Shown one piece after another: positions 1 to 64,000 of a stretch of DNA of 64,000 nucleotides. The stretch spans positions 14,570,001-14,634,000 of the forward strand of contig OU015568.1 in assembly GCA_907165135.1 (NCBI GenBank). Reading direction: 5' to 3'. The notes under the pieces were generated by a model. That model saw only the letters and a list, made by a program, of their open reading frames with translations. It was not told where the DNA came from and made no database searches. This DNA comes from Oikopleura dioica (Eukaryota; Animalia; Chordata). The number at the start of each line of letters is the position of its first letter. Position 1 is the stretch's first letter. A program made the translations under genes and the position numbers.

Positions 1-62
1 ATCAGCGAAAGTTAAACTCTGCAATAATTGTAATTGAAAAATATTTTTTTTAAACTCAAAAG

Positions 63-3000
63 TGCACAATTTTATGGAGAAGCATTCAAGATACATTAAC
101 AACTACAACTACAACAACGACTTCGACAACGACAACAACTACAACAACGACTACAACAACGACTACAACAACGACTACGACAACGACTACAACTACAACT
201 ACAACTACAACTACAACTACAACAACGACTACGACTACGACTACGACAACGACAACTACTACAACTAAAGCATGCGCAAGTGATCCATGCTCTGGAATCA
301 ATAACTGTCAGACCATCGTTAATGGCTGCGAAATAAGTCCTGTTAGAAATAATCTAATTGCGACTGTGGGCGCCGCTTATAACTACAAATTCTCAGCTGA
401 AGTATATTGTGATCACAGTATGCCACTTGATAGCTGGAAGCAAATAATTCACGTCACTGGTGGCAGCGACGAAGGCTCTGCTGGGGATCGAACATTTGCT
501 CTGTGGCGAGAATGGAATCAGAATGGGATTCATATCGCTGTCAATGACCCAAACGGTCATTTGTATGCAAAATCCAATTTTGCTTCATGTAATGATGGCT
601 CTTGGAATACCTACTCCGTTGAAGTCAGACAAGTTGAGGGCTCACCCTCGACACTGAAATATGTAGTCAGCGTTGACGGTACTCAAATCGATCAAGGCAC
701 TTATGATTCAAGCGGAGCATTAACTACAGGCAATCTGCAAGTTTTTATCTCTGATGATTGGTACGACCCTGCAACCGCTTTCTTGACCCGTAATTTCTTG
801 TATCAAACTTTTGATGATTTACCAATGTGCGCTACTGATCCATGCGAAGGTCTTGCGACCTGTCAAACAATTATTAACGGCTGCGACATAGCGCCCATCA
901 AGAACACTCAGCTCGCCACTGTCAGTGCTGCGCTCAACTATAAGGTATCAGCAGATGTTCTCTGCAATAACACCGCTGGTGATACTGAATGGAGGAACAT
1001 TATTCTTTTGACAAGTGACGCAGTCTCTGAACATCACAATGCTGGCAACCGACAATTTGCATTATTCGATACACCGACGGATGGTCAAATACAGATCAAT
1101 GCTAATGATGCAAGTGGATATTTAAACCGGGCGAATCTTTATCCAAGCTGCACCAATGGTCAATGGAACACATATTCAGTCGAAGTAAGACAACTTGAAA
1201 ATTGTTCATCGACACTGCGATACGTAGTAAGCATTGATGGTACTCAGATCGCCGAAGGCACTTACGAAGCGAGCGCAGCTTACAGCACAGGAAATCTTCA
1301 TGCCATGGTATCTGATGGTTTCCACGAGTCTGCATCTCAAACTAGCGTTAGAAATTTCTTCTATCAAACCTTCGAAGACATAACCGCGACTGATCCATGT
1401 GATGGTCAAACAAACTGTGTCACTATCGTCAATAGTTGCGCAGTAGCACCCGTTCTTAATACTCAAGTGGCGACTGTAACTGCGGCTTTGAATTACAAGA
1501 CCTCGGCTGAAATTTACTGTGATCACAGCATGGCACTGGACGGATTTTATAAAAATATTCTGCACATCACTGGTGGTAATAGTAATGGTAATCCAGGCAT
1601 GGGGAACAAATATCCACAGCCAAAGGATGGTAGAAAAAGATTTAGTTTGTACCCCTTTACGAGGCGATAGAACATTTGCCCTTACGCGTAATCCGAACGA
1701 TCATGGTTTACATTTTGCTGTCAATGATGGAAATGGTGATTCTAATGAGAAAGTCAACTACGTATATTGCACCCATGGAACTTGGAGCAACTATTCTGTT
1801 GAAGTCGGAGAAGTTTCAGGCTCTCCATCAACGCTCAAATATGTTGTCAGCGTTGACGGAGCCCAAATCGACGAGGGCACGTACGACCAAAGCGGAGCGT
1901 TGAGTACCGGCAATCTTCAAGTATTTATGTCTAGTAGTTGGAGTCCATCTGCTACGGCCTTCTTAGTTCGTAATTTCTTTTACCAAACGTTTCCCCCCAT
2001 GTGCGCGACTGATCCATGTAGTGGACTAACGAGCTGTAATACGATTGTCAATGGCTGCGAAGTAGCCCCTGTTCTAAATACTCAAGTTGCAACTGTAACC
2101 GCGGCTTTGAATTACAAGACCTCGGCTGATATTTACTGTGATCATAGCATGGCACTTGAAGGAACTAGTTTAAATATTCTACAAATCACTGCTGGTAATA
2201 TTTATGGTAATCCAGGCAAGAGAAACAAAAATACTCAAACTAAAGCAAAGATGTTATTTAAATATTGAATTTGTATCCCTATACTAGGCGATCGAACTTT
2301 TGCTCTTTTTCGAAACCCATACGATCACGGACTCTTTTTTGGTGTTAATGACCCAAACGGTCCATATAATGAAAAAGGCAATTACGTTTACTGCACCGAT
2401 GGCTCTTGGAACAATTATGCGGTTGAAGTCGGGCAAGTTTCAGGTTCACCATCGACGCTGAAATACATTGTCAGCGTTGACGGAGCTCAAATCGACGAGG
2501 GCACGTACGACTCAAGTGGAGCGTTGAGTTCTGGTGATCTTCAAGTGTTCATTTCTGCTAATTGGTATCCATCAGCTACTGCCTTTTTGGTCCGCAATTT
2601 TGTTTACCAGACATGCACTGACCCCTGTATTGGACTCGCTAACTGCAACACTATCGTCAACAGCTGTGAAGTGGTACCCGTAAGGAACACTCTCAAGACG
2701 ACTGTGAGCGCTGCTCTGAGCTATAAGGCTCGGGTCTCGAAAATATTCATTATATAATATAATATAATTTATATTTATTAATTTTTATTCAGTATTGACC
2801 CCTGAACAAGGTTTCAGTGAATATTCTCTGCACTGCGAATTCAAATGGAGCTTGGAAAAGTATTGTTCATCTCACAAGCAGCCAAACGGGTGCAGTTGTC
2901 CCTGGAAACCGACAGTTTTCGGTATATAAAACTCCTTGGAATGGGTATTTAGAAGTCAGTGCTAGTGATCCGGGTCCTAATGGTTACAATTATCGTGGCG

Positions 3001-4530
3001 CTTATAATCAACAATGCACAATCGGCGAATGGAACACATACGCGGTCAAAATCAGCGAAGTCGATAGTTCAACGCTCAAATATGTAATCACCTTTGATGG
3101 GAATTCATCTAAAGAGGGAACATACGACTCAAGCTTAGCTTATAGCACCGGGAACCTGTATGCTTATGTTTCTGAAGATTTGACTGATGCTGATTCCGAA
3201 ACACTCGTGCGAAATTTCTTTTATCAAATTTGCAGTGATCCGTGCGCTGGCCAAGCTGACTGCAGTACTTTTGTTGACAGTTGCGAAGTATTACCTGTAA
3301 GAAACACTCAAAAAGCGACCGTAAGCGCTGCATTAAACTACAAGGCTCGGGTCACAGAAATATCCTTGATATCTGATTTATAAAATAGTATTTCATCACC
3401 CTTCAAAAAGGTATCAGTGGACATTCTTTGCGCGGAGAATACGGACGACACGTCTCACAAAGGAATAGTCCATCTCACAAGCACTCTAACAGATAACGCG
3501 AATCCTGGAAACCGGCAGTTTACTATTCTGGCTTCTCCTTCAAATGGAATCCTTACCATCCAAGTCAACGATCCAAGTGGTTACATGAGCCGAGCTTCAT
3601 ATGATCAATCATGCACGATCGGAGAATGGAACACGTATTCAGTCGAAGTCAGACAAGTCGATGGTTCACCAGCAACGCTTAAATATGTCGTGAGTTTTGA
3701 TGGAAATTCAGTTTCCGAGGGCACTTACGATGCAAGCGCAGCCCATAGCTCCGGTGATTTGTATGCGCTTGTTTCTGGTGATCTCTTCCCTGCTTCTCAG
3801 AACAGTGTCAGAAATTTTTTCTACCAAACATTTGAAGATATTCCTATGTGCGCGACGGATCCATGCAGTGGTCTTCAAAACTGTAATTCTTTTGTCGATG
3901 GCTGCGAAATAACGCCAGTTATAAATACCTTGAAAGCTACTGTAAGTGCTGCTCTCAACTACAAGCCCTGGGTCCCAAAATAAGTATCACAGATAAATTA
4001 TCTCAAATTATTTGAAATCCTCTCTCATAAATCTTTGTTATAGTGAGTCCAATTTTCAATTCAACAATGAAGACCCATTGAAAAAGGTCTCAGTAGATAT
4101 TCTCTGCACTGAGAATTCGAATGGAGCGTGGAAAAGTATAATTCATCTAACAAGTGACCAAACCGATGCAGTCGTCCCTGGAAACCGACAGTTTTCGATC
4201 TTTAAAACTCCTTGGAATGGGTATTTAGAAGTGAGTGCTAGTGATCCGGGGCCGAATGGCTACAATTATCGTGGCGCTTATAATCAACAATGCACGATCG
4301 GCGAATGGAACACATACGCGGTTGAAGTCAGCCAAGTCGATGGATCTCCATCAACACTCAAATATGTAATGACATTTGATGGAACTTCAGCTAAAGAAGG
4401 CACCTACGATGCAAGCCTCGCTTATAGTGCTGGGCCTCTCTATGCCTATGTCTCGAAAGACATAACTGAAGCTGATTCAGAAACCTCCGTCCGAAATTTC
4501 TACTACCAAACCTTCAGTGACACGGCTTGA
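63..4530 (+). CDS. 5'-partial multi-exon protein: poly-Thr stretch followed by 7 tandem ~190-aa Cys-linked beta-rich (ConA/LamG-lectin-like) modules; probably a secreted/extracellular glycoprotein
   Basis: The frame of 63 reads CTILWRSIQDT(T)n-KACASDPC and continues into ORF 366..1670. ORFs 1519, 2817, 3417 and 4012 repeat the module C.DPC..C...VNGC..P..NT..ATV.AALNYK...WN.Y.VEV....S.LKYV...DG....GTYD...VRNFFYQ. Introns at 1597-1663, 2216-2287, ~2734-2810, ~3351-3410 and ~3972-4086 restore the frame. The fold assignment is inferred from the motif pattern only. Confidence 0.8.
99..267 (+). repeat. (ACN)n trinucleotide repeat encoding a poly-Thr mucin-like linker
   Basis: ACA/ACT/ACG run in frame with ORF 366..1670. 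The Asn-rich and poly-Val ORFs in the track are other frames of the same repeat. Confidence 0.9.
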
Positions 4531-4704
4531 TTTCTCTCTTTTCACGAGTAAAAATTCCATTGTCTAAGTCTGCACGCGTCTTGTTAAAAATAAATAAAAC
4601 CGTTTGATAGTTACAATACAGCGAATTTATGTGATGCTATGTAAAGAAACGGCTCTTACTTAAATAAAAAAAAAGATTTCTTTTTGATTTTCTGTTCAAA
4701 ATTT

Positions 4705-6884
4705 ATGATGAAAGTGACATCTCACCCGCAAGAACTTACGAGGAGGAGTATTGAAGAATGGCTCGAAATTTTTAAAAGTAAATTGAAAAGAGAAACGAGC
4801 AGAAATGATCTTGACAGGCTAATTTTATCTGTGGAGAGAATTGATTTTAAAAACGAAGATTCTGCTGATTGGACAGAGGTCACTTTTGAAGATGGAAAGG
4901 GGAAAATAACATTTGAAAGTGAAAGAAAAATCGCTCAAGAAACATGGCGTTGGACATCCGTCCAGCAAAAAATTCTCGTCGCGAATCCTTATTTGCAGAA
5001 TAGAACAATCAAGCGATCAGAATTGAAAGAAGAAAAGGGGAAATGGACTCTCGCCCCTTCATTACAAGATAATCTTATTTCGGCAGGAGGAGAAGCGGTT
5101 GTCATTTGGCAGAAATTTGGGAAATTGGAAGTTGCTGTTCGTGTTCACGTATTTGATCCCGCACTTTTTACTGAAAACAAAAAAGAACTCATATTTAAAA
5201 TTCATCTTTCGAAAGGTACGAATACACGAATCGATTTTCTATAAGAACAGCTGGTTTTAGATTATTGCGTTGCTAAAAATCGTGAAACAGACGACTCAAA
5301 TGTTATTCCAGTTCATCAAAACGTCATTAAAAATTTCGCCAATATTCAAATATTTTCAAGCGAAGATAAAAACGACGAGGATTGTTTTGGCTGGATAACC
5401 ATCATGGAAAAATGTGATTCTGATTTGAGGTCTAAACTAAAGGCTGGAAATTTGAATTTAGAAGAAAGAAAGAAAATAATTTTGGAGTTAAATAACGCGC
5501 TCAATTACTTAGCTGACGTTGGAATAATTCACTTTGACGAAAAGCCTGAAAATATTCTTCTTAAAAACGGGGAAGCAAAATTGATTGACTTTGGAATTGT
5601 TCGAGTACTAACAGACAGAAAGAGTTATCGCCAAATGGGTTACGGATTGTCAGGAACAAAGTACAAAACGGAAGACTATCTCTGTATGCGTTGATTTCTA
5701 TTCCTTTTGAAAAATTAAACATAGATGCTGGATCTCCAGCGTTTTCTGGATGTCCTCAATTGTGTGGCAACCAGGGAGGAGATGCTTCTAGCAGTCACGT
5801 GTTCCTTCTTTGCGAGTGGAAAACCGCTTGGAGTCTTCTTTTCAATCCGATCGAACAGGGTCAACGAGAAAGAATTAAAGAAAAGTTGAAGGTCAGTTTA
5901 GTTTCTCAACCATAATTTCGAAATTTTTTTCCAAAGAACTTCAATGCTGACTGGTTAACGAACAGAATTCCCGATGATGAACAAATTCGAGGAGTCACAA
6001 AAGTCATTTCCCTCGAAACAGCTACGTTAGACCATTGCCTCGACGATCCTAATTTGACAAAATCGTGCGTAATGGCGAATTTGAAGCAACGAATGAGTCG
6101 GTTCCCAAACAAGAATTTTGTAAATGTGACTAAAAATGTTGTTGACCAAACTGACAGCGAGCTTTGCGTGCCTCTTTCTATCAGTATTCTTCTACGATGG
6201 GCAATAAAAAATGACTTGAAAATGAGCGATGACATAATGGCTAAATATTTTTCTCTCGAAAGCATCTTCACAACTCTGACAATGTTGATTTATCCACGAA
6301 GTATTGCCGGCTTCAATCTTAATCCGAAAAAAGAAGAGCAAGATTTTCAAGAAAACGATGTTGATATGCTTCTCAAACGACTGAAATACGAAACCTTCTT
6401 GAATGAAAGTGGATGGACAATAATTAAATCACTTGGATACATGGCAAAAATGGAAGATATTGAAGGATCATTCGACTATAAGCAAGGTATCTTCGGTAAG
6501 CCTCAGTAAACTTTATTTCTTCTTCTAGTTCTTCTCCACCAAAACTTCATTTTTACTCGCCCTCTTACTGTTACTTGCGCTTATCTCAACCCAAACGGTA
6601 GTATTGACTTCCACCAAATGATCCTAGATAGGATCGAAAACGACGAGTACATCCTACAAAACACTCTGATCTCCCATTCCTCTTCTCAAATTCGAATACC
6701 GCTCGATAGGCGGTACTACGCGACTTACGAAATGATGGAAGACTGCTACAGCTGTTTCAATGATTTTGTCTACTACGGACAAAACAACGAGTTTCAAACA
6801 TTAGCGAACGAACAAATCAACAACATGGAAGAAAAAAGATGGCATCTTCTTCCACAAGCCTACGAAATTACCCTTGCTTCTTAA
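4705..6884 (+). CDS. Protein-kinase-like domain fused to a C-terminal papain-like domain (5 exons)
   Basis: Introns 5216-5260, 5684-5724, 5892-5936 and 6487-6528 join the ORFs in frame. Kinase motifs: SAGGEAVV, VAVR, IMEKCD, HFDEKPEN, LIDFG, AGSPAF. C-terminal motifs: DQTDSELC and FHQMILD...YILQNT. Confidence 0.8.
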
Positions 6885-7118
6885 AATGCCTCTTTATTTG
6901 ATACCAAACTAAATTTCGTACAATTTCTGCGGAATTTTTTCTCTTTGTTTTAAAACTATCGCTGAACTTAACCATCAAGGGGATAAAAACACGAAATAGA
7001 AATAAAATACTGATGAAGATCCATGGAGCTTTGAGTTTGCGACTCTTTTGTCTCAAATTTCAGTCGCGGTCAATATATATTCAAACTTTTCTCAGAGCCA
7101 CTATCAGAGAAAATCACT

Positions 7119-7258
7119 ATGAAGGTAGTTCGTAAACTTGTCAACGTTGTTTATCGATGTTTAGTTTTTTCTTCTGATAATTGGAGCTTACGCGTCGCAC
7201 GAATACACAACTAGCTATTACACATCCGGCTATTACACAACATCAGATTATTACACGA

Positions 7259-7290
<32 letters not shown>

Positions 7291-8482
7291 GTTAGATTCA
7301 AGGGATATGCAATAACATCTCCAAAATTTAAATTTGCAAAGCTTCACTTAGTTCGGCAATTGTCGGTCCCGGCGCTAGGCAGAACAATTTTCTAAATATG
7401 GCCTTGATTAAATTATTGCATCCAAAATTTGAACAACAACGTCCCTTCATCTCGATTGCGGAGGAAAAATCACATCAACGCAGACGATAACTTCTCCTTT
7501 CTTTCCGTCGAATTATCCCGACTCAGCGCGCTGTGAATGGCAAATCGACCTTGATTCTAGCTTCGAAATCGTTCCAACAGTATTCGAAGTTGAGGTACCT
7601 TTGGAGCAAGGTCATGAATATTTCAAAGAGACTATTGGTGACTGCCCTTTTGACAACGTCTGTGTGACTACCGACGGCGTTGAACAATGCTTCTGCGGAT
7701 CAAACACCAATTCAACCGTTGATATGAACGCTAGAAGGAAAAAGATGCCAGTTAATCTCGAAGATCCCCGTGGAGAAGTCGTGAAGATGCCTCACAGCAG
7801 TGAGGGTTTTCCGGGAAGGATGATAATATGAAATCACTCGAATTTTCTTCAAATTTTCGAAAGAATGCCTTTAGTAAATTCATCCGTCATTAGATGTCTT
7901 TTCTCGTCAGAAGTGGATCCGCTATTTTGAGATTCGACTCGGATATTGATATCACCTTTTCTGGCTTCAGTTTCGAAATTATCCCCTTCTCTCCACAATC
8001 GTTTATGAACGAAATTCAAGAAGAAATCAAGGTAACGCAGTGTTTTTTTCTAATAAAAACAGCGAGTTTAGAGGATAGTCAGCCTTCTGTCTGGACAAAA
8101 ATTCAAGGAATAGGTTTAATTTATTTCAATTTATATTAGCAGGAAAAGTTCGTGCTTATATCAAACTCATTGAAAGAGAATATTTACCAACAAAATGGAA
8201 CGAGTGATGAGAAAATTTCAACTGTCAAGCCTCGAAAGTGTTTGCTTTGAAGAAAATGGCTTTACATCTAAGCAACCGATCGATGTTGGCCTTGATTCCG
8301 AGGACCTCTGCGACAAGAACATCCAAGTTAATGAGGCAATCAACAGCCTTGCTGCAAACTATGCATGCGATGGACGAGGAAAACTCTTTCGGAGAATAAC
8401 ACGATCTGCCAGAAAAACGAGAAATTATTTCATCAATATAAATTATTTGAAATTTAACATTGATTGTTCTATCACCGAATAA
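7119..8482 (+). CDS. Secreted CUB-domain protein with Thr/Tyr-rich N-terminus
   Basis: Spliced start MK|FFLLIIGAYA (signal-peptide-like), then SHEYTTSYYTSGYYTT..TTTT. CUB motifs: CGGKITSTQTITSPFFPSNYPDSARCEWQI, CPFDNV, FCGS, ILRFDSDIDITFSGFSF. Internal exons and 3' end are approximate. Confidence 0.7.
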
Positions 8483-8961
8483 ATTGTCCTCGAATAAAAT
8501 ATTTTGTCTTCCATGAGCGGCGCTTCCATCAACCGCGTCTTCGCCCGAGGTGGCGCTCTCACGGATTGAGTCTTCCGCTGAAGAGTCCTCCGCCCGCTTT
8601 CCTCGAATGAAGAATCTCCCCATTTCGCAGATGCGAGAAAAGTGTGAAAATCAACGATTTCAAAGTCAGAAATGATTTTTCTTTCTTTTTCAAAAATAAA
8701 AAAACGAGATTTTATGATGGAAGAAGAAGCGATGAAAGTTAATTTCAAAAACTGTGAAATAATGCTGTTAACAATATAATTTTAAAGGACTAATTTTAAA
8801 TTTGTATAAGTAGAAAATTATGATTTTGAAGTATTCCTGTCAAAATTGCGTTAAAATGATGCTAGACTTCGATAAATCTTTGTGTTAAAGCGATTCGGCT
8901 AAATATATTCCGTCGGAAGAATCATTTTCTCTCGCATAAGAGATGATTTTAGATCAGGAAA

Positions 8962-11900
8962 ATGTCTCCAAATCGAGACGTTCTTGAGCTGTGGCGACGA
9001 CTTCGGCAAGAGTCTCTCTTCGTCTCTTCGGAGCGCGAGAGTCTCGGCAAGCTGCACAACGATTTGAAAGCAGACCACTACAAGCTTCTGCAGCAACTGT
9101 ACAGAACTCGGCGGCTGCAGTCGAACCACTACGTCGCGGAAACCGGCGGAGATTTAGGAGAATGTTTTTCTATCGACAACAGATTGCAAGTCGCGGAATT
9201 CTGCGAAATGCCGTTTCAAGAAGCAGAAATGATAGCGCCGTTTTTGAAGAGTTTAAAGGACAATCCCACACTCGTCGCGGCTTGTCTTGTTTACGGCGAG
9301 AAAATGCAGCTAGAATCTGCGACGGGCTTTAATTCCTTGTTGGAAACTGTTGTGCTTTCTTTGTACGGGCAATCGTGTGCTACTCAGGAAAAGGGTTCAA
9401 ATGGAAGGAGAGATTTTATTAATTTAGTTTTTTGTACATTAGAAATGAAAATTTGTCAATCAGAAATCAGAATTATCGTAGTTTTCGACTTCCGTATTGC
9501 GAGCCCTGCTTCAGAATCATTCCGCGTTGCTAGAATTCATCCAGTGTCTGATGCTTCACCAAATCGGCGCGACAAACCGACCAAGGGACGTTTTGAAACG
9601 CGGCGCCTTCATTACTACTTATCGACTCCTTGTCGAGGCTCTTCCTGAATCGCGTCTATTCCTCACCGCCGCGCTTTACCAACCCATCGTTCAAGTTCTG
9701 CTGGACGAAGGGCCCCCGCTCGAGATTAATGCCGACAAAGTTTGTGATTATTTCTCACCTAGAGAGCTTCAGCTGCGCTTTGGTCAGCGAGGAAGCGAAC
9801 CCTTCAAGCAGAAAGTCGCCGAGTTCTGTAAAAACACACAGGAAATGTTGTCATTTCAAAGCGCAAATGAAAACTGAAATTCTAATTAATCACTTGGCTA
9901 GGCAACTCTTGCAGAAATCCGGGTTAGAATTCTTCTTTTTTATTAATTTGGAATAAAATAACCTCAATTTTTGCCAACATAAATTCCAGCAACGCCTAGA
10001 CGACCACGTCAAACGCTTCAGCGCTGCGATCGAGCAGTCCCTTGCTTGTTTCCCAAGCGCGATCGCGTACGTTATCGCTCGCTCTTACAATATCGTTTCT
10101 GACGGCGGAATGTGTCCTCCCGACGAGGCGCGAACTCTGGCCGCCGATTTGCTTCTTCAGGACTTCATATGCCTCGCAATCGTCAATCCAGAGCGATACG
10201 GAGTCACTGGAGATTTGCCGATTACCGAGACAGCGCGAATCAATTTAATCCAAATCGCTCAAAAATTGCAGAAAGCGGTCATCTCGGGTGGTGTCCGTCA
10301 CTCGGGCGGATTCCTGACAAGAATGGTGGAAGAAATCCTCACACTTGATTCTGGCGAGCCTAGTACTCAAGCGAATATTACCTTCGAAGATAGAGCTGTC
10401 TTGTGCACAAGAAAAGAGCTGGAAAGACTGATTATGTTCATGCGACAAGTGGAGATTTCAGAAGTTCAAGGAGTGGATCGAGTTTCTTTGGGAGGAATCA
10501 ATCAATTGGTCAAGAATTTTAAAATGACTTCTCCAGCGACCCAGGAAAGGGTTTTCACGAATGATTTTGCTACAAGTAGCAATAGAAGATTAAAAATTAG
10601 CAAACATGGCTTGTTTTAGCACAAGTTGTTTTCAGTTCAGTTGTTTTCTTTCAGATACCTTTTTACTCTCTTTAAAATTTCCAAGCTATTGAAGATTTTG
10701 AGTAATTTTCCTTTCCAAAACCTTTAAAAGTCACCTCTTGGTTCTCCAATGGTGAGTAAATCTCCACCGCCGAAGTTCGCCGAAAAAGCGATGAGCTTCA
10801 TCGACAAAATGGACAACAAAGTCAAGCAGCTGCAGCAAGAAGGAATCAAGGGACTTGACAAACTAAGAATCGACGATGAGCCGGAAAAGAAACAAGAAAC
10901 TCGTGAAATTGTGTTCATTATCAACCTTCCCGGAACAGACGAAGAATTCAAAATCTTGTCGGAACAGGACATCGTCACTCAGAGCGAATTGCTAGACGAC
11001 GATCGCGCTTCGCTTGATGATGATGGGGTAAGCCGCGGTAGTAAGGTTAGTTTTAGCCCAGCACAGAAGCAAAATAATCAACAAATAATCACATTTATTT
11101 CTATTCGTTTTAATCGATAAAAAACCTGACTGATTCAGAGCAATTATTCCGTTGAAGATGATCGAACAAGTTCAAGCTCTGTTTCGGATCATTTATCCTC
11201 GCTTCATGGCTCTGCTGGCGCTCCAGTTGAAGTTGATAGACTTCAGGACGAAACAGACTCGATCGCTGAATCCAACCCTCATTCGAATAGGGATGAAACT
11301 CTACAGGTAATTTGAATTATTTTCTCTTTGCAAACAATCTCAATTTTCTACCCGGTTTTTATTCTAGGCTCTCGACGAAAAAATGCCAACAAATCGCGAA
11401 AGTATCGAAGATCGAATGCGCAAATTCGAGCTTGGAGTCCGTTTTGACATTGGCAACGACCGAGGCGACACTCGATCGGATTGTTGGTCCACTGATGTTG
11501 CTGCTAGTGAGCACTCGGAGCCCTTGACGGAAGCAGATTATGCTTCGCGGCTGGAGGAAATCGCGGAAGATCCATCCGAAGAACTGAGAGTTCCACCAGA
11601 AGATTCGCGATCGGATATTTGGAGCGTTGAGTGTCTTGTGCCTAGTTCAGGGTTACTTATTGATATGTGAGCAGTTTTTTTTCTAAACTAAAGATCTTTC
11701 ATCATTTTGAATTTATCATCCCTTCTTTTTTGTAACGCTTTGGACAGTGATAACGAGGACGAGGAAGGTCCACATTCTCCGCCGGCCGAGGATGTGGTGC
11801 GATCACGCGCCTCCACTCCCGGATTGAGCTACACGGCCGAATCCATCTCTAGCGCTTGCTCCGACTCGGGTCAGAAGCCAGAAGGGGCGGGAGATTACGC

Positions 11901-14448
11901 CTCCTCCAATGATCTAAACGACAATCGTAGTGACGATGGAAGGGGCCAAAACAGATCGCCAAGGCCGTCTGTTCTTCAAAACACAGAAGGTATTTATCAA
12001 TTATAAATTAAAAAAAGATAATTGCTGTTTGACGAATTTCAATAAGGATTTCTGAGTGAAATCCTTACCCCCCTTTTTTATTGGCTCATTGGAAAGAGCG
12101 TAAAAAGTTATCTTAGATTCACCCAAAAAAGATGAAATTTCGCTCGAAATGACGTCATGGCACGTGACCAAAGTTCCAAAAGTACCAAAACTTTGGACGC
12201 TCCGCATTTTCGATCAACTTTAGCTATCAGGGCGTGTGATAGTGGAAAATGATAGTCGCGACGAGAGCTAGGTGTGCATCTAGGTTTCATCCCTTCAAAA
12301 AAAAAAATTCAACCCTTTATCACTAGTACCTGGTTTTCATAAAAGGGATGAGATTTTCCTCGAGGGATGAAACCTAAATGCACACCAAGATCTCGATCAG
12401 ACGATCATTTTCATGTATTGCATGTCAGGTTAGCTTAAGCGACATTAAAATGGTAAGCGTCCAAAGTTTGGTACTTTCGTAACTTCCGTCACGTGCTATG
12501 GCGTCATAAGTTCGAAAATTCGCCAATCTTTCCGACTCACTTAGGGTAATTTTTTACGCTCTTTCAAATGAGCTAATAAAAAAGGGGGGTAAGGATTTCA
12601 CTCAGAAATCCTTATTGAAATTCGTCTTTTTAGCTTGGCGGGCTCAACAAGCCGCCCTTTCACAAACAACTGGAGAACGCATTTCTCCAACAGAAAATCA
12701 ATCGGACGACTCTTCAAAACCAGCGAAAATCGGAAATCGGCGCTCCTTCGGCATCAAAAACTTCCGAAAAGGCAATAATGTGATGAAACCGAAGCCGTCG
12801 ATTCCGAACAAGTTGCTTCCCTCGGCGCTCAGGAAAAATTCGAATTCAGCGCCGCTCACGCCTCCCGCGCTGGCAACGACGAGCACTTCTGCTCCTGGCG
12901 ATCCGGGCAATTTTTCGGCTTTTGACGTTATGGCCAAGTATCAACAAATGAACAAGAAACAAGACGAACCAGCGACTGGAAATTTAATTGATATTGAAGC
13001 ACCCGTTACGCCAACGCCACCACTGGAAAGGAGGGATGAAAAGACGAAGAAAGAGAGTATAGGTACGTGTATTGCCAATTCTGGTTCTATTACCTCTTTT
13101 TTGTAGACGAGAAACAGGCCCGACTGGAAGATGTCCGCCGAAAGCTCCGATATGTGCTCTCCGCTGCTGACCCAGTGGACGCTTCGCCAATGATGCCCAC
13201 AACTCGGACAACTTCGCAACATGAAAAACTCTTGGAACTTTTACGAGCTCAGGCGTACGAGGCGCTCGCCATTCAGGATCGAAATACTGCTGCCCAATTA
13301 CAAGTTCGATTGTCGAAACCATTCTTGACTTTTATTTGTGTTTAGGAAACTGTTAGAGCTGTTGAACAATTATCTCAAAAACAAACGAAGCAAGTGCTTG
13401 ACTTATTATGGAAAGAATACAATCGAAGATCAGATTACGTCCGATATCTCGTCAGAGCCAGGCAAAAGTTGCTTGGAGCTCTTGCTCACATAAGGGTTAG
13501 TATTTCACTCTTCTTCCATTTCTATCGAAAATTCTAGCGAATGTCGCGATCAGGAGAAAGAGCTCAAGAAAGCGGTCGACAGCATTTCTTATCAGTTGCG
13601 GCTTCGATTTTGTTGAAAAAGAAGTCGGACTCTGTTCAAGCTTTCGTTGGCCATTTCAATAGGCAACAGACGATGGATGACAAGGCCACTTTGGTCAACA
13701 AATTACTACAGTTCTTGTTCGGACAGGTGATTCTCAAATTTCTGGAGTCGGGTTCGTAGCAATCTACTTTAGATCCAGCAAGAGCCAGAATGGAAACATA
13801 CGAATCACGACGAATTAGAAGAGATCCAAGCGGCCGTCCATCGCAGCCTTCTGACCAGACACAACATTTATCACCTGATTATTTACCCCAACAGAGAAAT
13901 CGACATTGAACGCGATCGGGTACGCCTTTCTTTTCTTTCCAAGTTTCAATTCTAAAATAGGTTTTCACGCATCATATCGAGCAAATTTCGGCGAAAATCA
14001 CGACCGACCACCCAAAACTTCAAATTCCAAAGAAATATTGCCGAGAAAGTCCGTGGCCGAGTGCTCAAGAAGAAGCACGTCTGATCTCAGTTTACCGGAC
14101 GCCGGCGGAAAAAATGATGCAAACTACTCGTCTATGCAAGGTAGCACCTGGGAAATCTATTTTCATTCATTTTTCTTTCAGGCAATTTTGAATTTACTGA
14201 AATTATCGAACCCGTCAAACGTTCCTGGTGCAGATGATCTGGTTCCAGTTCTGGTTTATGTAATTATTAAAGCCAATCCTCCTGCTCTCTTGTCGATGAT
14301 TCAATATGTTGAAACTTTTGTACCGGTAAGCAATTGAACTGTCTAATGAGGAGCCCACAATCCAATTTAGACTGGTGCCGGAGAAGACTCGTTTTACTGG
14401 ATGCAGTTTACCGCCGCATGCAAATTCATCCAAACTATTGAGCCGTAA
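8962..14448 (+). CDS. GAPVD1: GTPase-activating protein and VPS9 domain-containing protein 1 (GAPex-5/RME-6), multi-exon
   Basis: N-terminal LRQESLFVSSER and RasGAP-like segments (FLKSLKDNPTLVAACLVYGEK, LFLTAALYQPIVQVL, DLLLQDFICLAIVNPERYGV) match GAPVD1. C-terminal VPS9 motifs GADDLVPVLVYVIIKANPP and GEDSFYWMQF; stop at 14446-14448. Confidence 0.92.
12031..12626. mobile_element. Foldback/MITE-like element (~596 bp, nearly fully palindromic) in GAPVD1 intron ~11990-12633
   Basis: The left end GACGAATTTCAATAAGGATTTCTGAGTGAAATCCTTACCCCCC is the reverse complement of the right end. The arms keep matching inward (e.g. GGTGTGCATCTAGGTTTCATCCCT / AGGGATGAAACCTAAATGCACACC). Confidence 0.85.
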
Positions 14449-14870
14449 ACAAAGAAAACCGCACCCTTTTCCTTCACGTTCACCCCCTTTTCTCCACAAC
14501 TGAAAAATATAACTACTGTCCTCACTCTTGACTTTTCACCTTTTCTTTCTACTATTCAAGAATTGCAAATGCTTCTTCTCTCATTTTTACATACTATTGG
14601 TGGCTCTCTTTCCCCCTCTTATTCTTTTTTATTATTTATAAGTTTTGAAATTTTACGTTTGCCGATATAGTTCAGTTTCAGAAACAATCTTTCATAACAA
14701 CCAAAAATGTCTCTTTCTTCAATGTCATACTCAATTCAAATTTCAGAAAAAACGCCGAAATTATTCGAAAAAAAATTATCATTTCATTAAAATCTTCAGT
14801 ATGACAATCGCCTCATCGGATCAACGCTTAAATCTGCTGCCACAATAAATAGAAAAAAATATAAACTAAA

Positions 14871-17800
14871 ATGTCGAAAAATATTGAGCATCAGCAGTTG
14901 AAGCTCGAAGCTCGAAAGAAGATCCGAAACATTGAAAATGACATCAAGGTGGGTTATTTTTGAGCTCAATTTTGGGAGTAAGAGACCTCAAGTAGAGTCT
15001 TAAATCTCATTTTCAGTCGGAGAAAATGGAGATGCAGTCGCTCATCGACCAGGGCCGTTTAATAACCGTTCCGTCTCCGCCTGCCAACGAGCAAGCTCCC
15101 TCTCAAGCAGCCGGGAAACAAGAACAAAAAACCCAAATTCCTTCGAAACCCGAGAAACTCTACGTTATCAAAGTCGAGCCGCAACGACCAGCGCCGCGAA
15201 CAATCGCCATCGAAGAAAAACCACCGGCGAAACGAGTGAAGTTAGAAGCGAAAACGGAAAAGAAGATCAAAATCGAAAATGGGGAGGGCTTCGATCCAAC
15301 TGGAAGCGTTCCTCCGCCGAGTACTCCAACTCTTGGCCGCCCGCCGAAGACGAAAAAGGCAAAAGAATTGAAAGCAGCGCAAGTTTCAAAAGTTCAAAAT
15401 CGAAAACTCCCAAAGTGTTTGGAACCGAAACGGCGAAAAACACACTGGGATTATCTTCTGGACGAGGTGAAGTGGATGGCTACGGATTTCTACCAAGAAC
15501 GGCGTTGGAAGAAAGAAGCGGCGAAGTTTTTCGCTGAAGCCTGTTGCGAAGAATTGAAGCGACGAAAAAACTTGAAAATCGAAGAAATTAACTGGCGAAA
15601 GCGAAATGCTGCGGCTGTTAGCGAAATTGTTCGCCAGTGGTGGAATTCTTTAGGCGCGCTTTCTGAGTATCGCAATATTCTGATGAGCAAGAAAAACGAG
15701 GAAAAGAAGCTAAATCTTCGGCCTCTGACGCCAGACACAGCGGATGATAGCTGCTTCGAGCAGACGAATCACAAATCAGAAATCGAGCTATTGGAAGAAG
15801 ACGCTAAAACTCCCCTGCACATGATTTGCGATTTGGACAAACTCTACCCGGACGTAAAAGTCAAAAGATCGGACCTTCCCAAAATCGCAGAAAAAGACCT
15901 TCGCGAAGCAGATCAGCTCAAGCAGCGAATTCAAGAGCTTCAAACAATCAAAAACATCGAGCACAACTTTCGCTTTGACATTGAACTAGCCCACTACCAG
16001 CTTCAAGGGATCAAGTGGATGATCAATTCAAGAACGTTGGGTCTTCCGTGTCACCTCGCAGATGAAAAGGGCCTCGCTAAGAGAACACAGATCATCGTAT
16101 ACCTCCAGAACTCGGTTGGCACTTCCCTCCTCGTCGTTCAAAACCAGGATTTGTTTTATTGGCTGGCTCAGTTGAGTCACAAGTGCCCCGATTTCAAGTA
16201 CTGCATGCACGATGGAAATGTCGCCAATGTTTTATCTGACGTCGATTTGGTTATCACAACCTACGAGATCGCCTCCAAATCGGAGTTTTTGCTCTCGACG
16301 AGGTGGAACTCCCTGGTTTTCGACAATGTTCCATCATCAAAAGATATTGATAGTCGCGCTTTGGCGACGTTGAAATTGATTTCCGCGAACCACAAAGTCG
16401 CCGTCACTCACACAAAGCCAACATCTAACGAGGCAAATTCCAACTCCAACTCGCTTAAAAACGAAAGTATCGTTTCGATCCTCCTCTTTCCCGATTGTCT
16501 CGTTTCGTCCAGACAACTGGGAAATTTTACCTTTGCCAGGTCGCAAGCAAACGTTCCCGACAAAGATCGACCAAGAAATACGATTTACAAGACGGTCAAA
16601 TGTGCCATGAAAAAGCGCCAGAAAATTCTTTACGAGGACATGTTGATTCAATCGAAAGAAGATCTGGATTCCCAAGACCTTGATCGAGTCATGAGCGCTG
16701 TTAAACGACTTCTTCGAGTTTGCAACCATGCCGATTTCCGAAAACTTCCAAAAACCAAACAAGTCCAAATAAATCGCGAAACCAGTTGCAAGCCAGTTCA
16801 TTCTCTTCTTTCTCAGTTGTGCTTTGTCAAATCTTCTCGAGGAATTTTCGAGAGTGAGCCCGCCAATCTTCTGAATCGAAATTCTCGTGTTGAGAAATCC
16901 CGATTGAAGGAGTTGAAGAGTGAGATAATGAAAGAACCCATGGAGAAAGCTGATGATAAAAATCAGCAGCAGAAAACTGAAATCAAGGAGGAAAAAACAA
17001 TCAAGTCCGAGCCTGAGGATGAATTCCAAATCGAGTCTGACAAGCCAGAGCCTAAGATTTTCTTCCCAAACAACGATTTCTCCGGGCAGAATAGCATTTA
17101 CGAAGATACGATTTCCTCTTGTCGCATAAAATTCAATGAACATTCTTCTTCCCGACGAGGCGCGCTAGAATTCTCCAATCGATTGAAAAATCGGAAAAGA
17201 TCGCCCTGGGCTCTTTCAAGCACTTTGAAAGGAATTTCTAGCGTTGTTTCAAATGTGCCTGTGAAATATAGAAGGGTCGAGCTTTACCCCCGAATATTTG
17301 TAAATAATGAAACTCCGAACAAACTTCTTGCTTATGAAAATGCTAAAATGCAATTTTTCTGTTCCACAAAACTCGAAAATTTGGCGATTATGATGGAGCG
17401 CCATCAGAAATTGATTAAAAAAGCTGATAATGCGGAAAAGAAAAGACCAATGAAGACGATGATTTGTGTCCGATCGGAAGAAAGCGCTGATCTTGTCAGA
17501 TCTTTCTTCCTCCTCAAGCTCAAAGTCGAATCTGTTTACATTTCTCCACATGCGACCAAAGAGGAGAAAAACCGTCTTATCCATCAATTCAACTTTTCGA
17601 AAACGATGAAACTTCTTTTATTCAACACTCGCGCAGGGCATCTACCACTCCCACCGATCGGAATTGAAAATATTTATTTTTATGAGGATGAAATTTTACC
17701 CGCTGCTAGACAGATTTTCGATGAAGATACTGTTTGGCGAATCAATCCAAAGGAATGGTGAAATGATGATTCGTAAATTGATAAATTTAGCTTTTTATTA

Positions 17801-20800
17801 GTTTTCAATATTAAATTTATTCACCAAAACATAGATGGTGATCCGAATGGTTGCAAAAGACACTGTAGAAGAGCGAATCTGTACGTTTAGTCCGAAAATT
17901 TACGGACAGACGATTCAAGGCGTCCATGCGCTTCTGACAAGCGTCGTTCCAATAGACATGAATCCTCTGAAAGATCGACGAAGAGCTTCCGCCCTTCCGT
18001 GGCAGTTGAAACTTTGTAATAAAGAAGAGCTTTCAATCGCGGAGAAACTGATGAATCTCCCACCAACAGAAGAAGAAGATGACGAAGAGAATATGGAAAC
18101 GGACGCCGATTGTCTTTCTCTTTCGGAAACGATTTTCTCGGACGATGAAGATCAAATTCTATCAGAGCTAACGTCCATCGAGAAGTTTGCGTTGAGACAA
18201 ATAGATTACGACAATAATTTGAGCAGTAGGAAGACTGAATCAGTTGTATCGCCAGCTCCTAATTTGAACAGCTTCTTCGATCCGCTTGAAAGTGTAAATT
18301 TCAAAGAAGATGATTTGTTTATTTCTTCTGAATTTCTCGAGGCAACCCTTGTTGATCGAAAACAAGAGTTGATTCCAGTTTGGGCTCCGCCAACCCCACC
18401 GAGGGAGTCGACCATGGATTCATCGTACGGCAACGTAAACAATATCAATGCTGTTCACTACCGCACGGAGCTCTGGGAAAGCGCTTACGAATCGAAGCCA
18501 ATGGCCCTGTCGGTTTCGAAGACGCGTCCAATCTTGTCGCCTCTTCCCAAAGCGGAACACGAACTTCCTCTCAGCTTCTTCCACAGAAACACGAAGGCCA
18601 TCATGAACCACAGGAAGCAGCTCAAGAACGAGCCAAAAACCCAACACGTCCAGACCCAATTTTCAAACCATCCTTGGCTCATCGATCATGAATTGACGCT
18701 CGCGATGGCTGTTGAAGATTTTTGCCGAAATTCGAATGTCCCTGTCAATTGGGAAGAAGTCGCCAGTATTATCAACACTTACTCGAGCTCGTATCATTCT
18801 CCTTCAAGTGCGAAACAGCATTATGAAAATGAAATAATCCCCCGCGAAGAAGGAAAACCAGCGATTGTTCCAGGCCAGAAAGTTCCGAAAGTGTCCAAAA
18901 AAGCTCAACTTCTTGGTTCTGATAGAAAAGCTGGACAGAAAATGAGGAGTAAAACTGCGCAAATGTACCTACAAGACAACAACTCCTCTATGTCGAAGCA
19001 TTTCAAGACGATTTTTAATGATCTTCTCGATGTGACAATAAAGAAAGACGAGCGCCACCGTGATATCAACCAAGTGATTTTGAAGCCAATTCCCAAGCTT
19101 GAAAGAACAAGGGAAGATAAAGACGGAAACTATCCGGACAAAGAAGGTCACCGGTCGATCATAAAGGGATACGGAATCAATCCTGATGCCTGCTTGACGC
19201 CTCTTGAAATCATCAAAAAGTACAAACACAGAGGACTGCCTCAGGAACTCAACAACGCCAGAGCAGGTGTTCATCCCTTGGCGACGCCTATGGGCACGCC
19301 AAGAACGCCCTCTAGTCCGAGCTCGAATAGACCAATTAAGAATCAATGGCATCCTCCCGGAACACAGCCTCAGCAAATGCCAAGCCATGTTCAAGTTCGA
19401 CAAAAGCAGCCGAACGCGAGAAAAAGGCCTGGATCAGAGTCGATGGGTGGGCCCGGGCAAAAGATTTTCTATCAAGGTGGCATGCAACAAGTCCAACGCT
19501 ACACATCCCCTCAAGAAGTTCATCCAAGAAAGGTCAATTCGCCAAGACCAGGGCACCATGTTCAGCATAGAGCACAAGTTCCGCCAAATCAGCAATTCGT
19601 TATCCAAAATGGAAAGCCCATTCAGGTATTTTTCTCGTTGTCGAAAAAGTATTAATCTGATTAGATCAATACTGGCTCAAGTGGTATTCAAATTCAATCG
19701 CCTGTTAATCAACATCCGATTAAAACCGAATATGTTCCGCAGGTGGCGATTTCTGGCGCGAATCAGGGAATTCAGCTCGTGAAAACCGTCGTCAATCCCA
19801 AGGTAAGTCTTCCTTGATTTTAATGAAAATATCGTCCCATTTCAGCAAGAACCACCAGATAGTCACGAGCAGGGTCAAAATCAGTCCGTGGTGATATCTA
19901 CTGTCGAGCAACAAGTTAACGATCAGCCGCAGATGATTTACGTCCAGAGCAATGAAGGCAACAAAATAACTCTGAAGCCGTTGGCCAGTCATCAAGGCCG
20001 TCAAAGTGAGACAATTTTTATTAATCAATCCTAATTTTTTTAGTTATTCAAATCCCCCAACCAAATGCCCAGTACATTTCTATCAATCAGCACGGGAAAG
20101 TCATCGGTTCTCAAGGCGGTCCACCGAAATTGTACATCAAGAACTCCGGTGCTTCTGGTAAGAACGAAAAATACACCGATTTCGTTAACGAAAAAACGTA
20201 GGAACTCCGCATCAAGTAGTCTTACAGCCAGATGGCTCCCAACAACTCGTTATTCCGTCGAATATGATTCCCCAACAGCGACTGCTCGTCCAAACGTCGA
20301 CAGGAAATATCATTCCTCAAGGAAACAAAATCTTCATTCAACAAACTGGAAACATTAACCAACCAATAATTCTCAATCAGGTTATTTTTTTTGAATTTTT
20401 ATCTTATCTCTTTCTTAGGGTCAACAAATCATAACGAACAACGGTCAAATTCTAACACTCCAGCCCCAGCAAGGAAAGGGAGGTCGAATGTTCGTAACGC
20501 AGCAGCCACAGCAACGAGTGATGGTCCAGCAAGCCCCACGCGGCGGGAACGCGCGCGCAAATCAACCCCAGCAAGTGATGATGGCTAATTCTAGCAAAAA
20601 TATTGTACAAGTTCAACAGCAGCCCATTCAACAGTCAGTAAGTCAGGTCAGCTATCTTCGTCAAGTAGGAGCGTTTCTTTTCATGATTACTTTATTGCTT
20701 CTTTATATAAAAGCTTTTTAGATAATCAATCCCATCGGGGGGCAAACGATTCAAACAACCATTCAACCCAATCAGCCCGCACTGCCCGCTTCTGCCGAGA

Positions 20801-20995
20801 CAAATGTGAGGCCAATTAATCAGCGAAATTAATCCCTAGCAATGTGTTTCCTTTCAGATCACTCTTCAAACTACACAGGCGCAATTTGATCGATCAAACT
20901 CGAGTAGCTCCCAACTGGCAAGTGGGACCAGTACTGCGCCAGCAACACCCACCAATTTCGAGCCTGCGCCTAATAATGTTTCTCAGGCAAAATGA
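14871..20995 (+). CDS. EP400: EP400/Domino (SWR1-family)-like chromatin protein: HSA, degenerate SNF2 ATPase, SANT and Q-rich tail
   Basis: HSA motif KTHWDYLLDEVKWMATDFYQERRWK. SNF2 remnants LAHYQLQGIKWM, LADEKGLAKR, YKTVKCAMKKRQKILYED, FCSTKLENL and IRMVAKDTVEERI. SANT-like PWLIDHELTL...NWEEVASIIN...YENEIIPREEGK. A GA-AG intron at 17753-17834 joins the two long ORFs. Confidence 0.75.
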
Positions 20996-21136
20996 TCCTT
21001 TTCAACTTTTGTTTCAAAGTCATTCATTTCCCCTTGTTCCTTCTCAAAAATTATTCTGAATCCTTAATTTCTTGACTGACAACTTAAAAAACATGTAACC
21101 TATTCTTCGACTTTCTCTAACCATTATTACAGTAGA

Positions 21137-24100
21137 ATGGAGGACTTACACGACAAAGTAAATATAGACAGCAAGAGTACTGTCAAAAGAAGAGTCGAGC
21201 AAAATTTGACAGATCAACCTCCACGGAAGTTTCCGAGAACGAAAGTTGATCATGTTAGTGGGTAGAATTACTTGCTCTTCATCTGTTCTCTTCTATGTCT
21301 TCACTAAATGTTCTTATTGAAAAATCTCGCTAAAGAGTTTTGGACTTAATCAGAATGGATAGTGATGAGGAAATCGAAATTGAAGAAATTGAGATTGGAG
21401 AGCGACTTGTCCCCGAATCAGACGAAAATGGTATAAAAGGAGTTTTCCGGCAAATTTTGACATTGATTAAGACAACGCAATTGAAGACCAAGAACCAGCA
21501 GTTGAAGAAGTGCAACCTGCGAAGACATTCCGGCGCGGTTGTAATCAAAATCTTAATTCGAAGCGAGCGCAGCTCCAAGCGCGTCGGGCCGAGCTCAATT
21601 ACTCGCTCGATCACCAAATGAAACTGTTGCGCGGTGCGGAGAATCTCTACCGCGCCACGGGCAACACGAAAGTCAAATCCACCGTCTCCCTCGAGCTTAG
21701 CTTCGTCGAGGCCGCTGTCGAGATTTTGAAGGACGAAATTGTCGAAATCAATGGAACGCTCAATGTTTACCAGAGCGTATCAGAGACTATTTCCATGCCG
21801 ATGATTCCCTTGGGATTGAAGGAGACGAAACCTATCGACTTTACTAATGTGCTTAATGACTTTATGTTTGGGTTGATAACCATCATCTTTATAAAAACAG
21901 ACCGTTATAGTCCGTAATTTTTGAAATAAAAGTATTGAAAATCAACTCTTTGCAGTCTTGAGCACTATTCGGACGAAGGGTCTAAATATGAACCGGAAAT
22001 TGCCGAGCTGAACTCGCTGCGCGAAGGAACTCAAACCCCAACTCGCGACGAGGAAGGCATTGACCTGTTGTTTGAGTATTACAATCAACTTTACTTTATC
22101 GACAATCGATTTTTTCCACCGTCGCGTCCATTAGGTTTGTATTATCTGCGTTTACGCGCTCCAAAAACGCTAAATTAAAGGGATTTACTTGGCTTGGTTT
22201 GATTCACTTACGGGCATCCCGAGTATCCAGCGGAATTGCGCTTTTGAGAAAGGTAAGTTCAGAGAGATTGAATTTATTGAGCACTTTCTCTTTTGTCGTT
22301 CAGCATGCGTTCTATTCAATATCGGAGCTCTTTATACTCAACTTGGATCGCGACTGTCCAGGAAAGGAAATCGCTCTTAGAAAGAAAGAACTGTACTTTG
22401 AGATTTAATCTTGAAATCAAGGAAGAGTTTCGATTTCAAATGAAAAGAACTAAACGAGACGGAATTGAAGAAGCGATTGAAACTTTTCAACGAGCAGCAG
22501 GAGCATTTAATTACATTCGTCTGAATTTTTCAAATGCTCCGACGGCTGATATGAGCGCATCGTTCTTGAATGGAATCGTCAATCTTATGCTTGCGCAGGT
22601 GACTGATCACATTTCTATTGTCGATTCGAAAGAAGTGTATAGGCACAAGAGGGCATTTTCGAAAAGAAAATGCTTGGCGGACTGCACGAAGCTACAGTCG
22701 AAAAACTCATCGCCACATCGTCGGAAGCTTCCAAGGTCTCGGAAAAGTACAAGCTCGTTACAAGCGTAATGACCTCCGACACGCAATATGTCAAATACTT
22801 GCCATCAACATGGAACTCTGTCGTGCAAATTAAAGCCTGCCATTATCGAGCATTGAGTCACTACTTCTGCGCGATGTCGCTCATACATGAGGTAAATATA
22901 CGTACATGGATTAAGGGTGTCTATTGGGATAAATCCATAGCTCAATGGCCAGATTGTTCGAATGCGCTCTAATGCCATTTTTATTATTAAGGAGTTTCAC
23001 CAAATACGCGAGCCATCGGGCCTCTACAATGGCTTCTACTGTTCTGAATTTCCGCCAGATTATCCGAAAATAGAAGAAATGGTCAGAACAAAAAAGCTGC
23101 GCCGCGGACTGGCGCGCGCCCATCTCAGCCTCGCCCTCAGCGTTCACGAAGTAAGACTATCATAGGCAACTAATAGGATAATTATGTCAGAGCTCGCTCC
23201 AAATCCAGCGATGCTGCGCCGGGTTGAAGAAAGTTGGATCGTTACTGGGCCAGTTTTTGAATCACTCAAAGAGAAGGAACGCGGTGGAACGAGGGCTAAA
23301 TGAATACTTTATTTTTTCCAAGTTAACCTTTAGTAGGGTCTGCAAATGTCATAAGTATTTGGGTTTGCAGACCCTAGTCATCTGCGGTTAATAAATAAAA
23401 AACCTGTGTATTAAACCGCTTTTCGCAGAACTCAAGAATTGATGCGCACACTTGAAATGGACGAGTTCGTCGGAATGCCGCCCGACATCTCCCCGAAATC
23501 AGATACAGAGGCGGAAATCGTCGCCCCTAACTTCACACGCGTCAAGGTCTTGGACATATTCAGACGGCTTGGACCGATGTCCATCTTTTCTGCGAGAAAT
23601 CGATTTTCCGCGCCACGAGTTATCAAAATCAACAGGTATTTGAATACAGTAGCGCATTGTGAAAAAGTCGATCGAAATCAAAGTCTTTCTTGATCGAAAG
23701 GAAGAGTTTTTATAGCTTTTTCTGATCAGAGAAAACTTCTTGAAATCAAGGAAGAGTATATCTTCGCTGCTGAGTTCGGAAATCCTTGTAGACACCTGAG
23801 TCAGAGTACTGAAAGAGCTCTAGGCGGTCTTTGATCAAAACCATTTCAGAAATCTCAATCCGTTTTCTACATAAGTTGCAGACCCCAGCTAAACTGAAGT
23901 TTATCTGAATATGGCAAAGAAGCCTTCTTTGAGCAAATGCCAATTATTATTTCAGAAGTTCGAACGGATTCGGCTTCACCGTCCGTGGCGATGCGCCGGT
24001 GCTCGTCGCCAACGTAGAAGGTAATGAGCGCACAGTGAGAAAAATGTTTTCTGACGTTAATTAGCCGATGGAAAGGCAAATCGGGCCGGACTAAGAGAAG

Positions 24101-24658
24101 GCGACGTTGTCACCAAAGTGAACAAAAAAGATGTCAAATGGGCGAGACACTCCGATGTCGTAGATATGCTCCAATGCGACAAATTAGAGATTGAAATTGT
24201 CACTGTCCAGGTATGCAACGCGGCATTATTAATACTCCCTACAGAATAGGAAACAAAGGAAAAAAATAGATATTAAAATAGAGTTCAGCCAGAGACATAC
24301 GCGACTTGTTTAACCTTTTTGGTCTCGTTTGTGATCATTTTAAGCCAAAGAGATCGGAATTTTCTTTTTCTGGTCCAACCAAAATGCTTCAACTTTTATA
24401 AAACTTTTCAATATTTCTTCTCCTGACTCTGAAATCAAGGGTGTCGACCTGGCTCCACAAGCAACAACAGGGCATGGACAACATCACCATCATCACCACC
24501 ACCACGAGCGCCAAAAGTCCCACCCTCACCAACACCATCACGGCGCGAAGGGGCAGAAAGTCAATCGCAAGAAATCGTTCTTCGGCAGCTTTGGCCGAAA
24601 AAATCGCCCGACCCAATTCTCCAATGGGACGAACCCATATGGCCAGACCATATACTAA
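21137..24658 (+). CDS. RHPN: Rhophilin (HR1-BRO1-PDZ); start codon at 21137 or 21355
   Basis: HR1: AQLQARRAELNYSLDHQMKLLRGAENLYRAT. BRO1: MIPLGLKETK, FEK|ACVLFNIGALYTQLG, FQRAAGAFNY. PDZ: GFGFTVRGDAPVLV. The His-rich last exon ends QTIY* at 24656-24658. Confidence 0.9.
23334..23376. repeat. Short intronic hairpin (13-bp perfect inverted repeat), possible micro-MITE remnant
   Basis: TAGGGTCTGCAAA (23334-23346) and TTTGCAGACCCTA (23364-23376) in rhophilin intron 23277-23428. No TSD seen. Confidence 0.6.
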
Positions 24659-25070
24659 TTTATCAACAATTCTTTCTTGGAATTATAAAAGTGTCAGTCG
24701 ATCCTTGACGCGCCCATATGAAAAATTACACGCAAAAATCGAAGCCTAATGATTTTTTTTCTTATTTCACTCGTTTATGATGCGAAAAACAACTCAACCT
24801 ACTGTTCTCTGTTTTCAACAAATTCTGTACTATCAATTATCAATTGTGCCTTTTTACCTAGATTTTAAACCCAACCTGCTTCCGAAAATGTTCCTTTGCC
24901 TAACAAACACTGCTTCAGTTCTTCGAAAACTACTGTTACTCTTGTCTACTGTTTCTGAATCCAACTTTCTACTGTACTTCTTTCTTTAAAACCCCCTTTC
25001 ATTCATAATTCTATTTAACCTCAAGTTCAGCAAAGGGGGCAGAAATCACTTAATTTATTTTTTAAAAGGA

Positions 25071-28000
25071 ATGAGTTTGACGCTAATTCGCTGCAGTAGG
25101 CGATTAATTGTTTCCCGTGGGATGAAAATATACACAAAAACCGGTGACAAAGGTTTGTGACAGCTTCGAGATTTGAATTGCTTTCTAAGCGAATTTTTCA
25201 AGGAACGACATCTTTGTACACTGGTGAAAGACGCCCTAAGGAACAGTTCTCAAATCGGCCTCCCCGGGCTGGTTTCGGCAACCTGCGTGGAAACCTGAGT
25301 CAGGATATTAAATTTGTCTTTTTATCAAAGATCCTTCGGGACCCTCACTCAGATTTCTGCAGGTTGTCGAGCCCAGTCAGGGGCGGGGACGCTCGTCTAA
25401 ATTACCAAAGATTTTTGGTAATGCATTACCAAAAATTGGTAATCCATTACCAAACTTTTTTCATAAGTTCTGATTTTTTGTCCAAAAAATGAGTAAATCA
25501 CTCCCAAACGTTTTCTATCACACAGGCGCGGAGCGCACAAGGGCTCTTTGACTAAACAAAATTGGCACTTTTCGGGAAGTTTGGTAATGCATTACCAAAA
25601 ATTGGTAATGGATTACCAAAATTGGTAATGCATTACCAATTGGTAATTTAGACGAGCGTTTCCCGTCAGGGGAGTGCATCTAGTATTTTGAATTATATAC
25701 TTTTATCCCTTTTTAAAACTGCAGAACAGACGGATCTCGTCTTTGACGCCTTGGGAGCGACAGATGAGCTTTCGGCTGCACTTGGAGTCGCTCGGGAATT
25801 CGCGTACGATCGCCAAATGCAAAATGTTATTACAATAGGTAAAGCCACAATAATCCTCGCTTGATACTGGTTATTACCTGATTAAAGTTGCTCATTTATT
25901 ATTTTTCAGTTGGCGACCTTCAAAGTCGGCTTCAAGAAGTTGGATCGGCCATTGCGACGCCTATTTCGTCAGGTTTGTATTGGACTCGCCTTGACCTGGC
26001 TTTAATTTTTGGATGATCAAATCCAAATCGAGCTGAACCCTTTTCTTAGCCTCGGAAATGAAGCTCAAGCGCGTGAGCTTCGACGAATCAGGAACGGCTC
26101 AATCAGATTTGATACTGAACATCCAGCGGAGTAGGATCAGAGAATAAGCCCGGGAAAAGAAGTAAAGAAGCTTGAAGATCTAATCGACGAACTTGACGCC
26201 CAACTGCCACAGCTTACGACTTTTATTCTTCCCGGAGGAGGAATGCGGCTTTTGAATCAAACCCGATTTTTAAAAGATTTAGGAGAGAGCGTGAATTTTT
26301 CATGTTTCAGTTTTTAAAGGCAATAGGTACTAGCTACTTCATGGATGATTCAAACGCCGTGTCAGGAAAGTGCGCTGCGCATTTGCACATGGCAAGAACT
26401 ATCTGTCGAAGGGCTGAAAGAATGTCTCTGCCGTTGGCAGATAGTGGCGAGTTGGATAGGTACCTGGGTTTCAGAAAAAACGGCACTATGTTTAAGTGAG
26501 CTCCTAAAATGAAGATTTTCTTCTATGTATTCAGTGAAATCAAAGAGGAAATCTTTTTAAATTTTGATCCAAGTTTGACTAATTAAATTTCAAAATTGAA
26601 CGTAACCGGTAACCACTGAAGTTTTATCGGCAATGGCAAAAAATTTGGTAATTGAATTTTTAAAGAACCTCTTCGAAATTGACTCTTTTTTTGTGATGTC
26701 ACATGTCGAGGTGCGGCTTATACATTTTCTCTGCTGCTCGGCGGCTCTTGAATATTCATAGCGTTATTACTCGGCATCTAATAATTCAGCAAGCTTGAAT
26801 TCTTCGACGCTTATTGGATAATCATGCATTTGCAGGCATCGAGCAGAAAAGGATTTTTGACAAAAACTAATTAATTATTAACGTTCTAATGCATTTCACC
26901 GAGCTACAGCTATCTGCATTCTACCAGCAGAGCTCGCGAGTTACAAAACACCTTTTGTCTGCCAAGAAATATCGCTAAAATGTCCGCCGCCACACAAGGT
27001 CAGTTGAAGGAATCGAATTGATTTTTGCCAATTTACTATTTTTCACTTCATTTTTTTTCTTTTTCAAACATGCCAAAACCAGAGATGATCAGAAGATTCT
27101 CTAAGGGCATCATCAAAATATTTTCGCCAACAAACTCCCTTGGTAAATAAAAACTCATCTTATTTTTATTTTCCTAATAGGAAAATTTGTCGTTAAAACT
27201 TATAGATAGCAATAAAGTAGGATTATTTCCTATTCAAGATTCACTTTTTACGAAAAATCTGAGAGAAAACTTTGAAAATTTTCATATTCTTCTTGATGAT
27301 TTTATTCACGAAGATGCATTTTAAGAGAGGTATGAGACTTCTATGAATTGTATTTTTGCGGAGCCACAAAAGATAGTCAATCTGCCTGCTTTTATATACA
27401 CCTTTTGGACCCCGACAAGTTGAACTTGTCAAGTTGGGCGACCATTAGAGGATTTATTTACGACTATTGTGCATCCATGTTTATATTTCCTATATAACTG
27501 CATTCAGCCGCTTTTTGCCATCTAGCGAGCCGGCAACTTAGCCTCCAATAGTCACTTTTAGGAATCGCTTTTTCAGTCATCTACTTTTTATTTTTTCTTG
27601 AAAGAGGGAAAGTTGAAAGATGTTTTTTTCAGCGGCCAGTTTAGGTTAGTTTTTAATTATTTATATACTTGTCACTTGATGGAGGCTTTTGGTCACTATT
27701 GGAAGTGAACTTAGTGTAGGCCAAGTGTCATTTTGTCAATATTTGATGAGATTGGTGAGTTTGTTCCTTGCATTTGCATTAAGCAAAAGCATATGTTTGC
27801 TGGGTATAATCTGGGGCGTTAATGTTTGTTTGAAATGAAAAAATGGGTGTATTTGAATATCTACTTTCCGGAGCGTTATTCCCGCTTTTTTATAATTTTA
27901 ATTATTCGAACTTCCCTGATTTACTGGCAAAAATCGTCATTAAACTTGGCAGGGTCTATAGCTCCTATATTAATAATGGTATGCTATCGTAAATATTGAC

Positions 28001-31000
28001 AGATCGGATTCCTATCCGGATTTTTATCTCTTCTCTAATTCATCATTTCGGCTCTTATATTCCAATTTTTTGAGAAAGAAAACGTACTGAGTTCCCAAAA
28101 TGGGACTCTGTGGCTGTTGCTCCAGTCGAAAAATCCATGGTATGAACTTTTTCTCATAGTTTTTTAGCAACTGAGAAAAGCATTATTAATTCGGGGAGTG
28201 AAAGAAGATTTTGGCATTTTTTCCACTCGAGGACTGATCAATCAATTATCGAATGATTTAGTCCAGGTTCTTTTATTGATAGCAAATAGCAGAATTAATT
28301 TGTAACTGGCTGAAAAGTCTCGCTCAGACTGTAAAAAGGATGGATGAGATTGATTTGAGATGAGATTTTTGTACAGGATGATTCAGTGTTTCCGGGCGAA
28401 AGGTACTGTAATTACTACTTTAAAAACGCTTGTTTAAAAAGAGTCAGAGAAAGTTTTTGATCAGCTGTCATTTTTGCTTCCTTTCGAAAGTATTCATAAA
28501 AGAACGAGAGACGGGGTCACTATGCGGTAATAATTCAAAACGTCACGGGCGGGAAAAGGCGCTTGATCTCACCTGCTCATTAGTTAAATTTATTAGACAT
28601 GTTGGTGCAAACGCTTTAATCAAGCTTTTCCTTCGGATTACTCTCTTTTTCGGCTCTGCATAGAGACTTGAGAGGATTAGACGAAAACTAATTTTCGCCA
28701 GAGATAGCTTCTCAGATCAACGAGGATAGCGAGAGATCTAAAGCTGTCTGCGAGATTTTTTTTAATTTAAAAATTTTAAGAGAAGGGTAAAGCAATATAA
28801 AGGGGCCTCAAGCCTTAGATGATTTAATAGATATTCATTAGATAGTATTTAAAAGGGCTTCTTCCTTCGTTCTCTCACTTCCCAAAAGAAGTGCATTGTA
28901 GCCGAAGTATGAACCAGGGGAGATCCGCAGGAAGTTCCAGGATGAACGAGACCCCCTGTATATATCGGGATCCCCACAAAATTCAGAGCATTTTTATAGT
29001 TTTCTGAGTTTTCTGAAACCCGTTGAATAGAAACGTATGCCGCTATCTTAATCGCCTGTCAGATTTATTGTTCCAGCTCGCCCGTAGCGCCCAACCAGGG
29101 ATGTACATTCGCAGCGCAAAATCCGCAAAACAGCGCAAAATGCGGGATTTTTCATTCTGCAGCGCAAAACAGCGCAAAATCAGCCCCAAAAATTTCCGCA
29201 ATTTTTCCGCAAAATTGCGCGCAAAAGCGCATTTTGCGCGAAAATTGCACAAAATCTCAATAAATTTGCAGTCCGCAAAATGCAATTTTGCGGGATTTTG
29301 CGTAGAATTTCTACATTTTTTTGATGTTCATTGTGAAGATTTCCGAATCAAATCCTCATTCATCATCGCATTCACAACTTCGGCGGTAATTTGCGGAAGA
29401 AAAACTAAATAATCATCCGACATAAAACCGTCCGATATCGTAGTTAACCAACCGGTCATTTTTCGGGCCGTTTCAGCCCCGTTCCTTGATTTCTAAATTT
29501 AAGGGGCTTGACGGCCCTTCGGGCCGTTTCAGCCCCGTTCCTTGATTTCTAAATTTAAGGGGCTTGACGGCCCTTCGGGCCGTTTCAGCCCCGTTCCTTG
29601 ATTTCTAAATTTAAGGGGCTTGACGGCCCTTCGGGCCGTTTCAGCCCCGTTCCTTGATTTCTAAATTTAAGGGCTTGACGGCCCTTCGGGCCGTTTCAGC
29701 CCCGTTCCTTGATTTCTAAATTTAAGGGGCTTGACGGCCCTTCGGGCCGTTTCAGCCCCGTTCCTTGATTTCTAAATTTAAGGGGCTTGACGGCCCTTCG
29801 GGCCGTATCAGCCCCGTTCCTTGATTTCTAAATTTAAGGGGCTTGACGGCCCTTCGGGCCGTTTCAGCCCCGTTCCTTGATTTCTAAATTTAAGGGGCTT
29901 GACGGCCCTTCGGGCCGTTTCAGCCCCGTTCCTTGATTTCTAAATTTAAGGGCTTGACGGCCCTTCGGGCCGTTTCAGCCCCGTTCCTTGATTTCTAAAT
30001 TTAAGGGGCTTGACGGCCCTTCGGGCCGTTTCAGCCCCGTTCCTTGATTTCTAAATTTAAGGGGCTTGACGGCCCTTCGGGCCGTTTCAGCCCCGTTCCT
30101 TGATTTCTAAATTTAAGGGGCTTGACGGCCCTTCGGGCCGTTTCAGCCCCGTTCCTTGATTTCTAAATTTAAGGGGCTTGACGGCCCTTCGGGCCGTTTC
30201 AGCCCCGTTCCTTGATTTCTAAATTTAAGGGGCTTGACGGCCCTTCGGGCCGTTTCAGCCCCGTTCCTTGATTTCTAAATTTAAGGGGCTTGACGGCCCT
30301 TCGGGCCGTTTCAGCCCCGTTCCTTGATTTCTAAATTTAAGGGGCTTGACGGCCCTTCGGGCCGTTTCAGCCCCGTTCCTTGATTTCTAAATTTAAGGGG
30401 CTTGACGGCCCTTCGGGCCGTTTCAGCCCCGTTCCTTGATTTCTAAATTTAAGGGGCTTGACGGCCCTTCGGGCCGTTTCAGCCCCGTTCCTTGATTTCT
30501 AAATTTAAGGGGCTTGACGGCCCTTCGGGCCGTTTCAGCCCCGTTCCTTGATTTCTAAATTTAAGGGGCTTGACGGCCCTTCGGGCCGTTTCAGCCCCGT
30601 TCCTTGATTTCTAAATTTAAGGGCTTGACGGCCCTTCGGGCCGTTTCAGCCCCGTTCCTTGATTTCTAAATTTAAGGGGCTTGACGGCCCTTCGGGCCGT
30701 TTCAGCCCCGTTCCTTGATTTCTAAATTTAAGGGGCTTGACGGCCCTTCGGGCCGTTTCAGCCCCGTTCCTTGATTTCTAAATTTAAGGGGCTTGACGGC
30801 CCTTCGGGCCGTTTCAGCCCCGTTCCTTGATTTCTAAATTTAAGGGGCTTGACGGCCCTTCGGGCCGTTTCAGCCCCGTTCCTTGATTTCTAAATTTAAG
30901 GGGCTTGACAAAGGCTTGGAACTCTGAGTTGATAAATCTCAGTTCTGTCCCCAACCCCACCCACACCCATCATTTAAAAAATCTATATTATCATTGTTTT

Positions 31001-31479
31001 TTGCTTAATTATGGTTATTTTTGAAAACCTTGAAAATAACTTATTATAACTTCGGAATAATGTCCCCAAAATTTTATCTCTCCATTTTAAGTAGAAATAA
31101 ATGGGGCCAAAAATACCACAAAATTCGCAGATTTTCGCAAAATGCGCGAAAATCCCGCAAAATATGCAAATTTTCGCAAAATCCGCGAAAATCCCGCAAA
31201 ATCGCAAAATTACGCAAATTGCGTGTCATCTGCGCAATCCGCAATTCCGCAAAAGCGCGAAATCCGCAAAATTTTCGCAAAATCAACAAATTTTGATTTT
31301 CCGCAAAACAGCGCAAAATTCCGCAAATTGCGCGATTTTTGGATTTCGCAGCGCAAAACAGCGCAAAATGGACCCCAAAAATTTCCGCAATCGCAGCGCA
31401 GCGCAAAGCAAAAATTTGTGCGAATGTACATCCCTGCGCCCAACAACAAGAAGGCAAAACCGATCAGTTCAAATCGTGA
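25071..31479 (+). CDS. MMAB: Cob(I)alamin adenosyltransferase (cblB type); last exon interrupted by a transposon
   Basis: MSLTLIRCSRRLIVSRG (mitochondrial-presequence-like) then MKIYTKTGDKG|TTSLYTGERRPK|TDLVFDALGATDELS, LQEVGSAIATP, FILPGG, HMARTICRRAER and NVCRYLNRLSDLLFQLAR. The empty-site C-terminus SAQQQEGKTDQFKS* ends at 31479. Confidence 0.92.
25262..25383. mobile_element. Older degenerate inverted-repeat element in an MMAB intron; host of a nested insertion
   Basis: CCCCGGGCTGGTTTCGGCAACCTGCGTGGAAACCTGAGT pairs imperfectly with ACTCAGATTTCTGCAGGTTGTCGAGCCCAGTCAGGGG. Confidence 0.55.
25384..25664. mobile_element. 281-bp MITE with 8-bp TSD and palindromic subterminal repeats
   Basis: TSD GTCAGGGG at 25376-25383 and 25665-25672. 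TIR core ACGCTCGTCTAAATTACCAA / TTGGTAATTTAGACGAGCGT. Several copies of the palindrome TTGGTAATGCATTACCAA and variants. Confidence 0.8.
29096..31436. mobile_element. Non-autonomous hAT-type DNA transposon (2341 bp) inserted in the last coding exon of MMAB
   Basis: 18-bp perfect TIR CAGGGATGTACATTCGCA / TGCGAATGTACATCCCTG. 8-bp TSD CGCCCAAC at 29088-29095 and 31437-31444. CGCAAAA-rich subterminal arrays at both ends; no transposase ORF. Confidence 0.93.
29462..30909. repeat. 56-bp tandem minisatellite, about 26 near-identical copies, inside the hAT element
   Basis: Unit TTCGGGCCGTTTCAGCCCCGTTCCTTGATTTCTAAATTTAAGGGGCTTGACGGCCC starts at 29462, 29518, 29574 and so on. A few units have GGG instead of GGGG; one T>A variant near 29806. 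There are no variable spacers, so this is not CRISPR. Confidence 0.97.
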
Positions 31480-32098
31480 ATCTTTACCTAAAATTATCCA
31501 ACAGTTCATTCTTGACATCCCAATGGTTCTGACAAACTTGTCGAAATACGGTTATTAAACTTTCAAGCTTTCACTTACCGCTTGATTTACTGACCATAGT
31601 GCTTACGTAGAGAGGCATGTAATCGCCGAATATACAGTGTCGTCAGCTTTTTCTGACGTAGAATCTATAATGCGCCACTTAGCTGTTTCTACAATTCGAT
31701 TGTCTTCGCCATTAAGAATTCTATAATTACATTACTTCTTTGAAACCAAATGAATTTTACCCCTTGTTTAAAAATGAGAGGAATAAATTTTTACGGGGCC
31801 CTTGAAATTATTTCATAATGTACATTTTTCTAGTGACACCCTTATACTAGTAAGATTAAACTAAGGGAGACTTCGAACCATTTTCAAGTTCTTCTCAATT
31901 CTTAGAATCAATTTTTATCGAAAATGGTAGATGCGTAAAAAATGAAGAGTTAGTTGACTTTGTCATAAAATCATTCTCTTGCAGAAGTGAGTTAGCCTCT
32001 TCTTTTCATTTGTTGAAGAAGAAGCAAAGGTCAGGTGGAAAGGGCGAGACTAATCCGGAGCGTGTTTAGATGGAGTAAGTGATCCAAGCGACTCTAAC

Positions 32099-35452
<3,354 letters not shown>

Positions 35453-36180
35453 TCATTTAGTTTTTTCAATTTTTCCATAATTGATTCACTTTTAATTTGA
35501 TTCCAAATCCCAAATGCACTCAACGACGAAGAAAACACAGTGTGAACACAACAAGAAACGCGATCCGCAAGAAATTATCAAAAACAAAGATGATCCGCAC
35601 TCATTGCTTAATTAAGGCAAATTAACCATGATTGACCTCCTATGTGCATAACGATATTCGTGTGTTATTCCTGAAAGCACAACTTTGCATTTCCTGATTT
35701 TATTCTTTCATTTTCATTATATAATTTAAATTATGCAATTTCAGTATTTTTGTTTTGCTGTATATTCTCATCTATGATTTCTCCTTCCCTCATTAATGTT
35801 CCCTTATAAATTTTCATATATTTAAACTGGGAATGAGTAACTAAAGCAAAACGCCTGTATATGAGCACAAGATGAACCCCTTTTTATACGAAAAACTTTC
35901 CGGATACGACCTTAATTTTGATAATTATTAATTATTGCAAGAGTCATCAAAGTTCAATTCAACCCCTATCACTCAAAAACAAAGACCAAACTCGCTACTC
36001 TTATCCAGTCAAAATACGAATCTTCAAACAAACAAAAACACTACTGATCTTTACCACTCTAACTCTAAATCTCAGCTCCTTAAACGTTCATTGTACTGTA
36101 CTATTTTGTTGTCCGAGTCATTCCTTCAATTTTATTACTTTTCATTCTCATGCAGCGCTTTCTCCTGAAGCCAATAAAAT

Positions 36181-39100
36181 TTACAAAAATTCACGTTTCT
36201 TTTTCACTTGTTTCGTTTTTCGGCGAGGGATCAATGATTTCGCCGTCGATTTTTCGTTGTTGGGTAAAGTTGGTAATTGGGTAGTGAGGGTCAACGGTGA
36301 TATTGAGGTAGAAAGTGTTGAATTGTTTTGAGAGAACTTTGTATGTTAAGTCCTTAATTGTAAAGTTAGGTTTCTAGTCTACTCCTGGTACTTACAGAGA
36401 GTCCATCATGATGTTGACGTTTTCCAGCATACTGTAGTAATGAATTTCTCAGAGGATTTTTCTCATTGCCTTCGTCCTCTCCATGCTTGATCATTCTATA
36501 TTTTGAGATTTCATCAAACGGTCTGATGATAGTATATCCTTCCCCTTTCAGCCTAACTTGCAAGTCGTCGTCTTCTCCTCCCCAACCCCAGTATTCGTTG
36601 CTGTATCCGTTTAGTTTTTCGAATGTTTCTTTTGTAAAACTCACTAAAAGTAAGATTCCGCTTTTGTAAAGATTTTAACGAGGTACCTATTCCTCCAAAG
36701 ACATTTTGATAGAGCGGCTTGTAGTTCCAAATGTCAATGTGCGCGGCGTAGTGGCGAGGATAGCGGGAGCAGAGATAGAGATTCCGATCGTCTTCCATCA
36801 CGAGATCGACGTCGTGGAAAAAGAAGCAATCAAAGCCGTCGTTGACTGCTTCTTTGAAACCGATATTGAGGAGTTTTCCCCGATTGAAGGGTCGAAATCT
36901 TCCACCTTATTCTGGGTGATCTTTTCTGCGTATAAAAATGTTTTTCATAAAAGAGCACCGTTCCTTGATTAATGATATAAAATCGAAAATGAATATTCTG
37001 CCGTATAAGCGCTGGTATCATATAAAGAAGGAGCCATTTTAAATGTTTCGTCCTTTCGTTCGTTTTCGAGTTATCTCTGAATGGGACAGGGCGGTCTAAT
37101 TTGCATTCTTGTAAATAATCTCGAAAATTTGCGAGATTAATCTTCTTTGGAAAAAGATTCTGAGATTAGTCAAGACTGGACTAGTTTCGAGATTAATCTT
37201 TTTAGCGAGGGTCGCGTGGCTCGGGGGAAAAATTTGGGTGGCGCTGGCGAGCTGTGAGCAGTGCGAGGCGGCGCGGACAAAATTTCAAGCTGCGCTACAA
37301 GCATGTTTGAGTTTCATTTTTCTCTCGCGCCGTCGGCCATTGGTCCACCAATCACAGCGCGCGTTTCAAGATTATTTGAAATAATCTCGATACTATTTCG
37401 AAAATTTCCCGAATTAATCTTTTTTATTCAAACAGACTAATCTCGCGTCGAGATTAATCTTATAAGAATAAATGAATAGTCTTCGGAAAAAAGACTATTT
37501 ACAAGAATGCAAATTAGACCGCCCTGGAATGGGATGATAATGGCCACATGCTTGTTTTTTGGGACCAAACATCGTTCTTTCGGAAAATAGCTCGAACTGA
37601 TGAATTTTGAAGAATATTCGTTCGTGAAGTTTTTGAAGCTTTCTTCCAGCAAATATGTCGGAAATTGCACATCGAAGCGACCTTTTTTCAAGTCATAAAA
37701 TTTTCAGATTGGGATGGGAGTCGAAGGACTCTTGTGGTATGTGAAGCAAAATGCGGAGGAATTTTGCACGCGCGCTCGTCTGAACAATTATTTACCGAGC
37801 AAAAGAGGGCCGGACGGAAAAGTGAGAGTCGTTGTTGATGGCAACAATTTTGCGTATGAGGTTTTGCGGCAATCCAGAGCTCCAGGTACCGCTTGGGCTT
37901 TTGTTATTTAAAATCAATTTGAATAAGCCTGCTTTGGAAGTGAACCGGCTGTTTATGAACACATAATTCATCACAGATTCCTCAAATATCACCTAAAATG
38001 TTGCGACGAGATCATTTTCGTGATGGGCTATTCGAGTGCTCCAGGTAGCGATTGCTGGACAAAGAAAAGGGCGAATGAGCACGAAAGCGCTATGAAATTT
38101 TTCGAACGACTTCGTAATGGAGAACTTCCTCATAGTCAGGGAAATATTGGAAATGATGGTCACAGGAGATACGATAACTTGAAGGTGTCCCCGCCGTGGA
38201 TTGTTCATCAAATCATGGAAATAGTTGAGAAGGACCCAAGAGTGCAGGTTTATCAAGCTGAGTGTGACAAAGACTTTGCGATCATGGATTTGGCAGTGGA
38301 TCTTGGGTGTCCGATTATGAGCAATGACTCGGATTTTCTACTTTTTGCGGCGCAGGAAATGGTTTTTTTCGCAACTAAAGCAAATAAAATTTCCGATTTC
38401 TCGCTTCTGATTGGCAATTAGCGCCCTATCATAGGGCCCCTATGAGAATTTTAAAAACCTTATCAGCCCGTTATCAAAATGGGCGATTGGCGAGGAGCAG
38501 CTGACATTATCAGCGATTATTGGTACAGTTCACAAGATGTCAAGCTTCAGTTCTATCACCTGCCTCTTGTATCGGTTCTTTGCTTCAACAGAGAATGTGA
38601 AATCACAGAAGAAGAGCTTAGACCCTTCTGGTACGCGTTGATCGGAAAAGCGGAATTTGAGCATTCGAAGAAACCGAATGTAATTCCCGAGGTGATCAGA
38701 TGGATTGTCCAGACTTTTGAAGAAGAAGGAAAGTTAAAAAAATATTTTAATAATCTTTGTAAACAAAAGATTTTTCAACTAAAACAGATTTTATGAGCTC
38801 GATCGAAGAAATCTGTGAAATACTCGACGAAATGGCGCTGATGTCAGATGAGTTGAAAAACCACGATGGAGCGTATTTTGGAGCGAATAAAGGCCGGGAA
38901 TCAAGGAAGAGAAGACTCGTCAGAAGCCTCCAGCGATTCATGGTTACCGGAAAGACCTATCCTTGGGAAAACGATGAGTATTTCAAATTGATGCAAAAAA
39001 GCACGCGTGTCGTCACTGATGGCCATCCACTTCTGCGCGCTGCGAGAGATACAGAAGCTTTTTCGATACTGCCGAGTAAGGTGAAAGAAGTTCTGTCTGC

Positions 39101-40505
39101 GAATCGACAAAAAATGCTCTGCTCCTCACTGCCTGCTCCAATTTTTACAGAGCCGATCTTCCAACTCTACAATTCTTGCCATCCTGCTACTGCCGATGAT
39201 TACGATGCGCATAAAACAACAATGAATTATCATTACGAACGGGAGGATCTTCCTGTAGTCTCGAACCTGCTTCTGAGCTATCTACGCAGGGAACTCGTGA
39301 TCCTCGGTCTCGATGATGCTAAATATGCTCGATTCAAGCCAAAAATGCCCGTAGAATCAAGTTACGCAAAAGACGAAGAGTTCAATTTTCTCAATGGAGA
39401 AAAAGTCCCTACTCTTGACGTTCTCTTCAAAGCTTCAAGAGATCAAAAAGTTCGAGCATTTCTGGCCCTTTTTGACTCCGAGATACTAACCTACATCAAC
39501 AAGGATTTCGACAAAATGCCTCCTTTCTGGGGCGTGTTTTTGGCCAGCCTGCGCTATCTCTGGGTCAATGCAGGTCTCAAGGAATGGGAACTGAATGCTT
39601 TCGTAGCGCAGTTTGCTCTTTGCGGACTTTTCACGGCGGCGGACAAGAATTTTTATCGGCTAAAGTGGCTTTTTGTCGGAGGGGATGGAGACTACCAATT
39701 CGACCTTCCTGCGTGCGAGCGAAGCATTACCCTTGCTAACCAGTTTGTTGCGGTGTATTATGCAGTCATGCGAGCTCAGGCAATAACAGGCACTCCTTTC
39801 TATTCTACGACCGAAGTGAAGCCGAATTTATTGGACATTTTTTCCGGTTCTCTTTTTGCCCTCCTCTACAACATGTTCAAGGAAGATCCTCGAATCTCTG
39901 AAGACAAAATGAATCTGCTAAAAAGAATCACTGATGATCAATGGTTTGGAATGCAAGACGAAGAAAATGCAGGCTCAGACCAAGTTTTCGAATGCTACAA
40001 AAATGCTGTTGAAAATTATTTCAACGTTATCGACTTTTATATTTCCCCAATGCGAAATTTCGACCACCGGGTTGCCAAAAAAGGGCTTCAGATGGCGCTG
40101 GAGGAAAATGCTTTTTGATTGATTTCAAGCCAAGGTATAAAAATCACTGGTAGGGTTAGGCTTCAAAAATTAAAATTATTAAATGATTTAGCTAAAACAC
40201 ACGACCCTCAAAGTTTCTTTTCTGACTTTTTCCTTGAAGATCTCTCGGCGCACAAAAACAAGTCGTGGCATTGGATAAAAACGGCTAACGGAAGATTGAA
40301 AATTTAAAACTATTGAAACTTCTGTACATAATTCAAAATCTTCAACCCTATCATCACAGCCAGGCTTCACATGATTCCCATCTCTCTCATAAATCTTCAT
40401 CAACTCGACGTAGCTCTTACTGTAAGAGAAAATGTACAGCAGACAGATACTTGTTGATGCCACCGATAAAATAAAAAAATTTTGGAAAAACTTTGGCGAC
40501 TTCAT
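36181..40505 (-). CDS. B4GALT: Beta-1,4-galactosyltransferase family (GT7) type II membrane protein; exon interrupted by a hAT MITE; first exon (40505-~40325) tentative
   Basis: KHVAIIIPF(R)D, FYIINQ|GGRFRPFNRGKLLNIGF, FHDVDL, FGG, NGYSNEYWGWGGEDDDL, YRMIKH, DGLS|DLTYKV; stop at 36183-36181. The exon beginning near 37685 has no ATG. ORF 40505 (MKSPKFFQNFFILSVASTSICLLYIF) would supply the missing signal-anchor. Confidence 0.85.
37087..37526. mobile_element. 440-bp hAT-type MITE inserted in the B4GALT coding exon
   Basis: ~31-bp TIR CAGGGCGGTCTAATTTGCATTCTTGTAAATA at both ends. 8-bp TSD GAATGGGA at 37079-37086 and 37527-37534. Multiple AGATTAATCT subterminal palindromes. Confidence 0.95.
37714..40118 (+). 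CDS. ASTE1: Asteroid/ASTE1-like XPG-type PIN-domain protein (multi-exon)
   Basis: MGVEGL, VVVDGNN, QAECDKDFAIMDLAVDLGCPIMSNDSDFLLF and LPLVSVLC resemble the ASTE1/FAM120 PIN domain. Long C-terminal exon 38793-40118. FAM120 is not excluded. Confidence 0.7.
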
Positions 40506-40837
40506 TTTTTCAATTTTATTTTTGAAAATTTGATTGACAGTGGCTCATTTCTCGCAATATTCAATGACTTTTAATTCACCGCACATTTTGGGTCTCAACG
40601 AGTCAAAACAAATAGTTTAAATGTCAAAAGAGAACAAAAATTTTATTATTTAATAAATTTTAATAAATAAAGAATTATTATGTTTGAAGAAACAATAACT
40701 TGTTAATACTCCTTCAAAAATTCTCGTATTATTTTTGCTCGTAATAAATAGTCTCTTTATTAAAATTTTGAACTTGAAGAGATATTGCAAATGTACACGT
40801 GTTTCCGTTTTGATTGATTTCTATGAGAATTCTTTTT

Positions 40838-43800
40838 CTATTTCTCCTCGATTCCGGTTAAATCGATGAAAATTTGTTCCAGAGTCGGCTGATCGACCGT
40901 GTAGCCCGCAATGACACCGGTATTTTTCGTAGCTTGAAGCTCTTTGAAGAGAGTAGATAGTTGGGCTCCAGATTCGGCGCGGAAGGAGATGAAAGACTAA
41001 AATTTATTTTGAAGAAATCTTAAATATATCGTCTTACCTGGTTGATTTCTTTCACTTCTAGGAATGGCATTCTGTTGTTGATTTCTTTCGAAACATTTTG
41101 AGAATTTCCTCCTTCAGGCAGCTGCACCTCAATTTCAACGCCTTTTCCGAACTTTGATTTGAGATGTTGTTGTCCTCCAATGCATCTAAAAAATCAACTG
41201 AATCGCTCTTTTTATTGAATTTTTTTTTACCTTAGTCGGCCATTGACCATAATAGCCAGTTCATCGCACAAAGCAGCAGTTTCTTCCATAGAATGGGAGG
41301 TGAGCAAAACAGAAGCACCAGTTTTCATGACGCTCAAAATGACACTCCACAATTGTCGTCTAGCACCAGGATCCAAGCCACATGAGGGCTCGTCCATAAT
41401 TGTTACTCGGGGATAACCAGTCAGAGCAATGGCGACGGAGAGTTTTCGTTTGTTTCCGCCAGAATAGGTCGAAGATGGACGTTCCGCGTATTGCTTGATT
41501 CCCACAAGTTCGATCAGATTATTCACCATCTTAAAATCATTTGAAATTTTTTGAATGCATAAACAGAAATTACCTTTGGCAAAACTTTCTCAGGCACACC
41601 TCGCAATCGTCCGTATAAATAGAGAGTCTCTCGGCCAGTTAATTGCTGCAGAAGAGCATCAAATTGAGGGCAGTAACCAAACTCTCTGAGACTTCCGAAA
41701 CGATCTTTTTGGATTTCCAAGCCGTTGATATAAGCATATCCTTTTGAAACAGTTTCTTCGCCAGTGAGCATTTTGAAACAAGAAGTTTTTCCAGCTCCAT
41801 TTGGACCAAGAAGACCGAAACAGCTGTTTGGCTTGACGGTAAAGCTGACGCCCTTGACAGCTCTGAAACCGTCGTAGTTCTTTTCCAAACTGTCGACGAC
41901 GAGAGAATGATCCTTGGTCAGGTCTTTTGCTCCCTTGTTCACTTTTTGAGCCATGGCGATGACGTCGCTGTCATCTTCGAATTGAATTTCAGCTTCTGGG
42001 TCATCCGTGGCATCAGGTTGATTGCAGCAGCAGGCGGCGCAGCACTGCTTGCAAAGATCTGTTGGGATGATTTTTTTGAAGAATCGACTGAGAGTTTTTG
42101 TGCCGCTCTCCCATTCGATCAAAGAAAGCAAGACAAAGTAGAGGATTATCAAGGCGATGGCAACAGCAAGATATTCTCCGATTCCGCCTTCTTCTATTGT
42201 CAAGACGTCTTTGACATAGACAAAACCAGCTTCCTCACAAGCTGTTCTAGTGATTTCGTTCTCTTCACAGGCTTTGTAGATGTTTCCATTGTAGTAAATA
42301 AGGAAGATTATTCGAGCAAAGCAGTATTGAGGAGCGATGGAAAAAAGTCGGTCGATTAGGTTAATTGTCCCTTCGCTTATGTCGTCCAAATCGCTCAAGA
42401 TTGAGTAAGTGATGAAAGTGATGATTCCAAGTCCGAAATTGAGGAATCCGATGTAGTTGGACGCATTAGCTGGATTCGTGAACAAGAAACTCAGACAGTA
42501 GACGCAAGGGATGATGGCCAAAGAAGTGATGAATGTACCAAACCATAGGGCGAATGCAGCATCAGAGAATGCCTCAAGTCCTTCAAGAAACTGCGCACCA
42601 ATGAGAAGAATTATAACGACTTTAATTGGTTTTTGACTTGGTTTTTGAAAAATGAGTGACTCAAAATAATTTTATTTTGAATTTATAAAGCAAGGTTATT
42701 CTTCACTAAGAATTTGTATAAACAAAAACCATTCCTAGAACATTTGGGAGAAGTGCATTCAAAATATCCCAGCAGTAATTCGCTAGCCAGGTCACCCAAA
42801 GAGGAGCGCCAGAACATTTTTGCATCACTTTCACGCCCTGTTCCCTCTCTTTGCACGGAAGCAGGGAGAACTGCGCGTACATGATCATCATTCCAATGAT
42901 ACAGTAGAAAGTGACGATGTATCCTTGCACTGCGAAACTTGTATCTTGGGAAACGGAAGTTCCCGAATCAGGCGGAAGTGGATGATTTTGAGCGTTGATG
43001 TTCAAGTTTTCATTTTGCTGCTTGAGGAGGATCAAACTCATGTAGTGCATCGCCATTCCAGGCGTGTGGTAAGCTTCGTTGTTGAAAAGAGCGATTTTGT
43101 TAGTGCTGTTCAGATGGAAGGCCATGAGGTACTCATTGTCGAATTTCGACTTCTCAACTCGTTGGATTTCAGCGATGTGATCGTCCCATTCGGAAAAATT
43201 TCCGTAGTGTTCTGAGAGGGTGGCTTCATCGATATTCGCGATTTTGTCACTATTTCCGTCGGGGAAGGTTCTGTCTAATCCTGTTTGGAAGCCATCGTTA
43301 CTGACTATGACATTGGAGAAGCCGTTTGGTGTTTTGATTCCACCTTCGTAGGGAGTCAGAGAAAGATCAATAGGATCCTGTTCGCCGATAGTCGGAATAA
43401 CTCCGATGATGATAACGGCCAAGGAGACGAAAAAGGCGGGGAAGAAGAGAGAAGTCAGAATCGTCTTGATATTTCGAAGAGAGTGGAACATGCATTTGAT
43501 AAAAGATCCGCGGAATTGCTGGAATCGAAGCGCAGGGCCAGTCAATAGGTCGATCTTTTCAGTCATCGATTTGAGAATTTCTTCGTTATCCACTGCTGAA
43601 GTGACGGATTTCTTAGCCTGAAGATCTTCCTTCGTTTTTGTCATTTTCAAGAAAATCTCGTTCATTGTCGTCACCGAAACGCCAAAACTCGAGACGCCAA
43701 GGTTTTCGCTTGATTTCTCCAGAATTTCGAACAGCTCTGGGAACTTTTCGACGTCTTCAAATGGCAAAATAAAGTCGCATTCTTGTCCGTAAATTTTCTC

Positions 43801-46413
43801 GACATAGGCGCCAGAGCAGACGTTTCGGATAGTTTTGTCGAGTGTTGGGAAATCTGTCGATTCCGACATTGTCATTGTAAGATGATAACCTGTTCCGAGT
43901 TTTTCTTTCAAGAAAAGAACAGTTCCAGAGCATTTGACGCTTCCTCGAGCCATGATGATAATTCGATCGGCCAGTTGCTCGGCTTCGTCCATGTAATGAG
44001 TCGATAAAAGCATTGTATGGGTTCGTCGATATTTCTCCAAAATCTTCCAAAGCTCTCGTCTTGCTCTAACGTCAATTCCAGAGCTCGGTTCGTCAAGAAT
44101 CAAATGTTTGGATCCACCACAAAGGGCGATTCCGATTGACAGTTTTCGTTTCATTCCACCAGAAAGCTTGCTTGAGTAGACCTTTTGCTTCTTGCCAAGT
44201 TGAATGTCTTGGACGAGTATTTTTGCTTCCTCTTGAGCTTGAGCGTTGGTGAAGCCCTTGATTTCAGCGAAGAAGATAAGATGTTCGTTCACAGTTAGCT
44301 CAGCAATAAGAATATCATGCTGAGGACAAAGACCCAGACTTGATCTAGCCGCCCATGGATTCGTTGTGATGTTGAAGCCACCCACTTCGCAGGACCCAGT
44401 GTCAGCCACGAGCATTCCGGACATCATGTTAATCGTTGTTGATTTTCCGGCACCATTTGGACCAAGTAAGACTGTAATCTCGTTTTCATACGCGTCAATG
44501 GAAAGATTATCCACCGCTCTGAAGGGCTTGTCTTTTCCTTTATCTTCGAATTCTTTGACCAGATTTCTTAATCTAAAGCCAGACTCTTTGCTTGTGCCAG
44601 CTGGTAGTTTCTGCTCAAGGGGATTTTCGCTTTCTGCTTCTTCTGCGGTAACCTGGTTTTTCTTTGATGGTCGCCAGTACGAAGGAAGACAGAAGAAATT
44701 CCACGGTTTCGGGATGCCCCACTGACCTGGTCGAATAGTATCGACGTAGAGGCCAAGCAAGAAGAAAAGCAGAGTGTCGAAAAGTAAAATACACATTTGC
44801 GTTCCGAGATTGAGAGGGTTTGTGCTTGAAAGAGGAGTGAAGAAGTTTTTGAATGTTGCTCCTTCTCCGGCTATTTCCCAATTTCCGACAGTTTCCAGAC
44901 CAAGAGCCATGGCGACAGGAGGGAGAATCGAAGCCATAATCTTTGCACCGTATTTTGTCGCTGATCCGTTGATTTGCAAGAATCGATAAGGAATGAACAT
45001 CAAAAAAGTAACACCACCAGTGGCCACGGAAGCAGATGTCGAAGTACTGAATAAGGCGCCCATAAAGAAACCAAGGGAAATGAGAGCCGTTCCGTATGAA
45101 AGAAGGAAGAGAAAGAAAACGAGCCCATCTGATGTCAAAAATACGGCGCCATTGTCGGTAAAGGGGACGAATAAAACGAAAGTGAAGGTGAAACAAGTGA
45201 TGAGGAATTTGCCAAATGAGAAAATCCAAGTCGCGGACCAGAGTGTGTTTCTTTTCAATCCCATCATCAGCATGTATTCTTTGAGCCGGGTTTCTTTTTC
45301 AATAACGAGGGTTTTGGCGGTACCGGAAGACAGGTAAAGAGTAGTGATCAGGATGACGAAGGCAAGCTGACTTTGAAGAGCGAGCATGAGGTCATCTTCG
45401 GTGTATTCTGGATAAGGAAATCGTTTCATTTCGACAGGTCCGATTTCTGCGGAGTTCTTCACTTTGCTGAAAGCGTTGTTGACCAAATACTGCAAGTATA
45501 ACAGCCCCTCGGCGCCATAATACGGTGAGCCGCCAGTAGCGTCCGATTTCGATCGAGGTCCAGCTGCCCTTTTCCTTTGAGGGTAAAGAAGGTCAGTGAG
45601 CCAACCACGCGCCGACGCGAACCCATCTGATGAGACTTCAGTTCTTGGAACTGCCGGCGGTCGGATTTTATAGTCGAGAGTATCAGGAACAGTGTCGCCA
45701 TTAAAAGTGTCTTCGTTAAATGTAACTGCCATAAAGATTTGATCAGTGGATTCAGAGGTCTTGATGAAGGTTGAAAGGTCTTCTTCGGTAGCATATGCTG
45801 TTATGTTCCATGTTACGCGTTGAAATGTGCTAATGTAAGCAGCTTGATCTTCGGTTGTAGCATTTGTGAAATTAAAAAACTCGTTGGTTTCGGGACACAT
45901 AAGAAAAGGTCGGACGATCACCTCGCCGGGATCATAATCTGGGTCGTAGGGAAGTCCAGTGATGTTAGGGTTAGGATGACCATTTACTCGAACAAATGAA
46001 ATCTCCGCTAAAACCTGATCCATGATCTGTTTCGCTGAAAGTGTGTCTGGTGCATACGCAATTTCCATTTCGGGAATAGTTTGATTCGTTTCTTCATCGT
46101 AACGACAGAGGTTGATGACATTTCTTGGGCTGAGCTCGCGCGGATTGAAGGTATCCCAGGCAGTTATATTCGCGACAGGCGTCACATCACCATAAACACG
46201 TGCGACGATTAGGAGGGAACCAAAAAGGACTAAATAATTGAACTAATTGAAAAATTTCTGAAAAACTAATGAAAAAACATGTTTGAACGTACCTGGAAGA
46301 AATATTTCAAAGAATAGTGCCCAGGGATGCCTTATTTGTATCAACAGCGATTTCTTCAATAAAATGGCCAAGTGCCGAAATGAACTCGGTTTCTTCTCTT
46401 TGGCTTCCCCCAT
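40838..46413 (-). CDS. ABC transporter subfamily A, full-length (two TMD-NBD halves); possible extra upstream micro-exon at ~46879
   Basis: N-terminal [24 protein letters not shown]1 [11 protein letters not shown] / LSGGMKRKL / [12 protein letters not shown]2 [11 protein letters not shown] / [10 protein letters not shown] / IMDEPSCG. C-terminal QPTLEQIFI; stop at 40840-40838. Confidence 0.95.
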
Positions 46414-47452
46414 AGTTGGGCCTTCTCTTGACTGGAACGTGGTCTCGCTCGTTCCACCTGAGTCTCCTGAGAATAATTAAATTATAAATGACTCTAGAAG
46501 ACCTGGTTTTTGCAGTTTATTTATTACTTTACTAGGTTCAGGCTGGAAAAAGTTATTCCTACAAAACGTAACATTACTCCTATGAATCGTAAAGTGGCTT
46601 TATTAAAGGTCGCAAACAAGTCTTTTAACGACTCAGAATAGCTCAAGCAGGGGTTAGACGGGTCCGCTGAAAAATTTAAACGAGATTAATATCTAATCAA
46701 ATTCGCGCTGTAAACACGCCTTTTCTCGGTTTGCTGCACATTTTATGCGTCAAAGTCTTTCAAATTTTACAAGGATCTTAGTCATTCAACTATAAATTTG
46801 ATGAATGAAATGATGATTATACCTTGTCGGTATTACCTTTTAAAATATATCTGCCACCTTTCTCTGGGTACAAGGTCATGCCCCCTCTTTTTATTCAAGA
46901 GAAATTTTAGCTAAACTTCGGGCCGTAAAAATAGAACAATGACATCATTCAGAGCCATTCATAAAAATGAGCGGTAATGGTGGAAAAGATGAGTGTTGAG
47001 AAGAAACTCTTTCTTTTTCTTTATTGTCTAATCTGGGGATTTGAAAGGCTGCTTTGACTTCCTCAAATTAACAAATCAAATTTACGTCGAAATCGAATTT
47101 TGTTTTTTAGAAACCATGGTAAAAATCAACTGTCGAATTAGAATATTCCAACTTACCTTCTTTGATAAAAAGTTCAACTGAATCGTTTTTACAATATTTT
47201 CTTATGTAACTTCATGTTCTAGAGATAATAAATTTTTCTCGGAATCAAAAAATTGTCAAAACCGTTGGTCAGGGTCATATGAAGCGTTCAAATTGTAAAC
47301 TAAGTCTGAATTGAAAGTGAGCTAGCCTCGGGGAATAATAAACGGGGCAGTGAACTGTAAACGCTTGGGTTGCAATAAAGGAAGTTCCACCGCCCCTCAC
47401 GTGATAATTTAGCAGTATTTTGGGCGACGAAAAACTGAAAAAACTGTATTAA

Positions 47453-48121
47453 GGGATCACCCCCCGATTTCCCGAATTTTGACCCGTATCTACTTTTTTC
47501 GGGCTTTTCATATGGGGTTGATAAGGAGCTCATTTGAAAGCTCGTTTCTTAAGGAACAAATTCTGGTAGAATCAGCTTCCTATGTCAACATTCGCTTAAA
47601 CATTAGGAGCCGTCAAAGTGATTAAGGTTGACAAAAATGGCCATTTTAGGCCATTTTCAAATTGTATCTTCTTTTTTTAGGTCTTTTCAAGGGGTGATAT
47701 TTTTTCTCAGTTCAAAAGATCAGACCCGAAACTATATATTCTGGTAGAATCAGCAATATCCGATGAGTGTAAAAAAATTTCTAGTTGTAAAACTTTTGAA
47801 GCCATTTTTGGCGATTTTTAGGTATTTTATTGCTCCCTAGCGCCAAATATGTTAATGTTAATCAATAATGTTAATCAGTACATTCTAAGCTTTCAACAGA
47901 CCCCTTATTTGTCTCTGTTGGATAACATTGAAAAATCGAAAAAATTTACGATTTTCACGCTATTCATATGCATTTTCTCGAACTTTTGAGGGCAAAATTT
48001 CGGGGACTCATTTACGTTAAGGGGTACTGTAATATATCAAAATGATCCTCAGACGACGCGGAATCTATAAATAGGCCAAATAGACCCGTGCCAAAGTTTT
48101 GAAAAATCAGGGGGGGATCCC
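47453..48121. mobile_element. ~670-bp non-autonomous element with TTAA flanks and GGG...CCC termini (Kolobok-like)
   Basis: TTAA|GGGATCACCCCCGATTT ... AAATCAGGGGGGGATCCC|TTAA, with weaker inverted similarity further inside. A TTAA TSD with purine termini is the Kolobok pattern (piggyBac begins with CC). Confidence 0.6.
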
Positions 48122-48240
48122 TTAAAATGGACATTTTTTCCTCGTTTTGGGTGACACTCGGAATCATAAACTTTGTGCGAAATTTAATTATAAACAGCAT
48201 GTTTTTACAGTCAAAGTAGAGTCAAGCAGCGTTGCTTTTT

Positions 48241-50133
48241 TTACATATCATCGTGAGCGGGAACTAGCACCATTGCTCCAATAACATCCGCTTGATGCAC
48301 CTTTTTCTTCTCAAAGATAATCGGATCAAGGTGACCAGCTTTCAATCTATCCAAATCGGGATCGTCACCTATTCTGATATAAGCTAGAGTGTCATTGTAT
48401 GCTGGAACTCCGGTTGCGCGTTCTATCACTCCTCTCTGTGTATGTCCGCTGATTTCAATGACTTCAGTTGGTGATTGGGACTTTGCAATTGGATTTTCAG
48501 AATCGAAGCGTCTTTATTAGAGATTCAGATTTAATGCAGATCGATTATTCGCCAACTAATTTGAATCTCATCCCTTGAGGAAAGATACTTTAACTCAATA
48601 ATCTTAATATCCCTCGATTGGGTCCCAATCGCGGCGTCAATCATATTTTTGTTTTTTTCTTCCTCTTCTGCCTTTTCTTTTTCTGGCCTCGGTTTGAATC
48701 GTGGAACAGTACGGCGGAGGCAAGGAATCCATTTGTGTGCTTTTGTGATTGTTTCTTGCCTTTCGCCTGCTTTTTTGAACGATTCCCAGAACAGCTTGTC
48801 TTGTTCTTTGTAGCGCAGACGTTCCACGATGAATTGGTCGATATTCTTTTTATTTTTCTCCGCTCGTTTTCTCGAGACTTTTTACGGCTCAGTATCGAAA
48901 CTCAAAATATAGCTTTGAGACAAAGCCTTCAACTCAAGCCGTTCCTGGTTTTGTTTGATACATCAAACCGTCGAAAAATCCTAGTCTTTCGATAATACGG
49001 TACGTATTCTCGATGTCTTTTTCATTCACATTTGTGCCAATGGTTCGCTTGTTTCCAGCTCTGTCTCCACAGCAGATGGGGATGAAGTTTTCCCGGTCCA
49101 TGAAATCCATGATAAATGGCCAACTAAATCTCTAGAAATCAAAATTACCGCTGCGCATGTTGATATTTCTTACAAGGAAGAGAAGAAAGCTGAAGATTGT
49201 CATCGCACCAAGAAGCGAAAAGCCATAATAGGTCGATTCCGTGACATTGAGACACTCGGTAGAAAACGGATTCGGAAGTGAGACTGTTTTGCCCTTTTCA
49301 TCATTTTCAACGATTGAAGTGACACATTTATTTGACCGTGGCTTATACTTGGCGGTGTCGAAGGAGGCTCTAACTAATTCGGCGAAAGAATCGATCTCTT
49401 GCTTTGATCTGCCGTAACTCGTATTTCTAAATTCAAAGACTGGATCGCCCAACTCGTTTATTTCAACGATTCTTGTGGTCTTCGGGTTGTAAGCAGTGAT
49501 TTCAATTTGACTAATGACTTTCAAGGACTCGATTATTGCCAGTTCCCATTTTAAAAAATCAACTAATCAAGTCCCTTTCCTACATTGAGCATCGTTTTAA
49601 CTGTTGCCAGAATTTTCATCGTTGGAATAAAGACCAGAAAGGGAAAGATCGCAAGAAAACCCTGAAAAATTTGTCGTCTTCTGTATTTTCGCCTCTCTGA
49701 GCCAATTTTCCCTCTTCCCAAAGTTCCGATAAATGCTTTGAAATTCCTCGTTTGGGAAAACAACATCCCAAGAGCAAGAAAAACCGTCAGTAAGACATCA
49801 ATATAAGCTTGAATAAAGTCGACAAAGTTTCTTTTTACCGATTCTGCTATCAAAATCGACTTTTCCTGAAATACGAATATCAAAATTCGGCGGTTTGAAC
49901 CTCGTCATATAGAAATAAGTGACGAAAAGAAAGGGTATGTCAAGCAGTAGAGATTGAATAATCGTCAGGCACATCTGGAGAGGAAAAATGACATAAATTG
50001 GTGCACCTTTAGCTTCAAAAGACAAGGTGATAAACCAATTCAGGCAGAGAATGAAGAGACTGAAAAAAAGGAACGCTGAGAAAATAGTTTCGGACGAGAG
50101 AATCTGGGCGGTATAAAAGTCCGTCACTGTCAA
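48241..50133 (-). CDS. Multi-pass (about 5 TM) membrane protein of unknown family, multi-exon; no ATG at its 5' exon
   Basis: ORFs 49798-50133, 49563-49883, 49132-49524, 48531-48827 and 48241-48429 are colinear on minus, with hydrophobic segments in the first three. Confidence 0.6.
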
Positions 50134-50186
50134 AAAGAATGAGAAATAGTTTCAGCATTTAATCTAATCAAATAATTTGTGCAACA

Positions 50187-52516
50187 TTAGCCAAGTTTAT
50201 TTTCATCCCTTCTTGTTGCATATGAAATAGCGACATTCAATTTATTCCAGGACTGAAAGAGACCAAGACCTAACACTGCCGTCTTTAGCCACTTCCACCA
50301 ACGAGGTAAAACTGAATACGTCTTGTATAAAGTAAGAATGCAAAAGAACATCAAGAACAGAATTAAACAGAGCAAAACATCTTTGAGACCATCAAATGTG
50401 TCTTTTGATTCAGGCTCTGTAAATTTGATTGCTTGGGCTTTGAAGCTTCTTGACTTCTCTGGCTCTTCGTTTCTGGGCGAAATAGAAGGGTCGAGTGAGA
50501 GCATTCTCTTTTTGATCCTGTCCTCATCACGAATGTAGCTGATATTGTTCTCTTTTATGTACTCATCCATCCATCCTTCAAGTTTTCTGATAGTATTTTC
50601 GAAGACATCCTTGAATGCTGTCGTTTCACTATCAGAATACAACGTCAGGACGATATCAGAGATCTGCCCTTGTCCAATTCTTTCTCTTGGAGGTCTTTTC
50701 TCATTTTCTGGCAGGTCACCTGACCCAGAGCCTTCATCTGACCCTGAGTCTTCATCTTTGTTCTCTTCACGTGATTTTGGTGATGGGTAAGGTTTTTCAA
50801 TATATTCAGGATTTGCCTTTCTGAGTCCCGCGTATTCGATGTCATTGATTTTGAATCCATTAAATGCATCTCGAATTCCATCGGTAACTCTTTCAATGAA
50901 ATATTTCATCAGATCTTTTTCTTCTGTCTTTATTCTGTCCTTCTCCAATTGGGTGAGATTGGCAATTTCCTCGTCGTAGTAAAAAATTTTCGAGTGCAGA
51001 ATTGGCAAATTGACGTTTCTCAAATCTTGTCTTCCCCCAATTCCTGCTTCAGCTTTTTCTTCTGCTGCGAGACAGTCTTGCTTTGTTAAATACGCAAGAA
51101 TAGTCACTTCTTTGGCCCTTACTAAAGCGCCTTCACCTTCACGGATACTGTCTTCGATCTCGTCATCAGTTCTTCTGTCTTTAAGGTAAATTAAAAACAT
51201 TTTAAGTTTAGTTTTCATCCATTTTTCTCTGACATCGGTGAGTGTTATCACAAGATTGTCGTATTTTTCGTCAACATCTATTTTTAAAGAGTTGTTCAAA
51301 TATGGTCTCAACTCAAAAACATCAGCTTCTTTGTCAATATTCGTGAATTTGAGAGGGATATTCGTTGTCACAACGTCGTTTTCTTCCAAGCAAAGATCCA
51401 TCGTTATAGTATTTTCATTGTCTCCGGAGTCGATATTGTCCAAAATCTGGGCTTGATTTGTGTTTTGATTAATAAGGTTTTGAAGCGATAAAACAAGTGC
51501 TGATTGAGCACTTTCATCGCCGTAAAAACTATCAGAATCTTCTGGATTGATCCCTAAAGTTTGATCGTAAAAAATGCCATTGAATGCAGCAAAAGTTGTT
51601 TCATCCATCATCAGTTCCTGACCTTTCGATTGCATGTTTTCAAGGGCGATTAAATACGCTTTAGAGGCACACTGTCGCGTGCATTCTTGATAAAGATGAA
51701 GAAAAATATTGTGAGAAATTTTTTTCTATTTGGAATTTCTTCAACCTTTCCTAAGATCTGAGTATAAAATTCTCTTGCAAGTTTCGGCATCACCTCAGAA
51801 CACGTGCTTTTACATTTTGAGGGACAACAGTGTGGATCGTCTTCTGTGAGTCCTGCTTTTTCCAGAAATTTCCATGCTTTAGTTCTGAAGCCGATAAAAA
51901 TCATCTCTCGATAATTTTCTTCTTCGAATCTTGCGATGGTCCTGTCCAGATTAAGATCGTCAATAGCAGCGTTCCACATATCCATGAAAAAGAAGGCAGT
52001 CGGAGAGTCCTCAGGAAAGATGGCAAACTCGGGAATTTCGACAGCTAGCTTCGGATTCCAGTCGCAATTAGACTCGTATTTCTTTCTCGTCGCTTCGACA
52101 AAGCTCCCTAGCTTTTCATTCAAGCAAGATCGCATATCTTCTTCATTCAAATCCTTGAAAATCATGCAGCTTTCTGGGTCAGCGCCAGGATCATTATTTG
52201 GGAAAACGAGGATGAATTTATACGGCGCATATTGGAACTTTGTATAAATCGTATTCGCTGCTCTCTCAATGCTGCAATAAAAAGAACGCTTATTCTTTCT
52301 CTCGAATTTGATAAAAATTCTCCACAGATCATTCTCTTTAAAATTCTCTTGGACAATCGGATCTTGCGCTGAAATTATCTCTAAAAAAAGAAGAAACGTC
52401 GAAAAAAGCATTTTATTCGAGCCATAAGCTGATTTTTTTAGCACTTTCGCGCTTGATACTCGAGGTCTTTTCGCGGCATTGGTAATAAAAAAGAACATCA
52501 GCAGAAAAATCAGCAT
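50187..52516 (-). CDS. Signal-peptide-bearing membrane protein with large acidic ectodomain and Ser-Gly cluster
   Basis: The 305-aa and 482-aa ORFs join in frame through a short intron near 51690-51750 (TQIL|ECTRQCASKAYLIALENMQSK). Hydrophobic N-terminus; TM segment DVLLCLILFLMFFCILTLY. Start codon uncertain (52516 or 52411). Confidence 0.65.
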
Positions 52517-53021
52517 GCTGAGCTCATGTAAAGTTTTACGATTTTTTTTCAACAAAACATAAATCACTTGAGCCGGGCATGTTTCGAATTTTAATATAAG
52601 TATAAAACAAAAGTAGAAAAAAAATCAGCTTTTATCAAAGATCAATGCATTCACAGCTTTTAATAATCCACTTCGACTCTTCGCTCTGTCTTCTTTATGT
52701 ATTTCTATTGCAGTCATTCTTCCCACTTTTTGAATGTCTATAACTGGGTCCATTTCGACTTCAAGTTCGGCAAGTATTTTGTTGAATGTTTTGATCTTTT
52801 TCTTATTTCTGGAATGTTTTATAAATTATATTAAATCAAATTAAATAAATTTATTATTTATTTTAAATTATTATTTAATGTTAAATGAAAAAAAAAATGC
52901 TCGTGGTGCCCGATGACGTCGATTGATTTGGATTTTGATTTCGATTTTGCTTGCCGATTTTCAGCGTCAAAACGTCTTTCAATGATGTAAAATTTGATTC
53001 TCCCAATTTGGGAGTCCCAAA

Positions 53022-53059
53022 ACCTAAACCCTCACTCTAACCCTAACCCTCACCCTAAC
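53022..53059. repeat. Short degenerate telomere-like (CCCTAA)n tract
   Basis: ACCTAAACCCTCACTCTAACCCTAACCCTCACCCTAAC, intergenic. Confidence 0.55.
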
Positions 53060-53490
53060 TTTATTTTGACCATTTCCTTTTTGCGACATATTCCGATGAA
53101 ATCAAATAAAGATCATCTGTTCCGTTCGCCGTTTCTTTCACCTTCGTTTTTCTGAGCGTATCCCGCGGCTTTATCCTCGAAAATTGTCTTTCCGAAATTC
53201 CAGTTTTTCCAGCTTCAATAAAATTATTCCAGAAAATCTGCTCATTTTCTCCAAAAACTCGCGTTCGAACGCATCATCTTCTTCCTGTTTTCAAGAAGTT
53301 TCGATAATAAACAGAAAAATAATGAAAAAATTCATGTTTTAAATCTCGTTATTTTTTTATTTTTTCTTAACTTTGATGCGAAAATGGTCATGAAATAAAC
53401 GCTGCTGTAAATTTTATGGCGCCAAGTTTAATCGCTGTGATATTTATTATGATAAAGCTAAACACTTTTTAAGCTGAAGGAATTTAATAA

Positions 53491-54075
53491 TTAAGCCGGT
53501 AATATTGCAATTTTACCAAGTTTTCTGTTAAGCTTTGGGCCCGTTTCGATCTTTTGAACCACGTTTATTTGAATCTTTTTAAAAAATAAAACTTCATGAA
53601 AAAGTTTTTCATTGTGCGATGAACGGAATTCACCAAAAGAAGAAAATAAAAGCAGACACAAACAGAATTCCGGGTATAACGAAACAAATGACTCCAAGGC
53701 AGATGGAAATTTTTGCAGCGTTGATGAAATCATTATTACGATTAGAGTAATTGGGAGATCTTTTCCGATAGGCCGACTTCGCTCTGTTGTAGAGAATAAT
53801 TGTGACGCCTCCAATAAACGGGCAGAGCATAAGTGCCAGAAACATGAAGACTTTTTCTCAAATAAGGTCGAGATTATAACAAAACTTAAACTCGTAAATC
53901 TTTCACTTATTCCTGGTGGCTTGTGTCGTTGAAGAAATTTGCGCTCTTTTCTTTCAAATTTAATCAAATGCAATTCCTCATTCTTTGTTCTCATTGCCTC
54001 ATCGTAATTAGGAAGGGGATGCTCTTCAAAATTCCTATTTTCATAAGAAGGTGTTTCCTCCAAGCTTCTATACAT
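53491..54075 (-). CDS. Small two-TM membrane protein with N-terminal PY-like motifs
   Basis: Exon 1 MYRSLEETPSYENRNFEEHPLPNYDEAM. Next exon FLALMLCPFIGGVTIILY...ISICLGVICFVIPGILFVSAFIFFF. Splice points approximate. Confidence 0.5.
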   Translation of the reverse strand: MYRSLEETPSYENRNFEEHPLPNYDEAMRTKNEELHLIKFERKERKFLQRHKPPGISERFTSLSFVIISTLFEKKSSCFWHLCSARLLEASQLFSTTERSRPIGKDLPITLIVIMISSTLQKFPSALESFVSLYPEFCLCLLLFSSFGEFRSSHNEKLFHEVLFFKKIQINVVQKIETGPKLNRKLGKIAILPA

Positions 54076-54527
54076 TGCTCTCACGGTTAGAGTCTGGCCT
54101 ACCTGATTTAGGGAAGATAGAGAGGAGACTCGAAAGAGTCTAATTATCTTATTAGAGTGTATTGTTTCAAAGGAATTTCGATGTTGCCATCAAGTTTAAA
54201 ACTAAGTTCTGAATAATCATTAGGGCCTCGGTAGGCTATCAAGTGAAATATTTTTTACCATAAATCCAATTTTTCCTAACCATCTTCAGTGATGTAGAAT
54301 AAACGGTTTAATTTCAACCAGGATTTTCACGAATTACCATTTAAATTTATAGTGAAACTGTTCACAGATAAAGTCAATTCGCATAAATTATGCGGCATAA
54401 ATTATGCCGCATAATACTACTATTCTTCCACAAGATACCTCAATTGGTTCGAAGATTCAACCCTCGAGGCAGAGTTACGAAAAAGAGAATCCTTGCAAGC
54501 TTCATAAAATCGAGTGAATTTTTTTTA

Positions 54528-55073
54528 ATGTCTGAGTATTCGGAAAGTTACGTTTCTTACGAGAAGGAAGATGTTTCGGCTTCAAAATTTTCTCAAGGAA
54601 TATCGAAATCAGAGATGGAAATGGTGATTGAAGCCAAATTACAATTCTACAAAACGAAACTTGTTGATTTTGAACAAGAACAGTACCAATTAAAACAGAA
54701 AAACGAGCAATTAATTAAGCAAGTTGAAGATTTAGAGAACCAAAATGAAACTCAAAAACTGACAATTTCTTCATTTGAAGAAAAAATTGAAGTGATAACG
54801 ATTGAGAGCGAAAAGAATAAAAAGACAATTAATGCATATGAAGAGAGATTTGAAAAATTGCAAAAGGCAATGCAATCAATTGAAAATATGGACAAAGAAA
54901 ACAAGCGAGAAATGGATGTGCTGGACGAGCAAATTTTTCTTTTGAAGAAAGAAAAGTACGAGCAAGATCTCAAAAGAAGAGAAAAGAAAATTTGCTCGAG
55001 AATAGCCAATGGTTGTTTTGCATTTATTCTTCTTGCAGTGATAGTCACTCTTATTAAAGTCTTCTTTTTATAA
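54528..55073 (+). CDS. Coiled-coil protein with C-terminal TM anchor (tail-anchored type), unknown function
   Basis: Single ORF from ATG 54528 with a heptad-rich E/K/Q segment, ending CFAFILLAVIVTLIKVFFL*. Confidence 0.7.
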   Translation: MSEYSESYVSYEKEDVSASKFSQGISKSEMEMVIEAKLQFYKTKLVDFEQEQYQLKQKNEQLIKQVEDLENQNETQKLTISSFEEKIEVITIESEKNKKTINAYEERFEKLQKAMQSIENMDKENKREMDVLDEQIFLLKKEKYEQDLKRREKKICSRIANGCFAFILLAVIVTLIKVFFL

Positions 55074-55245
55074 TAATAATAAATTTCTTACGGGTTTTAT
55101 GACGTCAGTTGAAAGCAACTATTAATTCTACTGAGTTCGTTGCATAATTTTGAACTCTGATGGTATTTCAGTAGCATTTACGCTGTAAATACACTGTCAT
55201 GGGCGGAGCAGAATCTTTTTCTGGGTTCATTTCTTTAAAATATCG

Positions 55246-58200
55246 ATGAAAACTACTAAATTATCTTTGATTTTTAGAGTCAATGTGGTTTCAGCGTCTT
55301 TCTTCGAGGAAACTTGCCCGTAATATGCGATTTAATTTTGAGTATAAAAATTTTCTAGAGACCAAGATCTTGGAGACGCCTGCGAGACCCAGTGTCGACT
55401 TACTTTTCTAGCCTGTCGAGAGGGATGCTCTGATACTCTTTGTGAGTCTGAATGCTTGACTGTCTACTCTGGTAAGTTATCGGAATGAAAAAGCTGGCTT
55501 TGATTTCAGAATGCGTGAATTCATGTCCTTGTTTCGCTGACTGTCAAAACGGCTGTATCGATTGCGATCATCCTCTTTGTTACTGTAGAAATCCAGAAAT
55601 ATCGAATCCGAGCTACAAACAGTGTGTTCATGAAAACAGTCAAGAGCTGAAAAAATGCATTGATTCTTGTAAAGCCGAAAAGCCCTGCTTCAACGAGTGC
55701 TACGATGAATTCATGCGCAAAGTAGATCAGTGCCCATGTATGATGGATTGTCCAGACGGTTGTCCATGTACAAATGGCTATAATTGCGAACCATTCATTA
55801 CTGTGCTCGGTCAGCGGAACACAGGGAATTTTAGCTATATAATCTCGAGCGATGGTCATTTCAAGGCAAGAAAAATATAACCAGACTTTAACAGACGTAT
55901 ATCTTTTCGGGTTGACTTCGTTAATAGATCATATGATTTTGTATCGAACGTTTTCGTTTATTGGATAAACTTCATCAGGATACTAAACTTAAGATGAACG
56001 AAAAAGAAACAGAGGAAAAAGAATACTTTTATGTTGAGAGAGCAGTGTGAAATTGCTAACTGAGGAAAACAGAAAAACAAGATCAAAAAATGGCTGTTTT
56101 TAGTCGAGCGCCAAGGTGGCCCAAAGGTGCTCTCTCAAGATAAAAGTATTCTTTTTCCTCTGTTTCTTTTTCGTTCATCTTAAGTTTAGTATCCTGATGA
56201 AGTTTATCCAATAAACGAAAACGTTCGATACAAAATCATATGATCTATTAACGAAGTCAACCCGAAAAGATATACATAAAGTAAAAATCTTGCTTTTGTT
56301 AATGCGTTTGATTATTATGATAAAATGAACAAAGAATTTCCACGATCAAAGTTCGTCAAAATTAAAAGTGACCCTACTTCAAAAGATATCGCAGATTTTA
56401 ATGAAAGCATTAAAATCCTAAAACCGTATCTCTCATGTTCTACTTTCAAATCTATTCAATGTAATCATAAAGTTAAATCGAGCTTTGGATTATTAAAAGT
56501 TCATAAACCAGCTCCACATCCAGTACGCCCAATTATTGGTGCGCCTGGTAGCATTACTGCGAATATTGAAAAATACATCTACTCCATTCTTTCCAAAATT
56601 GTTCCTGAGCTTAAATTCTCTTGTTCTTCTACTAAAGAATTTAAAAGTGCATTTACTAAAATCTCACCTCAAATAACATCAGAACATTCTATTTGGAGTG
56701 CAGATGTCGTGTCAATGTATCCATCAATTGACAATGCTAAAGCTATTGACGTGATTATTGAAATTCTTTATAAAAATCCTCTTCGATATTTTAGCCCGGA
56801 AGATCTTCCAGATGGCACTATTAGTTATTTTCCCCCTAAAGATGTTTTTCGATCTATTCTTGTTTCAGTCTTACAAAAGTTTACTTCTTTTTCCACTCAA
56901 GAAGGCTACTATAAACAGAAATTCGGTTGCTCCATGGGCTCCAGACTTGCCCCTCTAGTAGCTAATATTTACATCTCTAGCCTGGAAACTGAATTTCTTA
57001 CTACTGAAATTAAAAAGGGTAATATACTTTTCTGTAGGCGTTACGTCGACGACTACTGTCTTGTAACCAAAACTAGTGCCAAAAAACGAATTTTCAACTG
57101 TCTAAATAAGTTTGATCCGTCCATTAAAATGACCTGTGAAGATATGAAAGACAACTGTCTTCCTTATCTAGATACATGCATTAAACTTCATGACAATCAA
57201 TATCACTTATTCTTTTACGAGAAAGCTAACAAAAGTGATATCCTTCAGAACTTTCGTACTGGAATCGCTCCTCTTAATCAGAAAATATCAACGCTTACAG
57301 GCGAAATTTATCGCAGAAATAATACAACATCATGTCCGTATGCGTTGAATATTGCTCTTGAACAATTGACTGATCGCTTTCTTAAGAACTCATACCCGTT
57401 TCACCTCATTAAACGTATAATCAATGAAATTAAAAACAATAATTTCGAGCCACTGAAACGTGATGATTCTAAAATTGTGAAAAAGTTCAACTTGTGCCTC
57501 GATTTTACTAGTGAAAGATGCTACTCTATTGGACTTAGTCTTCAAAAACTCTTCCGAAAAGTAACACCTTCTTTTGCCTAGTCGTTAGTTGGAAAACCAT
57601 ACGACTCGAAAGAGCCTTAGGCAAATTTCTCAAAAGAGTCCCTGAAAAATACGATTTGTGTGATCTCATTTATTCCTGGAAATGTGACTGTAAAGCGCAA
57701 TACATTGGTCAGTCCAAACGAAGAGCTGGTATTCGTTGGACTGAACATGTTAATTCTAACAACCAGAATAAAAATGCGTCTTCTTCCATCTTCAAACATT
57801 TTTCCACTTGTAAGACCTTTCAAAAAAGCTATGAAACTTACATTAGTGAGCCAAGCACAAAAAATCTCACCAGTCAATACAAGACTAAAATCGCCCAATC
57901 GAAACTTGCTCTAGAGTCCTTTCACTCTAAAAATCCTCCGAAAATTCGATACAAATTTTCAAAAAATGACTATGCTTTAAAATACTTTGATGTTCTGCAA
58001 ACTAATCTAACTAATGAGAGTCAAAGGAGAAGCGCTGAACAATTTCTTATTTTACTGCATCGACCCTCCCTTAATGAACAATCTGATTTCAAACAGTTCA
58101 AAACTTTTTGATTTAGTCGAGCACTGTTTTGGGCCACCTTGGCGCTCGACTAAAAACAGCCATTTTTTGATCTTGTTTTTCTGTTTTCCTCAGTTAGCAA

Positions 58201-59409
58201 TTTCACACTGCTCTCTCAACATAAAAGTATTCTTTTTCCTCTGTTTCTTTTTCGTTCATCTTAAGTTTAGTATCCTGATGAAGTTTATCCAATAAACGAA
58301 AACGTTCGATACAAAATCATATGATCTTTTAACAGACGTATTCAAGGAAAATCGGTTATGGTCGATTCCAGACCCAATTTATTACGAGTCTCCGTCAAGT
58401 GATAAAGCGATCCCGTATTATTTGGGTGATATTGGAACGGGTTTTCTAAATGGGGAGATTTACCTTTTTGGTGGTGCTAATGACTGGAGAAAGGTGTATA
58501 ATTATCATAATAGAATCAATAAATTTCACAGGGTTAAGATTGCTAAGATTATTGACTGTTCAGTACAAGAAATTTCTATAAGGCTCAATAATAATTTTGA
58601 CTCATGGGTTGGCTCGTTGGTAACCGTACCTACTATTCCAAATGAAGTTTTGCTTTGTTTCGGAGAGGCGGGAACGGATGCACATCGAAGATGCGAAATT
58701 TTTAACGGGGTAGAGGCAAAAATGAACGCCTTTACCTTGAATAATCATCATCGGAATGGCTGCGTTGCATTAGATAACAACATGCCTACTGCTATTGGTG
58801 GAGGGACAAGCAACGACGAATTTCCAATGACCTCAACTGTTGAAGTTTGAGTTATAACTTATAAAAAATTAAAAGAGTCTAAGTCGAAATAGCTTTTTTA
58901 CAACTCTTGCTAGTTCTTGGTATTAGTGGTTGGACGTATGAGCAGGCGCATCCAAAAAAGCTCATTAATCTTGGGTGCCTATCAGTTGACAATGGGATCA
59001 TCACTATTGGAGGGGAAGAGCGCATCGACAATACCTGGGTGCAGACCAATCATATCTATCTTTTCCGCCAGAATTCTTGGTCTCTCGTCGGAAATTTACA
59101 AGAGGTTTCAAACAATTGTCTTTTATTGTGTGATTAAATTTTTCAGCCGACAAGAAGAACCTCAAACATCTTTTTCGGCTCATATTTTTTGTCATTCTCT
59201 GGAGCTTATGGGTGAGACTTTTATTTATTTTAATTTGTTATACTCTCAGAAATTCTGCAACTGAGCGAGCTGAGTGGAATGGAACTCACGTGACCTCGGC
59301 AAAAGTCATTAACCGAAATGATATTTACATGCCGGATGCAGTTATTTTTGAAACTTTGCCGGATCGCTGCGCAAATACTTGTGAAAGCTACTGCTTCCCT
59401 GTAGAATAA
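55246..59409 (+). CDS. Secreted Cys-rich plus Kelch-like beta-propeller protein; one intron expanded by a Penelope-like element
   Basis: MKTTKLSLIFRVNVVSA start; Cys-rich repeats CVNSCPCFADCQNGC and CPCMMDCPDGCPC. A GC-AG intron 55866-58346 joins SSDGHFK|ENRLWSIP in frame. Kelch-like LNGEIYLFGG, VLLCFG, TAIGG and ITIGG. Confidence 0.7.
55941..55983 (-). ncRNA. Minimal type I hammerhead ribozyme (inverted pLTR copy)
   Basis: Exact reverse complement of the 56189-56231 motif. Confidence 0.82.
56189..56231 (+). ncRNA. Minimal type I hammerhead ribozyme in pLTR
   Basis: GTATC-CTGATGA-A-GTTTAT(CCA)ATAAAC-GAA-AACGTT-C-GATAC: 5-bp stem I, core boxes, 6-bp stem II, palindromic mini stem III. UUC cleavage triplet ends at 56226. 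Confidence 0.85.
56325..58111 (+). pseudogene. Penelope-like reverse transcriptase plus GIY-YIG endonuclease, frameshifted at ~57575
   Basis: RT motifs VRPII, SADVVSMYPSI, QKFGCSMGSRLAP, RYVDD and LPYLD. After TAG 57579-57581 the -1 frame reads LVVSWKTIRLER...CDLIYSWKCDCKAQYIGQSKR...RWTEH, a GIY-YIG domain with Cys pair. Confidence 0.9.
58270..58312 (+). ncRNA. Minimal type I hammerhead ribozyme in 3' pLTR
   Basis: Identical 43-nt motif; predicted cleavage after 58307. Confidence 0.85.
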
Positions 59410-59612
59410 AAGAGTTCAGAAATAAAACATTTGATTTTGTTGACGTCATTGTAAAAATATTTTTTTAATTTTATTCCTGAGCTTTCAAGCTTATCTGCTC
59501 ATTTTCAAAGAAAGGTTGACAGGCTACGATCTAACAATTTGCTTAGAAGTAGTGTAAGGCGGATTGAAACATTTTGAAATTTTCGCTTTATTGAACAAAG
59601 GAACTCATGTAT

Positions 59613-61862
59613 CTAGTCAAAATCCAGATCATCGTAGCTGCTCAGAACACCTCGTGCATCTTGAAGAACTTTATCTTTGTACTCCAACTTTTTCTGAAAC
59701 ATGAAGGTCAATAAAAAAATGAAAATAAAGATCACAAACCGTGAATATGTATTTCTGGCGTTCAAATTCTTTTCTCTCAAGTTCTTGCGCGGCTTTCATT
59801 CGATTCATCTCCCGCATCCATTTTTCTTTCTCACGATGAAATACTTGCCTGATTAAATTATTAATTGAATGGCGAACTGGGCCTGTAATTTGAACATCAA
59901 TTTTAAGTGCTTACCTTTCATTCGCTATTTCATTTTTCATCTCCATCATCGCCATTTCGAGGCCTTGCTTTTGCACTTGCAGATTTTTAACTTGATTTGT
60001 CATCAGTTCTACAATTCGTTGATTTTGAATAGCTCCCATGGGTCCGTTACTCGCTACTTCAGGCTCACTTGATTTTTGGTATGAAAATGTAAATTCTTAT
60101 CGATTCGTACCTATGCAAAGAATAGTTCATCAGTGGTTCCTTGGGCAGGAAGGTTCTCTCTGGTCGCTGGCCAATTTTCATCTCAATTTTATTTTGACCC
60201 TTTACTACCGGTCCTCGTTGACCTGGGCTCGTCACCGTGTCTAAGGCCGGGTTTGACAGTGATCGTTGAGGCGATCTTGGAAAGTTTCTCGGCAACGTTG
60301 CGGATTGGCCGTACCCGTTCATCGTTATTGACGAGCTGGAACAAGTCGAGTTTGTTGGAGAACTCGGCGCGGAGACAACATCGCTCATGTTGTCAGTCGA
60401 TTCTCGACGGGACATTCGAGTAACTGCAGATTTTGGGACATTGAGCTTCAACATTTGACCTTTTGTAACCAAGGGTCGGTCATTCTTGCTCTGCCCGAGG
60501 CCGCGGAGGTCAACTTGCTGACGGGTCGAAGAAGGACTGGCCAAGGACTCTTGTGAGGATCGACGCTGGTTGTATTTGTCGAAGAGGGACAGGGGATGTG
60601 GTTGTTGTTCACGTTGCTCTCGTTGTCGCAAGAGCTGAAAACATGATGAAAAGCGATTTTTAGAGGCGCTAAGTTACCTTTTGCTCCCGATTCTGTCTAT
60701 CCTTCAAAATCCTCTCCATCGTCAGCTGCCGCTTCAAAGCCGGTGGTTCTTCCGGTTGATTTGGATTTTGAAGAAAATCAGCAAGATTGCCTCGATTCCT
60801 CATGTCAGCAATTTGAATCGCGCTCTTTCCGTATTTATTTTCAGTTTCTGCATCGGCACCGAGGTTCAGTAAAATTCTCATTTCGGGATTCTTTTTTTAG
60901 ATTTTTTTTAAATCAGATGATCGAAAACACGGTTGAAAACAAGACTGTCTAATCCTAAATTGCGTCATTTTTCAACACTTGGAAAGTTAGGAGACGGATA
61001 TTTATGATTTTCTTGTCTGTCGGAGTTCCGTTCTCTTCCTTGATTTCAAAAGCAAAAATGACCCCTTTCCTGGCGAGAATGACTCGGTCATTGTTAAAGT
61101 CGCCCTTGTCCCAGCCAGCATCGCCGCAGACCTTCAACAATCCTTCATTCAAAAGCACCTTGTCCAACTTCGCCAATGTCTTCTCTAGCGTATTTCCAAA
61201 TCCAAGCGAAGTCATCGCCACCATGTTTCGCCAAAACTGGTCGGAGTCTGAGCCTCTGAATTTTCAATTCATTTTCAACCTGTCAACAGATGTTATTTTT
61301 GGTCCTACCGAACTAGCAACGATTCTAGCTGGTGCGGTCGATCTCTCAACGCAGCGGCGATGATGGATTTCACCATTTTTGAGCGACGAGCAGCTTGCCA
61401 GATTACTGAGATCAGCCGACCGCCAACGTGGCTAACAGTAGATGTAAGTTAGGGTTAGACTCGAGATGCTTGAAGAGAAGACCTATCGGTACATTGGAGA
61501 TGCTTACTTGAGGACAGCTCCGTTTGAGATTAGCAATCGTAAAATGGCCACAATGGGTGGCCCGTGATTTTCAGACAGCGCCACTTGCAGCACTGAATTT
61601 CCCTAGAGAATATTCTAAAAACTTGCAGAAGCGAAAACTTCTGAACCTTCGAGTTGACATAATTGATATCAGCGCCGCGGGAGATCAAGTATTCCACAGC
61701 TGAAACACGTTGTTCTGGATTCTCACGGAAGTAGACCAGATGGCACAAGGGGGAGTCCCTCCAGCCAGAAGAAGATGGAAATCCATCGAGCTGGATCAGA
61801 TCGGGGTTCTCGTGAAGCAATATCCTGGTCTGATTCATATCCGCAGTTCTTAAAGTTTCCAT
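59613..61862 (-). CDS. Ankyrin-repeat protein with Ser/Pro-rich middle and C-terminal coiled coil; 5' end uncertain
   Basis: Ankyrin-like DSPLCHLV..VEYLISRGADINYVNSK|GNSVLQVA and RILLNLGADAETENKYGKSAIQIA. Low-complexity exon 60631-60150; coiled-coil exons ending DDLDFD* at 59615-59613. Confidence 0.7.
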
Positions 61863-62683
61863 CCAAAATGAAATGAACTTATTATTCTTCCTTTTCGATT
61901 TGAAAATGGAAAAAAAATCCGAATCGATTTTTTAACCGAGTTTATTATTCAAAAAAATTCTAAGATTTTTTTCTTATCAGAAAGATCCCTTTTTTATTAA
62001 TTTAGCTCGAAAAAATTTACCTCATTGCAACCATAAATTGTTCATCTTGTTCTGTAAACGGCCTTGGCTCGCCATATTGCTCTCTTATCATAATTTCTTG
62101 GCAAAATAAAAATCTAAATAAATTTCTGCCGTGTTGTCTCTGTTGCAGCGATTTGAAAGTGATAAGGTCAACTTGGCCGCTGCTCCGCGTCAGCCATCGT
62201 TAGCACCTCAAACGGGCCCATCCCAAGCCACATGCCTTCGAAATCCCCAGCTGATTTCAAAACGAAAACATGTGATTACTTTTGAAGACCTTTGGTAGAA
62301 ATAACCATTTATCGATCAGACACAATGCTAAAATTTCCTCACAGCAGTTCACCATCTGGGCAGCGTAACTTCCTCAGTCTTCCTGCTCGTTATTGAAATT
62401 TCTTTCATTGATTCTGATACCATGAACTGACTTTTCTTAATCCCCAAGTCAGACAAGGCGGAATTTCGTACAGTCATGATGAACCATTGGAGCAATACAA
62501 ATAAGGTGAATTAGGAGAATCACCTCTTTCTATTGAAAATATTATTATATATATATATATACATATTATATTATATTTATTATTAAAATATTATTATATA
62601 TAATAATTTATGTATAATTGAATAAATGCTGATATTGAATTGGCGCGGTGGTTTTTATCTGAGGCTGAGATCTTGCTCTAACT

Positions 62684-63208
62684 TTATACAAATTCCGTGC
62701 GGTCTGCATTACAATGCGTTTTGGTTTTTGGCAACGCCCGGCCTAAACGGAGCTCGGCCTTTCCAATTTGAATCTCTCTGCAAGAATTTCTGATTTCCGC
62801 GATTGTGCGCCCAATCTGGCACGGGAAGACAATTCCAGCTAAGGATAACAGCATAACTAGCTTTTGGCTGACTTCAGGAAAGGGCAAATCCGATCGGCCA
62901 TATTCCAGAGGTTTTATTCCGGATTCTGAATTTATTGCCTCGAATTATCAATTTTCAAATCAACGAAGACAAGAGCAAAATAACGGCGAATTTCAAAAAT
63001 AGAAATCTGCTTACGAAAGACGTTCTACGGGAAAATCTGGGCTAACGTTTGTTTTGATTTGTTTTGTTTCTGCCGGATCAGACTGTTTTAGCAACAACGG
63101 CCACTTCCGATGAGCGATAAACCTCTCCACCCTTTTTCGTCTTAGCCTTGCTTTTTTTTCAGCCGCTAAATCAGAATCCACGAGGCAGATTTGTTCAATT
63201 TTTAGCAT
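62684..63208 (-). CDS. Hypothetical two-exon protein (~140 aa)
   Basis: ORF 63208 (MLKIEQ...QIKTN) joins through a GT-AG intron in phase 0 to AINSESGIKPLEYGRSDLPFPEV...TEFV*. No recognisable family. Confidence 0.4.
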
Positions 63209-63362
63209 CTGATTTATTTACAGTTTTGTTTCTAGTCGTTTTCTTTTTGTGTTGTTTTCTTTTGAAGAAGGCGCACGGCGGATAGTATCAGATAAAATAA
63301 AGAAAATAGATAAATGAAGCAGAAAATGGGAGAAGGAAGAAATATTTTATCAACAATAATCT

Positions 63363-63598
63363 TCAGCCTTCGAATTTTAGACTGTGGTCGGTTTCCACGT
63401 GGCGTCGCAAGTCGACCTGAAGAATTTTTTAGTTAGAAAAAGGTTGGAAAGAGCTGAATTTTACCTTTCGCTGGAAAGTATTTGGGCAGATTCGGCAGGC
63501 AAAGGGAGCAATATTGTCGTGTTTTCGCATATGCGTTATGAGATTCGAGCTCTGGGAGAAGGATTTTCCACAGACACGGCACTTGTGCGGCTTTTCCC
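63363..63598 (-). CDS. GFI1: 3' exons of a GFI1/GFI1B/Senseless C2H2 zinc-finger transcription factor (5' part beyond the window)
   Basis: [41 protein letters not shown]|[14 protein letters not shown] matches the diagnostic last fingers of GFI1 ([20 protein letters not shown]). Not in the ORF track because there is no start codon in this frame. Confidence 0.88.
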
Positions 63599-64000
63599 CT
63601 GAAAGAAATGGTTAGGAACAAATTTGGGGGAGAAGAAAATTGGAATGGGGCGGGCTGAGCAAATTGTTTCCAAAACAGGCGAAAATCAAAAACTTCATTG
63701 TACGTGTTGCGACTAGAATTTTACATTAAACAAAAAAGACGTTTCTATTTATGCAACAATGTTTACGATTTGACACCTACGGAGCCACAATCCCCGCCAA
63801 AAACATTAATTCCCCAAATAAACCCTTCAATCTCCCTCTCTCTCTCTTTCCTGAAGTCACTAGAACTACCTACGGCACTAGAAATTTATATAATTAGTAT
63901 GGTTTGTTCAGCCTCCACGCCGGCGGTGTAAAAATATTTGCCGTTGTGGTGTAAATTAGTGGGGATCATAAATCGCCAAAAATTCGCAAATCCAGATTCA

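Follow-up and report, generated by a model that had tools for sequence, protein, structure and literature searches.

A young, polymorphic hAT-like MITE in the PFR exon of an Oikopleura dioica B4GALT gene: probably an insertional allele with little or no function

The window analysed here, i.e. the whole stretch of 64,000 nucleotides of Oikopleura dioica DNA, contains a minus-strand gene of the B4GALT1-6 type, whose VAIIIPF/RDN exon is split by a hAT-like MITE. The insertion is derived, young and still polymorphic, the filled allele being the assembled haplotype, and the gene is otherwise intact. We consider it probable that this is a recent, polymorphic insertion of a low-copy element into an exon of a functional B4GALT gene, and that it has created a null or strongly hypomorphic allele. 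As it stands, the MITE represents an ordinary insertional allele, whose empty site is documented in nature.

The identity of the host gene was established by Pfam searches, in which the GT7 matches cover three exon pieces (Glyco_transf_7N with E-values of 6e-7 and 8e-17, Glyco_transf_7C with 4e-20), while the best relative of solved structure is B4GALT1 (E-value 7.5e-16), with B4GALT7 far weaker. The gene holds the GT7 motifs PFR, FNR, DVD and WGWGGEDDD. On the minus strand the flanks of the MITE read ...KNKHVAIIIPF and RDNSKTNERTKHLKWLLLYMIP, and these flanks, together with the Pfam matches, bear out the placement of the element in conserved B4GALT coding sequence made by an earlier, sequence-only reading of this DNA. 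The gene model, in the direction of transcription, is as follows (slashes mark splice or insertion boundaries here and below):

40226-40505 (5' limit 40505, other limit about 40226), minus strand: probable first exon with a type II signal anchor (MKSPKFFQNFFILSVASTSICLLYIF...), covered by reads from a diverged lineage
37527-37681, minus strand: upstream half of the interrupted exon, ...FPKERCLVPKNKHVAIIIPF, with its 5' end probably at the AG of 37683-37682
36964-37078, minus strand: downstream half of the interrupted exon, RDNSKTNERTKHLKWLLLYMIPALIRQNIHFRFYIINQ, from ORF reading and Pfam
36963-36906, minus strand: GA-AG intron of 58 nt, AAG/GAACGG...AATAAG/G, with position and AG/GAA context kept in two other lineages
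36687-36905, minus strand: exon with FNRGKLLNIGF and FHDVDL, from Pfam and motifs
36686-36644, minus strand: GT-AG intron of 43 nt, from gene-model reading
36396-36643, minus strand: exon with YWGWGGEDDD, from Pfam and motifs
36395-36353, minus strand: GTAAGT..AG intron of 43 nt, from gene-model reading
36191-36352, minus strand: last coding exon, with the stop codon at 36193-36191, from gene-model reading

Once the MITE and one copy of its TSD are removed, the frame stays open for 299 codons, beginning in the interrupted exon, crossing three introns and ending with the stop at 36193. Introns as short as these (about 43–58 nt), the GA-AG intron, the gene density and the marine plankton sources of the matching sequences fit an appendicularian of the Oikopleura type. 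The position of the GA-AG intron (36906-36963) is kept in a metagenomic contig with 95.8% identity and in a lineage with 70–72% identity, its interior being diverged, and the donor reads AAG/GAA in all three lineages. The probable exon 1 was set about 2.5 kb from the interrupted exon, with a gene on the opposite strand between them; it contains no clean GT donor of phase 1, the phase needed by the AG at 37683-37682. Reads from the diverged lineage end near 40334 and 40225, by this exon. The opposite-strand gene (37714-40118, plus strand) lies wholly within the B4GALT first intron of about 2.5 kb, and no more than about 30 nt separate its start from the B4GALT exon. The peptides ...VVVDGNNFAYE... 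and ...IMSNDSDFLLF... occur in its ORFs, and Pfam searches with two of its ORF pieces returned no match. Among the contigs of the DNA run X1, obtained under the same species label, one form lacks 88 nt of this gene, or has other sequence in their place, between two of its ORFs (38369-38458).

The inserted element and its immediate surroundings comprise the following features:

37079-37086, no strand assigned: TSD copy 1, GAATGGGA (TCCCATTC on the gene strand), a direct repeat
37087-37526, no strand assigned: 440-bp non-autonomous TIR element, hAT-like MITE, from repeat and ORF analysis
37087-37121, plus strand: left TIR, first letters CAGGGCGGTCTAATTTGC, one arm of an inverted-repeat pair of 35 nt with 97% complementarity
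37492-37526, minus strand: right TIR, the other arm of the same 35-nt, 97% complementary pair
37527-37534, no strand assigned: TSD copy 2, GAATGGGA, exact 8-bp direct repeat
37437-37439, minus strand: first in-frame stop of the unspliced filled allele, from translation, followed by AATAAA at 37428-37423

The 440-bp hAT-like MITE recognized in the earlier reading has 35-nt TIRs and an exact 8-bp TSD on both sides, of which one copy is present in empty alleles. The TIRs open with CAGGGCGG, which fits the hAT criterion of a CAG or TAG start, and the combination of an 8-bp TSD with a CAGGG terminus fits a non-autonomous hAT element; the start of the TIR presumably resembles that of Ac (CAGGGATGAAA), with the terminal CAGGG as in Ac. 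The arms of the MITE are AT-rich, with subterminal repeats of the AGATTAATCT type, the core is GC-rich (55–60%), and the longest ORF within the element has 59 aa. The GC-rich core also carries two inverted CCAAT boxes (ATTGGTGGACCAAT) at 37352 and 37343 (37343-37356), a promoter-like motif. An Rfam search with the MITE gave no meaningful match.

Within the 64-kb window the MITE is single: its 22-nt TIR end occurs at two sites, namely both ends of the element (0 expected by chance), and BLAST with the whole element matched only the element itself. As to a possible autonomous hAT partner, the 2.3-kb CAGGGATG element at 29096-31436 has other ends and lacks a long ORF. A scan of JGI metagenomes with the TIR gave 0 matches, and a scan with the target-site pattern gave 4, all unrelated and attributable to chance. 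In the X1 run, on the other hand, the contig corresponding to the core of the MITE has a depth of about 1818, single-copy DNA being at about 190; it shows 3 differences per 398 nt, and foreign flanks are attached as loose ends on both of its edges. The roughly tenfold depth, the few differences and the other flanks point to about 10 near-identical copies of a young, low-copy family that was active recently. A variant of the MITE with a 69-nt internal deletion (37144-37214), with TTTA instead, is also present among the X1 contigs.

The empty site had been predicted from the assembled sequence, and its exact letters were found in nature; the uninterrupted exon occurs in three independent sources. 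In X1, a contig runs from 37078 straight on to 37527 and leaves out 448 nt, 8 letters being ambiguous because they can be placed on either side; the depth of the contig is 92 vs about 130–200 in the flanking single-copy DNA. A further X1 contig, from the flank, has its end precisely at 37086, and the junction contig starts 30 nt ahead of the edge of the MITE; a filled and an empty allele that form a bubble in the assembly graph would give this arrangement. The TARA Oceans metagenome contig L002, 95.8% identical on both sides, gives two alignments that have the 8-bp target in common; its sequence is ...ATCATCCCATTCAGAGATAAC..., with the translation HVAIIIPFRDNSKTNERTKHL / KHVAIIIPFRDNSKTNERTKHL. 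The contig L004, which comes from a diverged lineage (70–72% identity), is contiguous at this point and encodes IIPFRD. The presence of the empty site in three sources indicates that the insertion is derived and polymorphic.

What would the filled allele produce? Unspliced, it reads IIPFQGGLICILVNSLFSEDYSFILIRLISTRD and encounters a stop at 37439-37437, 29 codons into the MITE, which agrees with the read-through stop expected earlier near 37437; a protein search with the read-through ORF found no relative. The filled allele would be expected to give mostly truncated, degraded or mis-spliced transcripts and hence to be null or strongly hypomorphic. Heterozygosity or rarity of the allele, together with the existence of paralogues, would explain why it is tolerated. 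Any molecules spliced at G..AG pairs near the ends of the MITE would have Gln or Gln-Gly at the place where the PFR motif has its near-invariant Arg, and such R to Q or R to QG proteins would probably still be impaired. An intact empty allele segregates alongside the filled one, so that the latter could be present in the assembly even if splicing never rescued it. Against the null-allele reading count the use of G-initial non-GT donors in this genome, including a GA-AG intron in the very same gene, the C/T-rich tract with a CAG/AG acceptor at the insertion site, and the second exonic element 6 kb away.

These observations bear on the alternative in which the MITE is a nascent transposon-derived intron, i.e. 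the spliceosome would excise the MITE with one TSD length at a GG-AG, GC-AG or GT-AG pair (the latter 37519-37075), and the allele would be nearly neutral. From the sequence features discussed below we judge this unlikely. A more specific version, which we regard as slightly more doubtful still, is that the filled allele may be spliced in frame from a G donor borne by the TIR to the AG after the TSD, being a polymorphic intron at birth and part of a genome-wide seeding of G..AG introns by CAGGG-ended hAT elements under a relaxed 5' splice-site rule. Three in-frame pairs are indeed present. The two 448-nt removals put forward in the sequence-only reading, GG-AG (37524-37077) and GC-AG (37522-37075), exist, are in frame and both give IIPFQDNSK, with R changed to Q; a third candidate, a 445-nt GT-AG intron (37519-37075) absent from that reading, is also in frame and gives IIPFQGDNSK. 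The predicted spliced junctions are TTCCAAGATAAC (GG-AG), TTCCAGGATAAC (GC-AG) and TTCCAGGGCGATAAC (GT-AG, 445 nt), as against TTCAGAGATAAC for the junction of the empty allele. The TIR end and the TSD together build a C/T-rich tract before CAG/AG, which makes a plausible acceptor. This genome makes use of G-initial non-GT donors (the GA-AG intron; PMC7072748; PMC8008620). For Oikopleura, the gain of introns from transposons has been proposed (PMC3443670, Table 1), and MITE-derived introns are established in Fritillaria (PMC11282704, citing Henriet 2019; PMC13326754). Because the compact genome of O. dioica also tolerates G-initial non-GT donors, splicing-out is more conceivable here than in most animals. 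Finally, another exon is hit by an insertion within the same window: the second exonic element reported earlier, in MMAB, was found again as an element with TIRs and TSD about 6 kb away.

However, the exact-length, frame-preserving geometry that had been considered suggestive, although present, is at the level of chance. For an element starting with CAGGGCGGTC, an exact-length G..AG option requires no more than an AG at any of a few distances downstream of the TSD, which is expected at 15–26% of random sites: at 15–17% when up to 4 bases of the element may stay behind, and at 23–26% when up to 7 may. Such an option is moreover one of 94 stop-free in-frame G..AG pairs around the MITE (any G-initial donor, any AG). 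Weight matrices derived from the inferred introns of the window were too noisy, and the candidate donors were judged by direct comparison with the conserved GA-AG intron; CA/GGGCGG and GG/GCGGTC are without the AG/G context of that intron. The only donor with AG/G, at 37523, would shift the frame, its introns to the acceptors at 37077 and 37075 being 447 and 449 nt long; the GTAAAT at 37502, a donor close to the consensus, is likewise out of frame with these acceptors. Both donors would compete with the in-frame pairs. In the predicted RNA fold (MFE −165.5 kcal/mol, z −11.5) the TIRs pair with each other over about 37 bp, forming a terminal stem that includes every candidate donor and the stretch upstream of the acceptor. 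Neither G nor AG occurs in the TSD, and the sequence of the empty site is not restored by any G..AG pair, the nearest ones giving R to Q or R to QG. The residue lost is nearly invariant, with R in 34 of the 35 homologues that have this region, K in one and Q in none. Its probable counterpart in the UDP-Gal pocket of bovine B4GALT1 is Arg189; no paper giving the PFR arginine as a UDP-binding residue was found in the open literature. The young age of the insertion and the co-occurrence of an empty allele are also what would be seen for any new deleterious insertion. Taken together, the sequence arguments for splicing-out of the MITE appear weak.

Transcript data under the same species label come from other lineages. 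Oligo-dT RNA runs X16–X18, aligned to 36000-40800, gave 28–54 reads each, with 90–99% identity; they lie only partly on this stretch, mostly on the WGWGGEDDD motif, none of them crosses the MITE junctions, and the runs derive from a diverged lineage. In the whole set X16–X36, the words sampled from 36000-40800 were absent, or 90–99% matches occurred at the most conserved stretches only, and none of the listed RNA runs searched contains the locus; the plankton metatranscriptome X8 contains 11% of the sampled words. A loose end at 37054 leads into mRNA of the diverged lineage in which PFRD is contiguous, which indicates that this lineage transcribes its B4GALT orthologue. Protein searches for transcript-derived orthologues in a representative set returned exon-sized fragments only, and a search with the last large exon returned genomic contigs only, with no transcript-derived orthologue of the present lineage. 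Judging from these sequence comparisons, the species label evidently spans lineages too diverged for testing alleles of this genome, and the RNA runs that carry it cannot test the filled allele.

The transcription of the orthologue is relevant to another alternative, in which this B4GALT copy was already dispensable or a pseudogene, so that the insertion would be neutral, spliced or not. Several paralogues with the WGWGGEDDD region exist, other X1 contigs and the X16–X18 reads lying on that motif only; the motif is PFRDN here vs the usual PFRNR; and the connection from exon 1 to the interrupted exon lacks a clean GT donor of the needed phase. A gene decaying before the insertion is nevertheless improbable, given that the empty allele retains its 299 uninterrupted codons with all GT7 motifs, that exons are conserved and introns diverged between lineages of 70–72% identity, and that the orthologue is transcribed in the diverged lineage. 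An assembly artefact or a somatic insertion with no germline allele, to which one might resort because a single assembled haplotype was read and no filled-junction contig is explicitly present among the X1 contigs, is hardly credible in view of the exact 8-bp TSD and intact TIRs, which are the signature of transposition, and of the X1 contig ends, which are as expected of two alleles in the graph.

A recent insertional allele in a functional gene, the reading preferred here, has close parallels among polymorphic MITE or DNA-transposon alleles of exons (e.g. those of Ac/Ds-type hAT elements): the element is short and non-coding, has near-identical copies elsewhere, shows presence/absence polymorphism and introduces a premature stop. 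There is no essential difference from ordinary exonic insertion alleles, except that the host is a very compact genome that tolerates G-initial non-GT donors. Introner elements, the subject of reported work by Huff et al. (2016), offer a second comparison. Like the introners of Micromonas, Aureococcus and others (Gozashti et al. 2022; PMC9860276), the MITE is a TIR and TSD element within a gene, with one conceivable splice site in its end and the other beside the duplicated target. Introners, however, are represented by many copies that are demonstrably spliced, at sites that restore the coding sequence, whereas the MITE described here has no scarless option, and its best in-frame options would change a near-invariant residue.

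Within the appendicularians, the MITE introns of Fritillaria borealis (Henriet et al. 2019 via PMC11282704; PMC13326754) are similar in having TIRs and TSDs, but they mostly have AG-AC or AG-AT ends and depend on a modified U2AF and spliceosome, whereas the B4GALT introns in the window are GT-AG and GA-AG; no Fritillaria-type intron ends that would allow scarless removal of the MITE exist at this site. Non-canonical introns amount to 11–12% in O. dioica (PMC8008620), and the candidates resemble the GA-AG, GC-AG and GG-AG introns of this species (PMC7072748; PMC8008620) in that they begin with G and end with AG. In the published GA donors, on the other hand, the site is preceded by a conserved AG and followed by an A (PMC7072748). 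The GA-AG intron of B4GALT conforms to this pattern, and the candidates CA/GGG and GG/GCG differ from it.

If carriers do splice the MITE out, the case would document for an animal the gain of an intron that is dated and polymorphic, and the relaxed donor rule of Oikopleura would be tied to the tolerance of transposons, as has been argued for Fritillaria; it would be a new, well-dated case of an already known process rather than a new kind of process. Any genome-wide claim of splice-ready geometry must exceed the 15–26% chance expectation. The practical outcome of the analysis is the set of three diagnostic junction strings, TTCCAAGATAAC, TTCCAGGATAAC and TTCCAGGGCGATAAC.

Two other repeats in the window deserve mention. 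The 2.3-kb TIR element at 29096-31436 (29088-31444 with the TSD) has the ends CAGGGATGTACATTCGCA and the 8-bp TSD CGCCCAAC, and lies within the ...LFQLARSAQ/QQEGK... end of a plus-strand coding exon (MMAB); it is full of CGCAAAA-type repeats. The region 25389-25659 consists of dense inverted and direct repeats built on TTGGTAATGCATTACCAA and is bounded by perfect inverted repeats of 20 nt (ACGCTCGTCTAAATTACCAA); this nest is probably another MITE.
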